Origin: Vulcanimicrobiota bacterium
GTDB taxonomy: Bacteria > Vulcanimicrobiota > Xenobia > Xenobiales > QWHO01
Reading direction: 5' to 3'
Assembly (NCBI GenBank): GCA_963169765.1
Contig: CAUJEN010000184.1
Location: 16,468-80,467, forward strand
DNA length: 64,000 bases
In this document: piece by piece, positions 1 to 64,000 of the stretch
How positions within the stretch are numbered: the first letter of the stretch is position 1
Layout of the letters: every line of letters starts with the position of its first letter
Program-made: the position numbers and the translations under genes
Notes under the pieces: model-generated
Database searches by the model: none
Told to the model about the DNA's origin: nothing
Seen by the model: the letters and a program-made list of their open reading frames with translations, nothing else

Positions 1-12
1 CCTTCGGCGGAA

Positions 13-1401
13 TTGCTTGAGCGAATCGGCGACCTCGAGTCGCGCCTGAAAAACCTGGATCTGCTCGAGAAGCTCGAGAGCCGCGTCAAAGAGCTTGAGG
101 TCGAGCGCTTCGATAGCCTGGAGAGCAAGCTCAAGAAAATCGAGCGCGAGAGGCTCGATGAGCTGGACAACAAGCTAGCGGCCATGGCCGGCTTGATCTC
201 CCAGATCAAAGCCAGCGAGCCGGCGGCAGCGGCAGCGCCCCCGACCCCGGCTGACGGCGCCGACAAGCTGGCCCCTCCCGCCGATCTCGATTTCTCTCTC
301 GACGACTTGCTCTACGTCGTGCTCAAGCACGAGGCCAGCGAGCTTTTATTGAAGACGGGCTCACCTTCGGTCGCCCGCCTGCATGGCCAGTGGGTACCCA
401 TCGGCGATCACATTCTGCGCCCCGAAGACTGCCGCTCGCTGATCTTGAATGCCATGCCGGCCGAGCATCGCAAGCTCTTGCTCGATCGCAAGGATGTGAC
501 CGTGGCCTGCAGTGCACTGGGCGTGCGTTTCCGGTTGGACGCCTACCTGCAGCGCGGCAGCGTTTGTGGCGTCTTCAAGCCTCTGGCGGCCCGCGTGCCT
601 GCCCTGGCCGACCTGGGCCTGCCGGTGCTGCTCGAGCAGCTGGCCGGACACCGCGACGGCCTCATCCTGGTGGCCGGTCCCCCCCAGAGCGGCAAGACCA
701 CCACCCTGGCCTCGCTGGTCGATTCCATCAATGCCACCCGTCGGATCCAGATCTTCACCATCGAGGATCCGATCGAGTACTACCACCAGGACAAGAAGAG
801 CGTGGTCAGCCAGCGCGAGGTTGGCACCGACGCCAACAGTTTTGCCGATGCGCTCAACCACGCCCTGCGCCAGCAGGCCGATGTGGTGGCCCTCAGCGAG
901 CTGCGCGATGCCGAGACGATGTATGCCTCGCTGGTCGCCGCCGAAAGTGGCCACCTGGTCCTCTCGAGTCTGGCCTCGCCTACCACCGTGGGGGCCATTG
1001 AGTGGATCCTGAACTCCTTCGAGGGTGCCGCTCGAGAGACCGTCCAGATATTGCTCGCTTCCACTCTGAGGGCCGTCATCTCGCTGCGCATGCTGCCTCG
1101 AGCCGACGGCAAGGGCAACGTGGTTGCCACTGAAATCCTGGTGGTCAACGACCTGGTGCGCAACTACCTGGCTGAGGGGATGGTCAACCTGCTCGGGCCC
1201 CTGCTCGAGGCCGGCTCTTCCGAGCACCTGCATCCCTTCCGTGAATCCATCGCTCGCCTTCAAGACGTGGGTTTGGTGGCCCGCGAGGGCGCTCCGCGGG
1301 TGGCCGCCGTCGAGCCTTCGGTGGAGGCGGCCGAGCCTCAGGTCTCTCAGCTGAAGTTGGAAGAGGCTCGCATCGACGATACCATGATGGGATGGCTCTG
1401 A
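13..1401 (+). CDS. PilT/PilU-family (type IV pilus retraction-like) ATPase with ~100-aa N-terminal coiled-coil extension; reading frame is open to window position 1, so the 5' end may be partial
   Basis: Walker A GPPQSGKTT, PilT-type motifs IEDPIEY and His-box HLVLSSL, PilT N-domain LDDLLYVVLKHEASELLL; N-term LExxLKxLE heptad-like repeats; first codon in track is TTG at 13. Confidence 0.8.
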   Translation: MLERIGDLESRLKNLDLLEKLESRVKELEVERFDSLESKLKKIERERLDELDNKLAAMAGLISQIKASEPAAAAAPPTPADGADKLAPPADLDFSLDDLLYVVLKHEASELLLKTGSPSVARLHGQWVPIGDHILRPEDCRSLILNAMPAEHRKLLLDRKDVTVACSALGVRFRLDAYLQRGSVCGVFKPLAARVPALADLGLPVLLEQLAGHRDGLILVAGPPQSGKTTTLASLVDSINATRRIQIFTIEDPIEYYHQDKKSVVSQREVGTDANSFADALNHALRQQADVVALSELRDAETMYASLVAAESGHLVLSSLASPTTVGAIEWILNSFEGAARETVQILLASTLRAVISLRMLPRADGKGNVVATEILVVNDLVRNYLAEGMVNLLGPLLEAGSSEHLHPFRESIARLQDVGLVAREGAPRVAAVEPSVEAAEPQVSQLKLEEARIDDTMMGWL

Positions 1402-1877
1402 GCCTCCGCTTCCTGCTCGTCGTGGTGCTGGCCAGCTCATTGCTGGCTCAGGCCCCTGGGCCCGACCCGCGCGTCGAGGCGGTCCTCAAGAAGCTGGAAT
1501 GGTCTTACAAGACCGACGAGGATGGTGACTACCAGCTGGTCATGCAGACCGAAGGGGAACGCACCCAGTTGCTGGTCGTTCGCTCCAGGACCTTCAGCGT
1601 GGGCAACTTCGAGATGCGTGAGATATGGTCGGCGGCCGGGATTTACGAGGCGGAGGTTCCCGCCGAGGCGGCTCGCACCTTACTCGATGACAGCCTGCAG
1701 ACAAAACTGGGCAGTTGGGCCATCTTGCCTCAGTCCGAGGGCACCAAGCAGCTGGTGCTTTACGTTTCCCGCATTCCAGCCGACGCCGACCTGGAGACCT
1801 TCTCCGCCTTTGCCGAAGGGGTCGCCCAGGAGGCGGACAGCTTCGAGGCGGAGCTGACCGGCAAGGATGATTACTGA
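1392..1877 (+). CDS. Secreted YbjN-like (putative sensory-transduction/chaperone-like) domain protein
   Basis: N-terminal signal peptide MALSLRFLLVVVLASSLLAQA; YbjN-fold-like alternating pattern; 10-bp overlap with upstream PilT-like gene suggests translational coupling. Confidence 0.5.
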   Translation: MALSLRFLLVVVLASSLLAQAPGPDPRVEAVLKKLEWSYKTDEDGDYQLVMQTEGERTQLLVVRSRTFSVGNFEMREIWSAAGIYEAEVPAEAARTLLDDSLQTKLGSWAILPQSEGTKQLVLYVSRIPADADLETFSAFAEGVAQEADSFEAELTGKDDY

Positions 1878-1946
1878 TCCCCCGGTTCGCAGTTCGGGTG
1901 GGTTCCGGCAGGGGTAGGGACGAGCTTGCAGGACGAAGGCTCTAAA

Positions 1947-4034
1947 TTAGTTCCAGACCGTGTTGCGCTGCTCGGCGGGGCGCACCATCGGCTCGCCTTC
2001 CTGCAGCCCGAAGGCCCGGTGGAACGGCTCGAAGTTGGCCAGCGTGCCGTTGACCCGGAACTTGGGTAGCGGATGGGGATCGGTCTGCATGATCAGCCGC
2101 GCGTACTCGGGTCGCATGTTGGTGGCCCACGACTTGGCAAAGCTCAGGAAGAAGCGCTGGTCGTCGCTGAATCCGTCAGGGGAGGGGCGGGGGGCTTTGC
2201 CTTCCGAGGCCAGCTTGTAGGCCTCGTAGGCCAGCTCCAGACCGCCCAGGTCGGCCAGGGCCTCGCCCAGCACCAGGTTGCCGTCGCATGGGATGCCGTC
2301 GTAGGAGAACTCGCTGAACTGGCGGGCCACCCCGGCGGTGCGCTGGTGGAAGCGGGACAGATCCTCCTCGGTCCACCAGTTGCTCAGGTTGCCCCGGGCG
2401 TCGAACTGGGCGCCCTCGTCATCGAACCCGTGCCCGATCTCGTGCCCGATGACCGCCCCGATGGCCCCGTAGTTGGTGGCGTCGTCGGCCCTGACGTCGA
2501 AGTAGGATCCGGCCAGAATGCCGGCCGGGAAAACGATCTCATTGGCCACAGGCTGGTAATAGGCGTTGATGGTCGGAGGCGTCATCTCCCAGCGGGTCCG
2601 GTCCACCGGCTCTCCGACGCTGGCCAGGCGTTTCTCCACCGCAAAGCGACTGGCGGCCAGCACGTTGTCGGCGTAGACCCCGCGCTCGATGCTCAAGCCG
2701 GTGTAGTCGGTCCATTTGTCCGGGTAGCCGATCTTCTCGGTGAACGAGTCCAGCTTCTCAAGGGCGCGCTGGCGGGTCTCCTCGGTCATCCAGGGCAACC
2801 GCTCGAGCTTGTCCTCCAGCACCAGCTTGACGTTCTTCACCATGGCCAGCACTTTCGTCTTGGCCTCGGGCGGGAAGTGGCGCTCGACGTACTTCTGGCC
2901 CAGCGCCTCCCCCAGGCCCTCGTCCACCGCCTGAAGCACCCGCTTGAAGCGTGGGGGAGCCGCCTTGAGACCCTTCATCTGCTTGCCCTTGAACTCGAAG
3001 TTCTGATCCTCGAAAGCTGAGGAGAGGTAGGGCGCGGTAGCATTCAGCGTCTGCCACTTCAAGTAGGTCTTCCAGTCCTCCAGAGGCACCTGTTTGAGCG
3101 TCTCCTCCAGCTTGCTGAAGAAGCCTGGGGTGGCCACATTGAGCGAGTCCACGTCCGGGCGACCCAGGCCGGCGAAGTAACCGTCCCAGTCCAGGCTGGG
3201 GGTGAGCGCCGCCAGATCGCTCCGGGTCATGGGGTTGTAGAGGGCGTTCGGGTCGCGCATCTCGGCACGAGACAGAGAGCCCTCGGCCAGGCGGGTCTCC
3301 ACCGCCAGCACTCGGTCGGCCGCGCTCGGGTCCTGGCCCATCAGCTCGAACATGCGAGCCACGTGGCCGCGGTAGGCCTCGCGGATGCGCGCCTTGTCCT
3401 CGTCTTTCTCGGTGTAGTACTCGCGGTCGGGCAGGCCCAGGCCGCCCTGGAAGGCCTCGGCGATGACCCGGGTGCTGTCTTTGACGTCCACCGAGGCCCC
3501 GAAGCTGAAGAGCCCGGGGATGCCGTGGCGGTGAAGCTCGGCGGCGGCGCCGGTCAGCTCGCTCAGGCTGCCAGCGGCGTCAATGCGAGCGAAGAAAGGC
3601 TGGAGCGGGGTGAGGCCGGCCTCCTCGATGCGGACCGTGTCCATGCCCGAGGCGTAGAAGTCGCCCAACTTCTGCTCGTTGGAGCCGGGCGGGCCCGAGC
3701 GCACCGAAAGCTCTTCGATCAGCGCTTTCAGGTTGGCTTCTACCTGCTGGCCCAGCACCTGGTCCACGCCGAAACGGGCCTGATCGTCGGGTATGGGGTG
3801 GCGGGCCAGATAGCCGCCCACGGCATGCTCGAAGAAGTCGTCGCCGGGCCTGATGGCCGGGTTGAGATCGGAGCGATCCACCCCCGTGAAGGTGGGTTGC
3901 GCGAACAACCGCGGCCTGATCAAGCCGCTGTCCAGGGCCGTGCCCGGCGTGAACCGGTCGCGGCAGCTGCTGCAGGAGTGCCGGGGCAGAGTGCTCAGTC
4001 GATGGGTGGATATCGTGGTTTCAGGGACCCGCAT
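1947..4034 (-). CDS. M13 family zinc metallopeptidase (PepO/neprilysin-like endopeptidase)
   Basis: HEIGHGFDDEG zincin motif, NAYY, GENIAD-like ENxADxGG (GEALADLGG), C-terminal PxVWN tail; 695 aa typical of M13; N-terminus has no clear signal peptide so start uncertain. Confidence 0.85.
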   Translation of the reverse strand: MRVPETTISTHRLSTLPRHSCSSCRDRFTPGTALDSGLIRPRLFAQPTFTGVDRSDLNPAIRPGDDFFEHAVGGYLARHPIPDDQARFGVDQVLGQQVEANLKALIEELSVRSGPPGSNEQKLGDFYASGMDTVRIEEAGLTPLQPFFARIDAAGSLSELTGAAAELHRHGIPGLFSFGASVDVKDSTRVIAEAFQGGLGLPDREYYTEKDEDKARIREAYRGHVARMFELMGQDPSAADRVLAVETRLAEGSLSRAEMRDPNALYNPMTRSDLAALTPSLDWDGYFAGLGRPDVDSLNVATPGFFSKLEETLKQVPLEDWKTYLKWQTLNATAPYLSSAFEDQNFEFKGKQMKGLKAAPPRFKRVLQAVDEGLGEALGQKYVERHFPPEAKTKVLAMVKNVKLVLEDKLERLPWMTEETRQRALEKLDSFTEKIGYPDKWTDYTGLSIERGVYADNVLAASRFAVEKRLASVGEPVDRTRWEMTPPTINAYYQPVANEIVFPAGILAGSYFDVRADDATNYGAIGAVIGHEIGHGFDDEGAQFDARGNLSNWWTEEDLSRFHQRTAGVARQFSEFSYDGIPCDGNLVLGEALADLGGLELAYEAYKLASEGKAPRPSPDGFSDDQRFFLSFAKSWATNMRPEYARLIMQTDPHPLPKFRVNGTLANFEPFHRAFGLQEGEPMVRPAEQRNTVWN

Positions 4035-4797
4035 GCTCGGTCTTCTTCTCCTCGCGAAAGATGTCTTTGAACTTCTCCCAGAGATCGTGCAGTTTTCGTT
4101 TGTGGTTGAGCCGCCAGTCGTTGAGCGCCTCGCGGTGCTGGTAGATGGTGCGCACGCTGGCCAGGGCCCCGTTGGCCACCAGGGCTGGCACCTGAAACGG
4201 CCCCGGAACGGTCAGGGTGGCAAAGGCGGCCGCCCCCATGCCGGCCTCCAGCATGCCTACGATCTTGTCTTCCCGGTTGCCCTCGCGGATGCCGCGGTGC
4301 ATCTTGACCAGCCCCGAGCTCAGGTTGAGCCCGCCGTGGATCAGACCGCAGGCGATGCCTACTCCCCCCGGCGTGAGCTGGCCGGTGTGCAGCGAGTTCC
4401 AGGTCAGGGCTCCGGCGTATCCTCCGCGGGCCACCTCGCCCAGCCCCGAGAGCACGCTGGCCGGGTCTTTCTTCTTGACGCCATCGATTGTCTCCAGCAC
4501 CCCGGCCGCCCCCAGGGCAACCGTACCGACCACCCCCCCCATGGTGGCGGTCAGCCCGATGAGCGGGATCAGGGTGTCGAAGATGGCGAACTTGAGGAAG
4601 CTGGGGATAAAGAGCAGAGCTCTGGGAATGCGCGCGATCGTGTTGGCCGCATTGCCGATGCGACGGGCCCACTTCTCTTTGGGGTCCTCGTCCTCTTCGG
4701 GCGGCTTCTTCTTCTTCTTCTTGTCTTTCTCCAGCGCGGTGGCCGCCAGGGGCGAGCGCACGCTGGGAAAGCCAGCATATGCCTGGCCTACCTGCAC
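4021..4797 (-). CDS. Hypothetical membrane protein with lysine-rich N-terminus
   Basis: Protein-like composition, KKKKKK tract, 3-4 hydrophobic helices (LLFIPSFLKFAIFDTLIPLIGL, AAFATLTVPGPFQVPALVA); overlaps M13 peptidase start by 14 bp. Confidence 0.45.
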   Translation of the reverse strand: MQVGQAYAGFPSVRSPLAATALEKDKKKKKKPPEEDEDPKEKWARRIGNAANTIARIPRALLFIPSFLKFAIFDTLIPLIGLTATMGGVVGTVALGAAGVLETIDGVKKKDPASVLSGLGEVARGGYAGALTWNSLHTGQLTPGGVGIACGLIHGGLNLSSGLVKMHRGIREGNREDKIVGMLEAGMGAAAFATLTVPGPFQVPALVANGALASVRTIYQHREALNDWRLNHKRKLHDLWEKFKDIFREEKKTEHAGP

Positions 4798-5080
4798 CTT
4801 TTCAGTCTACGCTGAGGGTCTGAAAGGATTCTTACGGCCAGGCCCTGACGGGTTTGAGTTGCGCTATTCCGGGGCCTCTCTGCATCAGAGTCGTTGGAGC
4901 GGCACGCGCGCGTTGAACGCTTCAGGAGTTGGCGCGGCGCCGTTCAACAGGAATCCCGCGCGTTCTGATTCTGAGCTGGTCAACGCGCGGGAGTGTAGCT
5001 GGGAACGCAGCGAGGGGGGAGCTCGTCTCGTCCCAGTGCTCTGGTGTCGCCTCCAGGAGTCAGGTATCAGCCAACCCGGC

Positions 5081-6199
5081 TCAGCCGTGGCGTCGGGCCA
5101 GTCGATTGCGGGCGGCCGCCTGGATCAGACCTTCCTCGAGCTGGGGGTGGGGATAGGCCCTCTCGAACCCGGCGCGCAGACGGCGGGCGAACCCTTCGGC
5201 CCATTCGCGTCGCCGGGAGAGCTCCCGGCTCCCACGGATCGAGAATCCGGTCAGGTCGGTAGGCAGGTCGTCGGCTCCGAGCATCACCTCGCCGGCGATC
5301 AGGCCGGTCCAGCCTGTCAGGGTCTGGATCAGCACGCCCCGCCGGATCAGGTGGAGCTGGGCGGGCAGGATCGGGTCGACGTACAGCCCCCCGGCGGCGC
5401 CATAAGCGGTATCGATGTGGCTGAGGGGATCTTGCTGGGCCGAGCGGGGTGCGCCCAGCCGGAACTGGCCGGCGCCCGGTCCTTCCACATCGCGGAGCTC
5501 CCAGGCCAGATGACAACGTCGGATGGCAAAGGTCTGCTGCAGCCCCCTGCTGTGAGAGAGGACGGTGTAGGTGAGATATTTTCCGGGCCAGCTGAGCTGC
5601 CAGCGCGAGGCGCCGCTTTCTTCCCCGAACCAGGGCTCGATGACCTCTCCGTCGACCGTCAGCTTCATGGGAGCAAAACGGGCTTTCTCTTTGAGAAGCA
5701 AACTCTCAGGAAGCTGGCGCTTGAGCCAGCTGCCCCAGCCCAGGGCCCGTCTCGCCGTGATCCGGGTCTCCCGGCTTCCCCCCTGCCTGAGCTCGGCCCG
5801 GTCCGCGCTCAGGTACAGAATCTGCCCCCCGGATTCCAGGACCACCTCCGAACCCGGAAAGCCAAGCACGCTGTTGACCCCGATGGCCAGCTCCGACCAG
5901 GCGGGCTGATCCCCCGACTCGTCCAGGAGGCAGGTGAAAAAGCTTTGCAGCTGGTCGCTCGTCAGAGTTGTGCCGTCGTGCGCAAGGCTCAGAGCCCGCG
6001 GAGACGAGCGAACCTCACACCGGGTGGCTCCCGCCGCCACGGCCGACTGAACCCATTTGAGCGCGAAATAGCAGCGATCAGGAAGCTGGAAGCTGCGCAA
6101 CTTCCCCAGGGCGTGACGCCAGTCGAGCGTAAAGACTCCCGCCGAGTCCAGCGCTCCCTGTCCTCGCAGCTCCTGCAGCACCTGATCCAACTCGTCCAC
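5081..6199 (-). CDS. Hypothetical protein with degenerate GHKL/MutL-like ATPase N-terminal domain (predicted pseudo-ATPase)
   Basis: ALKWVQSAVAAGATRCEV resembles MutL/Hsp90 Bergerat N-box ELVENSLDAGATRIDI but lacks catalytic E/N/D; followed by DGTTL and G-rich GFPGSEVVLESGG segment; 6-bp gap to upstream gene. Confidence 0.35.
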   Translation of the reverse strand: MDELDQVLQELRGQGALDSAGVFTLDWRHALGKLRSFQLPDRCYFALKWVQSAVAAGATRCEVRSSPRALSLAHDGTTLTSDQLQSFFTCLLDESGDQPAWSELAIGVNSVLGFPGSEVVLESGGQILYLSADRAELRQGGSRETRITARRALGWGSWLKRQLPESLLLKEKARFAPMKLTVDGEVIEPWFGEESGASRWQLSWPGKYLTYTVLSHSRGLQQTFAIRRCHLAWELRDVEGPGAGQFRLGAPRSAQQDPLSHIDTAYGAAGGLYVDPILPAQLHLIRRGVLIQTLTGWTGLIAGEVMLGADDLPTDLTGFSIRGSRELSRRREWAEGFARRLRAGFERAYPHPQLEEGLIQAAARNRLARRHG

Positions 6200-6205
6200 A
6201 GGCCG

Positions 6206-7024
6206 TCACTCCGGCTCCCCTGTGGGAGGATAAGGACCCCCGCTCGCAGGCCGGCTCAGCACCAATCCCAACCCGCGCCAGCAGGCTTCCATCTCCCGGT
6301 GCGAGAGACTTCGCTTCCCATCCAGCGGATCGCCCACCACCAATCGTTCCGGGCTCACCTCCAGCACGGCCACGTAGTGATCGACGAAGGGCCCCAGGCG
6401 CACGACCGCGAGCGAATGGACCGGCAGCTCACTGGCCCGGGTGAAGCGGCGAAACTCGCACCGGACCTCGGGATGAAGCCGCGTCAGGCCCTCAGCCAGC
6501 TGATCGCAGGGTGTCCCCGTGGCCGGGCAGGTGCCGCATTCCAGCGCCAGAGCCCGCTCGTCTGCTTTCACCCCGAGGCCCTTGAGTGCCGTGACGGCAG
6601 CCGCCGGTCCGCAGGTGTAGCTGGTGCTCTGGCGGCAGACCTCGTCGCGGTCGAAGCTAGTCTGCAAAGCCTCGATCTGCGAGCGGGACAGGGCGGGGCT
6701 CAGGAAGGGATAGACTCCCGCGTAACCCGCCAGAATCACCGTGAGAATGACCACCGCCCTGCGGTTGCGAGCCGATGGCACTCGCGTGAGCGGCGCGATC
6801 AGCAGCACCGCGATCGAGAGAGCGAGCAGCACGAACTCGCGCCGACCGGCCATGAGGATCGTCCAGGGCGGCTCGAAGTCGGAGTTGGTCTGGCGCACCC
6901 AGCCGATGGTCAGGATGAGCGCCAGGGGCCCGAGATAGCCGGCCAGCCAGAACCGGGTCCGGCCCAGCCGGTAGGCCGCCAGAGCGCAGGCCAGGGTTGC
7001 CAGGGTCACGAGCAGCGCCAGCAT
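6206..7024 (-). CDS. Membrane protein with C-terminal peptidase C39-like (papain-fold, double-glycine-peptidase-like) domain
   Basis: 4 N-terminal TM helices then QSTSYTCGPAAAVTALKGLG (Cys motif of C39 family) and downstream His/Asp region VDHYVAVLEV...GDPLDG. Confidence 0.5.
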   Translation of the reverse strand: MLALLVTLATLACALAAYRLGRTRFWLAGYLGPLALILTIGWVRQTNSDFEPPWTILMAGRREFVLLALSIAVLLIAPLTRVPSARNRRAVVILTVILAGYAGVYPFLSPALSRSQIEALQTSFDRDEVCRQSTSYTCGPAAAVTALKGLGVKADERALALECGTCPATGTPCDQLAEGLTRLHPEVRCEFRRFTRASELPVHSLAVVRLGPFVDHYVAVLEVSPERLVVGDPLDGKRSLSHREMEACWRGLGLVLSRPASGGPYPPTGEPE

Positions 7025-7073
7025 GGTGGCAAAGTTGGCCAGAATCGTCGGTGAACCTCCACCCCACGGCCGA

Positions 7074-9422
7074 TTATTCGATCACCAGCAGCGACGCCTT
7101 GACCTGGTCGCGCCCGATGCGCTCGTCCACCTCGCGGCAGCGCTCGCCCAGCACCGGCGGCAGTCCGGGAGCCCGCGACCACTGCCTGGCCATGTCCAGC
7201 GTGCGGCGCAGGGCGCGCACCACGTCGCCCTCGTCCATGCCGGCCCGGTCGCGCACCTCCTCCCAACTCGCCCCCTCGGCCCAGGCCTCGGCCAGGCCCG
7301 AGAAGACCGGGTTGACCATGGCCGGCACCTCCACCTCGAAGCGCTTCTGCCAGCGCAGCACCGCCTCGGCTACCTTCTGCACCTCACCCACGGCCCGGCG
7401 GGCCGGTGTGGACGGAGCCAGCCGGATGCCCGGCACCTGGCGCGTGTCCTCGGTCAACAGTGCGGTCATCACCGCCGCCAGCTGGGCGGCGTTGAGGCGC
7501 TCGAGAATGCCCGAGCGGGCCACCTCGGTCAAGAGCACCACGTTGGTGCCGCGCAGGTAGGCGGCCAGCAGGCCGAGCTCGGTTGGCCTGTCGTCTTGCA
7601 TGTAGCCCAGCGCCTCGAGCAAGTCCTTAAGGCGGGTGAACTGCTTCCAGTAGGGCGTCTCCACCCGCCGAGCCAGCTTCCCCAGGTCGCCCTTCTCGCG
7701 GGTCAGCTCGGCCAGCATGGCGTGGTTGTGCCCGCAGGGACGCCGAACCGGGCACTCGTGGCAGGGGGTGCGCTCCATCATTCCCCGCACGTCTTGCTTC
7801 TGGTCCTTGAGCTGGGCGATGGCTTCCTTGAGGCCGCGATTTCCCGGGCGCATCCCCCGGCTCATGGCCTCGATCTGACGGTGCAGGCTGCGCTCCTTGT
7901 CCTTGAGCTTGTGATAGGCGGGAAGGTCGCCGGGACGCTCGGGGCAGAGCGGGCGCGACAGCTCCTCCACGCGCTTTGCCAGGCTCTGCGAGCGGGTGCC
8001 CAGCGAGCCCTTGACCCGCTCGGCCAGGAACTGGCCGAAGGAGCGCTCCACCAGCTGGCGACACTCTTCCAGCGAGTGGTGCTGCAACAAATTGAGCACC
8101 ATCCCGTAGCTGGGAGTGAAGCGCGACAGCAGGGGATCGGCCTCGGCCCGGGCCAGCTTGGCCGCCTCCTCGACTCGTTCCATGGGATGGTGCACCACCA
8201 CCACGTGGCCGACCGTGTCCATCCCGCGCCGGCCGGCTCGGCCCGACATCTGCAAAAACTCGCTGGCGGTCATGGGCCGGTGGCCCTCGTCGGAATACTT
8301 GCTGATGGCCGAGATGACGGTGGTGCGGGCGGGCATGTTGATGCCCGCGGCCAGGGTCTCGGTGGCGAACACGCACTTGATCAGGCCCTGCTGGAAGAGT
8401 CGCTCCACCAGCGACTTCCAGGGGGGGAGCAACCCGGCGTGGTGGGCCGCCAGGCCCTGGCGCAGGTAGGGGAGGTGGGGATGATCGATCAAGAAGGGGT
8501 TATCGCGCAGGAAGTCCTTGAGCGAGGCTTTGATGGCATCGGCCTCGGCCAGGGTCAGGGTGACCGCGCCCTGAGAGGCGCGCAGGGCCAGCTCGCACCC
8601 CCGGCGCGAGAAGACGAAGTAGATGGCCGGCAGCATCTCACGCTCGGCCAGGGCTCGCACCACGTTCTCAGGGCTGACCTTCTCGGGGCGGTCCTCCTTC
8701 TTGGGCTTGCGAAAGCCGTCTCGCTTGGGAGGGGGAGAGATCTGGCGCAGGGCCGGATTGAGCGAGCCCGACTCGCTCAGGAGCGGCTTGAGCGACTTGA
8801 AGTAGTAGTAGAACTTCAGGGGAACCGGGCGATAGTCGCTCTGGATCAGGCGGGTGGGGGCGTGGGTGGCCGAGATCCAGTCCACCAGGTCGGGGGCGTT
8901 GGCCACCGTAGCCGACAGAGCCACCAGCTGGATCTCGCGCGGGCAGTAGATGATCGACTCCTCCCACACGGTGCCCCGCTCGACGTCGTTCATGTAGTGG
9001 CATTCGTCCAGGATCACCGAGACCACGCCCTGCAGGTTGGCGTGCACATCGCCCAGGATGGTGCCATAGAGCATGTTGCGGAAGACCTCGGTGGTCATCA
9101 CCACGATTTGGGCATCGCGGCGCACCGAGATGTCCCCGGTCAACAGGCCCACCTGGTCTTCTCCGAACAGCTGCTGCAGGTCGTGGAACTTCTGGTTGGA
9201 GAGCGCCTTCAGGGGCGTGGTGTAGAAGCAGCGCAGCTGGCGCTGGTGGGCCCGGTGCAGAGCATACTCGGCGATGGCCGTCTTGCCCGAGCCGGTGGGA
9301 GCGCACACGACCACGTTCTCGCCGGCCGCAATGGACTCCATGGCCTCTACCTGGAAGTCGTCCAGAGGGAACGGAAAGAGGCGCGCGATGTCGGGCGAGG
9401 GCGCCCTGGGGGCTGCGGGCAT
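7074..9422 (-). CDS. Ski2-like DEAD/DEAH-box RNA helicase (HelY/Mtr4-like), start at ATG 9422 (MPAAPRAP...)
   Basis: Motif I CAPTGSGKT, motif II DECHY, motif III SAT, QxxGRAGRRG motif VI, C-terminal DSHCT-like region; track ORF extends to 10538 only by reading antisense through the neighbouring gene. Confidence 0.85.
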   Translation of the reverse strand: MPAAPRAPSPDIARLFPFPLDDFQVEAMESIAAGENVVVCAPTGSGKTAIAEYALHRAHQRQLRCFYTTPLKALSNQKFHDLQQLFGEDQVGLLTGDISVRRDAQIVVMTTEVFRNMLYGTILGDVHANLQGVVSVILDECHYMNDVERGTVWEESIIYCPREIQLVALSATVANAPDLVDWISATHAPTRLIQSDYRPVPLKFYYYFKSLKPLLSESGSLNPALRQISPPPKRDGFRKPKKEDRPEKVSPENVVRALAEREMLPAIYFVFSRRGCELALRASQGAVTLTLAEADAIKASLKDFLRDNPFLIDHPHLPYLRQGLAAHHAGLLPPWKSLVERLFQQGLIKCVFATETLAAGINMPARTTVISAISKYSDEGHRPMTASEFLQMSGRAGRRGMDTVGHVVVVHHPMERVEEAAKLARAEADPLLSRFTPSYGMVLNLLQHHSLEECRQLVERSFGQFLAERVKGSLGTRSQSLAKRVEELSRPLCPERPGDLPAYHKLKDKERSLHRQIEAMSRGMRPGNRGLKEAIAQLKDQKQDVRGMMERTPCHECPVRRPCGHNHAMLAELTREKGDLGKLARRVETPYWKQFTRLKDLLEALGYMQDDRPTELGLLAAYLRGTNVVLLTEVARSGILERLNAAQLAAVMTALLTEDTRQVPGIRLAPSTPARRAVGEVQKVAEAVLRWQKRFEVEVPAMVNPVFSGLAEAWAEGASWEEVRDRAGMDEGDVVRALRRTLDMARQWSRAPGLPPVLGERCREVDERIGRDQVKASLLVIE

Positions 9423-9485
9423 TGCCCCGGGGCTTCGCCGCGGGTTACCAGGGTCCCCCCCGGCTGGCAACGAAGGCGAGCCTCC

Positions 9486-10421
9486 ATGCTGGATCTGGCC
9501 CGACTCAAGAAAGTGCGCCTCAGCCGCGTTCCCTGGGGTCACCTGGCGGTGGCCAATCTCCTCTTGCGCTGGAACTTCGCCGTCACCAGGACCGAGCTGG
9601 TGCTGGAGGGCCTGGAGAACCTGCCGGACCGCCCTTCGATGCTGGGAATGAATCACACCGATATGTACAACTACTTCCCCTTGCAGTATCTCTTCTACCT
9701 GCGCAAACGCCCGTTCACAGCCACCTGGGTCAAGGGCAAGTACTACCATAATCGTCTGGTGGCCTTCTTTCTCGAGTGCACCAACAATATTCCCCTGCCC
9801 TCGCGGGGCTATCTTCTGACCAACGACTTTCGCCGAGCGGCCGGCAGGCGGCCCTCGGACAGCGAGTACCGAGCTATCCGCGATGCTCTCAACTCGGGCG
9901 ACCCGTCCGGGCTTCCCCCCGAGTTGGGCGGGGGCTACCTGGAGCGGTTCGAGGAGCACTGGGAGGCCATGGTGGGTGAGGTCGATCGACTCAACCGTGA
10001 GGCCCTGTTCGAGCACAAGGTCAACCTGCTGGTCTTTCCCGAGGGAACTCGCAGCCGGCGTCTCTCCGAGGGTCATACCGGCATCGCCCAGACGGCGCTG
10101 CACTTGAAGGTGCCCATCGTGCCCATCGGCTGCAGTGGCTCGGATCGCGTCTATCCCGGGAACTACCCTTTGTCGCGAGGAGGGCGCATTGTCTACCGCA
10201 TCGGCCGGCCGCTCGAGCCTGATGGCCCGGAGCTTGCCCCTTATCGCATCGATGACCCATTCATGCCGCTGACCCGCGGAGCCGTCCGCCAGCACGGCGA
10301 GCGCTTTCGAGCGGTCACCGACCTGGTGATGGACCGGGTCAACGAGCTGCTCGACGAGCCCTACCGCTACGCCGAGGATCGGCGCTCGCAGGGAGTCCAG
10401 GGCGTGGATCGGTTCATGTAG
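9486..10421 (+). CDS. Lysophospholipid acyltransferase (PlsC/LPLAT family, 1-acyl-sn-glycerol-3-phosphate acyltransferase-like)
   Basis: NHTDMYNYF (HX4D-like block I), FPEGTRS block III, VPIVPIG block IV; it is the C-terminal third of track ORF 7023..10421, whose upstream part is an antisense artefact. Confidence 0.75.
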   Translation: MLDLARLKKVRLSRVPWGHLAVANLLLRWNFAVTRTELVLEGLENLPDRPSMLGMNHTDMYNYFPLQYLFYLRKRPFTATWVKGKYYHNRLVAFFLECTNNIPLPSRGYLLTNDFRRAAGRRPSDSEYRAIRDALNSGDPSGLPPELGGGYLERFEEHWEAMVGEVDRLNREALFEHKVNLLVFPEGTRSRRLSEGHTGIAQTALHLKVPIVPIGCSGSDRVYPGNYPLSRGGRIVYRIGRPLEPDGPELAPYRIDDPFMPLTRGAVRQHGERFRAVTDLVMDRVNELLDEPYRYAEDRRSQGVQGVDRFM

Positions 10422-11166
10422 GCGGAGGAGCGTTGTTGGCGCTCTCCTTGAGCGACCAGATGACGTAGCGCCCCAGAGCCCTGGTGCCGGGCGCATCCAG
10501 GTTGCTGAACTCCATGCCCAGTTGGAAGCTCTGGCCACTGTCGGATTCGCGCGACTCCTTCACCAGGCCGAGCACGGAGACCGGCCGCAGCTTGGGAAGG
10601 GGGCCCAGGTCGAGCTTGACGGTGGCTCCGGGTCCGAGCATGGTGGGGGAGTCGACCAGCGCTCCTCCCAGGCTCAGGTTGACGACCCAGCACTTCTGAG
10701 GCGGAATGCGGCCCGGTACCGAAAGCCTGGCCGCCATCAGCCCCTCGGCGCGCACAAAGCGGCGGCGCTGGAAGACCGACTCGTCGGTCATGCCGATCAG
10801 GCCCAGCACAAAGTCGACCCAGTTGCGCTGGGTGTACTCATAGCGGATGCCCATGAGCATCTCGTTGCTGCGCGGCGAGCGGCGCACCCAGGCCACCTGG
10901 CCGTCCACCGAGCTGAGCTCCTCGAAAGAGGACTGGTGCTGGTAGACCACTGTCACGGGGGTGCCTTTGGGGAAGGACTGGCTGCCTTTGAGCCGCATCC
11001 CCTCCACCCCGAGGTTGGTGACCCGGGCCTGCAGGAACTTTGAGCCGGCGCGGACGCGCACGGGGAAATTGCACTGGATGCGCGCCATCTTGCGGCGCTC
11101 TTCCAGCGTCGCGGCGCGGTCGGAGATGACCAGGGAGCGGAGTCCTTCGACGATCTGGGCAAACAT
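10414..11166 (-). CDS. Tandem PilZ-domain (c-di-GMP receptor-like) protein
   Basis: Two PilZ-like units: RRKMARIQCNFPVRVR...GVEGMRLKG and RRFVRAEGLMAARLSVP...NLSLGGALVD (RxxxR ... DxSxxG signature). Confidence 0.7.
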   Translation of the reverse strand: MFAQIVEGLRSLVISDRAATLEERRKMARIQCNFPVRVRAGSKFLQARVTNLGVEGMRLKGSQSFPKGTPVTVVYQHQSSFEELSSVDGQVAWVRRSPRSNEMLMGIRYEYTQRNWVDFVLGLIGMTDESVFQRRRFVRAEGLMAARLSVPGRIPPQKCWVVNLSLGGALVDSPTMLGPGATVKLDLGPLPKLRPVSVLGLVKESRESDSGQSFQLGMEFSNLDAPGTRALGRYVIWSLKESANNAPPPT

Positions 11167-11311
11167 GCCCGGGTGCTTTGCCGCGGGGCCTCTCGCCCCC
11201 TTTCAGGCAATTTTCAGGCTGACATGACCGGCTGTTAACCTCGCCGAGCAAGACCCACGAGAGCGGGTGGCTTATCCTCGGGGCGGACACCACCAGAGGA
11301 GAAATCAATAG

Positions 11312-12871
11312 ATGCTACAGACACTGGCCCGCTCGAGCTTCAATTACGCTCTGCAGGTGCGCGCCCAGGATGAAAACCCGCCCTGCCCGCCTACCCCGCC
11401 CGAGCCCGAGCCGCCGGCGCCCCCCCAGCCCAAAGACACGGTTTTCAGCTTTAATCCCCAGGATCCGGCCGTCTTCACACCCACCTCCACCACCGTCAAG
11501 AACGTGCTGGTCGGGGAGAGCGGACCCGAGGTCGACCGGGCCAAGCTCAACGGCGGACTGACCGCCAACGAGGAGGGCGGCTTCCATTTCCCCACCTGCG
11601 ACCACCGCCATCACGCCGCCGTCACTTTTTCGACCGTGGCCAGGACCGTCGAGATCTTTGAGCAGGCCACCGGCCAGCCCATCGCCTGGGCATTTGGCGA
11701 CCACAAACTGGAAGTCAACGCCGACGGCGGAGACATGATCAACGCCTACTACGCGCGCGACGAGCGCTCGGTGAACTTCTTCCACCACCACGATGCGGTT
11801 CTCGGCCGCGATGTCTACTCGGGCGATTCGGGTGAGGTGGTGGCCCACGAGGTCGGCCACGCCATCCTCGACGGCCTGCGCCCTGACTACTTCGATGCCT
11901 GGGCCCCGGACGTGGGTGCCTTCCACGAGTCGTTCGGCGACAAGCTGGCCATGCTTTTTGCCCTGAAGGACGAGCGCACCCGGTCCCGCGTTCTGATCGA
12001 AACCGGGGGCGACCTGTCCAAGAAGAACATCATGTCGGCCCTGGGCGAAGAGCTGGGCATCGCCATCAACGACGAGACCAAGAAGAATCGTACCGGCGGG
12101 AACTGGACTCGCAACGCAGTCAACAGCTTCACCTGGAAGGACCCGGCCGAGCTGCCTTTCAATCCTCCCAACCCCGACGAGCTGGGCAGCGAGGTGCACA
12201 ACTTCTCGCGCCTCTGGTCGGGTGCGTTCTATGACATTCTCAATGGCATCAACGAGCGCAACAAAGCTGCTGGTCTGACCACGGCCGAGGCGCTGGCCAA
12301 GACCGCCGACGACGGGTTGAAGGTGCTGGCCAACCTCATGGCCGAGGCTCCGCGGGGCGAGTTCACCTTCCGTGACATGGCCAACGCCTTCGTCTCCTCT
12401 GATCGCAACCTGAACAACGGCGAGTACGCCGACCTGATTCAGGAGGTCATGGTCAAGCGCGAGATCCTGGTGGCCGAGCCGCCGCCCCCTCCGCCCGAGG
12501 AGCCGCCGAGCGACCCGCCTACTGAGCCCCCCACCGATCCCAACCCGCCCACCAAGAGCTTGCTCGAGGACGAGGGCCCGGTACGCAACCTGCGCCTCAC
12601 CCTCAGCGGCAACGACTTCGGCATGTTCCAGGGCGCCGAGCTCAAGATTCCGGTCGACAGCCGCGAGTCGCTGGGCAAGGATGTCTCGCTGCGCCAGCGG
12701 ACCGAGAGCAACCTCAAGCGCTATATCGCCGAGGGCCGCATCCGCTACAACGAGCCCAACTACGTGATGAAGCCGGCCGACCGTTTCGACAAGGATGGCC
12801 GCCCTTACATCGGGATCGTCACCTGGGAAGACGGCAAGATGAAGATCGAGCGCAACAAGGTCGCCATCTAA
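11312..12871 (+). CDS. Gluzincin-type zinc metalloprotease (thermolysin-like HEXXH...HESFGD arrangement) with Pro-rich N-terminal and C-terminal regions
   Basis: VVAHEVGHAILDG then FHESFGD 24 aa downstream (M4-like NEAxSD spacing); PPPPPEEPP linker; no obvious signal peptide. Confidence 0.6.
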   Translation: MLQTLARSSFNYALQVRAQDENPPCPPTPPEPEPPAPPQPKDTVFSFNPQDPAVFTPTSTTVKNVLVGESGPEVDRAKLNGGLTANEEGGFHFPTCDHRHHAAVTFSTVARTVEIFEQATGQPIAWAFGDHKLEVNADGGDMINAYYARDERSVNFFHHHDAVLGRDVYSGDSGEVVAHEVGHAILDGLRPDYFDAWAPDVGAFHESFGDKLAMLFALKDERTRSRVLIETGGDLSKKNIMSALGEELGIAINDETKKNRTGGNWTRNAVNSFTWKDPAELPFNPPNPDELGSEVHNFSRLWSGAFYDILNGINERNKAAGLTTAEALAKTADDGLKVLANLMAEAPRGEFTFRDMANAFVSSDRNLNNGEYADLIQEVMVKREILVAEPPPPPPEEPPSDPPTEPPTDPNPPTKSLLEDEGPVRNLRLTLSGNDFGMFQGAELKIPVDSRESLGKDVSLRQRTESNLKRYIAEGRIRYNEPNYVMKPADRFDKDGRPYIGIVTWEDGKMKIERNKVAI

Positions 12872-12985
12872 ACATCGTTGCATTGACCGTGCCACGTAAC
12901 ATGCGGTGAGATACTTGTTTCGAGCCGCTTCCAAAGTGTTGCGGCACGGGCGATGCCAGAAAAGTCGCTCATCTCAGACAAAGGA

Positions 12986-13024
12986 GCGCCGGGAATGAAT
13001 CATCCCCCGGCGTTCTTTCCGTTT
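12986..13024 (+). terminator. Intrinsic terminator hairpin (GCGCCGGG...CCCGGCG) followed by TTCTTTCCGTTT
   Basis: 7-8 bp GC stem, 12-nt loop, T-rich tail; lies between convergent genes ending 12871(+) and 13024(-). Confidence 0.5.
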
Positions 13025-13434
13025 CAGGGCTGCTTCTTCAGGTTGGCCTGAAACGCGTGGGACATATCCTCGTGAAACACGTCCAACCGCACCGTGTCCG
13101 CCTCGGGATAGTCCAGGCCGATGCGGACCGAGCTGCCGGCCGCCAGGCGCACGCCTTGCAGCGTGGCCTCGGTCGAGCCATCCACCTCGACGATGCGGAA
13201 CTCTGCCAAGGTGGGCCGCTTGGCGGAGGTTACCTTATAGTGCCCGCGCACCTTGACCGGAGTGCGGCCGGGGCGGCGGATGGACCAGACCATCGACCTC
13301 TCCTCGGGGGGACCGATCTCCAGGCTGAGCTCGAGCCCCTGCATCGGGCCGGTCCATCGGCCCGGCATCAGGTCGAGCATCCCCTGAGCGGCAGCCGCCG
13401 CCAGCAGCATGCAGCCGAGCAACATCCTGCTCAT
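13024..13434 (-). CDS. Small secreted hypothetical protein (136 aa)
   Basis: Signal peptide MSRMLLGCMLLAAAAAQG, protein-like C-terminal part of track ORF 13024..13998 (upstream part of that ORF is artefact); 4-bp overlap with upstream CDP-alcohol phosphatidyltransferase gene. Confidence 0.5.
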   Translation of the reverse strand: MSRMLLGCMLLAAAAAQGMLDLMPGRWTGPMQGLELSLEIGPPEERSMVWSIRRPGRTPVKVRGHYKVTSAKRPTLAEFRIVEVDGSTEATLQGVRLAAGSSVRIGLDYPEADTVRLDVFHEDMSHAFQANLKKQP

Positions 13435-14132
13435 TTCGGCTCCTTGCGGAAGTGGAGGTAGAGCGAAGCCAGCAGGTAATAAATCGGGTAGACCAGGCTC
13501 AGGTGCAACAGCCAACCCCCCTCGAAAGGGTGCAGCAGCAGCCAGATCAGCTGCAGGGCCCAGAGGGCCGACAGGATCAAGGTCAGCGGTTTGCCCCAGG
13601 CAGTGCGGGTGGGATAGATGTAGCGGATGGGCACCAGCACCAGGGCCGAGAGGACCACCACCACGACGCCGGCCACCCAGGAGGGAGCCTGGTAGCTCCA
13701 CAGGTAGAGAGCCACGATGTTCCAGTAGCTGGGAAAGCCCAGGAAGTAATGGTCCTCGGTCTTGGCCGCCTGGTTGGAGAAGCCCAGCGCGCTGGCCATC
13801 AGCGGAAAGCCGGCCAGCGCGGGCCGGGCTAACAGGCCCGCCTTGACCATGATGAAGGCCGGCACCACCACGTAGGTCACGAAGTCCACCAGGTCGTCCA
13901 GGCGGCGTCCGTCGATCTGGGGTAGAACCTCCTCGACCCGGATGGCTCGGGCCAGAAAGCCATCCACGGCGTCCACCACGGTGGCCCCCAGCAGCCACAG
14001 GAAGGCGGTTGGGAAGTCGCCCTCCAGGGCGCTCCAGAGCCCCAGAAAGCCAAGCAGGGCCCCGCTGGCGGTGAACAGGTGGACGGCCCAGGCCAGCGAG
14101 GGACGGACGGTCTCGTGGGTGTGGATCAGCAT
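13431..14132 (-). CDS. CDP-alcohol phosphatidyltransferase family protein (Pcs/PgsA-like), start at ATG 14132 (MLIHTHE...)
   Basis: DAVDGFLAR ... G ... D ... D signature of CDP-OH P-transferases, 6-7 TM helices; track ORF upstream extension is Cys/Arg-rich junk. Confidence 0.75.
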   Translation of the reverse strand: MLIHTHETVRPSLAWAVHLFTASGALLGFLGLWSALEGDFPTAFLWLLGATVVDAVDGFLARAIRVEEVLPQIDGRRLDDLVDFVTYVVVPAFIMVKAGLLARPALAGFPLMASALGFSNQAAKTEDHYFLGFPSYWNIVALYLWSYQAPSWVAGVVVVVLSALVLVPIRYIYPTRTAWGKPLTLILSALWALQLIWLLLHPFEGGWLLHLSLVYPIYYLLASLYLHFRKEPK

Positions 14133-14155
14133 GCAGGCATGATCCCCACCGAGCC

Positions 14156-14188
14156 TGAAAAAAAAAGTAAACCGTCGCGAACGACGGC
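14156..14188 (-). terminator. Intrinsic terminator (minus strand): hairpin CCGTCG-cgaa-CGACGG followed by U9 tract
   Basis: + strand shows aaaaaaaaagtaaaCCGTCGcgaaCGACGG; on minus strand hairpin then UUUACUUUUUUUUU. Confidence 0.6.
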
Positions 14189-14217
14189 TCGGGGTTCTGG
14201 GAGGACAGAGGACCAGG

Positions 14218-14367
14218 TCAGGGAGCCTGTTGCAGAAGGCCCAGCACGTAATCACGCGCGCACGAGAGCAGCAGCATCCGGTCCATCGGCTCCTGCAGCG
14301 CCTGGCGCAGGCGACGGTTGGCGTTACGGATGCGCTCACGGGCAGGACGGCGGTAGAACGGCTGGTG
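14218..14367 (-). CDS. Small arginine-rich hypothetical protein (49 aa, MHQPFYRRPARERIRNANRRLRQAL...)
   Basis: ATG preceded by GGAGG 7 nt upstream; flanked by terminators on both sides; could alternatively be a small RNA. Confidence 0.35.
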   Translation of the reverse strand, partial: HQPFYRRPARERIRNANRRLRQALQEPMDRMLLLSCARDYVLGLLQQAP

Positions 14368-14407
14368 CATCGTGGCCTCCAAAGCTTCAAGTTCTCTTGC
14401 ACTCAGT

Positions 14408-14442
14408 TTACAAAACAAATTCCCGCCGGGGGGCGGGAATTT
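14408..14442 (-). terminator. Intrinsic terminator (minus strand) downstream of TPR gene: perfect 11-bp stem AAATTCCCGCC-gggg-GGCGGGAATTT followed by U-rich tract
   Basis: Perfect inverted repeat; minus-strand transcript continues AUUUGUUUUGU. Confidence 0.65.
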
Positions 14443-14484
14443 GTTGCCGTCCTGAGTCAGGTGTGAACAGGTTGTAAACTGCTG

Positions 14485-16098
14485 TTAATAGTATTTGAAC
14501 TTGCCGGGGTCGTTGTCGGAGCTGAACTTGGGCGGGCCGCTGCTCTTGGGAGGGCGCCGGCTCACGGGCGGGGTTGCCACGTTGGGACGCTTCGGGGGCG
14601 GAGGTTGGGCCACCACGCGGGGCTGCGCAGGGGCGGGTCGCCGAACGACCCGCCGCACATTGCGAGGCCCCTGGGGAACGCTGTTGACGACTTCCACTTC
14701 CTGAACCTGGGGGGCGCTGACCGTCACCGGCGCGGTGCGACTGCGCACCCGGGCCAGGGCGGCGGCATACTCCCCGTTGTAGGCCAGGGTCACGGCCTTC
14801 TTGTAATAATTCTCGGCTCGCTCGTCCTGCTGCTGGGCCTCGAAGGCCCTGCCGAGGGTGTAGCAGACGGCCGCCTTCTGGGCGCTGGTGGCCTTGCCGT
14901 CGGTGAACAGCTGCTCGGCGTGCAGGCCTTCCATGATGGCCCCGGCGGGATTATTGTTCTTGAGCATCTGTTTGGCCAGGTCGAGCTTCTCCTGACCCTC
15001 TGCGCGGATGGCCTTGAGGCGCAGCTTCTCGGCCTCCTGGGCGGAAGCGGCGTATTTCTTCACCCCGGTTGCGTTGTGCAGATCTTTATAGGTCTTGTAG
15101 GCCCGGTCGAACTCCTCCGACTTGAGGTGCATCGAGGCCTGCAGCTCTCTGGCCTGGACCCACTGCTTCTTGATCTCGGCGTTGGTCGGGTCATCCTTCA
15201 AGGATTCTTGCAGCATGGTGGCCGCTGCCTCGGCTTCTAACGAGGCGCCCTTGTAGTTCTTCTTCTCGGCCAGGCCGCGGGCTTTGTCCATCAGCTCGGA
15301 GGGGGAGGTGACATCGGCGCTGGCCACGGTCACCGGCTTGGCGGCCGGGCGGGTCAGCATGAACCCCAGGCCGGCCACCACCAGCAACAGCAGGCCCACG
15401 GCGATCATCAGCATCTTCTTGTTGTGCGCCTCCGAGGGGCGCATGCTGGGCAGCGGGTCGGAGTCGTCCACCGGGATGGTGGCCGGACCCATCAAGCCAT
15501 CGCTCTCCCAGACGGCAGCCGAGGACGTGGCCTCGGCCTGAGGCCCGGACTGGGTCGAGGGGGCGACTGGAGGCAGCCCTCCTTGCGGTGTCGCCGTGGG
15601 AGTGCTGGTCAACCAGCCTTCCTGAGCCTCAGGCTGGTCGGCCGCCCAGGCCGGCATGGACGACGAGGAGCCGCGGCTGGATGACTTGCCCTCCGAGTCC
15701 CAACCGGAAGACTTGCCCCGGGCGGACGGTCGAGCAGGACCTTCGTCCTCCTCCTCCTCGGCCCAGCTTGGCCAGCTCGGGGCTGCGCCGGGCGGACCTC
15801 CGCGGGCGGCCGGGCGGCCTTGACTCGAGGTGGGAGTTTTGGGCAGAGGCTTGCGAACATCTTCCTCTTCCTCCCCCCAGGCCGGCCAGGAAGTGCCCAC
15901 CCCGGCCGAGCGGGCCGAAGGCGGGGGGGGAAGGGTGCTGGGAGTGGGCGTGGCTGCCGATGATGGGGGCGGAGGCAGGGCGCCGGGTCGCGGAGGGGGC
16001 AGAGAGCCGCTGCGAGGGGGTGGAGGCAGGGGGGAGCGACCGCCGTTGGCAGGTCCGCCCTTCTCGTTGTTGGAGGCCCAATCGTTCAAGTTCGCCAT
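14485..16098 (-). CDS. TPR-repeat protein with Pro-rich low-complexity N-terminus and single TM helix
   Basis: N-term PPPPRSGSLPPPRPGALPPPP, TM MLMIAVGLLLLVVAGLGFML, C-terminal helical repeats with TPR-like AxxYYxxA/LG patterns. Confidence 0.6.
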   Translation of the reverse strand: MANLNDWASNNEKGGPANGGRSPLPPPPRSGSLPPPRPGALPPPPSSAATPTPSTLPPPPSARSAGVGTSWPAWGEEEEDVRKPLPKTPTSSQGRPAARGGPPGAAPSWPSWAEEEEDEGPARPSARGKSSGWDSEGKSSSRGSSSSMPAWAADQPEAQEGWLTSTPTATPQGGLPPVAPSTQSGPQAEATSSAAVWESDGLMGPATIPVDDSDPLPSMRPSEAHNKKMLMIAVGLLLLVVAGLGFMLTRPAAKPVTVASADVTSPSELMDKARGLAEKKNYKGASLEAEAAATMLQESLKDDPTNAEIKKQWVQARELQASMHLKSEEFDRAYKTYKDLHNATGVKKYAASAQEAEKLRLKAIRAEGQEKLDLAKQMLKNNNPAGAIMEGLHAEQLFTDGKATSAQKAAVCYTLGRAFEAQQQDERAENYYKKAVTLAYNGEYAAALARVRSRTAPVTVSAPQVQEVEVVNSVPQGPRNVRRVVRRPAPAQPRVVAQPPPPKRPNVATPPVSRRPPKSSGPPKFSSDNDPGKFKYY

Positions 16099-16237
16099 CG
16101 TCTACCGCCTCGCACGCCGCAAATCTCAAACTCTCCCCTGATCCAGAGGTTCTACCCCGGGTCCTGCAAACCTCCCCGAACCTCCGAATTTCCCTGCGCT
16201 ACCGTGGCTCTGTCGCACTCGGGCGGGATTTGTTCCC

Positions 16238-17539
16238 TTGCGGCAGAATGGGCCAATCGTGTCCAGCGAGTGTCCCTACCTCGCCCGCGAGGAGCATCCT
16301 CTGGCCGACCCCTCCCAGGGTCGCTGCTCGGAGTGCGGTCGTCCCCTGGTGTCGTGCGCCCATTGCCGCACCCCCAATCGGGTGCTGGCTCGCTACTGCC
16401 GCCACTGCGGCAGTGCTCTGCAATCGCTGGGCTGGAGCACGCGGGGCGGACAGAGTGGGGCGCCGGCCCTGCGAGCGAATCTGGCGCTGGACTCGGATTT
16501 GCCCGCCGTCTGGGTCTACCAGTCTTCTCAAAGCCAGCCTGTGGCCGGTTCTCCTCTGGTGGCCTCCGAGCTCATGGTTCGCCTGGACCGCCAGGGACGG
16601 GTGGAGATCTTCGCCGCCTCCACGGGCTCGGCCCCGATCCATTCCAAACCCCTTCCGGGCGTCAGCGAGGTGGTGGCCTCGCCGGCCCTGCTCGACGAGC
16701 TGTTGCTGGTGGCCGCTGAGGACCGCCTCTACGCGGCCGATCTGGTGGATCTGTTGGAGGTGAGTCCCGGCTCGGGCAGTCGCAAGCGGGTCATCGAGCT
16801 GCAGGGAAACGTGTGCTCGCATGTGGCCTCGGATGGCCGTCGTTACGCCGCCCTGGCCACCAGCTCGGACGATTCGGCCTGGCTGCACGTCTTCGAGCTG
16901 ACCCGTCAGGGTCTGCAGCTGCTGTGGAAGCGCTCGCCCGGCCGCCTCAATCCCGAGCACGCCTTCCTGGCCCTGGCTATCGTGGGCGACCACCTGGTGG
17001 CCGCCGAGGGCGGGGGGAGCCTGTTCAGCTACCACATCCCCGATGGTCGCGCGCGGGGTGAGGCTCGCCTTCCTACGCCGCTGGCCCCCTGCCCGCTGCT
17101 GGGCCGCACCGATTTCGCCCTGGTGGCGGCCAGCGACGGGGCTTTGTATCGACTCGATCCTGCCGGCGGTCCCCCGCTGGCCATCTGCGAGCCAAGCCCC
17201 CAGCCCCTGTTCGCTCTGGGGGCCTCGCAGGAGGACGTGGTTTCCTGTCACGGGCGGACGTTGCGGCGGGTGAACCTGCACTCGGGCCGCGTCTCCCATC
17301 AGCAAATTCCACAGCACTGCACCAGCGAGCCCCTGGTGGTGGGCAACCGGGCTCTGGTGGCGGCCGCCGACGGAACCGTTTATCTGCTCGAGCTGAGCCC
17401 TGATCATTTCCAGGTGCTGGCCTCGCGCAAGGTGCTGTCGCCCCCCGAGCCGGGAGTGGTCTCGCCCGTGCTGACGCGCGCCCACCTCTTCGTGTCCGAC
17501 GCCTGGGGGGGCGTGGCGGCCCTGCCTTTGCAGGTCTGA
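16238..17539 (+). CDS. Zinc-ribbon + PQQ-like beta-propeller repeat protein
   Basis: N-term CxxC...CxxC x2 (CPYLA...CSECGRPLVSCAHCRTPNRVLARYCRHCG), repeated DG-x-LYxxD/ALVAAADGTVYLLE propeller blades; opposite-strand ORF 16199..17656 is Gly/Arg-rich artefact. Confidence 0.55.
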   Translation: MRQNGPIVSSECPYLAREEHPLADPSQGRCSECGRPLVSCAHCRTPNRVLARYCRHCGSALQSLGWSTRGGQSGAPALRANLALDSDLPAVWVYQSSQSQPVAGSPLVASELMVRLDRQGRVEIFAASTGSAPIHSKPLPGVSEVVASPALLDELLLVAAEDRLYAADLVDLLEVSPGSGSRKRVIELQGNVCSHVASDGRRYAALATSSDDSAWLHVFELTRQGLQLLWKRSPGRLNPEHAFLALAIVGDHLVAAEGGGSLFSYHIPDGRARGEARLPTPLAPCPLLGRTDFALVAASDGALYRLDPAGGPPLAICEPSPQPLFALGASQEDVVSCHGRTLRRVNLHSGRVSHQQIPQHCTSEPLVVGNRALVAAADGTVYLLELSPDHFQVLASRKVLSPPEPGVVSPVLTRAHLFVSDAWGGVAALPLQV

Positions 17540-17567
17540 GCCCGGCTCGGTCGCGAAACCGCTGCTG

Positions 17568-19226
17568 GTGAGGCTACTTCTGCTACTCTTGTTGTTGCTC
17601 GCGCCGGTCGCCGCCGAGACCCAGCACATTTTGATGCTGGACGTCTCGGGGAGCATGCGCGACCGGGGCTACGCCACCCGCGAGGGCTGGGGCCCGACCG
17701 TGCTTGAGCTGGTGCAGAAGTTATTCCAGCCCGGCTCAGAGAAGTTCGCCGCCTCCGACTCGCTGACTATCGTGCCCTTCTCGGACGCCGCCACCGATGC
17801 CCGCGAAGGGCGCGCGGCGCTGCCTTCGGTGCCGCTCTCGGCGCTCGACCCCGCTCTGCTCCCCCTTCCCGGTGGCGGGGCCACCGACATGAACCGCTGT
17901 CTTGATCTGGCTCTGGAGCAGAATCGATCCGATGTGGTGCTGACCTGGATCTTGACCGATAACGAGAACAACCTGGCCGGCAACCGCAGCGATCGCGAGT
18001 TCTACGAGCGCCTGGCAGGCGATCCGGCCTTCACCCACGTCTACTTCTTCCCGCTGGCTCGCACCGACCAGCAGGGCGAGGCCCTGGTGATGTATCTGCT
18101 TGTCAGGGCTGAGCCGGATTCGGCCTGGGTGGACGAGCTGGCCAGCGAGGTCAAGCGCAAGACTGGCTACGAGGGAGTGCTGTTTCGACCCCTCTACAGC
18201 GACCCGGGTCGCTCGGTGCTCGATTTCGGCAAAGAGTTGCAGGTCCAGACTCCGTTCGGTGAGCACCAGGTGGAGGAAGAGGGCGGCACCACGGTGCTCA
18301 ACTTCGAGGAGGGGGACGAGCTGGCCGGTCAGCTCAAGTTCCGAGTGCGCTCTCACCTCAAGGGCTGGAAGATCGTGGATGCCACGATGGAGGACGCCGA
18401 GGTCGAGCTGACCATCCCCGACAGCTACCCCGAGGCCGGCGAGCAGAAGTTCAGCAAGAAGGTCACCCCCCAGAAGCTGACCGTGGACGCAGGCCAGGAG
18501 AGCGCCGACTTCTTCCTTATCGACCTGCAAGCCCGCGAGACTCCCCTGAAGCTCGAGCGCCCCCTCCTGAGCGACATGTTCGCCAGCTCTCTCCAGGACA
18601 TCGAGGGCCGGGTCAAACTGCGAGCCACCATCGAGTTGTCGCGCGAAGGGGTGGAGGAGGGAGACCTGCGCCCCTCCCTCTCCCCCGAGATGACCGAGCG
18701 GGTGGCCCACGTGCCCAACCTGGCCGCCATCGAGGAGCTGATGGTCTACCAGGGGGGGGATCAGCAGGACAACCAGCGCAGCATCTCCTTTCAGCGCAAG
18801 TTGATCGTGCGCACCCGCGCCAATCCGCTGGGGGCCATCATGGTGGGCCTCCTGGGCCTGGGAGGGCTGGCGGTCGCGCTGCTGGTTGGCTGGGCCGCCT
18901 TCGGGCTCAGGTCAGCCTATCGCCTGGAGGGTCCGGGAGAGGACGAGGAGCTGAGCCTGCCCTACCTGGCCGGCAGCTACCTGATCTGCAGCCCCAACGG
19001 CCTGGAGCTTGCCCGCCTGCGCCAGCGCTTCGGGAGCCTGTCGGTGGTGCCCGAGCCGGAGGTGGAGGTCAACGGCAGGCCCGAGGCCACCTCGGTCCGC
19101 TGGGAGGGCCCCGAGGCACGCCTGGAGATTTGCCCCGAGGGAAAGGAAGCGCTCTACTACACGCTGGTGCGGGCTCAAAAGAGCGGCTCTGGCGGGGGGG
19201 GAGAGCGGGACGACGTTTCGATCTAG
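17568..19226 (+). CDS. von Willebrand factor A (vWA) domain protein with signal peptide and C-terminal TM anchor
   Basis: MIDAS motif ILMLDVSGSM, poly-Leu signal peptide, TM AIMVGLLGLGGLAVALLVGWAAFGL. Confidence 0.7.
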   Translation: MRLLLLLLLLLAPVAAETQHILMLDVSGSMRDRGYATREGWGPTVLELVQKLFQPGSEKFAASDSLTIVPFSDAATDAREGRAALPSVPLSALDPALLPLPGGGATDMNRCLDLALEQNRSDVVLTWILTDNENNLAGNRSDREFYERLAGDPAFTHVYFFPLARTDQQGEALVMYLLVRAEPDSAWVDELASEVKRKTGYEGVLFRPLYSDPGRSVLDFGKELQVQTPFGEHQVEEEGGTTVLNFEEGDELAGQLKFRVRSHLKGWKIVDATMEDAEVELTIPDSYPEAGEQKFSKKVTPQKLTVDAGQESADFFLIDLQARETPLKLERPLLSDMFASSLQDIEGRVKLRATIELSREGVEEGDLRPSLSPEMTERVAHVPNLAAIEELMVYQGGDQQDNQRSISFQRKLIVRTRANPLGAIMVGLLGLGGLAVALLVGWAAFGLRSAYRLEGPGEDEELSLPYLAGSYLICSPNGLELARLRQRFGSLSVVPEPEVEVNGRPEATSVRWEGPEARLEICPEGKEALYYTLVRAQKSGSGGGGERDDVSI

Positions 19227-19546
19227 AAGTCCATGCCACGCTTCTCCAGCGACAAAAGCTCGAGCAATTCGGGCCTGAGAGGGGCAATCTTTTCGAACAG
19301 TGGGCTCCGGTCAGGATTCGCCGGGGAGAGGACACGGAGTTGCTGGCCCGGGCTCATTGATCGCGAAAGTGAATCCTTCAGTCGCTGGCGTCGGCAGGCT
19401 CCCTTCCCCCTGCGACGAACCACGCAGGGTGTTCAACCTGTTCAAGAAGAAACCACTGCCAGAAGCGGATTATAAGACGCATGTCCAGTTGATGTCTGTC
19501 GGCATGCACTGGGTCAACAGCGTGATGGCCGAGGAGTTCGCCAGGA

Positions 19547-19885
19547 ATGGCTCCTCGCCCGGAACGAGCCGAGGACGCCATCGGTGTGATCGCGCCACTG
19601 CTGGTCCTGGACGGTATCCCCAGCCCCGACATCGTCGACCGCATGCAAGAGAAGTACCAGTTGCTGTATGTGGATCTCTTGAGGTTCTTTCAAAGTACGG
19701 AGGCTGACGCGAACCTTCCCCCCGACAAGCTTCGGCACGTCAAGATCGGCGCCTGGGCCTTCGTTTTCATGCATGCCCGTGCTCCCGAAAGCCAGGCAGA
19801 TTGGGACTGTGTCCACTACTTCATCGATCTCTTTACCAAGAACCGGAAGCAATTCTTGCGAATGGCCGCCAAGATTGAGGTGTAG
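19547..19885 (+). CDS. Hypothetical protein in low-GC island; possibly the downstream part of a frameshift-split gene whose 5' part lies in frame +1 from GTG 19429
   Basis: Protein-like composition, local GC ~50-55% versus ~67% background; upstream frame (19429-19546) is also protein-like (FNLFKKKPLPEADYKTHVQLMSVGMHWVNSVMAEEFARNG). Confidence 0.4.
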   Translation: MAPRPERAEDAIGVIAPLLVLDGIPSPDIVDRMQEKYQLLYVDLLRFFQSTEADANLPPDKLRHVKIGAWAFVFMHARAPESQADWDCVHYFIDLFTKNRKQFLRMAAKIEV

Positions 19886-20353
19886 CAGTCGCCTTCCCCG
19901 AACTTGCGCAGATCCCCCGTTGGCTCCGAAGTCACACTGCAACAGATCGCTGAATTCGCTGTTCGCGTCCTCGCACTGTGAGGTACAGCCGCACGAGATC
20001 CCAGGCGGCATTGAATCTGGCAGCCATCGGCTGACCTTACCAGAAGGGGCGGTCGAACTAATGTGCTCGCACTTTGGTCTTGCACATTAGCACAATCTGA
20101 CGAACGCGCCGGAACTGCGTTCCAGCGCGTTGTAAAGTGCAAGACCAAAGGCCTTGCACTTTAGAAGTCCAGCCGCCTACAAGATCTTGTGGTGGCAGAG
20201 GCGGGGGTAGGGGCCCCCGAGAGCATAGCCCCTCCGACACGGGTGCGGCTGGACTTCCCGCGCGCGCTGCTTGATACCGGGACAGGAGTTGAACCCCGCA
20301 GACAGCAGCGCTCGTCGAGGTCGGCTGCGTGCCAGACGAAGCAGAGGTCTCGT

Positions 20354-21319
20354 TTACCGCACTCGGTTCCAGAAGCCTTCCTCCGACAGGATGCCCGCTC
20401 CCACCCACGGCTCGCCTCCGGGCACCGGTTCGGCGCTCTCGGCCAGCCGCTCGCCCAGTTCGGTGGAAGGCACGCCGGCCAGCCAGCCCTGATGGCCCAC
20501 TCGGGCCACCTGGGGGGTGGCGTAGGAGGAGCCGGAGTGCTCTTCCAGTCGCCCATCGATCACCAGCGGGACGTTGACCCCGTCGGCCGCCAACCAGGCT
20601 CCCGCATCGGGGGACGCGAGTGGAGCCACCACCCCCCCGTCCTCGGAGGCCCCCACCACGGTGGTGTGCGGATCGGCCAGCCAGTTGCGGTAGAAGCTCG
20701 GATCGACCTCTACGCCTAGTCGCTCCAGGGTGCGTGAGAGCTCACCATTGTTGCCCGCCGAGACAAAGCGGGCCACCCCGCTCTCGCTGGCCTCCTGGCC
20801 GGCCGCCAGCAATTCGCTCCGGGCAGCCTGGATCTGGGGGTCGGTGCGGCGCACCTGGCTGACCCGGTCGGCCAGGGCCTGGAGGAAGGTCTCTTCGTCC
20901 GCCCCGGCCGTCAGGCCCAGCTCGCCCTCCAGGGCTCCTCGCCATTCGTGGCGGCCGAAGAGAGCATCCACCACCCTCGAGTCGGAGGCCCCCTGCGACT
21001 GGCTCACCACTCCTGCCGACTGATCCTGCAACTGCTCGGCCGTTGCCTTCATGGGCGTGAGAAAGCGGTTACGGATGTAAGCGTCCAGGCCGTGCTCGAG
21101 GGTTTCGGGTCCGCTCACCAGCGAGACCTGGGCCCGGCCGATCTCGCCCGGTTGCATCCCCAGTCGCACCAGCACGCCTTCCACCAGCTCTCCATGGGTG
21201 GTGACCCCGGCCTGCTCAGCGCGCACGAAGTCGTCGTACACCGTGAGAGTAGGCTGGGGAGGAGGCCCAGCGCAGAATCCGAGCATGGAGAGGGCCAGAA
21301 CAGAGGCGGTGACCTTCAT
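20354..21319 (-). CDS. Secreted subtilase-like (S8-related) protein, possibly catalytically degenerate
   Basis: Signal peptide MKVTASVLALSMLGFCAG; GSSYATPQVARVG (Ser motif-like), VSAGNNGE (oxyanion Asn-like), TTHGELVEG (His motif-like); no canonical DTG Asp motif found. Confidence 0.45.
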   Translation of the reverse strand: MKVTASVLALSMLGFCAGPPPQPTLTVYDDFVRAEQAGVTTHGELVEGVLVRLGMQPGEIGRAQVSLVSGPETLEHGLDAYIRNRFLTPMKATAEQLQDQSAGVVSQSQGASDSRVVDALFGRHEWRGALEGELGLTAGADEETFLQALADRVSQVRRTDPQIQAARSELLAAGQEASESGVARFVSAGNNGELSRTLERLGVEVDPSFYRNWLADPHTTVVGASEDGGVVAPLASPDAGAWLAADGVNVPLVIDGRLEEHSGSSYATPQVARVGHQGWLAGVPSTELGERLAESAEPVPGGEPWVGAGILSEEGFWNRVR

Positions 21320-21367
21320 CCCCGCCAGACTACCCGGTCGGTCTGAAATTTTTCAGACCGCCCCGGT

Positions 21368-22408
21368 ATGGTTGGCCCGAGACCAAGATTTCGGAGGACC
21401 TGCATGCTCAACATCGCTTCTCTGCCCAGCGCCGCCGCAACGGCGCGCCTGGACTGGAAAGCCGAGGTGGGGCCACAGCCGAGCAAGGCCGTGGTGGCGG
21501 GGGACGAGGTTTACGTAGGCACCCAGACGCCCGACAAGCGCTCCGAGTTGCACCGATTCTCGGCCGCCAATGGCCGCCGACTCTCTACGGCGCATACCTG
21601 GACGGGCACGTTGCAGGGTCGCATGGGCTCCACTGCGGTCATGAAAGGGGTGGACGGCCATCTGATGGGAGTGGATGCCAGCTCGGGCGAGCGCAAATGG
21701 GGTTATCACTCCGGGCTGCGCCCGACCGCCGAAGCTTTCAACGGAGAGCAGGCGGTGCTGGCCACCGAGAGTCGACTGGTCGCTTTGAGCGAGGCCGCTC
21801 GGGGCGGACTGGAAGCTCCCTTCAGCATTCCGCTGCAGGATGCGCGCAGCATCAGTCCCGGGCCGGATGGCTGGCTGGTGCTCACCGGGCGTTACAGCGG
21901 CACCGGACAGATTGTCAGCCTGGACAGCCAGGGCCAGACTCGCTGGATGGCACCCGCTGACACGGGCGGTCCCCGGCACGCCCCCCGGATGGGAGTAGAG
22001 GGCACCGTCTACAGCACCGGTTATAACGGGATGCTGTCCGCCTTCGATGGCAAGACGGGCGAGCTGAAGTGGCAGTATGAGACGGGGGAGACCTATAACA
22101 ACCAGCCGGACGTCGGGCCGGCCGGTCAGGTGGTTGTCTCCACCCGGCGCGGCCAGGTGGTTCTGCTCGATTGCGAGGGTCGTGCGACCTGGGAGGTCGA
22201 TACCGGCGCCCAGGTGCTGGGCTGCTTCGTCCATCCCGATGGCACCGTGTTCGTACAGCATCCCGAGTCACTGGATGCTCTCGATGCCGTAACGGGCACC
22301 ACGCTGCAGAAGCTGCCCATCGCACCAGCCGATTTGACCCAGGCTCCCGATGGTAGCCTCTACGCCATGAGTAAGAACGGCACGCTGCAGAAGATCGTGC
22401 TGGAGTAG
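21368..22408 (+). CDS. PQQ-like beta-propeller repeat protein (BamB-like fold)
   Basis: Repeated G-x-V/L-x-A-x-D-x-x-TGxxxW blades (SAANGRRLSTAHTW, DASSGERKWGY, DGKTGELKWQY); start may be ATG 21404. Confidence 0.65.
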   Translation: MVGPRPRFRRTCMLNIASLPSAAATARLDWKAEVGPQPSKAVVAGDEVYVGTQTPDKRSELHRFSAANGRRLSTAHTWTGTLQGRMGSTAVMKGVDGHLMGVDASSGERKWGYHSGLRPTAEAFNGEQAVLATESRLVALSEAARGGLEAPFSIPLQDARSISPGPDGWLVLTGRYSGTGQIVSLDSQGQTRWMAPADTGGPRHAPRMGVEGTVYSTGYNGMLSAFDGKTGELKWQYETGETYNNQPDVGPAGQVVVSTRRGQVVLLDCEGRATWEVDTGAQVLGCFVHPDGTVFVQHPESLDALDAVTGTTLQKLPIAPADLTQAPDGSLYAMSKNGTLQKIVLE

Positions 22409-22465
22409 GGGAGTTCAGGGCGAGCAAGAAGCTGGCCGGAGGATCTTCTACCGGAGGCTGACCAC

Positions 22466-23287
22466 GTGGCGATTCGCATTGGAGTTCAGCTGCACCCGCA
22501 GCACTGCACCTATCCCGAGTTCATTGAGGCGGTGGAGGGGTGCGATCGACTGGGGGTGGATACGCTCTGGACCTGGGATCACTTCTATCCTCTCTACGGC
22601 GAGGAGGGCGCGCCCATGGCCGACGTGCCTCCGGTGGATTCCCCCCGTCGAGGGGACCACTTTGAAGCCTGGACCTTGCTGACAGCCATGGCCTGCCGCA
22701 CGACCAGGGCTGAAATCGGCCTGCTGGTGGGCTGTAACAGCTACCGCAACCCCCACCTTGTGGCCGACATGGCTCGCACGGTGGACCACATCAGCAACGG
22801 CAGGCTCATCCTCGGGCTGGGCTCGGGCTGGTTCGAGCGCGACTACCAGGAATATGGTTACGAGTTCGGCACGGCGGCCTGGCGGCTCAAGCAACTGGGC
22901 GAGAATTTGCCCATCATCCAGGAGCGGCTCAAGCGTCTGACTCCGCAACCGATCCGCAACCCGTTGCCCATCATGATCGGGGGTGGGGGCGAGAAGGTGA
23001 CCCTGAAGCTGGTGGCCAGGCACGCTCACCTCTGGAACGGCTTCGGGCCGCCTGAGAACTTCGCTCACAAGAACAAGATCCTGGACCAGTGGTGCGCGGA
23101 AGTGGGCCGCAATCCGAGGGAAGTCGAGCGCACGGTCGGCATCATGCGACCCGACGACCTCGACAAACTCGATGATTACGTGGCCGCCGGGGCCGAGCAC
23201 ATCATCTTGATGCTGGGTTGGCCCTTCCCGCTGGCTGCGGTGCAGAAGCTGCTCGAGTGGCGCGCCTCACGAATGGTCAGGGCTTAA
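22466..23287 (+). CDS. LLM-class flavin/F420-dependent oxidoreductase (luciferase-like monooxygenase family)
   Basis: MAIRIGVQL...TLWTWDHF...GRLILGLGSGW...GGGGEK pattern typical of LLM TIM-barrel oxidoreductases. Confidence 0.75.
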   Translation: MAIRIGVQLHPQHCTYPEFIEAVEGCDRLGVDTLWTWDHFYPLYGEEGAPMADVPPVDSPRRGDHFEAWTLLTAMACRTTRAEIGLLVGCNSYRNPHLVADMARTVDHISNGRLILGLGSGWFERDYQEYGYEFGTAAWRLKQLGENLPIIQERLKRLTPQPIRNPLPIMIGGGGEKVTLKLVARHAHLWNGFGPPENFAHKNKILDQWCAEVGRNPREVERTVGIMRPDDLDKLDDYVAAGAEHIILMLGWPFPLAAVQKLLEWRASRMVRA

Positions 23288-23736
23288 GCGGCCTTGCGAA
23301 CGCGCACCCCGCCCACCAGCACATAATCGGCTCGCTCCTCCACCGCTCCCCCCTTCTTCTCCTGGATGGCGGCCAGGAGATTTTTCACCTCGTTGCGGAC
23401 GTCGGGCAGATTCTTGAGAGCCTCGAGCAAAGCCTGAGGGCTATCGCCGGCTCGGGCCGTCAACAGGCGTGCTCCCAGCCCGGCCAGGGCCCCGCCACTT
23501 GCGTCCACGCTCTGCACCAGGCTCTCGAGACCCGTGCGCTGCAAAGCCTCGCGATGGGCCCCGCTGGCCTGCTCGCAAGCCTGCCGGGTCAGCTCCAGGA
23601 TGGCTCGAGCCTCGGGCTTTTCGGCCTGACTGCGCACCTTCTCAAAGCGGTCGCTCAGGGGACCATCGCCCACCAGTGCCTGGCGGGCCCGCTTCTGGTC
23701 GGGCCAGGCGAACAGTCCTTTCAGGGCAGAGATCAC
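23284..23736 (-). CDS. Hypothetical alpha-helical protein
   Basis: Protein-like composition, 150 aa, convergent with LLM gene (4-bp overlap). Confidence 0.35.
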   Translation of the reverse strand: MISALKGLFAWPDQKRARQALVGDGPLSDRFEKVRSQAEKPEARAILELTRQACEQASGAHREALQRTGLESLVQSVDASGGALAGLGARLLTARAGDSPQALLEALKNLPDVRNEVKNLLAAIQEKKGGAVEERADYVLVGGVRVRKAA

Positions 23737-23763
23737 AGGGCCTCGCCGAGCGGGGCATGGTTC

Positions 23764-24882
23764 ATGCCGAGAAGTCTAAACCTCTTCCCTGAAAGGCCCC
23801 TGAAGTGGTATCCTGCTCAGGTGAAACCCATTGCGTCGTTTCAGTCTACCCTGCCCCAGGTGGCATTCCGACGCAAGTCCGAGCCGAAGGGGGAGGCGCC
23901 GGTCGAGACCAGTGCCAGCCGCATTCGCAAGCTGGAGGCCGAGCTGCAGCATTGCTACGGCACCTACATGTATTGCGAGGCGGCCGATTTTCAGAGCGCC
24001 GAGGAGCGAGCGACCTCGCGGCGCATGTCCGAGCGCATCGGCCAGATCTCCACCGAGCTGGCCCAGCTGCGTGGGGCCGGGGCGCTCAACCGCGAGAACG
24101 TGAAGGCCCAGGTGGAGGTGATGCTCGAGCGTCAGCCCCTGGCGCGGCTCGGTTCCAGGGCCTTCAAGGCGGTCTACCCCGCTTGCCGGCACACCGGCTA
24201 CGGGGTGGACGACCCGGCCGGACGGCTGCATTCGGCCGTGCGCCATGGCTTTCTGACTCAGGAGCAGGTGGACGAGAAGGTGATTCGGTCGGCCTCCCGA
24301 CGAAAACCCAGCGCGTCCGGCTCGGACGACGAGGTGCGCCAGGCCGCTGCCGAGGCACTCACCCGGGCCCTCCCTCGCGAGCTGGAGGGCCTCTTTCCCG
24401 ATTTGAAGACCTTTCTCGAATTCCCGACCCCGTCCCCTCTGGCCGAGGCCGTCAAAGGCCTGATCGCAGAGGGGCTGGTGGAGCTGCGATTGGAGGATGT
24501 CAACCGGGCCCGCCGCGTGATCTACGCCCCGGGCCAGTTGGGCCAGGCCGCGGAGCGCTATCGCGAGACCCCACAGGATAGCCTTCTGGGCACCATCGGG
24601 CAACTGCTCGACCAGAAGCTGCCCTACACCGAGGAGGAGCGTGAGCAGGCTCTGACCTGCGCCGCCACCAGTCTGGTCAAGAAAGAGCAGGGCGCAAAAG
24701 ACGACTGGTCGCGCCGCCGGTTCGAGGAGGACAAGCAGCGCTGGCTGCAGCGCGGCCTCACCGAAGAGCACCTGAAGGTGGCCCTGCTCGGAGGGCGGGC
24801 CCCGGCGGTCGGGGGATCGGTGGTCGAGACCCCGGACTGGATCGTCTTCGGGTCCAGCCGCGTGGCCCGAAAGAGCTCATGA
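23764..24882 (+). CDS. Hypothetical protein (373 aa), start at ATG 23764 (MPRSLNLF...)
   Basis: Protein-like downstream part of track ORF 23218..24882; upstream part is Gly/Ala-rich artefact. Confidence 0.45.
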   Translation: MPRSLNLFPERPLKWYPAQVKPIASFQSTLPQVAFRRKSEPKGEAPVETSASRIRKLEAELQHCYGTYMYCEAADFQSAEERATSRRMSERIGQISTELAQLRGAGALNRENVKAQVEVMLERQPLARLGSRAFKAVYPACRHTGYGVDDPAGRLHSAVRHGFLTQEQVDEKVIRSASRRKPSASGSDDEVRQAAAEALTRALPRELEGLFPDLKTFLEFPTPSPLAEAVKGLIAEGLVELRLEDVNRARRVIYAPGQLGQAAERYRETPQDSLLGTIGQLLDQKLPYTEEEREQALTCAATSLVKKEQGAKDDWSRRRFEEDKQRWLQRGLTEEHLKVALLGGRAPAVGGSVVETPDWIVFGSSRVARKSS

Positions 24883-25373
24883 AGATCAGGCTGGCTCTGG
24901 TTCTTCTGCTGGCCGCGCTGGCCCTGGCTGCGCCGGGAAAGCCCTTCGTGGACAAGAAAGCGGGCTACCAGCTGGTGCCCCCCGCCGACTGGAAGAGCTA
25001 CCCTGACAGGGCTGCTCAGATGAATGCCTCGTCGGTTTTCAAAGGGGTGGACCAGGGCGGCTTCGTGGCCAACATCAACGTCATGATGCAACCGGTCGAT
25101 AAACTTGACGAGTTCACCCGCATCACCCGCGAGCAGATCAAGTCGGCCAAAGCCACCATTGTCTCCGAGAAGGCCGTCAAGCTCGGCTCCGCGCCAGGTT
25201 ACCAGATGATCTGGAAGATGAGCATGCAGGGTCGCAAGCTGCAGTTTCACAGCACCTGGTTCGTAGCCCGGGGCAAGACCTATCTCTTCACAGGCACGTC
25301 GCTCGAGTCCAGGTGGAGCGGCGTCTCCAGGCTGTTCGCCCAGTCGGCGGCCACTTTCCAGCCGGTGCCCTGA
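24879..25373 (+). CDS. Secreted hypothetical protein (PsbP/DUF1795-like fold suggested)
   Basis: Signal peptide MKIRLALVLLLAALALAAPG; 4-bp overlap with preceding gene. Confidence 0.5.
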   Translation: MKIRLALVLLLAALALAAPGKPFVDKKAGYQLVPPADWKSYPDRAAQMNASSVFKGVDQGGFVANINVMMQPVDKLDEFTRITREQIKSAKATIVSEKAVKLGSAPGYQMIWKMSMQGRKLQFHSTWFVARGKTYLFTGTSLESRWSGVSRLFAQSAATFQPVP

Positions 25374-25374
25374 G

Positions 25375-25671
25375 ATGCAGATTTCAGCCCAGGACCTGGA
25401 CGAAGCCCTGAAGGACGCTCTCTTGCTCGATGTGCGTGAGAGCGACGAGATCGCAAGTCAGGGCACGCTGCCGGGAGCCCTGCACATCCCCCTCGGCCAG
25501 CTCGAAGGCCGTCTCCACGAGCTGCCCAGGGACAGGATCCTCATCACGGCTTGAAACGGCGGAGGTCGGGCCGCTCGGGCAGCGGCTCTCCTGGTGGAGA
25601 AAGGCCTTCGGGTCTCGGCGAGCTGCGCCCTCAAGCACTACCAGGGAGCGCGCGTCTTTCCCGGGCCCTGA
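25375..25671 (+). CDS. Single-domain rhodanese (sulfurtransferase) with in-frame TGA at the active-site Cys position (codon 60; 25552-25554): candidate selenoprotein (Sec) or pseudogene
   Basis: Translation MQISAQDLDEALKDALLLDVRESDEIASQGTLPGALHIPLGQLEGRLHELPRDRILITA-[TGA]-NGGGRAARAAALLVEKGLRV... matches GlpE-like topology with CxGxR active-site loop; hairpin GGGCCGC-ucgggca-GCGGCUC starts 13 nt after UGA. Confidence 0.5.
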
Positions 25672-25825
25672 GCCTCGGGCTTTCGGCTTGATGGCTCACG
25701 TGCCGCTCCTGGAGGATGGCACGGTTTGTGCCAGAGCTCGCAACTGGCACACGTGCCGCTCCTGCAGGATGGCACGACTTGCCCGGCTTCAGGGAACTTT
25801 CAAGCCCCGGAGCGATAATGCTCAT

Positions 25826-26689
25826 GTGACAATCAACGGCCTCTTGAGCCTGCCCGTCCGCTCCGCCGCCGCTCGCGCCCCCGAGCAGGCCGGCCGCCCC
25901 GACGCGGCGCAGGCGCTCGAAGATCTGCTCAACCCCCGGTATGCCACCCGCGAGCTGCGCGCGGAGCTGCTCGGGGTGCTCGAGTCGTTTACGCCCGAGC
26001 AGGTCGAGAAGCTGTGCGCGGCCGGCTATCGGATCAGCTACAAGTGCCTGCCCAGCCAGATCGGTGGCATCCAGAACGGCTACCAGAAGCGCATCGACCT
26101 CAACCCCAGCTGGGCACCCACCGAGCGGCGCCGGGCGGCTTTGCACGAGATCACCCACGCGCTCGACTTCCTCAAGCGCCAGAGCAAGCTCGGCCCGGTG
26201 CAGCGCTTCTTCAGCCGGTTCGACAAGCCGTATGCCTCCCAGCTGGACAGCCGCCTCGAGCACCTTTACCGCGGTTATCTGACCCGCACGGCCTCGCCCC
26301 AGACCGAGGCGCGCGACTGGGAGGGCTGGGCCCGGGGAGCCAGGACCCCGGCCCTGGTGACCGCCCTGGCTGTCGGTGCCTCTCTGGCCACCGGTCTGGC
26401 GCCGGTGGCGGCCGCGGCGGCCGTGGCCGGCACCGCCTGGACCGGCAAGAAGCTGGCCGAGACCGTTTTCGCGCCGCGCGAGACCGACCGCTTCGCCGAG
26501 CCCCGCGAGTACCGTCCGGACGCCGAGCAGCACGTGGTCAGCGAGTACGCCGCCCGCAGCCACAAAGTCTACGAGTACCTGGCTGAGGGCGTGGCCTTCT
26601 ATCTCAATAACCAGGCCGAGCGCGAGCTCTTGCGTCAGCGCGACCCGGGCCTTTTCGAGTATGTGGAGGAGTGGAGCCGGGTCGGCTGA
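25826..26689 (+). CDS. Putative HEXXH zinc-metallopeptidase-like protein (start uncertain, GTG 25826)
   Basis: AALHEITHALDF motif; upstream 25690-25800 contains tandem hairpin repeats that translate differently per copy, arguing they are non-coding. Confidence 0.45.
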   Translation: MTINGLLSLPVRSAAARAPEQAGRPDAAQALEDLLNPRYATRELRAELLGVLESFTPEQVEKLCAAGYRISYKCLPSQIGGIQNGYQKRIDLNPSWAPTERRRAALHEITHALDFLKRQSKLGPVQRFFSRFDKPYASQLDSRLEHLYRGYLTRTASPQTEARDWEGWARGARTPALVTALAVGASLATGLAPVAAAAAVAGTAWTGKKLAETVFAPRETDRFAEPREYRPDAEQHVVSEYAARSHKVYEYLAEGVAFYLNNQAERELLRQRDPGLFEYVEEWSRVG

Positions 26690-26701
26690 GAAGCCTGTCT
26701 C

Positions 26702-29419
26702 GTGGACTTACTGCCTCGTCCCCCCGAGACGTTTCTGGGCCGCGAGAGCGAGCTGACCAGGCTGAGCGACGTCCTGGCCCATCGCCACCTGTTCTTGATC
26801 ACGGGGCTGGCGGGCATCGGCAAGACCTCGCTGGCCCTGGCTTTGCTGCACCGCCAGCCAGGTCGCCGAGGCTTCTACCTGCGTTGCCTCCCGGACGGGG
26901 GGCTGGAGGAGCTGGCCGCCGCCCTGGAGGCGGCTTCGGGAGGAGAGGCCGGTACCGCCTCGGTGCGCGATCGGCTGTTGATCCAGATTCGCTGGCTGAA
27001 CCAGAGCGACCGGCTGGCCGTCATCGATGACGCCCACCTGCTGCGTCCGGCCGACCTGGATACCCTGGTCAAGCTGCTGCAGACTTACCTGTCGGCGCGG
27101 GTGGTGCTGGTCTCCCGCGAGGACCTGCCGGTGGCGCCGCTCGACCGGGTGGACATCTTCGAGCAGCGGCTCGAGGAGCTGCCCCCCGAGATGGCTCGCC
27201 TCCTGCTCGAGCGCCTGCTGGCCCTGCATCCCGACCTGCAGAGCGAGCTGCCCCCGCTGGGCGAGCTGGCCTCGTCTACGGGCGGCCACCCTCTGCTGAT
27301 CAAGTTGCTGGCCAGCCTCATCGTGAGCCGCCGGCTGCTGCCTGGCAAGCTCAGCGAGGCTCCGGCCGCGGTGCGTGATTACCTGCTGCGTGAGGTGCTC
27401 GGCCAGGTGGGCTCCGAAGAGCGGAGGGCTCTGGAGCTCCTCGCCCTCAGCCCGGTGGGCCTGCCGGGCGATTGTCTGGGAGCAGCCCTGGAGACCCTGG
27501 AGAAGCGCTTTCTGGTGCAGCGCGATGCGGGCGGAGGAGTGCTGCTGCACCAGTTGCTGGCCGGCCAGGTGGCGGCCGGGCTGGGGGCCGAGATGCGTCG
27601 CCAGCGGTGCCTCGAGCTGGCCGAGCTCTTCACCGAGCTGGGCCAGTCCCAGCCGGCTTTCGAGCTCTTTTTGAGCGCCGGGCAGGAGACCAGGGCCCGG
27701 GAGCTTTTGGAGCAGGTGGCCGCCGGGCTCTGCTCCCGCGGTCAGTACCAGTTCGTGATCGGCGCCGTGGAGCGGGTGGGTCGCCCGGACCAGCTGGCCG
27801 TGGTACAGGCCAATGCCCTGAGTTGCCTGGGCCGGTCGGAGCAAGCCGAAGCCCTGCTGCTCGGGCGAGCCGATTCCGACCTCAAGGCTCGCATCTCGCT
27901 GGCCGGGGTTTGCCTCAACACCGGCCGCTATCGACAGGCCCTGCAGCTCTACGGACAGTCGCTGGAAGGGTCGGACCGAGATGAGCGGCTCAAGTGCCTC
28001 AACTACATGGCTTTGATCCAGGCCTTTCGGGGCGAGTTGAAGCCGGCCCGGGCGACGGTGGATCAGAGCCTGCAACTGGCCGGGGACGGGGCAGCCCGCG
28101 CCCACGCGCTGCGCATCTCGGCCACCGTCGAGGCCCTGGCCGGTCGCTACGAGACGGCTCTGGCCCAGGCCCAGGAGAGCTTCGAGCTGGCCCGCGAGCT
28201 GGGGATGGCCCGGCTGCCCGGGCTGGCTCGTTTTCCGTTGGGGCTGTCGTTGTTCGGATTGGGGCGCAGAGCCCAGGCGGTGGCCTCGTTCGAAGACAGC
28301 CTGCGCGAGGCGCGGTTGCTGGGGGATACCCACCTGGTGGGCTGGAGCCTGATGGGGCTGGGCGTGGTGCAGCGCTCGGAGGAGGCCTTCCAGGAGGCCG
28401 CCCGTCAGTTCGAGCTCTACGGCAACAAGATGGGCGAGCTGATGGCGGTGGCCGGAGTGGCTGCCCTGAGCGGTGCCGACCGTGCCGGGGTGCTGGCCGG
28501 GGTGGCCGAGCAGGCCGGAGAGCTGGGCAATCCCTGGCTGCAGTCCGAGTCGCTGCACCTCCTGGCTCAGAGCGAGCCTGCCCGTCAGGCAGAGCAGGGC
28601 CTGGATCTTCCCGGTCCGGGCGCGGTCTGGTTGCTGCGGCCCCTGCGCGAGAGCGAGCCTGCCGAGCCGGTCGAGCGCCTGCGCCTGCGTTGCCTGGGAG
28701 ACGTGCGCCTGGAGGCTGGACGTCGCGTGATCGGCGAGAGCGACTGGCCCACCCGCAAGGCCCTGCGTCTCTTTGCGAGGCTGGCCCACCGACGGGGAGC
28801 GGCCCACGCCGACGGGGTGCTGGTGGAAGCTTTCTGGCCCGAGGCCGACCCGACCCGCGGACGCTCCAATCTGCGCCACGCGCTGCACCAGATCCGCACC
28901 GTGCTGCGCCAGGTGGGGGTGGAGCAAGAGGTGATCCGGCGCAGCCGCAAGTCGGGCACGGTGGAGATGCACCTGGACGCCTCGCTCGATCTGGAAGACT
29001 TCGAGACGCGCCTGATGGCCGCCGCCAGCCGTCTGGCCGGGGGGGCGGAGGCGGCCGAGCAGTTGCAGAGCGCTCTGGAGCTCTATCGGGGCGACTTTCT
29101 GGCCAGCTTCGACGAGCCCTGGGTGGAGGGGCCCCGGGCCCACTACCTGGAGCTTCGCCTGCGAGCCCACCACCAGCTGGCCCGCTGCCGGCTGGCCCTG
29201 GGCCAGGGCCGCCAGGCCGAGGAGACGGCCCGGGCCGGGCTGGCCCAGGACGACCTGCGCGAGGAGCTGCACATCGACCTGATCGAGGCCCTGGCGCTGC
29301 AGAACCGCAAGGGCGAGGCGCTGCGCCAGTATCGCGACACCCTGGCTCACTTCGAGAAGGAGCTGGGCCTGATCCCTCGCTCGTTCGAGGCCGTCTATCC
29401 GCTGCTGGTCAGCCCTTGA
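26702..29419 (+). CDS. STAND-type signal-transduction ATPase with TPR repeats and C-terminal SARP module (OmpR-type winged-helix DNA-binding domain + BTAD)
   Basis: Walker A GLAGIGKTSLALAL, hhhhDDAH Walker B-like VIDDAHLL, TPR-like repeats mid-protein, C-term RLRCLGDVRLE...LRYRGDFL...(wHTH) and BTAD helices LELRLRAHHQLARCRLALGQG; 910-aa opposite-strand ORF is artefact. Confidence 0.7.
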   Translation: MDLLPRPPETFLGRESELTRLSDVLAHRHLFLITGLAGIGKTSLALALLHRQPGRRGFYLRCLPDGGLEELAAALEAASGGEAGTASVRDRLLIQIRWLNQSDRLAVIDDAHLLRPADLDTLVKLLQTYLSARVVLVSREDLPVAPLDRVDIFEQRLEELPPEMARLLLERLLALHPDLQSELPPLGELASSTGGHPLLIKLLASLIVSRRLLPGKLSEAPAAVRDYLLREVLGQVGSEERRALELLALSPVGLPGDCLGAALETLEKRFLVQRDAGGGVLLHQLLAGQVAAGLGAEMRRQRCLELAELFTELGQSQPAFELFLSAGQETRARELLEQVAAGLCSRGQYQFVIGAVERVGRPDQLAVVQANALSCLGRSEQAEALLLGRADSDLKARISLAGVCLNTGRYRQALQLYGQSLEGSDRDERLKCLNYMALIQAFRGELKPARATVDQSLQLAGDGAARAHALRISATVEALAGRYETALAQAQESFELARELGMARLPGLARFPLGLSLFGLGRRAQAVASFEDSLREARLLGDTHLVGWSLMGLGVVQRSEEAFQEAARQFELYGNKMGELMAVAGVAALSGADRAGVLAGVAEQAGELGNPWLQSESLHLLAQSEPARQAEQGLDLPGPGAVWLLRPLRESEPAEPVERLRLRCLGDVRLEAGRRVIGESDWPTRKALRLFARLAHRRGAAHADGVLVEAFWPEADPTRGRSNLRHALHQIRTVLRQVGVEQEVIRRSRKSGTVEMHLDASLDLEDFETRLMAAASRLAGGAEAAEQLQSALELYRGDFLASFDEPWVEGPRAHYLELRLRAHHQLARCRLALGQGRQAEETARAGLAQDDLREELHIDLIEALALQNRKGEALRQYRDTLAHFEKELGLIPRSFEAVYPLLVSP

Positions 29420-29549
29420 GCTGAGTTCATTTTTCGGCAACCTGGCGGCAATCCAGCGTTCACCTCTTTTTCATACGGGTTCACGAGTGAAAAGGTCGGC
29501 CCGGCTACACTCCAGGCATGCTATAATCTGCCGGAGGAGGAAGTTCGAG

Positions 29550-29909
29550 ATGCCCGATTATCGTGAGGAGATCGACGATCTCAAGCGCCAATTACGGGGA
29601 GACTTTGCATTCACGTGCGCCGCCCTGAAGGACCTGGGAAACCATGTGGAGGAACAGACCAATCGTCTCGGCTCGCAGATGGATGAGATGGCCGCCCAGA
29701 TGGCCCGCATCAGTAGCGACATGACCAGCATGGGAGCCGAGTGGAACGAGCGCATCCGACAGGTCGAGGGGCGCATGCGCTTGATGGATCAGCGCTTCGA
29801 CTCCATGCTAACGGCGGTGCAGAACCAGCAGGGCAGCTTCGGCCAGCAGCTTCAGAGCCTGGACGAGCGGGTCACTCGCCTGGAGGAGGGCTCTCCGCCC
29901 GCCGCCTGA
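29550..29909 (+). CDS. Coiled-coil hypothetical protein (119 aa)
   Basis: Heptad-rich sequence MPDYREEIDDLKRQLRG...; followed directly by strong terminator. Confidence 0.45.
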   Translation: MPDYREEIDDLKRQLRGDFAFTCAALKDLGNHVEEQTNRLGSQMDEMAAQMARISSDMTSMGAEWNERIRQVEGRMRLMDQRFDSMLTAVQNQQGSFGQQLQSLDERVTRLEEGSPPAA

Positions 29910-29915
29910 GCCCAA

Positions 29916-29952
29916 CGCAAAAAGAGCCGGGCTTGTGGAGCCCGGCTCTTTT
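29916..29952. terminator. Bidirectional intrinsic terminator: perfect 13-bp inverted repeat AAAAGAGCCGGGC-ttgtgg-AGCCCGGCTCTTTT
   Basis: Perfect stem with A-tract upstream and T-tract downstream, located between convergent genes (29909+ / 29967-). Confidence 0.8.
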
Positions 29953-29966
29953 CGACCCGAGGAAGC

Positions 29967-30437
29967 TCAGCCCACCAGGTTGTTGACCTGGTTTTTGGCC
30001 GTGTCGCCCACGATGCCAAAAGCGTTTCCGGCACCCTGCACCTGGGCGTTGATGGCACCGCCCACGTCGCCCTCGGCCAGGTTGGTGAGGGTCGAGCCGC
30101 TCGTCTCCAGCCCGTTGCCGACCAGGCGCGCCGCGCCCCGCACCGGCTCTCCTACCAGCTTGACTCCACTGGTGAGCACGTCGCCGTAGCCTCCGGCCAT
30201 CTCTTTGGCGTCCCCGAGCACCTCGCCCGGAGTCGACACCACGTTCTTCACCTGCTGCACCGTGCCGTTGGCGGCCGCCGAGGCGGCTCCTGCCAGATCG
30301 CCCTCGGCCAGGTTCTCCAGCACCTTACCGCCTGTTTCCAGCCCCGTTCCCGCGATCTCCAATCCCTTGCGCAGGGGGGTGGTGGCAATCCCGACGGCGC
30401 CCTTTGCGATGTCGCCGATTCCGCTCAGTATACTCAT
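29967..30437 (-). CDS. Gly/Ala-rich repeat protein (two ~45-aa GxGLETxGxxLxNLAEGDxxGA repeats)
   Basis: Internal duplication; AAGGAGG RBS 6-8 nt upstream of ATG 30437; GC-hairpin CCCCCG-tgc-CGGGGG in 5' UTR. Confidence 0.5.
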   Translation of the reverse strand: MSILSGIGDIAKGAVGIATTPLRKGLEIAGTGLETGGKVLENLAEGDLAGAASAAANGTVQQVKNVVSTPGEVLGDAKEMAGGYGDVLTSGVKLVGEPVRGAARLVGNGLETSGSTLTNLAEGDVGGAINAQVQGAGNAFGIVGDTAKNQVNNLVG

Positions 30438-30613
30438 GCTGTGTTCCTCCTTGGCCGGATAGTTCTCTGTCACGACCCCCGGCACGGGGGTAAACAGCCA
30501 GTTGCAACAAAAACCTTAACCTTTTCCGAGATATTGTAAACTCTTAATCGTTCGGGTGTTGACCGCTCGGGCAAGCGGCGTGAGAACACCTGTTCCGAGG
30601 CATCAAGGCCCGG

Positions 30614-31150
30614 TTACGGGGCGCGCTCGACACGCCGAAGGAGCTCTTGCTGGCGCGCCTCCACCTTGAGCAACCCGCCGCACAGGTGATCGTTGCCCTG
30701 TGACAGGGTCTCGAAGGCCGACTCGGCGGCCGCCTCGTCCAGCGGAGAGAGGGCGCCCTCGAGCCGATCCAGTCCTTCGCGGAAGAGATCCACCCCGCGC
30801 ACCATCAAGTAGCGCACCTCGGGCACAAAGCTGCCCTCGGGGTCGGCCTGCTCCTCCACGAGCAAGAGCTCGAGGAGCTGGGGCACGGCCTGACCGGCGA
30901 ACTCCTCGAGCAGAGCGCGCAACTCGCTCAGGTAGCCGGGCACCTCCTCGAGGTTGTGATAGAGAAGCTCGTGCAGCACGTTCAAGTTGTGGGTCAGGAA
31001 GCGTTCTTGCGGCACCGGATATTCGCGCCCTTCCTCGAGCGAAAGGCCCGCCCGCGGCTCCTGGGGGGCGGCCTGCAGCAAGAGCGCGTTGCATTGAGGG
31101 CAATATTTCGAGCCTGCCGGAGGGCTGGCTCCGCAGCGCAGACACAGCAT
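30614..31150 (-). CDS. Zinc-ribbon hypothetical protein, last gene of FtsZ-like cassette
   Basis: N-term CLRCGASPPAGSKYCPQCN (CxxC...CxxC); start abuts stop of upstream giant gene (31151). Confidence 0.5.
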   Translation of the reverse strand: MLCLRCGASPPAGSKYCPQCNALLLQAAPQEPRAGLSLEEGREYPVPQERFLTHNLNVLHELLYHNLEEVPGYLSELRALLEEFAGQAVPQLLELLLVEEQADPEGSFVPEVRYLMVRGVDLFREGLDRLEGALSPLDEAAAESAFETLSQGNDHLCGGLLKVEARQQELLRRVERAP

Positions 31151-34100
31151 CTAGGACTTGCTCTGGGTGGCCGCCAGCAAGGCCAGCTTACCGTCCTCGC
31201 GTCTTCGGGTGAATTGCTCGGCCCGGGCCATCACCTCTTCGGCCTTCTGGCCGATGGCCTCGGGCCCCAGGGAGCGCACCAGAGGGGACTCCATCACATG
31301 CTGCACCTCGTCAGAGAGAACCCGCACCGTCATCATGTCCTCGAAGGGCAGCTCTGACTCGCTGGAGACCTTGCCCCACTTTTCACCGTAGGCCTCGCGC
31401 TTGTAGTGCTCGAGCAGGGCGCAGTAGGCGGCCATCTCCTGCTCGTCCTGGGTGGAGAGCACCGCGTCGCGCCGCTGCTTGACCAGCTTGTAGAGCTTCT
31501 CGCGGGTGGCCGTCCCGGTGGTCAGCTTGACCAGCATCATGTGCCGATCCCCCAGAGGGTGGGGGCGCATCTGGAAACCGTCGCGCTCCTGCCAGAGATA
31601 CTCGCCCCCCTTGAACTCGAGCACGTCGAACAGACAGCCGAGCACCCAGCACTCGTAGGCCTCCTCCAGAGAGCGCCGCTCTTCCTGGTTGAGCACCATC
31701 AGGTCGGGGAACTTCTTGTCGTTGCAGTCGATGTGCAGCGGCTCGCCGTTGGTATAGAGCTTGAGGTAGGAGCCGCGCAGATCGGTGAGGCGGGCCATGT
31801 AGTTGATGGGGAAGCCGCCCGCCTCCTGATAGAAGATCACCTCGCTCGACTCGGGGATGGGATAGAAGTTGAGCTTTCCGGTCACCTCGCGGGTGAGGTA
31901 GGCCTTGAGCTGGTTGAGGTAGCCGGTCAGCTCGGCGGCGTCGGACGGGCTCATGCCGGCCGCTGAGGGCAGTCCGCACATGGAGTGGATCTGCTCTTCG
32001 GGCAGCTGGAAGGTGCCGTGCAGGCCGCTTCTCGTGGCCCAGTAGGCCGAGCGGGAGTACATCTGGCGCAGGTGGTTGTTGCGTGTCTGCTCGTCCATCG
32101 TGGTGTAGAGTACCTTGACCACGTGAAAGTCGGTCTTCAGCCCGGAGAACAGGTTGCGCGACTCGGTCAAGAGGGCCCGCTTCCACTCCTCGGTGCGGCC
32201 CGCCGCGATGTCGGCCGCCAGGCCCGTGACGGCCCGCTCCAACCGCTTGAGCACGGCCTTGCTGACCGCCTGCACCGTCTCGGTGCCCTTGACGTAGGCC
32301 GGGTAGTACTTGCTCTCGATGTCGGTGGGCTCGTAGAGCACCAGCGCCTGGGGCTGAGGATCCTTCTGGCTGAAGTACTTGAACCCGCCCAGCAACTCGT
32401 TCTTGAGGCCCTCCAGATCGCGGGCCAGGGAGGTGAGCTGATCCACCATCCCTCCGCCCCGACGCCCGTCAGGACGCTCGCTGCCCTGGATGGCCCGGGC
32501 CAGCCGCTCGACCAGCTCGGCCCCCTCCTTGTAGACCCGGGCCTGCAGCTGACAGCGCAAAAGGCCGGGAGTGCGGCTATCGCCCACCAGCGACTCGAGG
32601 TAGCGCTCGGCCACGTAGGCCAGGATGATGCCCTTGCGCCCGTCCAGGTTGGAGCGGTTCTGGTAACGCCCCACTTCCTGCAGCCGGCGGGTGGCTTCTT
32701 TCTGGCGCCGGACCAGCACGTCCTGAATGTCTGTCTGCTTCTTCTGGAAGACCGTGACGAAGGAGCGCAACACCTCGACCGTCTCGTTCAAGACGGCCTC
32801 GGAGTACTTCAGGCTGTCGTGCTTCTGATCGACGAGCTGGAAGGCTTTCTTGCGGATGTCCTCAGTGGCCCGCTGCTCGAGCGTCGTCAGGTTGGCCCGG
32901 ATGGTGCGCGGGAAGTGGCCCCACTTCTCGGGCTCGGCTCCCAGCTCTTCAGCTTTGAGGCGCTTTTCTTGCTCGCCGAACTTCTCTTCCAGAAAGTCGC
33001 GCAGGGTCTGGCGCGGGCCGAGCTGCCCGCGCTCCACGCTGCGCAGCACCTCCTGCGACCACTTGCTCAGCTCGTCGAGCAGGCCCTGGTTGCGCCCCTT
33101 GTCGGGGTCGGCCAGGCCCCCCGGATCGAGCAGCGAGAAGAGGATCTCGTTCTTGCGCTTGGAGTCGTCCTCCTGAAGGTGCAGGGCGGGCAGGAAGTCT
33201 TCCTTGACGAAACGGGGCAGATCGGCCTGGTTGAAAGAGGCCTTGCTCTGGCCCGACCACAGGTCTACCACCTCGGTGGCCAGTTTGTAGGCGCAAGCGG
33301 TGGTGATGCGGGCGTGGGGCACCATGATGGTGGACATTCCGAAGGACTGGTAGCGCTGGATGAAGTTCTGCTTGAAGCGCGGATGGGCGTGCTCGTAGGT
33401 CTTGTTCATGTACTGGCGCAGGTTCACACGGGCGCTGCGCTTGTGGTCGGCGAACTCGCCGTGGGAGAAATCCTTGAAGATGGAGTCGGCCAGAAGCTCG
33501 AAGATCAGCTCCTGGCTGCCGGGCTGGCCGCCGGTGGCCTGGCCGGCGGCGTTCTGGTTGTCGAAGACATAGCAGTAGTCGAACGGGGGGAGGGGTACCC
33601 GGGCGGTGACTCCCAGCGACCACTCGGCGTCGAACGTGTGGCTGCCATACTTATAATAGTTCAGCTCCTTGAGCAGGGCGTAGGCGTTGGCCTTCATCTT
33701 CTCGTTGGTGATGGTGCCGAAGTGATCAGGGAAGACCAAAAACGAGCTCAGGGTGACGTTGCCCTCCTGGAACAGGTCTTTGATCATGAAGGCGGTGTCG
33801 AGCAACAGGCCGCTGCCGGTGCCGCCGGCGATGGAGGTGACCAGGTAGACGTTGGTGGGCTGGTTGAACTCGACCTGAGCCAGGATGCCCTGGTCCTTGA
33901 GGATGTTCGAGTGCATCATCCGCTCCATGGCGTGCGGATCGCGCACCCGGGTGTTGGCCTCGGTCACGGCCGCGCGGATGGTCTTGTAGTGGTGAAAGAA
34001 GGCCAGCCGGCTGTAGGCGCGGATCTGTCCCGCGCCCTCGTTCATCTGGCCCAGCGCGTTCAAGCCCGGGTACCACCACTTGTCGATGTGGGCGTTGTTG

Positions 34101-34390
34101 GGCTCCTTCAGGTTCTGGGTGATGACGGTGGTGTCGCCGATGGTGAGCATCAACCGCTCGACATCGGTCATGCGCACGAATTCGCGCACTTCCTTGCCCA
34201 GGATGTGCTTCTCGCTCTTGTCGGTATCCAGCCACAGGTAGGCCACGATGGGGAACTCCGACAAAGTGCCGTACTTCTCATAGAAACGCTTGCGCACCCG
34301 CAAGATGACATCGCCCCCGGTGCCCCCCAGCCCGATCAGGATGGTGGGACGGATGCGGATCAGGTCAGCCTGGGCGCCGGGAGTTTCCAT
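31151..34390 (-). CDS. Giant divergent FtsZ/tubulin-superfamily GTPase (FtsZl-1-like) with ~800-aa helical C-terminal extension
   Basis: N-terminal T1-loop-like ILIGLGGTGGDVI (cf. FtsZ GVGGGGxNA) and T4 tubulin signature-like SIAGGTGSG (cf. GGGTGSG) ~165 aa apart; 1079 aa; opposite-strand 812-aa ORF is artefact. Confidence 0.6.
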   Translation of the reverse strand: METPGAQADLIRIRPTILIGLGGTGGDVILRVRKRFYEKYGTLSEFPIVAYLWLDTDKSEKHILGKEVREFVRMTDVERLMLTIGDTTVITQNLKEPNNAHIDKWWYPGLNALGQMNEGAGQIRAYSRLAFFHHYKTIRAAVTEANTRVRDPHAMERMMHSNILKDQGILAQVEFNQPTNVYLVTSIAGGTGSGLLLDTAFMIKDLFQEGNVTLSSFLVFPDHFGTITNEKMKANAYALLKELNYYKYGSHTFDAEWSLGVTARVPLPPFDYCYVFDNQNAAGQATGGQPGSQELIFELLADSIFKDFSHGEFADHKRSARVNLRQYMNKTYEHAHPRFKQNFIQRYQSFGMSTIMVPHARITTACAYKLATEVVDLWSGQSKASFNQADLPRFVKEDFLPALHLQEDDSKRKNEILFSLLDPGGLADPDKGRNQGLLDELSKWSQEVLRSVERGQLGPRQTLRDFLEEKFGEQEKRLKAEELGAEPEKWGHFPRTIRANLTTLEQRATEDIRKKAFQLVDQKHDSLKYSEAVLNETVEVLRSFVTVFQKKQTDIQDVLVRRQKEATRRLQEVGRYQNRSNLDGRKGIILAYVAERYLESLVGDSRTPGLLRCQLQARVYKEGAELVERLARAIQGSERPDGRRGGGMVDQLTSLARDLEGLKNELLGGFKYFSQKDPQPQALVLYEPTDIESKYYPAYVKGTETVQAVSKAVLKRLERAVTGLAADIAAGRTEEWKRALLTESRNLFSGLKTDFHVVKVLYTTMDEQTRNNHLRQMYSRSAYWATRSGLHGTFQLPEEQIHSMCGLPSAAGMSPSDAAELTGYLNQLKAYLTREVTGKLNFYPIPESSEVIFYQEAGGFPINYMARLTDLRGSYLKLYTNGEPLHIDCNDKKFPDLMVLNQEERRSLEEAYECWVLGCLFDVLEFKGGEYLWQERDGFQMRPHPLGDRHMMLVKLTTGTATREKLYKLVKQRRDAVLSTQDEQEMAAYCALLEHYKREAYGEKWGKVSSESELPFEDMMTVRVLSDEVQHVMESPLVRSLGPEAIGQKAEEVMARAEQFTRRREDGKLALLAATQSKS

Positions 34391-35208
34391 CAGGCCCTGG
34401 TGAGCACCACACCGGCGCCGTAACCCGCGCCCAGCCCGGCCAGACAGCCCCCGCCCACCACCAGGTAGATCGCCACCTGCTTACCCCACAGAATCTTGGG
34501 GAACATGTAGAGCCCCGCCCCGCACAAGAGAACCAGGCCCAGCCCCAGCAGCACCAGCAAGTTGGAGTATCCCAGCGCGGTGGTGACCTCCATCCGCTTG
34601 ACTCGCAGCATGCGGGCAAAGAGACTGCGCCCGAAGAGCACATAGGCCAGCACCACGCCCGCGAGCACGAAGCCGATCAGAAGGCCCCACTCCCAGTTCT
34701 GGTTGGGTGCCCGGTCGCGCGGCGTGCTGAGGGTGCGCGAGCCCACGGTGGAGGGGTCGCCGGCCCGCCAGGCCGTATCGCTCAGAGGGATGACCACGTC
34801 CTTGCCCTTGACCTTGTGCAAGAAGACCAGTTCGTAAAGCACCGGATTGCTGGCTGAATCGGTGAAGGCCACGAAGCGCACGGTGGCCCGTCCGTTCTCG
34901 AGCGGAAATTTCACGTAGGGGGCATCTTCCTTGACCTCGTAGTCCACGCCGCCGGCACTCAGCACTTCATAATCCTGGATGAACGGGCTTGTCCCTTCGG
35001 CGTCCAGGTCGAGCCTCACCCCGATCCAGGCGGTGCCTTTGGGCATGAGGAAAGGCCGCCGGAACCTGTCCAGCACCCGCACGCTGCCCTCTTCCAGCTT
35101 GAAGGTCTCGGGAGGCTCGGGTTGGTCTACGTCCTGCGCCCGAGCGGGCGCCAGCAGCGCCAACAGCAGCAAGAGCGCCGCAATGACGCGGGGGTTGCGT
35201 TTGCTCAC
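34390..35208 (-). CDS. Secreted/membrane protein (signal peptide, ~170-aa extracytoplasmic domain, two C-terminal TM helices)
   Basis: MSKRNPRVIAALLLLLALLAPARA signal; TM WEWGLLIGFVLAGVVLAYVLF and LLVLLGLGLVLLCGAGLYMF; stop overlaps start of FtsZ-like gene. Confidence 0.55.
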   Translation of the reverse strand: MSKRNPRVIAALLLLLALLAPARAQDVDQPEPPETFKLEEGSVRVLDRFRRPFLMPKGTAWIGVRLDLDAEGTSPFIQDYEVLSAGGVDYEVKEDAPYVKFPLENGRATVRFVAFTDSASNPVLYELVFLHKVKGKDVVIPLSDTAWRAGDPSTVGSRTLSTPRDRAPNQNWEWGLLIGFVLAGVVLAYVLFGRSLFARMLRVKRMEVTTALGYSNLLVLLGLGLVLLCGAGLYMFPKILWGKQVAIYLVVGGGCLAGLGAGYGAGVVLTRA

Positions 35209-35228
35209 GCGTGAAAATTCGTCACCTG

Positions 35229-35996
35229 TCAGGGTGCTCCTTCCCGCGTCGGTCGGGCCGCGATGACGTAGTCGGCCCCGGCCGCCAGCCCTCCGCGTCG
35301 CTCCAGGTGGCGCAGGGCCCGCGCTCGCAGGTCTCTTTCCACTGCGCCCAGGGCTCGGGCTAGATTGGCCGGTTTCAGGCTCTCAATGGTTCGTCGGGTC
35401 AGGTCGAGCTCTTCCTCGACGAAGCGCCGGGCATACACGATGGGATAGAGGCGGCTCTCGCGCACCTCAAAGCCCGACCTGCGCAGGGCTTCCAGCGTCC
35501 AGGCCAGGGGATACTCCCGGTGGGGGCGCTGGCCCGCCAGGAGGTGGCAGGCGTCTCGGAGGCGGGCGATCTCCAGCACCAGCTTCTCATCCTCGCTGGA
35601 GGGCGGCTCGGGATAGGGCTCCAGACCGACCACGTAGAGCCGTTTGCCCACCAGGGGATGGAGCCGGCGAAACAGGTCATCCTGGCGGTAAGGGGCCCAG
35701 CGGTCCAGCGCGCCCAGCAGATAGTCGGCCACGACCGTGTCGAAGCGCTCGCCCTCGAGCAGGCCCGGCTCAGCCCAGTTCCCGGTGAGGAAGCGGTCGA
35801 AAGGGCGCAGCTTCGGGGCGAAGTCGGTGCGCAGCTGGCGGGCCCAGGTCGCGTCGCCGGTCACGCCGGTGAAGCTGGCCAGGGGCAGGCCCAGAAGCCA
35901 GGAGGCCGAGCCCCAGCCCGTGCCGGCATCCAGCACGTGACCCCACGGCTCGGCTCCTTGCAGCTCTGCGAGATAGGCAAAGAGCGGATCGGACAA
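35229..35996 (-). CDS. Class I SAM-dependent methyltransferase
   Basis: Motif I VLDAGTGWG, acidic motif II residue after hydrophobic strand (TVVADYLL); 20-bp gap to downstream membrane-protein gene. Confidence 0.65.
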   Translation of the reverse strand: MSDPLFAYLAELQGAEPWGHVLDAGTGWGSASWLLGLPLASFTGVTGDATWARQLRTDFAPKLRPFDRFLTGNWAEPGLLEGERFDTVVADYLLGALDRWAPYRQDDLFRRLHPLVGKRLYVVGLEPYPEPPSSEDEKLVLEIARLRDACHLLAGQRPHREYPLAWTLEALRRSGFEVRESRLYPIVYARRFVEEELDLTRRTIESLKPANLARALGAVERDLRARALRHLERRGGLAAGADYVIAARPTREGAP

Positions 35997-35999
35997 GCT

Positions 36000-46086: not shown

Positions 46087-46878
46087 TCAATCCTTCCCTG
46101 CCGCCCGCCAACTCTCCAGGAGCTCCCGGGTGGAGAGCTCGCCCAGGGGCCTGGTGCTCTTTTCCTCCATGGCTCGGAAGCGCCGGGCGAATTTGTGCAG
46201 AGTCCTCCGCAGGGCGGTCTCGGGATTCACGCCCAGTTTGCGGGCGGCGCTGACAGTGGCAAAGAGCAGGTCGCCGATCTCGGCTTCGGCCTCCTGGTGG
46301 GTGCGAGCCTGGCCCACTTCCTCGAGCTCCTCGGCCACCTTGGCCAGGGCGCTGGGAAGATCGGGCCAGTCGAAGCCCACCTCGGCAGCCCGGCCCTGCA
46401 CGCGCTCGGACTGCAAGAGGGCCGACAACTTGGAGGGAATGCCGTCGAGCAGCGATTCGCGCTTGCTGGCGCCCTTCTCTTCGAGCTTGATCTGCTCCCA
46501 GCGTTGCAGCACCTCGCCGGCCGTCTCCAGCGAGCCAGCCTCCCCGAAGACGTGGGGATGGCGGCGCACCATCTTGTCCACGATCCCCTGGCAGACGGCG
46601 TCAGCGTCGAAGTGCCCCGCTTCGCGGGCCATCTGGGCGTGGAACACGATCTGCAGCAGCACGTCGCCGAGCTCCTCGCGCATGCGCTCGAAGTCGAGCG
46701 CCTCGATGGCCTCCACCGCTTCGTAGGCTTCCTCCTCCAGGTAGCGCACCAGGGTGAGGTGGGTTTGCTCGCGGTCCCACGGACACCCCCCCTCGGCGCG
46801 CAGGGCCTGCATGATGGCGACCAGCCGCTCAAAAGGTCGCAGGCTCTCGAATTCGGGTGCTCCGGGTCGGGGAGTCAT
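46087..46878 (-). CDS. mazG: Nucleoside triphosphate pyrophosphohydrolase MazG
   Basis: Two MazG EExxE motifs (LEEEAYEAVEAI, ELEEV...EAEAEIGDLLF), ~260 aa. Confidence 0.85.
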   Translation of the reverse strand: MTPRPGAPEFESLRPFERLVAIMQALRAEGGCPWDREQTHLTLVRYLEEEAYEAVEAIEALDFERMREELGDVLLQIVFHAQMAREAGHFDADAVCQGIVDKMVRRHPHVFGEAGSLETAGEVLQRWEQIKLEEKGASKRESLLDGIPSKLSALLQSERVQGRAAEVGFDWPDLPSALAKVAEELEEVGQARTHQEAEAEIGDLLFATVSAARKLGVNPETALRRTLHKFARRFRAMEEKSTRPLGELSTRELLESWRAAGKD

Positions 46879-47708
46879 TTGTCCGCCTTCTCCCTGGGGA
46901 CGAGCTTGCGCTCGATCTTTGCCCCCTTCTCCAGGGCCTTGACGAAGTCGGTGCGGCGGGCCTCGAGCATGGATTCCTGCACGCTGGACTGGAGAGATTT
47001 GAAGTCGTCTTTCTTGCCGGTCACCTGCAACAGGTGGTAGCCGAATCGAGTCGGCACGACTGAGGAAACCTCGCCGACCTCGGTCTGGAAGGCGATCTCG
47101 GAAACGGTGGGATCGATCTCACCGCGCCGGAAATAACCCAGATCGCCTCCCTTGTTGCGGCTGGATTCGTCCAGGGAATGCTCACGAGCCAGTTTGGCGA
47201 AGTCGGCTCCTTCCATGAGCTTGATCTCCAGGCGCTGAGCCTCCTCCTCCGTGGCGCTCAGGATGTGCCGGGCCCGCACCATCTCGAGATCCTCCTGGTG
47301 CACCTCGAAGTAGGTTTTCTGCTGCTCGGTGGTGATGCTGGACAGGATCAGCTTGTCCAGCAGCATCACGGTGGCCAGGTTGCGCTCCAGGTCGGCCCGG
47401 GTGACCCGTCCTGCCTCGATCATCGCTTTGACGGACGGCTCGGTCATCATCGCGTCCACGCGCTTGTCGAGCTCCTCGGGGGTGATGGTGATCTTGCGCT
47501 TGCTGGCTTCCTGAGCCACCAGGCGGGCCTTGATCATGTCGTTGAGCACCTCGGCCCCGAAGCGAGCCTCCAGCTCCCTGCTCAAATCGCCTTGAGCGAT
47601 TCGTTCGCCGTTGACGTGGGCCACGGTCGATGCAGAGCCCCGGCCCCCGGCCAGATAGCCCAGCCCGAACCCCCCTGCCAGCAAGGCGATGGCCACCAAG
47701 ATTCGCAT
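46875..47708 (-). CDS. Peptidyl-prolyl cis-trans isomerase, parvulin family (SurA/PrsA-like), start at MRILVAIALLAGG
   Basis: Signal/anchor MRILVAIALLAGGFGLGYLAG; parvulin motifs RARHIL...GGDLGYF...GYHLLQV. Confidence 0.75.
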   Translation of the reverse strand: MRILVAIALLAGGFGLGYLAGGRGSASTVAHVNGERIAQGDLSRELEARFGAEVLNDMIKARLVAQEASKRKITITPEELDKRVDAMMTEPSVKAMIEAGRVTRADLERNLATVMLLDKLILSSITTEQQKTYFEVHQEDLEMVRARHILSATEEEAQRLEIKLMEGADFAKLAREHSLDESSRNKGGDLGYFRRGEIDPTVSEIAFQTEVGEVSSVVPTRFGYHLLQVTGKKDDFKSLQSSVQESMLEARRTDFVKALEKGAKIERKLVPREKADK

Positions 47709-47815
47709 TCCACGCAAAGCCGGGGAGGATTCCTTTCCTCCGGGCTCACTCCTCCAAGGAAAACCTGGATACTCCACGAACTTTTCGGCCCTTGCTGATT
47801 CCTGACTGGCTCAAA

Positions 47816-48901
47816 GTGGTCGACGCCTCAACCGAGCGGTTGGTGCTTTCCCGTCCCCGGGGGCAACTGGCGGCGGTCTGGGCGCTGTTGATCGCTGTAT
47901 TGCTGGGGTTGGCCTACACCTTCACACCGCTGCCCATTCCGGCCGATCTCTTCTTTCTGCCGGTTATCCTGGGGGCCTTCGTCTTCGGCTCCCGAGGTCT
48001 GGTCGTTCTCCCGATCGCCCTGGTGGCTTACCATCTTGCCTGGCTGCGCCACGGAATCCCGTGGACGGCGCAGGTTTTGCCCGACCTGGTGCAGATGCTG
48101 CAGTGGAGCCTGGTGGCCCTGTTCATCGTGGTCACCCTGGACAAGTTCAAGGACGTCAAGCGGCTGCAGGCAAGGGTGCAAAAAGACATGAGCCTGGCTC
48201 GCACCCTGCAGATGGCCCTCACGCCGGCCGACTACGACTTCGGCCGCATGCGGATCTGCGGAGTCCTGCACCAGTCCGCCACGGTGGGTGGGGATTACTT
48301 TTATTTCCGACCCTTTCAAGAGCACTACGTGGTCTTCTGCGTGGGAGACGTGATGGGCAAGGGGATCCCGGCCTCGATGCTGATGGCGATCATCATGTCG
48401 TTCATGTACGAATGGGGCAAGCAGAGCCCCTCTCCCTCGGTGGTCATCGACAAGCTCAATCGTCGCCTGGTGCGTCTGGCCAGCCACGACTCCAACTGGT
48501 TCACCACCCTGTTCTATGCTGTCTACGATGAGGAGACGTTTACCCTGACCTACGCCTCGGCCGGCCAGAACCAGGGACTCGTTCTGCGCAAGGACGGCCA
48601 GGTCGAGCTGGCCCGCTCGGACGGAATTCCGGTGGGCATCTTCGAGCAGGTGCAGTGGGAAGAGCGCAGCCTCAAGCTGGAGGAAGGCGACCGCGTGCTC
48701 TTGTTTACCGACGGGGTGAACGAGGCACGCAGCCCGGACGGGGAGATCTTTACCCTCGACCGGCTCACCCAGCTGGTGAAAGACCACCGCAACCTGGATT
48801 GCCATGGTCTTCTCAAGAAAATCGAGGACGCGGTGGCGGTCCACTCGGGCGGGAAGCTGACCGACGACATGGCGGTGCTGCTGGCCGAGGTCAAGCGCTG
48901 A
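47816..48901 (+). CDS. PP2C-family serine/threonine phosphatase (SpoIIE/RsbU-like) with N-terminal membrane domain; start approximate
   Basis: GDVMGKGIPASMLMA, LLFTDGVNEA, DDMAVLLAEV motifs; 3 N-terminal TM helices. Confidence 0.7.
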   Translation: MVDASTERLVLSRPRGQLAAVWALLIAVLLGLAYTFTPLPIPADLFFLPVILGAFVFGSRGLVVLPIALVAYHLAWLRHGIPWTAQVLPDLVQMLQWSLVALFIVVTLDKFKDVKRLQARVQKDMSLARTLQMALTPADYDFGRMRICGVLHQSATVGGDYFYFRPFQEHYVVFCVGDVMGKGIPASMLMAIIMSFMYEWGKQSPSPSVVIDKLNRRLVRLASHDSNWFTTLFYAVYDEETFTLTYASAGQNQGLVLRKDGQVELARSDGIPVGIFEQVQWEERSLKLEEGDRVLLFTDGVNEARSPDGEIFTLDRLTQLVKDHRNLDCHGLLKKIEDAVAVHSGGKLTDDMAVLLAEVKR

Positions 48902-50696
48902 GCACGGCCAGGAACTCATCCCCGTAACGACCCAGTTTCACCTCGCCCCAGCCCGAGATGCGCGAAAGCTCGGCCCGGCTGGCGGGGCGCGAGCGGGCCA
49001 TCTCGATCAGAGTGGAGTCATGTAGCACGCAGTAAGGGGGCAGGCTCTGCTCCTGGGCCAGCTCGCGTCGCCTGGTCTTCAAGCGGGCCAGCAGGGCTTC
49101 GTCCACGTCCGCGTCCAGACTGGCAGAGCGAGGAGCGGACTTGCTCGAGCGCTTGCGGTCCCGACGCAGCTCGATGCGCTCCAGGCCCTTGAGCAGAGCC
49201 GGGCTGCGCGCGGTGAAGGTCAGGCTGCCGTGCCCGGCCAGATCGACCGTGAGGTAGCCGGCCGCCACCAGCTGGCGGAAGACCGAGCTCCACTGCTTTT
49301 CGTCCAGCTCCTTGCCCACCCCGAAGGTGGGCAAGGACCCATGGCCGAGCGAGCGCATCCGCGGGGTCTCGTGACCGCGCAACAGGTCGATCAGATGGCC
49401 GGCACCGAACCTCTGGCCGGTGCGATAGACGGCCGACAGGGCTTTCTGGCTCACCTCGGTGCCGTCCCAGCTCTCCACCGGGGCCAGGCAAGTATCGCAG
49501 TTGCCGCAGGGGGCGCAGCTGTCGGAGAAGTAATCCAGCAGCACCTGGCGCCGACAGCGCACCGTCTCGCAGTAGCCGAGCAGGGCATTGAGCCGACGCT
49601 GCTCGATGCGCTTGAAGGCATCGTGGGCATGCGACTGAGCGCTCATCTGGCGATGGGCCACCACGTCTGCAAAGCCGTAGGCCATCCAGGCCTCAGCCGG
49701 CAGCCCGTCGCGGCCGGCTCGACCGGTCTCCTGGTAGTAGGCCTCGATCGAGCGAGGCATGTCCAGGTGCACCACGTAGCGAACGTCCGGCTTATCGATG
49801 CCCATTCCGAAGGCGATGGTGGCCACCACGATCAGTCCGCTCTCGCGCAGGAACCTTTCTTGATGGAGGTTGCGCACCTCGGTGTCGAGTCCGGCGTGGT
49901 AGGGAACCGCCCTCCGCCCTTGCTGCACGAGCCAGGCGCTGACTTCCTCCACCTTACGGCGGGACAGGCAGTAGACGATGCCGCTCTGGTCGATCGGACG
50001 CTCGCGCAGGAACTCGAGCAATTGCTTCTTGCCGTTCTCCTTGGGCACCACCGTGTAGCGGATGTTGGGCCGGTCGTAGCCGCCGATGAAGGAGCGGGCC
50101 TGGTGCAGCCCGAGCCGGGCCAGGATATCCTCGCGGGTGGCCTGGTCGGCCGTGGCCGTCAGGGCCAGCCGCGGCACAGCCGGAAACTCCTCGTGCAGAC
50201 GGCTCAACTCCAGGTACTCGGGTCGGAAGTCGTGCCCCCACTGCGAGACGCAGTGGGCCTCGTCGATGGCGAACAGAGAGGGCTCGAGCCGTTTGAGCAG
50301 GTTGCGGAAGCGCTCGGTGGCCACCCGCTCGGGAGCTACGTAGAGCAGCTTGAGTTGGCCGCTGACGGCCTGGCTCTCAACCTCGCGGGCCTGCTCCAGG
50401 GATAGACTTGAATTCAAGTAGGCGGCCGCCACGCCACACTGGCGAAGGGCCTGTACCTGGTCGCGCATGAGTGCGATCAGAGGCGAGACGACCACCGCCA
50501 GGCCCGGCTTGACCAGAGCTGGAATCTGATAGCAGAGCGACTTGCCCGACCCGGTGGGCATGATGACCAGGGCATCCCGGCCCTGCAAAACGTGGCCGAT
50601 GACGTCGGCCTGCAATCCTCGAAAAGACTCGTAGCCGAAGACGCTCTTGAGAAGGTGAAGTGGGGTGCTCACACCCCGATGATTAGTTTCTTTCAA
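48891..50696 (-). CDS. recQ: ATP-dependent DNA helicase RecQ
   Basis: Motif I MPTGSGKSLCYQ, DEAHCVSQWGHDFRP, RQC zinc-binding Cys cluster, C-terminal HRDC-like region. Confidence 0.92.
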   Translation of the reverse strand: MKETNHRGVSTPLHLLKSVFGYESFRGLQADVIGHVLQGRDALVIMPTGSGKSLCYQIPALVKPGLAVVVSPLIALMRDQVQALRQCGVAAAYLNSSLSLEQAREVESQAVSGQLKLLYVAPERVATERFRNLLKRLEPSLFAIDEAHCVSQWGHDFRPEYLELSRLHEEFPAVPRLALTATADQATREDILARLGLHQARSFIGGYDRPNIRYTVVPKENGKKQLLEFLRERPIDQSGIVYCLSRRKVEEVSAWLVQQGRRAVPYHAGLDTEVRNLHQERFLRESGLIVVATIAFGMGIDKPDVRYVVHLDMPRSIEAYYQETGRAGRDGLPAEAWMAYGFADVVAHRQMSAQSHAHDAFKRIEQRRLNALLGYCETVRCRRQVLLDYFSDSCAPCGNCDTCLAPVESWDGTEVSQKALSAVYRTGQRFGAGHLIDLLRGHETPRMRSLGHGSLPTFGVGKELDEKQWSSVFRQLVAAGYLTVDLAGHGSLTFTARSPALLKGLERIELRRDRKRSSKSAPRSASLDADVDEALLARLKTRRRELAQEQSLPPYCVLHDSTLIEMARSRPASRAELSRISGWGEVKLGRYGDEFLAVLSA

Positions 50697-50728
50697 CCCG
50701 GCCTCCTGTCGAACACAGGTTAAGATTT

Positions 50729-50756
50729 TTCAACAGTTGCGCAGGCTTGCTACAAT
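50729..50756 (+). promoter_or_regulatory. Candidate sigma70-like promoter (TTCAAC-16 nt-TACAAT) in the RecQ / beta-propeller divergent intergenic region
   Basis: Spacing and -10 hexamer match; orientation toward gene starting 50778. Confidence 0.25.
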
Positions 50757-50777
50757 AGGATCGGAGGGCGATTCTCC

Positions 50778-51719
50778 TTGCAAAAGCTCGTCACCGTTTT
50801 GCTGGTAGGCTTGCTCCTGGCCACCGCTCGCGCCGATAGCCCGCGTCAGGTCTTGACCGCCCAGTGGGAGCCTTCCGGCCAGCGCCTGGCGATGCTGGTG
50901 GGAGGTCCCGGCACTCTCGAGCTCTGGGTTCTCGGTCGCGAAGGGCAGATGTTCAAGCAGGCTTTGCCTCAGCGTGGGCTCTCTCTGGTCGGCTGGACCT
51001 CCCAGGGCCAGATCGTGCTCGACGAGGGACAGGGGGGCGTGCGCATCCTGACTCCCGGCGGCCCTGAGAGCCGCATCCAGTTGCCGGCGGCGGCCGTTCC
51101 GCTGAGCTGCAACGGCCAGGAGGCCTTTTTCCTGAGCACCGACAACCGCTACCTGCTGGCCGTCGATCTGAGCGGGCGGACCCGAGTGGTCGCTCCTTTG
51201 CCCGAAGGCATCCGGGCCTCGGCCACGCTGGCGCCGGATGGCAAGCAATTGGTGCTGCGCCGCACGGTGCGCGGCAAAGACTCCTGGAGCAGCGAGATCT
51301 GGCTGGTCAAGAATGGCACCGCTCAGATGGTCTCCCGGGTGCCCGCCTCCTACGTCGGGGTCCAGTGGCATCCGCGCGAGGATAGCCTGCTGCTCAATTA
51401 TCCCAAGTCGGACGGAAGCTGGGGCTCTCGCATTGTGCACCTGGCTCGTCCCAAGAGCCCGGTTGTCCTCAAGGGTCTGAGCTCCCCTGTGCAGTGGGAC
51501 AGCCAGGGGCGGCTCTACACGGCCGACGCCACCGGCGTGTGGTCGGACGGCAAGGCTGTGCAGCGCTGGGGCAACGACGTCTCTCGCCTGAAGCTCTGGG
51601 CGGTCTCGCCCGATGGCCAGAGGGTGCTGGTTTCCTGGGAAACAGCCGGCGACAAAGCGCCCGCCTACCTCTTCCAGGTTGGTCAGCCAGGGGCTCCTGT
51701 CGTGGTTCTGGCCCCCTGA
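50778..51719 (+). CDS. Secreted TolB-like/WD40-like beta-propeller protein
   Basis: Signal peptide LVTVLLVGLLLATARA; repeated DG-x-x-L/V-x-x propeller blades. Confidence 0.55.
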   Translation: MQKLVTVLLVGLLLATARADSPRQVLTAQWEPSGQRLAMLVGGPGTLELWVLGREGQMFKQALPQRGLSLVGWTSQGQIVLDEGQGGVRILTPGGPESRIQLPAAAVPLSCNGQEAFFLSTDNRYLLAVDLSGRTRVVAPLPEGIRASATLAPDGKQLVLRRTVRGKDSWSSEIWLVKNGTAQMVSRVPASYVGVQWHPREDSLLLNYPKSDGSWGSRIVHLARPKSPVVLKGLSSPVQWDSQGRLYTADATGVWSDGKAVQRWGNDVSRLKLWAVSPDGQRVLVSWETAGDKAPAYLFQVGQPGAPVVVLAP

Positions 51720-51833
51720 AGGGGGATCTGAGTCCTTCTGAGGCGCCGTGCCTACACTTCTGCGCGTTCCAGTTCTCAAGAGGTCAACGCGCGGGAGTGT
51801 AGAACCGCACCGGCATGCGAAAGTACGCCTTCA

Positions 51834-52157
51834 TTGCTGATAGCCCTCATCACTCTGGCCCTGCCGGCCCTGGCAGGTGACCAGGACTTCCAGCTCTTCA
51901 ACCGCACGGGCGTGGACATCTTCGCCCTCTACGTCGCCCCGGCCGACTCCAACGACTGGGAAGAGGACCTGCTCGACGGCAAGCAGCTCATCGCTGGCGG
52001 CGACGTCCTGGTCCGCTTCGCCCCCGATACCGAGGCCGCAATGTGGGATATCCGGGTAGAGGACTCCGACGGCAACTCGCTCGAGTGGCACGATGTGGAT
52101 CTGATCACGGCTACCCAGGTCATTCTGGAGCCCGGCGGACTGGCTCGCATCAAGTAA
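51834..52157 (+). CDS. Small secreted hypothetical protein (TTG start)
   Basis: Hydrophobic N-terminus LIALITLALPALAG; protein-like. Confidence 0.35.
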   Translation: MLIALITLALPALAGDQDFQLFNRTGVDIFALYVAPADSNDWEEDLLDGKQLIAGGDVLVRFAPDTEAAMWDIRVEDSDGNSLEWHDVDLITATQVILEPGGLARIK

Positions 52158-52304
52158 GATTCAGCGGTCGAACGGCATTCGTGGAGAGCCCTGCGCGTGC
52201 GGGGCTCTTTTCCTTTACGCAAGTATCCAGACCTCGCTGGCTCGCCATGTTCGAATTGTTCAAAACTCGTTCACCCTCCTGGGGCTCGGACCCGTTAGGA
52301 TGCA

Positions 52305-54461
52305 ATGGCCATCAGCACAGGAGGAATCATGATCCACTCCCTCAACTCGTTCCCGGTCACACCCTACGGCGCCCCCGCCGCGGCTGCCGCGCCGCTCAGA
52401 AACGAGGGGCCAGAGGATTCGGTGCAGCTCAACCTGTCCCAGGTCTTGCAGGAGACGGCCGAAGAGGCTGCCTCGCTCGAGACCAAGCTGGCCGAGCACT
52501 ACGAGGGGGAGGTGCTGGTCAAGCTCAAGCCGGGAATGACCTTGCAGGGAATGGAGGACTTCGCTTCGCGTTACGGCGCCAGCCTGATCGAGCGCTTCCG
52601 GGTGCCCGACCAGATGCTGCAAGAGTTCGGGGGCGACCTGGTCCACCTCAAGCTGGCGGACGGAATGACTACCGCTCAGGCCATCGCCGCCCTGGAGAAG
52701 GACTCCCAGGTGGCTTACGCCTGCGCCAACGACGTGCTGAAGGCGACCGAGCAGAAGATCCCCAACGACCTGGACAACCGCCTCTGGGGCATGCGCAACA
52801 TCGAGGCCCCCGAGGCCTGGAACGTGACAACGGGGAAGCGCGAGGGTGGCCCGGTGGTGTGCGTCATCGACACCGGCGTGGACTACAATCACCCGGACCT
52901 TCGCAACAACATGTGGCGTAACCCCGGCGAGGTCCCGGGCGACGGCATCGACAACGACGGCAACGGCCTGGTGGACGACGTCTTCGGCATCAACAGCTTC
53001 GCCAACAACGGCAACCCGCTCGACGATCACAGCCATGGCTCCCATTGCTCCGGCTCCATCGCCGGCGAGGGCAACAACGGCCAGGGAGTGGTGGGCGTGA
53101 ACTGGGAAGGCCAGATCATGGCCGCCAAGTTCCTCTCCGGCTCGGGCTCGGGCTCCACGGCCGGGGCCATCAAAGCGGTGATGTACGCCACCGAGAAAGG
53201 CGCCCGCATCACCTCGAACTCATGGGGTGGCGGGGGTTTCAACCAGGCTCTTTATGACTCGCTCAAAGCCTCCCCTGCCCTGCACATCTTCGCGGCCGGC
53301 AACGAGTCCAACAACAACGATAGTAGCCCCGCCTACCCGGCTTCCTATGACCTGGGCAACATCGTCTCGGTAGCGGCCCTGGACAGCCGCGACCGACTCG
53401 CCTCCTTCTCCAACTATGGCGCCACCACGGTGGACATCGGCGCGCCCGGCGTGGACATTTACTCCACCGTGAAGGATGGACGCTACGGCAGCATGAGCGG
53501 CACCTCTATGGCTTGCCCCCACGTTTCCGGAGTGGCAGCCCTGGTGGTCTCGGCCTTCCCCAACGCCTCCAACGAGGAGATCAAGGACCGCCTCCTGCGG
53601 GGCGCCATCCCGATCCCGGCCCTGAGCGGCAAAGCGCTTACGGGCGGCAAGCTCAACGCCAAGAACGCTCTCGAGAACGACCAGACCCCTCCCTCGGCTC
53701 CGGCCAACTTCGGCAGCCGCACGGTCAACTCGCGCCTGGTCAGCCTGGGCTGGGTGGCTCCTGGCGATGACGGTACCGAGGGCAACGCCTCGAGCTATGA
53801 GCTGCGCATGTCCGACCAGCCCATTACCGACGAGGCGTCCTTCCAGCGAGCCACCCTGATTCCGACCGCTCGCCCTCAGAGTTCTGGCCTGGAGGAGAAC
53901 GCGCGGGTCGATCTCACCCCGTCCGGCTCCGAGCGCACCCTCCACTTCGCCCTCAAGGCCGTCGACAACGCAGGCAACGGCTCAGATCTCTCCAGCGCCC
54001 AGGTCCAGGTTCCCGCGGCCCGGGTGGCTTTCGAGGACAACGCCGATGGCGGAGCCGAGAAGTGGACGGCCCAGGGCACCTGGGCCCAGGTCGAGATGCC
54101 GGGCCGCGGTAAGGTCTGGACCGACAGCCCCGGCGGCAACTATGGGAACAAGAAGGACTGGTCGGTCACCAGCCAGAGCTTCTCACTGGCCGGGATGACC
54201 GGGTCGCGCCTCTACTTCGATCTCAAGCACCAGATGGAGGAGCGGCACGACAACCTGTTCGTGGAGGCCAGCCAGGATGGCGGACGCCGTTGGAGCCCGC
54301 TGGCAAACTTCACGGGAGACTCGGACTGGAAGAAGCAATCCATCGATCTGTCGGCCTTCGACGGCAAGGACGTGCAGGTGCGCTTCCGTCTCAAGACCGA
54401 CCGCTCGATCACGGCCGACGGAGTCTACTTCGACAACGTGGTGGTGGCAGGCAACGACTGA
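52305..54461 (+). CDS. Subtilisin-like serine peptidase (S8 family) with N-terminal propeptide and C-terminal FN3-like + jelly-roll domains
   Basis: Catalytic triad motifs VCVIDTGVDYNHPDL (Asp), HGSHCSGSIAG (His), GTSMACPHVSGVAAL (Ser); FN3-like PSAPANF...YELRM. Confidence 0.9.
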   Translation: MAISTGGIMIHSLNSFPVTPYGAPAAAAAPLRNEGPEDSVQLNLSQVLQETAEEAASLETKLAEHYEGEVLVKLKPGMTLQGMEDFASRYGASLIERFRVPDQMLQEFGGDLVHLKLADGMTTAQAIAALEKDSQVAYACANDVLKATEQKIPNDLDNRLWGMRNIEAPEAWNVTTGKREGGPVVCVIDTGVDYNHPDLRNNMWRNPGEVPGDGIDNDGNGLVDDVFGINSFANNGNPLDDHSHGSHCSGSIAGEGNNGQGVVGVNWEGQIMAAKFLSGSGSGSTAGAIKAVMYATEKGARITSNSWGGGGFNQALYDSLKASPALHIFAAGNESNNNDSSPAYPASYDLGNIVSVAALDSRDRLASFSNYGATTVDIGAPGVDIYSTVKDGRYGSMSGTSMACPHVSGVAALVVSAFPNASNEEIKDRLLRGAIPIPALSGKALTGGKLNAKNALENDQTPPSAPANFGSRTVNSRLVSLGWVAPGDDGTEGNASSYELRMSDQPITDEASFQRATLIPTARPQSSGLEENARVDLTPSGSERTLHFALKAVDNAGNGSDLSSAQVQVPAARVAFEDNADGGAEKWTAQGTWAQVEMPGRGKVWTDSPGGNYGNKKDWSVTSQSFSLAGMTGSRLYFDLKHQMEERHDNLFVEASQDGGRRWSPLANFTGDSDWKKQSIDLSAFDGKDVQVRFRLKTDRSITADGVYFDNVVVAGND

Positions 54462-54502
54462 CTGAACGGTTACGAGCGCATCCCAGCTATCAACCGGACT
54501 TC

Positions 54503-54690
54503 TCCCCGGATCGGAGCCCCGAATGCGTTTTCGTCGTGATCCTGCTCGGAAGCGGATCATGATCCCTCTCCGGACCGGAGCCCGAACGCGCTTTCGTCGT
54601 AATCCTGCTCGGAAGCGGATCATGATCCATCCCCGGATCGGAGGCCCGCTGTTTCGTCGCGATCCTGCTCGAAAGCGGAGCGGGGATTAC
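54503..54690. repeat. Tandem direct repeat, ~63 bp x 3 (approx. 80-85% identity between units), intergenic between convergent genes
   Basis: Units begin tccccggatcggagccccgaatgcg / ctctccggaccggagcccgaacgcg / atccccggatcggaggcccgctg, each containing gatcctgctcggaagcgga(t/g)c. Confidence 0.8.
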
Positions 54691-55427
54691 AGGCTCAGAC
54701 AGAGCAGCACCGGGCAGTGGTCGGATACGTCCTCCCCGACAGGCTGCACTCGGCACTCCTCGACTTGTCCGGTCAGGGTCGGGGCTACCAGCGCGTAGTC
54801 GGTGCGAAAGCTGATGCCTTCTCGGACCGCGGTCACCCACTCTGAGGGCTGCCCCCGCAGATGCAGCGCGTCGCGCCAACCGACCCGGTGAAACTCGAAC
54901 ATCACGTCGCGGCGAGCCCGGCCATACTTGAGAATGCTCGCCCGCTCGAGTCGCTGGTCCAGGTCAGCGGGGTAGGGATCATAGGGAGACAACGAATTCA
55001 GGTCCGCCGCCAGCACAGCGCGCCGGTGTTGCAGTCCCAGCGTGCTCAGCCAGCGAGCCTCGGCCAGGCGCAGGTCCTCGTCGTGCCCGTCCATGTGGGT
55101 GGTCAGCACCTCCACGCCGCGCACGCTGGCGCGAGCCGCGCAATGAGCATTGACCCCCGGGTTGGCGTAAGTCACCCGATTCTCCAGGGGCCAGCGGCTG
55201 AGCAGGGCGACGTGATAGGCGAGCCCGCTCGCGCGCGGGCGGGCCAGTCCCAGAAAGGTCTCGGGCAAGTCAAGTGTGCGCGAGGCCTCCGCCAGCCGCG
55301 TCCCGTCCTCCCAGCCCAGGCATTCCTGCAGGGCCAGAACGTCCGGCGCCAGGTGCTTCAAGACTTCGAGGATCCGCCCGAAACGGCCCCCCCCTCCCCG
55401 GAAAATGTTCAAGGTCACGATGCGCAC
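54687..55427 (-). CDS. Endonuclease/exonuclease/phosphatase (EEP) family protein
   Basis: MRIVTLNIFRGG N-terminus, catalytic-type residues LALQE, DLNS, SDHCPV at C-terminus. Confidence 0.8.
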   Translation of the reverse strand: MRIVTLNIFRGGGGRFGRILEVLKHLAPDVLALQECLGWEDGTRLAEASRTLDLPETFLGLARPRASGLAYHVALLSRWPLENRVTYANPGVNAHCAARASVRGVEVLTTHMDGHDEDLRLAEARWLSTLGLQHRRAVLAADLNSLSPYDPYPADLDQRLERASILKYGRARRDVMFEFHRVGWRDALHLRGQPSEWVTAVREGISFRTDYALVAPTLTGQVEECRVQPVGEDVSDHCPVLLCLSL

Positions 55428-55578
55428 GCTGGATGATTCTTCAGCCCCTGGCAGAGCTCGCCTTTCGAACAGCCCTGGTAGTTTGTGACCGGTAAAATCG
55501 AACAGGTGTCTCCTAGCCAGAATATTTTTCTATGTTAGAATGGAATCATATTCAAGCCGAAGGAGACTCCGCGACCTG

Positions 55579-55935
55579 ATGATCGAGAACGAGTTGGTTG
55601 ACCTGAACTTGGACCAGATCGAGCAACTGGCCCGGCAGGCCTTCCGCCGCGGCGAGGGCAGCCCGGTGGTGATGGTGGTGGATCCGTGTGATGAGGAGGG
55701 ACTCGAGATGATCGATAGCCTCGACCTTCGCGACGTCAAGCTCGAGGAGGGCGTTCTCTCCACCACCCTGGCGGTCACTTCGCTCGAGGTCGCTTCCGAG
55801 CTGGTGGGTCGCGAGCTGGCCCAGCCGCCAGCCCCGGGTATGTTCCTGGTGCTCTCCATCCCGGCGGTGGACCAGGGTCAGCACTGGCTGCGGCTGGGCG
55901 CGAGCCAGCGCCAGCTTCTGGCCGAGTCGGCCTGA
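55579..55935 (+). CDS. Hypothetical small acidic protein
   Basis: AAGGAG RBS ~12 nt upstream of ATG 55579; AT-richer upstream region with TAGAAT -10-like box. Confidence 0.4.
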   Translation: MIENELVDLNLDQIEQLARQAFRRGEGSPVVMVVDPCDEEGLEMIDSLDLRDVKLEEGVLSTTLAVTSLEVASELVGRELAQPPAPGMFLVLSIPAVDQGQHWLRLGASQRQLLAESA

Positions 55936-56101
55936 CCTTCCGGCAGGCTCGGGGGCATTCACTCTGGTCCTGCATCGGCCTGAGAGATGCTGAGGTCCGT
56001 GGACCGCGCAGTCGAGGGAACGACTTACGCCGACGCGGCCGTTCAGGCCAGAAGCGCATGCTTACGCGCAAGCGGACTGGCTTTGAAGGCATGACCCTGG
56101 C

Positions 56102-57313
56102 TTAACCGGGCGGAGGCTTGCGTACCTTCAGTCGCCCGCCGGGCACGAGAACCACATGCTCGTTGGCTGCGATACCGGCGTTGCTGGGGGTGGTGGTGCC
56201 GTGCATCAGCCAGGGGTCCGACTGAGAGAGCTGCTCCACTCCTCCGAGCACGGCCTGGCTGGCTGAAATCTCGTTGCGCGAGACCCGGGCGGCCACCTCG
56301 TCCAGCGCAGCCCAGGCGCCCCTGATGGGCTCCTCGCTCTCTCGCTGGCGCTGGCTCACGGCCTGGTACAGCACGTTCTGCGCAAAGCTCTCGCGTCGTT
56401 CCTCGGGCAGCGCCTCCAGGGCCTGGCGGCCGATGGCCAGCACGGTGACCGAGTTGGCCGGCTTCTTGTCCGAAACGGCCTTCAAGATGATCTCGCAGCC
56501 GGCTGCCTGCGGGTTGTCGGGCAAGAGCTTCATGCCCAGCTCAGCCCAGCGCCTGGTATCCTCGCTGGCTTTGGCCGTCTCGGGCAGGCGCGCGAGCACC
56601 TCGCCGGCGATCACCTGAGGCGTGTCCGGAGTCTGCAGGTAGCCCGGATACTTGCCGTTGGCCTCGCCGGCGTAGAGCAGCATGGAGCTGCCCAGGTCGG
56701 CCAGCTCCACCGAAGTCATCTCTTCGCCCACCTGCGGCCGCAAGTCGAGCGAGACAAGGTTGGAGAAGGCGGCGTGATAGACGGCTGAGACTCCCACGAA
56801 GTCGAAGCTCTGGCCCGGGCCCAGCGTGTGCTCGGGGCGCTCGGGGGTGAACGAGCTGTGCTGCGTGGCCGTATGCCCCGGCTCTCGCAGCTTCTCGCCC
56901 AGCTCCAGCGTGAAGGCGATGGCCGCGCCCATGGCTCCGGGGATGGCGGCCGACTGGATGGCCTGCAAGATGGTCTCAGCACCGCCCAGGTTCAGGGCAA
57001 AGGCCATGCTCGGGTCGGTCAGTTGCTCGCCCACGCGCCCAACGCCCTGCACGCTGCCCTTTGGGTCATGCTCGCTGCTCAGAACGTCCAGCGCCGCACG
57101 CCCGGCCTGGCGCCGAGCCAATTCGGTGGTCTCCTGGCCGCCTTCCACGCCCTGCAAGGCCATCAGGCCCACATTGGCCACGTCCTGCACGTCGCTGTTG
57201 TGGCCGTGGACGCCGATCTGCTCGAGCGTCTTCTCCATATCCTCAGTGCGGCCCCCGATCGCCTCGCGGGCGGCCTTGCGGACTTCCTTGTCGTTGCGCA
57301 GGGGAGGGATCAT
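56102..57313 (-). CDS. Hypothetical protein (403 aa)
   Basis: Protein-like composition; no recognisable motif. Confidence 0.4.
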   Translation of the reverse strand: MIPPLRNDKEVRKAAREAIGGRTEDMEKTLEQIGVHGHNSDVQDVANVGLMALQGVEGGQETTELARRQAGRAALDVLSSEHDPKGSVQGVGRVGEQLTDPSMAFALNLGGAETILQAIQSAAIPGAMGAAIAFTLELGEKLREPGHTATQHSSFTPERPEHTLGPGQSFDFVGVSAVYHAAFSNLVSLDLRPQVGEEMTSVELADLGSSMLLYAGEANGKYPGYLQTPDTPQVIAGEVLARLPETAKASEDTRRWAELGMKLLPDNPQAAGCEIILKAVSDKKPANSVTVLAIGRQALEALPEERRESFAQNVLYQAVSQRQRESEEPIRGAWAALDEVAARVSRNEISASQAVLGGVEQLSQSDPWLMHGTTTPSNAGIAANEHVVLVPGGRLKVRKPPPG

Positions 57314-57544
57314 CTCGGAGAGATTCGCTGGACTGAGGGAGAGCCCCTGTTCGGCTCAGGCCTTCTTCGTCGCGCACGCCCCGAGGTGATGAGTCTTGCG
57401 CTCCGGCCCGAGGGTCATCCAGGCTGACGGTCGGGACCTGCAAATCGCGGGTCAGCCCGTGTGCACCCGTTTGGGGTCGCACACCGTCTTGCCCGCCAGT
57501 TGTCCGGAAAGGAGCCTGTCCGGGTCGATTGCGAAGTGTGCGCA

Positions 57545-58768
57545 ATGTTCTGTCAGAACTGCGGCAAGCGTCTGGAGCCCGAGGCAAAGTTCTGCATCGC
57601 CTGCGGAGGTCAGGTCTCCGCTCCCGGCGAGCCTGTCGCCTCCCCTGTGAGTGAGCATGGGACACCTGCACAGCTTCCGTCTTCCGAGCTCTCAGGTCCA
57701 CCGCCGCCCTCACAGCTTCGCCCTTCTGAGCTCTCCGGTTCACCGCCACCCGCACATCTTTCCCCTTCTGAGCACTCGGGGCCACCGCCACCCGCACAGC
57801 TTCCGCCTTCTGAGCACTCGGGGCCAACGCCGCCTTTGCAGCTACCGCCTTCTCCACCGCCGCCCAGGCCGACTCCTTCGCCTGCCGCCTCGGGCCCCTC
57901 GCCCGTGCCAGGAGTGGCCCTGGTGGCCGTCCTTGCCCTGGTCGTGTTGGGCCTGATCGCGGTGTTGTCCCAGCGCCGACCTCCCGCCCCAACCATCGAT
58001 CCTTCCCCCTCGGAGACGTCGGCCACTGCATCCCCCCTTCAGACTCCGACCAGGAGCGCCACGCCTGCTCCATCGGGCCCCGATCCTCTGGCCGACCTCA
58101 CGCTTTACTACGAATTGATCGATGGTGACCGGTTCAAGGAGGCCTACGCGCTTCGCAGTCAGCGTTCGCGGGCTCGCACCAGCCTGGCCGAGTTCACCGC
58201 TACCTGGAGCAACAATAATGGTCTCTCGGTCGAGAGCCTGGAGGTTCTCAAGCGAGACGCCGCCACGGCCCGGGTGCGCTTCCGGATGCTGGCGGACGAC
58301 TTTGACAAAGCCAGAGGCGCCTCCAGCGTGACGCCCTACATCGGCAAGGTCAACCTGCATCTCGAGGAGGACCGCTGGCGCTACGACGGTGGGGAGTTCT
58401 TCACCGACCTCAAGAGCGAGGAGGTGGTGGACAGCTTCTACCGCTGGTACCGCAATATTCCAGAAGGGAAGCTGGCGGCTCGCCTCGAGGAGCTGAAGAC
58501 GCGCTTCGACCCGGCCCTGTATGCCGCTCTGAGGAAGCGAGGCAAGCTGCCGGCGGAGTGGTTCGGCGGCCGCGTGACCGAGCACTCGGTCTGGGTCAGT
58601 CAGAAAGCCCCTGAAACGACCACGGTGGAGGCAGCCGTGACCAACTCCAGGGGGACTGTTCACCGACTCGCATTCCGTCTGCGGTTCGTGGACAGGGAAC
58701 GCTGGGTGATCGAGGAGGTCAGCTATCCCGAGCGGGGCGACACGCTCCGAGACCGGCTGGGCCTCTGA
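57545..58768 (+). CDS. Zinc-ribbon membrane protein with Pro-rich tandem repeats and C-terminal extracytoplasmic domain
   Basis: MFCQNCGKRLEPEAKFCIACGG zinc ribbon; 4x 15-aa repeats (PSELSGPPPPSQL-like); TM VALVAVLALVVLGLIAV. Confidence 0.55.
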   Translation: MFCQNCGKRLEPEAKFCIACGGQVSAPGEPVASPVSEHGTPAQLPSSELSGPPPPSQLRPSELSGSPPPAHLSPSEHSGPPPPAQLPPSEHSGPTPPLQLPPSPPPPRPTPSPAASGPSPVPGVALVAVLALVVLGLIAVLSQRRPPAPTIDPSPSETSATASPLQTPTRSATPAPSGPDPLADLTLYYELIDGDRFKEAYALRSQRSRARTSLAEFTATWSNNNGLSVESLEVLKRDAATARVRFRMLADDFDKARGASSVTPYIGKVNLHLEEDRWRYDGGEFFTDLKSEEVVDSFYRWYRNIPEGKLAARLEELKTRFDPALYAALRKRGKLPAEWFGGRVTEHSVWVSQKAPETTTVEAAVTNSRGTVHRLAFRLRFVDRERWVIEEVSYPERGDTLRDRLGL

Positions 58769-58771
58769 GTC

Positions 58772-59128
58772 TCAGGCGTTGCTGGTCCAGCGTCCCCGGG
58801 TGGTCCGAAGCTTGACCCAGGTCTTCTGGGGCTGACGCATGCTGAGATCGAGCTGGCGCAGGTAGTCCAGGCACTGGCGATACTCGCCGACGTCCCGAGG
58901 GCTCGAGTCCAGCAGCCAGTCGGCCACGGCCCGCAGGTCCTCCTCGGGCGGCAGCTCGCTCCAGTCGGACACCTCCTGGACCAGCCGCTCGCGTACCAGC
59001 TCTACCTGGGTGAGCAGCTCAATCAGGCGCTGCAGTCGCTGAATCGAGACGATTCTCTGAGCCGTCCTGCTCATCAGGCCCCCTGCCGCCAGGCGGCGCG
59101 CCGAAAATAGGACCAGAGCGCTCGACAT
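58772..59128 (-). CDS. Hypothetical protein
   Basis: Protein-like ORF; no motif. Confidence 0.3.
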   Translation of the reverse strand: MSSALVLFSARRLAAGGLMSRTAQRIVSIQRLQRLIELLTQVELVRERLVQEVSDWSELPPEEDLRAVADWLLDSSPRDVGEYRQCLDYLRQLDLSMRQPQKTWVKLRTTRGRWTSNA

Positions 59129-59231
59129 CGATTCAAAGAGCGGTAGGGCATGATTTACTCCCTCAAAGTGACATTGCGGGCAGTAAACCGATTGCGCCTG
59201 AAAAGATTCTGAATTCTTTCGTCGCTGGAAA

Positions 59232-60266
59232 TCAGGTCCGATAGCCGACCAGTGGCTCCTTGAGCCGAAAGGCCTCGCGCCACACGTCCTGATCGACGTT
59301 GCGCACCCCCGGACCGGGGGGGATGGAGGTCAGCCCGGGCTTGAGCCCCCCGCTGCCGCGGTGCGTGCCAACGGCTGCTGCGGCCAGGGCCAGCAGCAGG
59401 CAGCCGCCCGGCGTGGGAAAGACCGGTGCTCGCCAGCGCAGGTCGGGCAGGTACTTGAAGACCTCGGACTGGAAAGCTTCCAGCAATGGCCCGTGGAGCG
59501 CGCTGCCGCTCCAGGAGGCGGAGGGGGCATTGGCCCAGCGGCCCCGGCCGGAGGCCTGCCGGGTCAGCTGCACCAGCTGCCGGCTGGCCTTCAGGATCAG
59601 CGCCCGGCAGGCCGGGTCGGGTCCGGGGTAGGCGGCCAGCTCGAGGATGACCGAGACCGAGCCGGCCAGCTCGCCCGGGGTGAGGTGGCCGCGGTCGAGC
59701 AAGGCCAGCAGCTCGTTCAGGTCGTCAACCCCGAAGTAGGCCACCAAAGTGCGCTCGAGGCGGGGGCTGCGGGCCATGCGGCCTTCCATGCCCCTCACTG
59801 CCAGTTGCAGCGTGCGGCTGGCCAGCCATAGCGAGCTGCCCTCGTCCCCCAGCACCTCCTGCGATTCGCCCGTGCTCCAGAAGCGGCCCGAGCGCTCCAG
59901 GCCGGCAGCGGCAGCCCGCATTCCGGCGTGGATCAAGAGCCCGGGGCGGCCCCCCAGCGAGCCCGCCAGCTCGGCCTCCAGGCTGGAGCAAATCCACACC
60001 GCCAGGCGCTCGGGCAGCACCTTGCGCACCACCGCCAGCGCGTGCATGCGGGCCTGGCGCTGATCCAGCCCGGGGACGGCCACCACCGTAGTGGCATCGC
60101 CCTCGCCCACGACCTCAAGGCAGGGAGTCACGGCCCCGCGCAGGCACTCCTCCAGGTTGGACTCGCCTGGCGCCGGAGCGTGACCTTCAGCCAGCAGGTT
60201 GCCCCGCTCATCGGTCAGCACGCACAGGCTGCGGTCGCCCCCGCAGTCGACTCCCAGCAGCAGCAT
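59232..60266 (-). CDS. BadF/BadG/BcrA/BcrD-type ATPase (N-acetylglucosamine kinase-like, ASKHA superfamily), start at MLLLGVDCGG
   Basis: N-terminal phosphate-1 motif LLGVDCGGDRS (cf. GIDGGGTKT); ~345 aa. Confidence 0.6.
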   Translation of the reverse strand: MLLLGVDCGGDRSLCVLTDERGNLLAEGHAPAPGESNLEECLRGAVTPCLEVVGEGDATTVVAVPGLDQRQARMHALAVVRKVLPERLAVWICSSLEAELAGSLGGRPGLLIHAGMRAAAAGLERSGRFWSTGESQEVLGDEGSSLWLASRTLQLAVRGMEGRMARSPRLERTLVAYFGVDDLNELLALLDRGHLTPGELAGSVSVILELAAYPGPDPACRALILKASRQLVQLTRQASGRGRWANAPSASWSGSALHGPLLEAFQSEVFKYLPDLRWRAPVFPTPGGCLLLALAAAAVGTHRGSGGLKPGLTSIPPGPGVRNVDQDVWREAFRLKEPLVGYRT

Positions 60267-60380
60267 CAGGCGTAGGATTTCGAGCCCCCCCGGACCCATG
60301 CCCTGCTGGCAGGGCAGTCGCTTTGAGGGCGAGAACTGATCGCAATGGCTGAGCTCGGGCGCATCGATCCTGTTCAACGG

Positions 60381-60551
60381 ATGCAGTGCCCCGACTGTCG
60401 TGCTCTGTTGCCCGACTGGACCACCGAGGAGGCTGTGGCGGGAGAGCTGCAGTGCCCTTCATGCCTTCGGCCGGTGAAGCTCCCCGACGAGGTGGTGGAA
60501 AGGGCCCGGCGCTCGCGCTACCTGGGCAAGAACCTGGACATCACCGGCTGA
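60381..60551 (+). CDS. Small zinc-ribbon protein (CPDC...CPSC)
   Basis: MQCPDCRALLPDW...LQCPSCLRPVKLP. Confidence 0.3.
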   Translation: MQCPDCRALLPDWTTEEAVAGELQCPSCLRPVKLPDEVVERARRSRYLGKNLDITG

Positions 60552-60560
60552 AGCCGTGGT

Positions 60561-61247
60561 CTACCAGCCGGAGTAGATGGTTTCGTTGTAGTCGCCGCTC
60601 TCGGGCATCTGGCGATCGACCGTCTTGGTGCTGCCGTCGGCCCAGGTCACCGTCACCTGATAGTAGGCGCCCGGCTTGGTGGGGCTATCGAAGCTGTTGG
60701 TCTTCTCCAGGTTGGAGCGGTCCCACGAATCCCAGTACTGCTCGACGTCGCGCGACTTGGGCTTGCGACCGCCCCAGTTCCCAACCTCGTGGATGGAGAT
60801 GCTCTTGACCGGCACCATCTGGCCGTCGCGCTCGATGGCCCGGGCGGTGATGCTGAAGCGCCCGCCCTCGGCCTGGCCGGTCTGGCCGTCCTTCTTCGGC
60901 TCGCCCTGCTTGCGACCGTTCTGGGCCGCGTTGGCCAGGGCCATCTGCTTGAGGGCGGCCATCTGGGCCGCGAAATCGGTGAGGGAGGAGCCGCTCTCGT
61001 AGGGGCTGCCCATGGCCATCGACATCGGCTGGCCGGTGACGGCCGCCATCCGGCTGGCCAGCGCCGAGGCGCGCATCTGGTTGAGCTGGGCGAAGAAAGC
61101 GCTGTCGGAAACCTCGTTGTCGAGGGAAACCTGATCCAGGCCACCGAGCTGGCCGCCGAACGGGTTCGGCAGCGCTGCGATGGGGGCCACCCACCCGAGG
61201 GGGGCTCCCACGTTCAGTCTCGGTATCATCATCGGATCGGCCATCAA
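60561..61247 (-). CDS. Hypothetical protein (Met/Ala/Gln-rich N-terminal half, globular C-terminal half)
   Basis: Protein-like ORF 228 aa. Confidence 0.4.
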   Translation of the reverse strand: MMADPMMIPRLNVGAPLGWVAPIAALPNPFGGQLGGLDQVSLDNEVSDSAFFAQLNQMRASALASRMAAVTGQPMSMAMGSPYESGSSLTDFAAQMAALKQMALANAAQNGRKQGEPKKDGQTGQAEGGRFSITARAIERDGQMVPVKSISIHEVGNWGGRKPKSRDVEQYWDSWDRSNLEKTNSFDSPTKPGAYYQVTVTWADGSTKTVDRQMPESGDYNETIYSGW

Positions 61248-61388
61248 ATCTCTCCGCTGTCAGACTACCCCCGGGTCCTGAAAGGACCCTGAAAAGCCAT
61301 GCTCTGAGCTTTGTCTGATTCTCACTCGAAGAGGGGGGTCAGGTCCAGGTTGAAATGTAACCGGGTTGTTGCCGCTTGGATAAGCGCG

Positions 61389-61961
61389 TCAGGTCAGGAC
61401 GGATTCGTAAATCTCGTTCACCCCGACCGCGAGAGCGAGGGAGAGCAGCTCGAGTCGATCCTCGCGTTGAGTCAGCTCTGTCCAGAGCCAATCACCGCTG
61501 GCCTGGCGGTGGTGGCGCTCGACGCGCACCGCGTCCTGAGCGACCAGAACATACTCTTCCAGAGAAGGCAGGGCGCGGTACATGCGGAACTTCTCGCTCC
61601 GGTCATAGCTTTCGGTCGAGGGGGAGAGAACTTCCACGATCACGCGCGCGTCGGTGAGCGTATCGGGCCGGTCGGCCATCAACCGGGGCGGTCCGCACAC
61701 CACCACCAGATCGGGATAGGTGAAGAGCGTAAAGCGCTCCACCAGCAGGCGAACATCCGAGCTGAAGACCTCGCACGGCCCGCCACGCAAAGCTTGCTTC
61801 AGGGCGGCAAAGAGGTTGCCCACCAGGCGGTTGTGGTCAAGCGACCCGCCCGTCATCGAGAAGATCTCTCCGCCAATGTACTCGTTGCGACAGGTCGAGG
61901 TCTCCTCGAGTTGCAGATACTCCTCGGGCGTAAAGCGGCGGCGCTCGCGATGAGAGAGCAT
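61389..61961 (-). CDS. Uma2-family (DUF820) restriction-endonuclease-like protein
   Basis: FTPEEYLQLEE...EYIGGEI...YPDLVVVC...EVLSPST (PD-(D/E)XK-like core of Uma2). Confidence 0.75.
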   Translation of the reverse strand: MLSHRERRRFTPEEYLQLEETSTCRNEYIGGEIFSMTGGSLDHNRLVGNLFAALKQALRGGPCEVFSSDVRLLVERFTLFTYPDLVVVCGPPRLMADRPDTLTDARVIVEVLSPSTESYDRSEKFRMYRALPSLEEYVLVAQDAVRVERHHRQASGDWLWTELTQREDRLELLSLALAVGVNEIYESVLT

Positions 61962-62001
61962 GCTGGCTATTTCGCCCCCGACCGGGACCGGTCCCGTGAG
62001 C

Positions 62002-62439
62002 CTACTGGTTCAGGCTCCCCTCCAGGATGGGCAGCATGCCCTCCATGGTCTGCGGGTTGCGGTCGGGATGGTGGTAGATGATCACCTTGTTGAACTCGCC
62101 CGAGAAGATCTGGTTGTCGGGCATCCGGATGACGTACTTCCCCTCGCCCGACTCGCGCGCCTCGAACGAGTAGGGAGCCTCGCCCACGCCAACCTTCTCG
62201 CCGTTGGGCTTGACCATCCACACGGTGTAGATCTCTTGAGGGCGCAGCTTCTGGGCCCCCATTCCGAACTGGTAGCCGTCCACCAGCACCCAGCCGTAGG
62301 GGTAGCGGTCGCCGTTCACGGCTGCCAGCTTGAACTTGAGAAAGTTGGCTTTGGGAGCGTCCTCGTCGTCATCGGCGGCCCGGGCAGCCAGGCTGGCCAG
62401 CAGGCAGATCATCAGGGCGATCAGGCTCAAAGTGCGCAC
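62002..62439 (-). CDS. Secreted hypothetical protein (GTG start, signal peptide RTLSLIALMICLLASLAARA)
   Basis: Signal peptide then acidic DDDED tract; start chosen to avoid divergent overlap with 62488 gene. Confidence 0.45.
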   Translation of the reverse strand: MRTLSLIALMICLLASLAARAADDDEDAPKANFLKFKLAAVNGDRYPYGWVLVDGYQFGMGAQKLRPQEIYTVWMVKPNGEKVGVGEAPYSFEARESGEGKYVIRMPDNQIFSGEFNKVIIYHHPDRNPQTMEGMLPILEGSLNQ

Positions 62440-62487
62440 GTTTGGGAACCTCCAAGGGATCAGGTATGTCGTGGCGAACCGCAGCTT

Positions 62488-63120
62488 ATGCGCAATCAAC
62501 GCCCGTTAATCCTGCTTTTGTGCCTGATTTTGTGGGGCAGCGCCTGGGCCAGGCTGGGCGACAAGCCCGACCCCTACGAGAAGATCGAGGATCCGGCCAG
62601 GGCGCGCAAGATTCTCGACGACGTGATGGCCTACCTCAAGAAGAGCTACAATTTCCGGGTCCATTACCCGGTGCAGATGAACCTTGTGCACGAGTCGGTC
62701 ATGGACGCCAAGTTCGCCGGCAGTCCCTACAAGGGGGCTGAGGTCGGGCTCTACACCTTCGAGGGCGGCAAGCACCAGATTTACGTGATGAAAGGCTGGA
62801 GCCGCGACGTCTGCTCGGGGGTCACGGCCCACGAGTACACCCACGCCTGGCAGTTCGACAACTGCCCCCGCGACCAGGACCTGGTGCTGCGTGAAGGCTT
62901 TGCCTGCTGGGTCGAGATGAAGTACTATGACTCCGTCGGGGCCTACCAGCACGCCGAGGACGTTCGCAACCACTCCGATCCCGTTTACGGAGTGGGCATC
63001 AAGACGATGCTGGCCCTGGAAGACAAAGTGGGGCCCAAGAAGCTCGTCGGCATGATCACCACGCTGAGAAGCGCCCGCGAGCTGGACAAAGTTCTCAGCG
63101 ACGACAGGAGCGGTCGATAA
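62488..63120 (+). CDS. Secreted HEXXH zinc metallopeptidase-like protein
   Basis: Signal peptide MRNQRPLILLLCLILWGSAWA; TAHEYTHAWQ ... REGFACWVE (third ligand Glu candidate). Confidence 0.6.
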   Translation: MRNQRPLILLLCLILWGSAWARLGDKPDPYEKIEDPARARKILDDVMAYLKKSYNFRVHYPVQMNLVHESVMDAKFAGSPYKGAEVGLYTFEGGKHQIYVMKGWSRDVCSGVTAHEYTHAWQFDNCPRDQDLVLREGFACWVEMKYYDSVGAYQHAEDVRNHSDPVYGVGIKTMLALEDKVGPKKLVGMITTLRSARELDKVLSDDRSGR

Positions 63121-63237
63121 ATCAGCGACGACAGGAGCGGTCGACAGAAGAAGTAGGATTCCCGGCTCAGACAGCGTATCATAGACATTGTGCTAAAATT
63201 CACAAAGTCGATTTTGGCCCGTAAAGTCTAAGGATTC

Positions 63238-63594
63238 GTGCAGCCTTTCTACTCCATATTCGTCATGATCGGCGTGGCCGTGGTCATCGCCACGGTGCTG
63301 TCCGCCCTGACGCTGTTCTTCGGGCCCAAACGCCCCACGGCGGCCAAGTTGGCCCCCTACGAATGCGGCCTGACCGAGCTTGCGCCCTTGCCCGAGCGCT
63401 TTCCTGTCAAGTTCCTGCAAATCGCGATGCTGTTTCTTATCTTTGACGTGGAGGCGGTGGCTCTCTACCCGCTGGCCATGGTTTTGCGCCAAACGGGCAT
63501 TTCGGCCCTGATCGACATCATGATCTTCTGCGCCGTGCTGTTGCTGGGCTACGCTTACGTGTGGCGCAAAGGAGCCTTCAAATGGACGTTCTGA
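63238..63594 (+). CDS. nuoA: NADH-quinone oxidoreductase subunit A
   Basis: 118 aa, 3 TM, conserved PYECG and FDVE motifs. Confidence 0.9.
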
Positions 63595-64000
63595 AGCCCG
63601 AGAAGAAGGTCCTCTACACCAGCGACTCGGTGTTCCCCTGGCAGCAGACAAATGCCGGCGGGTTCATCACCACCACCCTGGCCTCCATCGCCAACCTGGC
63701 CCGCAAGAACTCCATCTGGCCGGCCACTTTTGGCCTGGCCTGCTGCGCCATCGAGATGATGGCCACCAGCGGCTCTCGTTTCGACCTGTCCCGCTTTGGC
63801 TCGGAGGTCTTCCGGGCCAGCCCACGCCAGAGCGATCTGATGATCGTGGCCGGGCGCGTCTCCATCAAGATGGCTCCGGTGCTGCGCCAGATCTACGAGC
63901 AGATGCCCGATCCCAAGTGGGTCATCTCCATGGGCGCCTGCGCCTCGTGCGGCGGCGTGTTCAACAACTACGCCATCGTGCAGGGGGTAGACAAGATCGT
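63582..64000 (+). CDS. nuoB: NADH-quinone oxidoreductase subunit B (3'-truncated by window end)
   Basis: [10 protein letters not shown], FeS-ligand Cys motifs CASCGG; overlaps nuoA stop. Confidence 0.9.

What the first reader, a model, noticed from the sequence alone, without database searches (positions are those of the whole stretch)
5081..7024. Coupled pair: membrane C39-like peptidase-domain protein and degenerate MutL/GHKL-like pseudo-ATPase
6206-7024 encodes 4 TM helices plus a papain-fold C39-like domain (TCGPAAAVTALKGLG). Unlike C39 bacteriocin exporters it has no ABC transporter attached. Six bp downstream, 5081-6199 encodes a protein whose N-terminus mimics the MutL/Hsp90 Bergerat ATP-binding N-box (ALKWVQSAVAAGATRCEV versus ELVENSLDAGATRIDI). 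It has lost the catalytic Glu/Asn/Asp, so it is predicted to be an inactive GHKL fold. A stand-alone C39-like membrane peptidase with a GHKL pseudo-enzyme partner is not a described module. It could be a peptide-processing/signalling or defence-related pair.
Basis: partly seen in the sequence, partly recalled or inferred. Interest (0 to 1): 0.5.

Follow-up and report, generated by a model that had tools for sequence, protein, structure and literature searches.

The report
Membrane C39 peptidase beside dead Hsp90-like protein
Both genes are real and were read correctly (an intact membrane-anchored C39 cysteine peptidase, followed 6 bp later by an Hsp90-like protein that has lost its ATP-handling residues), but they sit together in only one species, so they are two separate, uncharacterised families and not a new two-gene module.

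Summary

A profile comparison with a canonical sacsin/Hsp90-type GHKL protein (95.7% probability) shows that every ATP-handling residue is replaced. These are the catalytic Glu, the Mg-binding Asn, the adenine-binding Asp, the glycine lid and the middle-domain Arg. The GHKL pseudo-ATPase reading therefore holds, but the protein is Hsp90/sacsin-like rather than MutL-like.

The claim of a coupled module does not hold:
- None of 80 other C39-family loci carries the GHKL-like gene.
- None of 11 other GHKL-like loci carries a C39 gene.
- A syntenic 79% C39 orthologue has an unrelated gene downstream.

The commonest C39 neighbour is an M3 oligopeptidase. The 372-aa protein belongs to a large family (about 2,400 clusters) that Pfam and NCBIfam do not cover. 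That family is the most interesting residue of this finding.

The parts
6206..7024 (-). Gene for a 272-aa membrane-anchored C39 cysteine peptidase (4TM + C39).
   Evidence: ORF. Pfam PF03412 at 41.4 bits, above the gathering score of 22. 214+ homologues of about 270 aa with the same architecture. dN/dS about 0.30 against the 79% orthologue.
6698..7024 (-). N-terminal membrane domain, residues 1-109, with four hydrophobic segments.
   Evidence: Kyte-Doolittle segments at 1-21, 25-44, 61-86 and 88-109. Loops 1 and 3 are rich in K/R (means 2.97 and 4.08 over 38 sequences), which favours an N-out/C-out topology. Family-invariant residues are G21, W26, G29, P33, G60, P106 and P110.
6248..6640 (-). 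C39 papain-fold domain, residues 129-259. The catalytic codons are Gln132 (6629-6631), Cys138 (6611-6613), His216 (6377-6379) and Asp232 (6329-6331).
   Evidence: Pfam envelope 129-259. Q132, C138, H216 and D232 are invariant in the 38-sequence alignment A3. The closest solved relatives are the PCAT1 and ComA peptidase domains, E 3.5e-6.
6209..6247 (-). 13-residue C-terminal extension of the C39 protein (ASGGPYPPTGEPE) that is absent from orthologues. It marks the likely rearrangement breakpoint.
   Evidence: The orthologues P0004 (89% identity) and P0005 (79%) are 259 aa and end at ...LVLSR(P/R). The sequence downstream of the 89% orthologue differs from the window junction.
6200..6212 (-). 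Junction: GGAG (6209-6212), the stop codon TGA (6206-6208) and a 6-bp spacer (6200-6205) before the GTG start.
   Evidence: Sequence read. No terminator-like site lies between the genes. Co-transcription is inferred, not shown.
5081..6199 (-). Gene for a 372-aa cytoplasmic Hsp90/sacsin-like GHKL pseudo-ATPase (N + middle domains + helical hairpin).
6089..6199 (-). Family-specific N-terminal segment, residues 1-37, with the motif G15..DS.G21.F23TLD26...A30..K33. It is the most conserved part of the family.
   Evidence: Counts in the 152-sequence alignment: G15 140, G21 150, F23 150, D26 136, A30 146, K33 138. This segment lies outside the region aligned to the canonical GHKL protein. Its pLDDT is only 57-67.
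5630..6088 (-). Bergerat-fold (GHKL) domain, residues about 38-190. The degenerate N-box is at 6011-6070 (residues 44-63).
   Evidence: hhalign to the canonical HATPase_c_3 protein gives these pairs: K48 for the catalytic Glu, S52 for the Mg-binding Asn, A55 for Asp, H74-D75-G76-T77-T78 for DxGxG, and S102-ELAIG107 for GKFGIG. Across the family, position 52 is never Asn and position 74 is never among the common Asp positions.
5240..5587 (-). Middle (transducer, S5-like) domain, residues about 205-320, with the motif DDLPTDLTGF (310-319).
5087..5230 (-). C-terminal two-helix hairpin, residues 324-371. It is a possible dimerisation element.
   Evidence: AF2 helices 324-348 and 354-371, pLDDT about 84-95. 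The dimerisation role is inference only.

Best explanation
The locus holds two unrelated genes of independent distribution. A recent rearrangement placed them side by side in one Candidatus Xenobia species ('bacterium CPR1'), where they are probably co-transcribed. They are not a conserved functional module.

Gene 1 is an active member of a widespread, uncharacterised family of stand-alone C39 cysteine peptidases. Each has four transmembrane helices followed by a C39 domain with an intact Gln-Cys-His-Asp set. By the positive-inside rule the catalytic domain probably faces the periplasm. My inference is that it clips exported or envelope peptides or proteins at small-residue sites. In about 30% of family loci the fragments could then be handled by a co-encoded M3 oligopeptidase.

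Gene 2 is a cytoplasmic Hsp90/sacsin-like two-domain module (Bergerat fold plus transducer). Like its whole family, it has lost the residues needed to bind Mg-ATP and hydrolyse it. My inference is that it works without nucleotide, as a dimeric clamp or scaffold. Its functional surface would be the near-invariant N-terminal G..DS.G.FTLD...A..K segment, which sits where GHL ATPases carry their N-terminal dimerisation strap.

Shown: the gene models, the folds, the residue substitutions and the lack of pair conservation. Inferred: the topology, the substrates, the clamp or scaffold role and co-transcription.
For: Identity of gene 1:
- Pfam C39 above threshold.
- Invariant Q132, C138, H216 and D232 in 38 homologues.
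- More than 214 protein clusters and more than 411 metagenome loci with the same roughly 270-aa architecture.
- Loop K/R densities favour an N-out/C-out topology.
- A Peptidase_M3 gene lies directly downstream on the same strand in 18 of 60 loci.

Identity of gene 2:
- hhalign to a canonical HATPase_c_3/SACS protein gives 95.65% probability and maps all lost residues.
- Family-wide counts show Asn is never present at the Mg-binding site.
- 2,407 representative clusters match at E<=1e-3.
- No Pfam or NCBIfam model covers any of the 49 members tested.

Independence of the two genes:
- The 79% C39 orthologue keeps the upstream synteny (PilZ, acyltransferase, DEAD/DSHCT helicase) but has an unrelated 626-aa gene downstream.
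- The closest GHKL-like homologue in that same genome lies on another contig, beside T2SSF.
- The 73% GHKL-like homologue sits next to a kinase-receiver gene, a DUF433/DUF5615 pair and two helicases, with no C39.
- 0 of 80 C39 loci (526 kb) carry a GHKL-like ORF.
- 0 of 11 other GHKL-like loci carry a C39 gene.
- The window C39 has a 13-residue C-terminal extension, and the sequence downstream of the 89% orthologue differs.
Against: - The 6-bp spacing with a GGAG, the shared strand and the absence of a terminator are what a functional operon would look like.
- The arrangement is stable across 18 contigs from several samples, although all carry the identical protein and so represent one species.
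- A lineage-specific functional link therefore cannot be excluded.
- Peptidase genes lie near several other family members: M13 in the window and in L015, calpain-like C2 in L020, and YkuD in L018. This could hint at a looser protease connection.
- Loss of the canonical residues does not prove loss of nucleotide or ligand binding. D75, G76, N109 and E165 remain highly conserved.
- The topology rests on a hand-made charge count, not on a dedicated predictor.
Confidence: 0.65

Rival explanations
1. The two genes form a genuine but lineage-restricted module. In this reading the pseudo-GHKL protein regulates, scaffolds or is processed by the membrane C39 peptidase in this Xenobia species.
For: A 6-bp gap with a Shine-Dalgarno-like GGAG, the same strand and no terminator. 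The arrangement is identical on 18 contigs from several samples. Other family members lie near peptidases.
Against: There is no co-occurrence in any other genome examined, in either direction. The adjacency looks recent, because it comes with an altered C39 3' end. The C39 domain is probably periplasmic, while the 372-aa protein has no signal peptide (sequence). The 18 contigs all represent one species.
Confidence: 0.15
2. The 372-aa protein is still a working nucleotide-dependent GHKL enzyme or chaperone that uses a non-canonical active site.
For: The Bergerat fold and transducer domain are well preserved. D75, G76, N109 and E165 are conserved across the family, and about 22% of members keep a Glu at the catalytic-base position.
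Against: In the window protein all five canonical functional elements are replaced: Glu to Lys48, Asn to Ser52, Asp to His74, the glycine lid to SELAIG, and Arg to Gly318. No family member has the Mg-binding Asn.
Confidence: 0.1
3. The 372-aa protein is part of an anti-phage defence system, in the manner of MORC or paraMORC GHKL ATPases.
Against: There is no PADLOC hit. The catalytic residues are lost. Neighbourhoods vary and are mostly housekeeping genes. One genome carries at least three paralogues, including giant forms.
Confidence: 0.07

Closest known systems
C39 peptidase domains of peptidase-containing ABC transporters (PCAT1, ComA, CvaB, LahT)
   Same: Same Pfam family, PF03412. Same catalytic Gln/Cys/His/Asp set. 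They are the closest solved structures by sequence (4RY2/7N87, 3K8U; E 3.5e-6 to 2e-5).
   Different: There is no ABC transporter. The domain is C-terminal to a private 4-TM anchor instead of N-terminal to a 6-TM/NBD core. It probably faces the periplasm rather than the cytoplasm. No double-glycine substrate is encoded nearby.
FapD, the stand-alone periplasmic C39 peptidase of the Fap amyloid system
   Same: It is a stand-alone C39 peptidase acting outside the cytoplasm without an attached transporter.
   Different: The NCBIfam FapD model scores 14 bits against a cut-off of 330. There are no fap genes nearby. The window protein has a 4-TM anchor.
Hsp90 family (HtpG, TRAP1, GRP94) N-terminal and middle domains
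   Different: The catalytic Glu, Mg-binding Asn, adenine-binding Asp, lid glycines and Arg380 equivalent are all lost. There is no Hsp90 C-terminal domain, only a two-helix hairpin. A family-specific 37-residue N-terminal motif is present. The HtpG NCBIfam model is not matched.
Bacterial sacsin-like / HATPase_c_3 GHKL proteins (e.g. L106:4484-6019)
   Same: Closest relatives detectable by sequence (hhalign 95.65%, E 1.1e-8, 244 columns). In one locus such a gene overlaps the start of a giant family member.
   Different: Those proteins keep ELVQNALDA, DxGxG, GKFGIGF and LSR. The window protein and its family do not.
MutL/MLH N-terminal ATPase and MORC ATPases
   Different: The structural scores are lower than for Hsp90. 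There is no MutL C-terminal dimerisation/endonuclease domain and no MORC accessory domains. The catalytic residues are lost.

Membership tests
Peptidase family C39 (Pfam PF03412) | Match to the family HMM above the curated gathering score | tested here: met
   41.4 bits against a cut-off of 22, E 1.6e-10, residues 129-259.
Peptidase family C39 (Pfam PF03412) | Catalytic Cys and His, with the oxyanion Gln and the orienting Asp | tested here: met
   Q132, C138, H216 and D232 are present and invariant in 38 homologues.
Peptidase family C39 (Pfam PF03412) | Cleavage after a double-glycine-type leader, with the substrate encoded nearby | tested here: inconclusive
   A regex scan of 481 small ORFs found no convincing GG-leader peptide near the pair. 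Activity cannot be tested in silico.
Peptidase-containing ABC transporter (PCAT / bacteriocin exporter) | C39 domain fused N-terminally to a 6-TM ABC permease and a nucleotide-binding domain | tested here: not met
   The protein ends at residue 272. The order is 4 TM then C39. No ORF in the window carries both LSGGQ and Walker A.
FapD (NCBIfam NF058616) | Equivalog HMM above its cut-off | tested here: not met
   14 bits against a cut-off of 330.
GHKL (Bergerat-fold) superfamily | Bergerat alpha/beta sandwich fold | tested here: met
GHKL (Bergerat-fold) superfamily | Sequence-profile homology to a bona fide member | tested here: met
   hhalign of A2 against the HATPase_c_3/SACS protein L106:4484-6019 gives probability 95.65% and E 1.1e-8. 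Direct Pfam and NCBIfam HMMs do not reach it.
GHKL (Bergerat-fold) superfamily | Motif I (N-box): catalytic Glu and Mg-binding Asn | tested here: not met
   K48 and S52 occupy these positions. Across the family, position 52 is A (96) or S (34) and never N. Position 48 is K48/E34/R12/H12.
GHKL (Bergerat-fold) superfamily | Motif II DxGxG (adenine-binding Asp) and motif III glycine-rich ATP lid | tested here: not met
   H74-D75-G76-T77-T78 aligns to D-F-G-E-G, and SELAIG aligns to GKFGIG. Across the family, position 74 is F (75) or H (31).
GHKL (Bergerat-fold) superfamily | ATP binding and hydrolysis | not testable with these tools
   This needs the purified protein. Loss is predicted from the substitutions.
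Hsp90/HtpG chaperones | N-terminal GHKL domain followed by a middle domain carrying the catalytic Arg (R380 in yeast Hsp82) | tested here: not met
   The N+M architecture is present by fold, but G318 occupies the Arg position. Across the family that position is Q, G, E or H.
Hsp90/HtpG chaperones | C-terminal dimerisation domain, and a match to the HtpG family model | tested here: not met
   The protein ends at residue 372 with two helices. The NCBIfam HtpG model gives one marginal hit among 49 members (E 0.022).
MutL/MLH mismatch-repair proteins | GHL ATPase N-domain plus a C-terminal dimerisation (endonuclease) domain | tested here: not met
Known anti-phage defence systems (PADLOC-DB v2) | Match to any defence-protein HMM | tested here: not met
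   No families matched either protein at E<=1.

The most novel reading that the evidence does not exclude
The 372-aa protein represents a large family (about 2,400 clusters at 50% identity) that Pfam and NCBIfam do not cover. Its members are Hsp90/sacsin-derived pseudo-ATPases in which the Mg-binding Asn is absent from all 152 aligned members. In its place the family carries a near-invariant N-terminal G..DS.G.FTLD...A..K motif. The family occurs both as roughly 370-450-aa stand-alone proteins and as the N-terminal head of 1,200-2,260-aa giants, with several paralogues per genome. It could be a new class of nucleotide-independent clamp, chaperone or regulator. Such a protein might sometimes pair with an active GHKL paralogue (as in L106) and might be functionally tied to proteolysis, given the C39, M13 (twice), calpain-like and YkuD neighbours.
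Probability: 0.2. Interest if true: 0.6.

Novelty: new variant of a known kind. Interest (0 to 1): 0.3.

Why it matters
The proposed new module does not exist as a conserved unit, so no new system should be catalogued from this pair. Two things remain useful.

First, there is a very widespread 4TM-C39 peptidase family with no transporter. This contradicts the textbook statement that PF03412 domains are parts of ABC exporters. The family's most frequent partner is an M3 oligopeptidase.

Second, there is a large family of Hsp90/sacsin-like pseudo-ATPases that current domain libraries miss entirely. Naming and annotating it would remove thousands of 'hypothetical protein' labels in Myxococcota, Vulcanimicrobiota and other phyla. 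It would also give a bacterial example of a GHKL pseudo-enzyme whose conserved N-terminal motif can be tested directly.

Tried and rejected
- AF2 on a 2-sequence alignment gave pLDDT 36 and was discarded.
- phmmer and hmmsearch of the 372-aa protein and of profile A2 against PDB sequences gave only chance hits such as dynein, histone H5 and mannose-6-phosphate isomerase.
- The word-indexed homologue search found only 2-4 relatives, even with a profile. The exhaustive HMMER search was needed.
- Pfam, NCBIfam and PADLOC gave nothing for the 372-aa protein or for 49 family members.
These were used only as leads.
- The afdb50 fold library was unavailable.
- The search for related loci with A2 failed for lack of a conserved stretch. 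With A4 it returned only 6 genome loci.
- I tested whether the 626-aa gene downstream of the syntenic C39 orthologue is a fusion of the window's 372-aa and 258-aa proteins. It is not.
- I tested whether the L015 family member is the orthologue of the window genome's second paralogue. It is only 28% identical over the N-domain, and the flanking small genes are unrelated.
- A double-glycine leader search found only a Tat-like protein at 37016-37351.
- Rfam found nothing in 3500-7600 at E<=0.1.
- tblastn of a family member against PLSDB plasmids found no match.
- Literature searches for inactive bacterial GHKL/Hsp90-like proteins, for stand-alone membrane C39 peptidases and for C39 with oligoendopeptidase F found no description of either family.
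Full report
**Organism and locus.** The window has 61-70% GC. It matches contigs of 'bacterium CPR1', which NCBI lists under unclassified Bacteria. Its nearest relatives are Candidatus Xenobia, phylum Vulcanimicrobiota (Eremiobacterota). All genes from 10.5 kb down to 1.9 kb around the finding lie on the minus strand. In order they are:
- a DEAD/DSHCT helicase;
- the C39 gene (7024-6206);
- the 372-aa gene (6199-5081);
- a 283-bp gap;
- a 258-aa membrane protein (4797-4021);
- an overlapping M13 peptidase gene (4034-1947).

**Checking the observation.** Both ORFs, the 6-bp spacer and the quoted motifs are present. A GGAG lies 9 nt before the GTG start, and no terminator-like site separates the genes. 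The 945-aa ORF on the plus strand (4217-7054) is a high-GC shadow. The minus-strand genes have homologues and low dN/dS, 0.19/0.78 and 0.14/0.47.

**The C39 protein.**
- Pfam PF03412 scores above threshold.
- In an alignment of 38 homologues, Q132, C138, H216 and D232 are invariant. Several membrane-domain residues are invariant too, so this is an active enzyme and a coherent orthologous family.
- The family is large.
- The closest solved structures are the PCAT1 and ComA peptidase domains. Only residues 130-268 match them, so the 4-TM anchor has no solved relative.
- Loops 1 and 3 carry about 7 K/R in 17 residues, against about 5.8 in roughly 40 residues elsewhere. This favours an N-out/C-out topology with a periplasmic C39 domain. 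This is an inference from a simple count.
- There is no ABC transporter signature in the window and no double-glycine leader ORF nearby.
- A 2023 survey of papain-like peptidases describes PF03412 only as fused to ABC transporters (PMC10318531). This stand-alone architecture therefore appears undescribed, although databases already label members 'predicted double-glycine peptidase'.

**The 372-aa protein.**
- No curated HMM library and no PDB sequence search recognises it.
- An exhaustive HMMER search found 2,407 representative clusters (602 at E<=1e-10). Most align to residues 1-190, and several align over the full length. The hits range from about 350-450 aa to 1,200-2,260 aa.
- With 49 short members as the alignment, AF2 gave pLDDT 86.3 and pTM 0.87.
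- The 50 best Foldseek hits are all Hsp90-family chains, E about 1e-11.
- The protein is therefore a GHL-type two-domain module (Bergerat fold plus transducer), followed by a two-helix hairpin.

**Sequence-level link and residue mapping.** In one family locus (L106), a canonical HATPase_c_3/SACS gene overlaps the start of a 1,448-aa family member. The family profile aligns to that canonical protein with 95.65% probability (E 1.1e-8, 244 columns). The mapping is as follows.

| Canonical GHKL element | Residue(s) in the window protein |
|---|---|
| Catalytic Glu | K48 |
| Mg-binding Asn | S52 |
| N-box Asp | A55 |
| D-x-G-x-G | H74-D75-G76-T77-T78 |
| GKFGIG lid | SELAIG |
| Middle-domain L-S-R | L-T-G318 |

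Among 152 aligned family members:
- position 52 is Ala or Ser and never Asn;
- position 74 is mostly Phe or His;
- position 318 is Gln, Gly, Glu or His;
- position 48 is Glu in only about 22% of members.

The most conserved residues lie instead in a family-specific N-terminal segment: G15, G21, F23, D26, A30 and K33, each in more than 89% of members. This segment precedes the region homologous to the canonical GHKL protein and is modelled with low confidence. The whole family is therefore predicted to be catalytically dead. The affinity is to Hsp90/sacsin rather than MutL.

**Is the pair a module? No.**
- A Xenobia genome with a 79% identical C39 keeps the upstream synteny (PilZ, acyltransferase, helicase). 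Downstream it has an unrelated 626-aa gene. Its closest GHKL-like gene (45% identity) is on another contig, next to T2SSF.
- The 73% identical GHKL-like homologue lies among a kinase-receiver gene, a DUF433/DUF5615 pair and two helicases, with no C39.
- Eighty further C39-family loci (526 kb, 48 of them with at least 1.2 kb downstream) contain no GHKL-like ORF.
- Eleven further GHKL-like loci contain no C39 gene.
- Orthologous C39 proteins are 259 aa. The window copy has 13 extra C-terminal residues, and the DNA after the stop codon of an 89% orthologue is unrelated to the window junction. This points to a recent rearrangement breakpoint at the 3' end of the C39 gene.
- The 18 contigs that share the arrangement all encode the identical protein, so they represent one species.

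**What the neighbours do show.**
- The only recurrent partner of the C39 family is a Peptidase_M3 gene directly downstream on the same strand. It occurs in 18 of 60 loci with enough flank and is present somewhere in 26 of the 80 loci. That M3 protein seems to lack a signal peptide.
- The GHKL-like family has no constant partner.
- The CPR1 genome carries at least three paralogues: 372 aa, 398 aa (about 7.5 kb beyond the window's left end) and 1,267 aa.
- An M13 peptidase lies within about 1 kb of a family member both in the window and in L015, where the M13 is 51% identical. I could not explain this, and orthology of the flanking genes was not supported.

**Verdict.** The claim of a novel coupled module is not supported. 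What remains of interest is the unannotated Hsp90/sacsin-like pseudo-ATPase family and the stand-alone 4TM-C39 family with its M3 partner.

Noticed in passing
window 4217-7054 (+): A 945-aa open reading frame runs antisense across both genes of the finding. Homology, Pfam and dN/dS all support the minus-strand genes, so this is a high-GC shadow ORF.
   Followed up: partly
L009 12570-13766 (same genome, about 7.5 kb beyond the window's left end); L107 5421-9224: The same genome encodes at least two more paralogues of the GHKL-like family. One is a 398-aa protein that matches the family profile better than the window copy (384 bits). The other is a 1,267-aa giant (P0274, DYH09_02375).
   Followed up: partly
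L106 4484-6022 and 6001-10347: A canonical HATPase_c_3/sacsin-like GHKL gene (ELVQNALDA, DDFGEGM, GKFGIGF) overlaps by 22 bp the start of a 1,448-aa member of the pseudo-GHKL family. This may be an active/pseudo-enzyme pair. A transglutaminase-like gene and a MoxR AAA+ gene lie nearby.
   Followed up: partly
L005 6001-8613; L058 7001-9674 and 16 further loci: The 4TM-C39 family has a Peptidase_M3 (PepF-like) gene directly downstream on the same strand in 18 of 60 loci. This is a conserved pair that I did not find described in the literature searches made here. In L005 a rhomboid protease gene follows.
   Followed up: partly
window 1947-4034 (-); L015 1-1653: An M13 (neprilysin-like) peptidase lies within about 1 kb of a GHKL-like family member in two distant genomes. 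The M13 proteins are 51% identical, while the GHKL-like proteins are only 24% identical. L020 has a calpain-like C2 peptidase, and L018 a YkuD transpeptidase, next to their family members.
   Followed up: partly
L007 773-8578: The 73% homologue of the 372-aa protein sits beside three features on the opposite strand: a DUF433/DUF5615 toxin-antitoxin-like pair, a PLD-DEAD-DUF3427 helicase (973 aa) and a HIT-DEAD helicase (991 aa). The context looks like a defence island.
   Followed up: no
window 4021-4797 (-): A 258-aa protein with a Lys/Glu-rich N-terminal stretch (KDKKKKKKPPEEDEDPKEK) and Gly-rich hydrophobic segments. It has no Pfam, NCBIfam or PADLOC hit and overlaps the M13 peptidase gene by 14 bp. 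A 283-bp gap with no Rfam match precedes it.
   Followed up: partly
L024 4622-5893 and 10001-14020: Two family paralogues lie 4 kb apart. In the 1,340-aa one, the profile segment 282-369 (the end of the middle domain plus a helix) matches three more times, which suggests internal repeats in the giant forms.
   Followed up: no
window 37016-37351 (-): A small Pro-rich protein with a twin-arginine-like N-terminus (RKKRRQFLADMLFAGGG) was the only hit of the double-glycine leader regex. It is probably a Tat signal, not a GG leader.
   Followed up: no
window 13-1401 (+): This is the C-terminal part of a 638-651-aa protein with a PilT/GspE-like Walker A (GPPQSGKTTT) and a long N-terminal coiled-coil-like region. 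The precomputed Pfam record shows no family for it.
   Followed up: no

What the first reader, a model, noticed from the sequence alone, without database searches (positions are those of the whole stretch)
25375..25671. Rhodanese gene with in-frame TGA at the catalytic-cysteine position plus SECIS-like hairpin: candidate selenoprotein
Reading from ATG 25375 gives a 98-codon GlpE-like single-domain rhodanese in which codon 60 is TGA (25552-25554). This is exactly where the active-site Cys of the CxGxR loop is expected (ILITA-U-NGGGRAARAAALL). The ORF track shows this gene only as fragments in two frames. A hairpin lies 13 nt downstream of the UGA. It has a 3-bp lower stem GGA/UCC, a 4-nt GGUC bulge, a 7-bp upper stem GGGCCGC/GCGGCUC (one G.U) and a 7-nt apical loop UCGGGCA containing GG. 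Its geometry is close to the E. coli fdhF-type bacterial SECIS. Rhodanese-related sulfurtransferases are a known but rare bacterial selenoprotein family. Alternatively this is a TGC/TGT-to-TGA pseudogene.
Basis: partly seen in the sequence, partly recalled or inferred. Interest (0 to 1): 0.7.

Follow-up and report, generated by a model that had tools for sequence, protein, structure and literature searches.

The report
Selenocysteine rhodanese gene with SECIS hairpin
This small gene in an uncultured Xenobia (Eremiobacterota) bacterium almost certainly encodes a rhodanese enzyme whose catalytic cysteine is replaced by selenocysteine, read from an in-frame UGA with the help of a conserved RNA hairpin; it belongs to an already known kind of bacterial selenoprotein and is mis-annotated in GenBank as a 59-residue fragment.

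Summary
ATG 25375 to TGA 25669-71 is a 98-codon rhodanese ORF (Pfam PF00581, E 5e-12) with TGA 25552-54 at the catalytic-Cys column.

It is not a pseudogene or a sequencing error:
- The sequence is identical in 11 assemblies.
- TGA is kept in three diverged Xenobia relatives.
- Codons after the TGA stay in frame and under purifying selection (dN/dS 0.14 against 0.17 upstream).

A codon-degenerate metagenome scan found at least 119 contigs of one family, ...TA-U-NGGGRAARAA...FCGL.DY. There are many full-length Cys-form orthologues.

The hairpin is real (25568-75/25581-88, loop CGGGC). Across 98 sequences its two wobble-wobble pairs covary with 99-100% pairing.

A second Cys, 24 residues after Sec, is conserved in 103 of 105 Sec forms and in the window.

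Rhodanese selenoproteins with a UxxG motif are already catalogued. This is therefore a new member of a known kind, apparently the first from Xenobia, and it lacks the family's signal peptide.

Two things are untested. I could not search this genome for selA, selB, selC and selD. Two sister lineages carry decayed copies.

The parts
25375..25671 (+). Coding sequence of a 98-residue single-domain rhodanese with selenocysteine at residue 60. The start abuts the stop of the upstream PsbP-like gene (TGA 25371-73), and there is no signal peptide.
   Evidence: Searches give the ORF and the Pfam PF00581 match across the TGA. One search gives 48-58% identity over residues 1-98 to the metagenome Sec/Cys family. 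Searches show purifying selection on both sides of the TGA.
25552..25554 (+). In-frame UGA, read as selenocysteine (U60), at the catalytic position of the active-site loop U-N-G-G-G-R.
   Evidence: Identical in 11 assemblies and kept in relatives L002, L003 and L005. Aligned with the invariant Cys of homologues. TGA sits at this column in at least 119 metagenome contigs.
25568..25588 (+). SECIS-type hairpin: stem 25568-25575 paired with 25581-25588, apical loop CGGGC at 25576-25580. The family-conserved core is 25570-75 with 25581-86. The stem starts 13 nt and the loop 21 nt after the UGA.
   Evidence: -14 kcal/mol, z -2.84. Searches show covariation at wobble-wobble pairs 21:33 and 24:30 in 98 sequences. 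One search shows that codons 63-70 are nucleotide-invariant in four Xenobia lineages despite pS of about 0.45 elsewhere.
25624..25626 (+). Codon for Cys84 (U+24). This is the family-specific second cysteine, inferred to be the partner of Sec (selenenylsulfide or resolving Cys). It replaces the first Gly of the usual rhodanese 'GG..W' motif.
   Evidence: Cys at U+24 in 103 of 105 Sec forms; the same Cys is in nearly all full-length Cys forms; the column aligns with GG of ordinary rhodaneses; it is conserved in the window, L002 and L005.
24879..25373 (+). Context: upstream 164-aa PsbP-like gene with a signal/lipoprotein-like N-terminus. Its TGA stop lies 1 nt before the rhodanese ATG, so translational coupling or an operon is likely. 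The synteny is conserved in all Xenobia relatives.
   Evidence: PF01789 PsbP followed by the rhodanese gene in every locus.

Best explanation
The locus is a functional selenoprotein gene. During translation, UGA 25552-54 is recoded as selenocysteine. The hairpin 13-36 nt downstream (25568-25588, apical loop C-G-G-G-C) acts as a bacterial SECIS, which recruits SelB.GTP.Sec-tRNA(Sec) to the ribosome so that the UGA is not read as stop. This step is inferred from the known bacterial mechanism.

The product is a 98-residue single-domain rhodanese with Sec as the nucleophile of the active-site loop (U-N-G-G-G-R-A). A family-specific Cys lies 24 residues later. I infer that the Sec accepts sulfane sulfur or selenium, or a thiol, as an Se-S intermediate, and that Cys84 resolves this or traps it as a selenenylsulfide. 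That would make the protein a sulfur/selenium-transferase or a thiol-redox rhodanese.

The gene is a divergent, signal-peptide-less member of a widespread, mostly exported Sec/Cys rhodanese family. In the Sec forms the SECIS lies inside the codons for GRAARAA, and this largely fixes that peptide.

Shown here: the ORF, the domain, the Sec/Cys column, conservation of the UGA, selection downstream of it, hairpin covariation, and the second Cys.

Inferred: SelB-dependent decoding in this organism, the chemistry, and the role of Cys84.
For: 1. The ORF and domain span the TGA.
2. It is not an error: the sequence is identical in 11 independent assemblies.
3. TGA is otherwise a normal stop here, ending 26 of 43 long ORFs, including this gene and its upstream neighbour.
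4. TGA is kept in relatives at 88%, 81% and 75% identity.
5. Codons 61-95 have no indels in the window, L002 and L005. dN/dS downstream is 0.069/0.511 (window vs L002) and 0.186/0.635 (window vs L005), against 0.12/0.705 and 0.17/0.739 upstream. The excess of synonymous change gives Fisher p = 3e-4 and 8e-3.
6. At least 119 metagenome contigs (107 distinct proteins) carry TGA in the same motif. In 104 of 107 the frame stays open for at least 30 codons after it.
7. Full-length Cys orthologues include one with the identical loop, C-NGGGRAARAA (P0015).
8. The hairpin covaries. Pair 21:33 is CG 73, UA 17, UG 5, GC 2, with 1 mismatch. Pair 24:30 is GC 77, CG 17, UA 4, with 0 mismatches. Both sides of both pairs are Ala wobble positions. 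The covariation score is 0.242 against 0.104 in shuffles (0 of 500 reach it), and slid controls give at most 0.109. RNAalifold independently predicts the same stem.
9. The loop is C-G-U/G-G-C throughout the family.
10. Rhodanese selenoproteins with a UxxG motif are catalogued (PMC13188914, PMC9312934).
Against: - No selA, selB, selD or tRNA-Sec lies in the 64-kb window or in any related locus held. The rest of the genome could not be searched.
- Two sister lineages have damaged copies. L003 has a 16-nt insertion that frameshifts the C-terminus. L001 has a 1-nt deletion and has lost the Sec codon and hairpin. L002 vs L005 gives a downstream dN/dS of 0.67 (not significantly below 1). The gene may therefore be under weakening constraint in part of this clade.
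- Stem positions at codon positions 1 and 2 pair automatically because Ala-Ala codons (GCN GCN) are self-complementary. Only the wobble pairs are informative.
- No Rfam model matches.
- The Xenobia protein lacks the signal peptide that most of the family has.
- Neither the structure nor the U60-C84 distance could be modelled.
Confidence: 0.86

Rival explanations
1. Pseudogene: an ancestral TGC/TGT-to-TGA nonsense mutation killed a Cys-rhodanese, and what follows the stop is untranslated remnant.
For: GenBank calls only a 59-aa hypothetical protein. Sister lineages L001 and L003 carry frameshifts and deletions in this gene. L002 vs L005 downstream dN/dS is not significantly below 1.
Against: - The TGA predates lineages separated by dS of 0.5-0.7. 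Even so, the 38 downstream codons keep their frame, with no indels and dN/dS of 0.14-0.29, the same as upstream.
- The same TGA occurs in at least 119 unrelated metagenome contigs that have intact downstream ORFs.
- A covarying hairpin sits at SECIS distance.
Confidence: 0.05
2. UGA read-through without selenocysteine: the hairpin stimulates near-cognate suppression (Trp or Cys inserted) or some non-canonical recoding, in a genome that lacks the Sec machinery.
For: The Sec machinery was not found in the sequence available. The papers searched give no report of Sec use in Eremiobacterota.
Against: - The UGA sits exactly at the catalytic Cys column.
- The family shows the classic Sec/Cys alternation.
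- The hairpin has bacterial-SECIS placement, with G and G/U in the loop.
- Trp at a rhodanese nucleophile position would be inactive.
- Nothing here points positively to a non-canonical mechanism.
Confidence: 0.05
3. The 59-residue N-terminal fragment is the functional product. The downstream sequence is conserved for another reason, such as an RNA element or regulation of the next gene.
For: The hairpin region is nucleotide-invariant in the Xenobia lineages. A 37-nt repeat pair follows the gene.
Against: - Downstream substitutions are concentrated at third codon positions of the rhodanese frame, which is a protein-coding pattern and not an RNA pattern.
- A rhodanese cut before its active-site loop has no catalytic residue.
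- The Pfam domain and the family alignment continue across the stop to residue 96-98.
Confidence: 0.03
4. Sequencing or assembly artefact at the TGA.
For: None found.
Against: The 330-nt sequence is identical in the window and in 10 independent contigs from different projects. The TGA is present in diverged relatives.
Confidence: 0.01

Closest known systems
Rhodanese-like domain selenoproteins with a UxxG motif ('rhodanese-related sulfurtransferase', forms 2 and 4 in the 2026 review PMC13188914; first reported in prokaryotic, Sargasso Sea and Olavius-symbiont selenoproteome surveys, PMC1088965 and PMC1976440)
   Same: A PF00581 single domain. Sec replaces the catalytic Cys. The motif is U-x-x-G (here U-N-G-G). 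The family was predicted from UGA, SECIS and Cys homologues. Function has not been determined experimentally.
   Different: I could not retrieve the exemplar sequences (MBM9537886.1, MCY3690685.1) to test whether this is the same subfamily. The Sargasso form was assigned to COG2897, not to a PspE-like single domain. The Xenobia protein lacks the signal peptide. The conserved U-x23-C pair and the near-invariant NGGGRAARAA loop are features I saw here, not ones I found described.
E. coli fdhF / Moorella thermoacetica fdhA type bacterial SECIS (from my own knowledge of the literature)
   Same: A stem-loop inside the coding region immediately 3' of the UGA. The apical loop lies about 20 nt after the UGA and exposes G followed by U/G. 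A short GC-rich upper stem is the conserved part.
   Different: The loop is C-G-K-G-C rather than GGUC-type. No conserved bulged U and no lower stem. The conserved stem is only 6 bp (8 bp in the window). SelB binding is untested.
GlpE / PspE single-domain thiosulfate sulfurtransferases
   Same: A single rhodanese domain of about 100 residues with a six-residue active-site loop, C(U)-X4-R.
   Different: NCBIfam GlpE and PspE score 17.2 and 16.3 bits against cut-offs of 102. The loop is NGGGR. The 'GG..W' motif is replaced by 'C[GA][LM].[DEH][YW]', which carries a second Cys. The nucleophile is Sec.
NF041203 rhodanese_LYCAU (rhodanese-related (seleno)protein, 'form 3', CxU motif)
   Same: A rhodanese-domain selenoprotein family with an NCBIfam model.
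   Different: It scores 19.6 bits (30-37 for other family members) against a cut-off of 115. Its Sec is in a CxU motif, not at the canonical Cys column followed by xxG.
Rhodanese domain of BpPRF persulfide dioxygenase-rhodanese fusion (PDB 5VE3) and of CoA-disulfide/persulfide reductases (3ICR, 3NTA)
   Same: These are the closest solved structures by sequence (E 3e-12 to 8e-10). The active-site loops align: TVCRAGGRSA with TA-U-NGGGRAA.
   Different: They are Cys enzymes fused to partner domains. They have no second Cys at the +24 position and no Sec.

Membership tests
Bacterial selenoprotein gene (SECIS-dependent UGA recoding) | In-frame UGA with the reading frame continuing to a later stop | tested here: met
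   TGA at 25552-54, and the frame is open to TGA 25669-71.
Bacterial selenoprotein gene (SECIS-dependent UGA recoding) | The UGA aligns with Cys in homologues (Sec/Cys pair) | tested here: met
   (invariant C60 column); about 90 full-length Cys orthologues, including P0015 with the identical loop C-NGGGRAARAA.
Bacterial selenoprotein gene (SECIS-dependent UGA recoding) | UGA and flanking protein sequence conserved in relatives; purifying selection downstream of the UGA | tested here: met
   (dN/dS 0.14-0.29 downstream, p = 3e-4 and 8e-3). (107 distinct family proteins, 104 with at least 30 open codons after the TGA).
Bacterial selenoprotein gene (SECIS-dependent UGA recoding) | Stem-loop roughly 16-37 nt after the UGA with G in the first loop positions (bSECISearch-type criteria, recalled from memory), supported by covariation | tested here: met
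   (8-bp stem; loop CGGGC starts 21 nt after the UGA). (two wobble-wobble pairs 99-100% paired with 3-4 pair types; 0 of 500 shuffles reach the covariation score). bSECISearch itself was not run.
Bacterial selenoprotein gene (SECIS-dependent UGA recoding) | selA, selB, selD and tRNA-Sec present in the same genome | not testable with these tools
   None is in the 64-kb window or the related loci.
Bacterial selenoprotein gene (SECIS-dependent UGA recoding) | Selenium demonstrated in the protein | not testable with these tools
   Needs 75Se labelling or mass spectrometry.
Rhodanese homology domain (Pfam PF00581), catalytic type | Domain match above the gathering score, and an active-site loop C/U-X4-R at the canonical position | tested here: met
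   (46.5 bits against 22.2, residues 4-78). The loop is U60-N-G-G-G-R65. One search aligns it with the catalytic loops of solved rhodanese domains.
Catalogued 'rhodanese-related sulfurtransferase' selenoproteins, UxxG forms 2 and 4 (PMC13188914) | PF00581 domain with Sec in a UxxG motif | tested here: met
   U-N-G-G.
Catalogued 'rhodanese-related sulfurtransferase' selenoproteins, UxxG forms 2 and 4 (PMC13188914) | Sequence-level orthology to the exemplars MBM9537886.1 and MCY3690685.1 | not tested
   The exemplar sequences could not be fetched. None of the accessions I looked up matched them.
NF041203 rhodanese_LYCAU selenoprotein (form 3, CxU) | Score at or above the curated cut-off (115 bits), and a CxU motif | tested here: not met
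   19.6 bits. The motif is A-U-N, not C-x-U.
GlpE / PspE thiosulfate sulfurtransferase equivalogs | Score at or above the curated cut-off (102 bits) | tested here: not met
   17.2 and 16.3 bits.
Exported two-residue (U/C ...
   (48-58% identity over residues 1-98; C84 present).
Exported two-residue (U/C ...
   The window ORF starts at the mature-domain position. There is no in-frame start between the upstream stop (TAG 25264-66) and ATG 25375. In contrast, 80 of 92 family loci have a hydrophobic N-terminal run, and the full-length proteins have signal peptides.

The most novel reading that the evidence does not exclude
This may not be one of the catalogued rhodanese selenoprotein forms. It could instead be a distinct, uncurated 'U/C-x23-C' redox rhodanese family that no NCBIfam model reaches. 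In that family the SECIS hairpin is written into, and freezes, the active-site loop peptide GGGRAARAA. The Xenobia gene would then be a cytoplasmic, signal-less offshoot and the first evidence that Eremiobacterota (class Xenobia) decode selenocysteine.

A more extreme reading is that the UGA is recoded in a genome without canonical SelA/SelB. My data do not strictly exclude it, but I put it at about 3-5%.
Probability: 0.3. Interest if true: 0.45.

Novelty: new member of a known kind. Interest (0 to 1): 0.35.

Why it matters
- Annotation: GenBank lists the gene as a 59-aa hypothetical protein (MCE7872602.1), and one JGI relative is labelled an ArsR regulator. About a quarter of the best database hits in this family are similar truncated fragments.
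- Taxonomy: the gene implies that at least some Xenobia use the 21st amino acid. I found no paper reporting this for Eremiobacterota.
- Family level: the data give a clean natural example of an RNA signal constraining a catalytic loop. Sec forms are nearly invariant at NGGGRAARAA, while Cys forms vary. They also point to a conserved Sec...Cys pair that suggests redox chemistry, not plain sulfur transfer.

None of this overturns current understanding. Sec-rhodaneses have been known from computational surveys since 2004-2005.

Tried and rejected
1. The genome-contig scan with an alignment of the Xenobia proteins chose very common peptide patterns (LLDVRE..E). It found no Xenobia genome and used the only scan, so the Sec machinery could not be pursued there.
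The U60-C84 distance is therefore untested.
3. Rfam found nothing at gathering threshold in the window and only noise at E up to 10 around the hairpin.
4. ARAGORN found no tRNA-Sec in the window or in 38 related or family loci.
5. Neighbour clustering across 119 family loci found no conserved neighbouring gene, so there is no operon clue to function.
6. Two scans of the window for other TGA-bridged coding ORFs found no second selenoprotein candidate.
7. Literature searches for Eremiobacterota plus selenocysteine, and for 'bacterium CPR1', found nothing.
8. I ran no further search on SelA or SelB. Only the best 120 hits are listed, so a Xenobia orthologue would almost certainly not appear.
9. 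TGA reassignment (genetic code 4 or 25) is rejected: TGA ends 26 of 43 long ORFs here.

Full report
**What is in the sequence.**
From ATG 25375 the + strand reads 59 sense codons, then TGA (25552-54), then 38 more sense codons, then TGA (25669-71). The ATG lies 1 nt after the TGA stop of a 164-aa PsbP-like gene. No in-frame start exists between the upstream stop (TAG 25264-66) and this ATG.

With Cys in place of the internal stop, the 98-residue product matches Pfam Rhodanese. The match is E 5.2e-12, 46.5 bits against a cut-off of 22.2, and covers residues 4-78, so it spans the stop. In alignments with Cys-type rhodaneses the stop falls on the one invariant Cys of the active-site loop. The closest solved structures are catalytic rhodanese domains whose loop TVCRAGGRSA aligns with TA-U-NGGGRAA.

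**Organism and annotation.**
The 59-residue N-terminal fragment is in GenBank as MCE7872602.1, 'hypothetical protein DYH09_19775 [bacterium CPR1]'. A relative comes from 'Candidatus Xenobia bacterium'. The window has 66% G+C. TGA is its commonest ordinary stop, ending 26 of 43 long ORFs, so the genetic code is standard.

**Error or pseudogene?**
The 330-nt gene sequence is identical in the window and in 10 independent contigs, so it is not an assembly error.

Three diverged relatives were all called as 59-aa ORFs, which means they have the same TGA. They are L003 (88% identity), L002 (81%) and L005 (75%). In the window, L002 and L005 the 38 downstream codons have no indels, and substitutions are mostly synonymous. 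Nei-Gojobori values are below.

| Comparison | dN/dS downstream (codons 61-95) | dN/dS upstream |
|---|---|---|
| window vs L002 | 0.069/0.511 | 0.12/0.705 |
| window vs L005 | 0.186/0.635 | 0.17/0.739 |

The excess of synonymous change downstream is significant (Fisher p = 3e-4 and 8e-3). It remains significant when the hairpin codons are left out (p = 3e-3 and 9e-3). A stop older than these splits would have left neutral decay, so the downstream part is translated in these lineages.

The picture is not uniform. L002 vs L005 gives 0.161/0.24 downstream, which is not significant. L003 has a 16-nt insertion that frameshifts the C-terminus. L001 (Xenobia AMXMBFR33) has a 1-nt deletion near the start and a 91-nt deletion relative to L003 that removes the Sec codon and the hairpin. 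The gene is therefore decaying in one sublineage.

**A large family.**

Nearly all encode the same protein...(F/L)LDVREP.E.EELGT..GY.NIP...LE.RL.ELPKD..I.TA-U-NGGGRAARAA..L...G...GFCGL.DY.G.K..P. There are 107 distinct proteins, and 104 stay open for at least 30 codons after the TGA. The window protein aligns to them over residues 1-98 at 48-58% identity.

A protein search with one family member gave 1004 hits. Among the best 120, 30 are fragments ending ...IITA or ...VITA, which are truncated Sec forms. About 90 are full-length Cys forms of 105-185 aa with signal peptides. Their active-site loop is TA-C-N[HR][GA]VRA.., and P0015 has the identical C-NGGGRAARAA. This is the classic Sec/Cys alternation of a selenoprotein family.

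A second cysteine, 24 residues after U/C, is present in 103 of 105 Sec forms, in nearly all Cys forms, and in the window (C84, 25624-26). It replaces the first Gly of the usual rhodanese 'GG..W' motif.

No conserved neighbouring gene was found. No NCBIfam model reaches its cut-off. NF041203 scores 19.6 against 115, and GlpE and PspE score 17 and 16 against 102.

**The hairpin.**
In the window, 25568-75 pairs with 25581-88 (8 bp) around the loop CGGGC. The stem-loop alone folds at -14 kcal/mol with z = -2.84. The wider 69-nt context is not exceptional (z = -0.37).

Most stem positions are first and second positions of Ala codons (GCN GCN / GCN GCN). These are self-complementary whatever the selection, so they prove nothing. 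The informative pairs are wobble against wobble, numbered with U of the UGA as position 1.

| Pair | Counts in 98 distinct sequences |
|---|---|
| 21:33 | CG 73, UA 17, UG 5, GC 2, 1 mismatch |
| 24:30 | GC 77, CG 17, UA 4, 0 mismatches |

The covariation score is 0.242 against 0.104 +/- 0.008 in shuffles, and 0 of 500 shuffles reach it. Sliding the 3' partners by 1-3 columns gives at most 0.109. RNAalifold independently predicts the same stem.

The loop is C-G-U-G-C in 89% of sequences and C-G-G-G-C in 10%, which includes the Xenobia clade. Within Xenobia, codons 63-70 are nucleotide-invariant at eight four-fold sites, although pS is about 0.45 elsewhere. The only change in the stem is U25587 to C, which turns a G.U pair into G-C.

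The stem starts 13 nt and the loop 21 nt after the UGA. From what I recall of bacterial SECIS rules, this placement and the G-G/U in the loop fit an fdhF-type element. I did not run bSECISearch, and Rfam has no matching model.

**Mechanism.**
The best-supported reading is canonical bacterial Sec insertion. The hairpin tethers SelB.GTP.Sec-tRNA(Sec) so that UGA60 is decoded as Sec. This gives a rhodanese with a selenolate nucleophile in the U-N-G-G-G-R loop.

The conserved Cys84 suggests a selenenylsulfide or resolving step. That points to a redox or persulfide/selenide-handling role rather than simple thiosulfate:cyanide transfer. This part is inference.

Most family members are exported. The Xenobia protein has no signal peptide and is probably translationally coupled to the upstream PsbP-like gene.

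In Sec forms the peptide GGGRAARAA is nearly invariant, while Cys forms vary there. This is consistent with the SECIS constraining the protein sequence.

**What remains untested.**
I could not examine the rest of this genome for selA, selB, selC and selD. None is in the window or the related loci, and the single genome scan was wasted on generic rhodaneses. The structure could not be modelled. I could not compare the protein with the review's exemplar accessions.

**Comparison with what is known, and verdict.**
Rhodanese-domain selenoproteins are catalogued in five forms, and two of them have a UxxG motif (PMC13188914 and PMC9312934). They were reported in the Sargasso Sea and Olavius-symbiont surveys.

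This gene fits that kind (PF00581, U-N-G-G). It is best described as a new member from a phylum with no reported Sec use in the papers I could search. The finding is correct and well supported, but it is not surprising to a specialist.

Noticed in passing
window 25692-25728 and 25745-25781: Two copies of a 37-nt direct repeat (89% identical, spacing 53 nt) lie in the intergenic region just after the rhodanese stop. Each contains an imperfect palindrome CGTGCC-N11-GGCACG. Relatives L001 and L003 appear to have a single, shorter copy (GGAGGATGGCAC). No terminator-like or promoter-like site was called there. Function unknown.
   Followed up: partly
L001 9954-10177; L003 2032-2350: Sister Xenobia lineages carry damaged copies of the gene. 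L003 has a 16-nt insertion that looks like a partial duplication of AAGGCCTTCGGGTCT and frameshifts the C-terminus. L001 has a 1-nt deletion at codon 3 and a 91-nt deletion relative to L003 that removes the Sec codon and SECIS yet restores the original frame (net -75 nt relative to the window). This could reflect loss of Sec decoding in that sublineage.
   Followed up: partly
family loci L098-L216 and proteins P0011-P0131: Sec forms are almost invariant at U-NGGGRAARAA. Cys forms of the same family vary (C-N[HR][GA]VRA[GA][RK]AA). The SECIS stem is built from the Ala codons of this peptide. A few Cys forms keep NGGGRA(A/S)RAA, which may mark recent Sec-to-Cys conversions.
   Followed up: partly
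P0002 (L003/L004), P0001, P0103: Database annotation of truncated Sec forms is inconsistent. JGI names the 59-aa fragment P0002 'ArsR family transcriptional regulator'. GenBank names others 'hypothetical protein' or 'rhodanese-like domain-containing protein'.
   Followed up: no
window 31151-34480 (- strand), with 30614-31150 and 34390-35382: A 1079-aa protein with a Pfam Tubulin_2 (PF13809) hit is flanked by small genes without Pfam hits. The arrangement is conserved in the Xenobia relatives L001 and L008.
   Followed up: no
window 5081-7081 (- strand): Two long coding-like segments (291 aa and 374 aa) lie in the same frame, separated only by TGA 6206-6208. The second has no ATG near its start (a Val codon at position 3 could be a GTG start). 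This is probably two adjacent genes. It did not pass my TGA-bridge filters.
   Followed up: no
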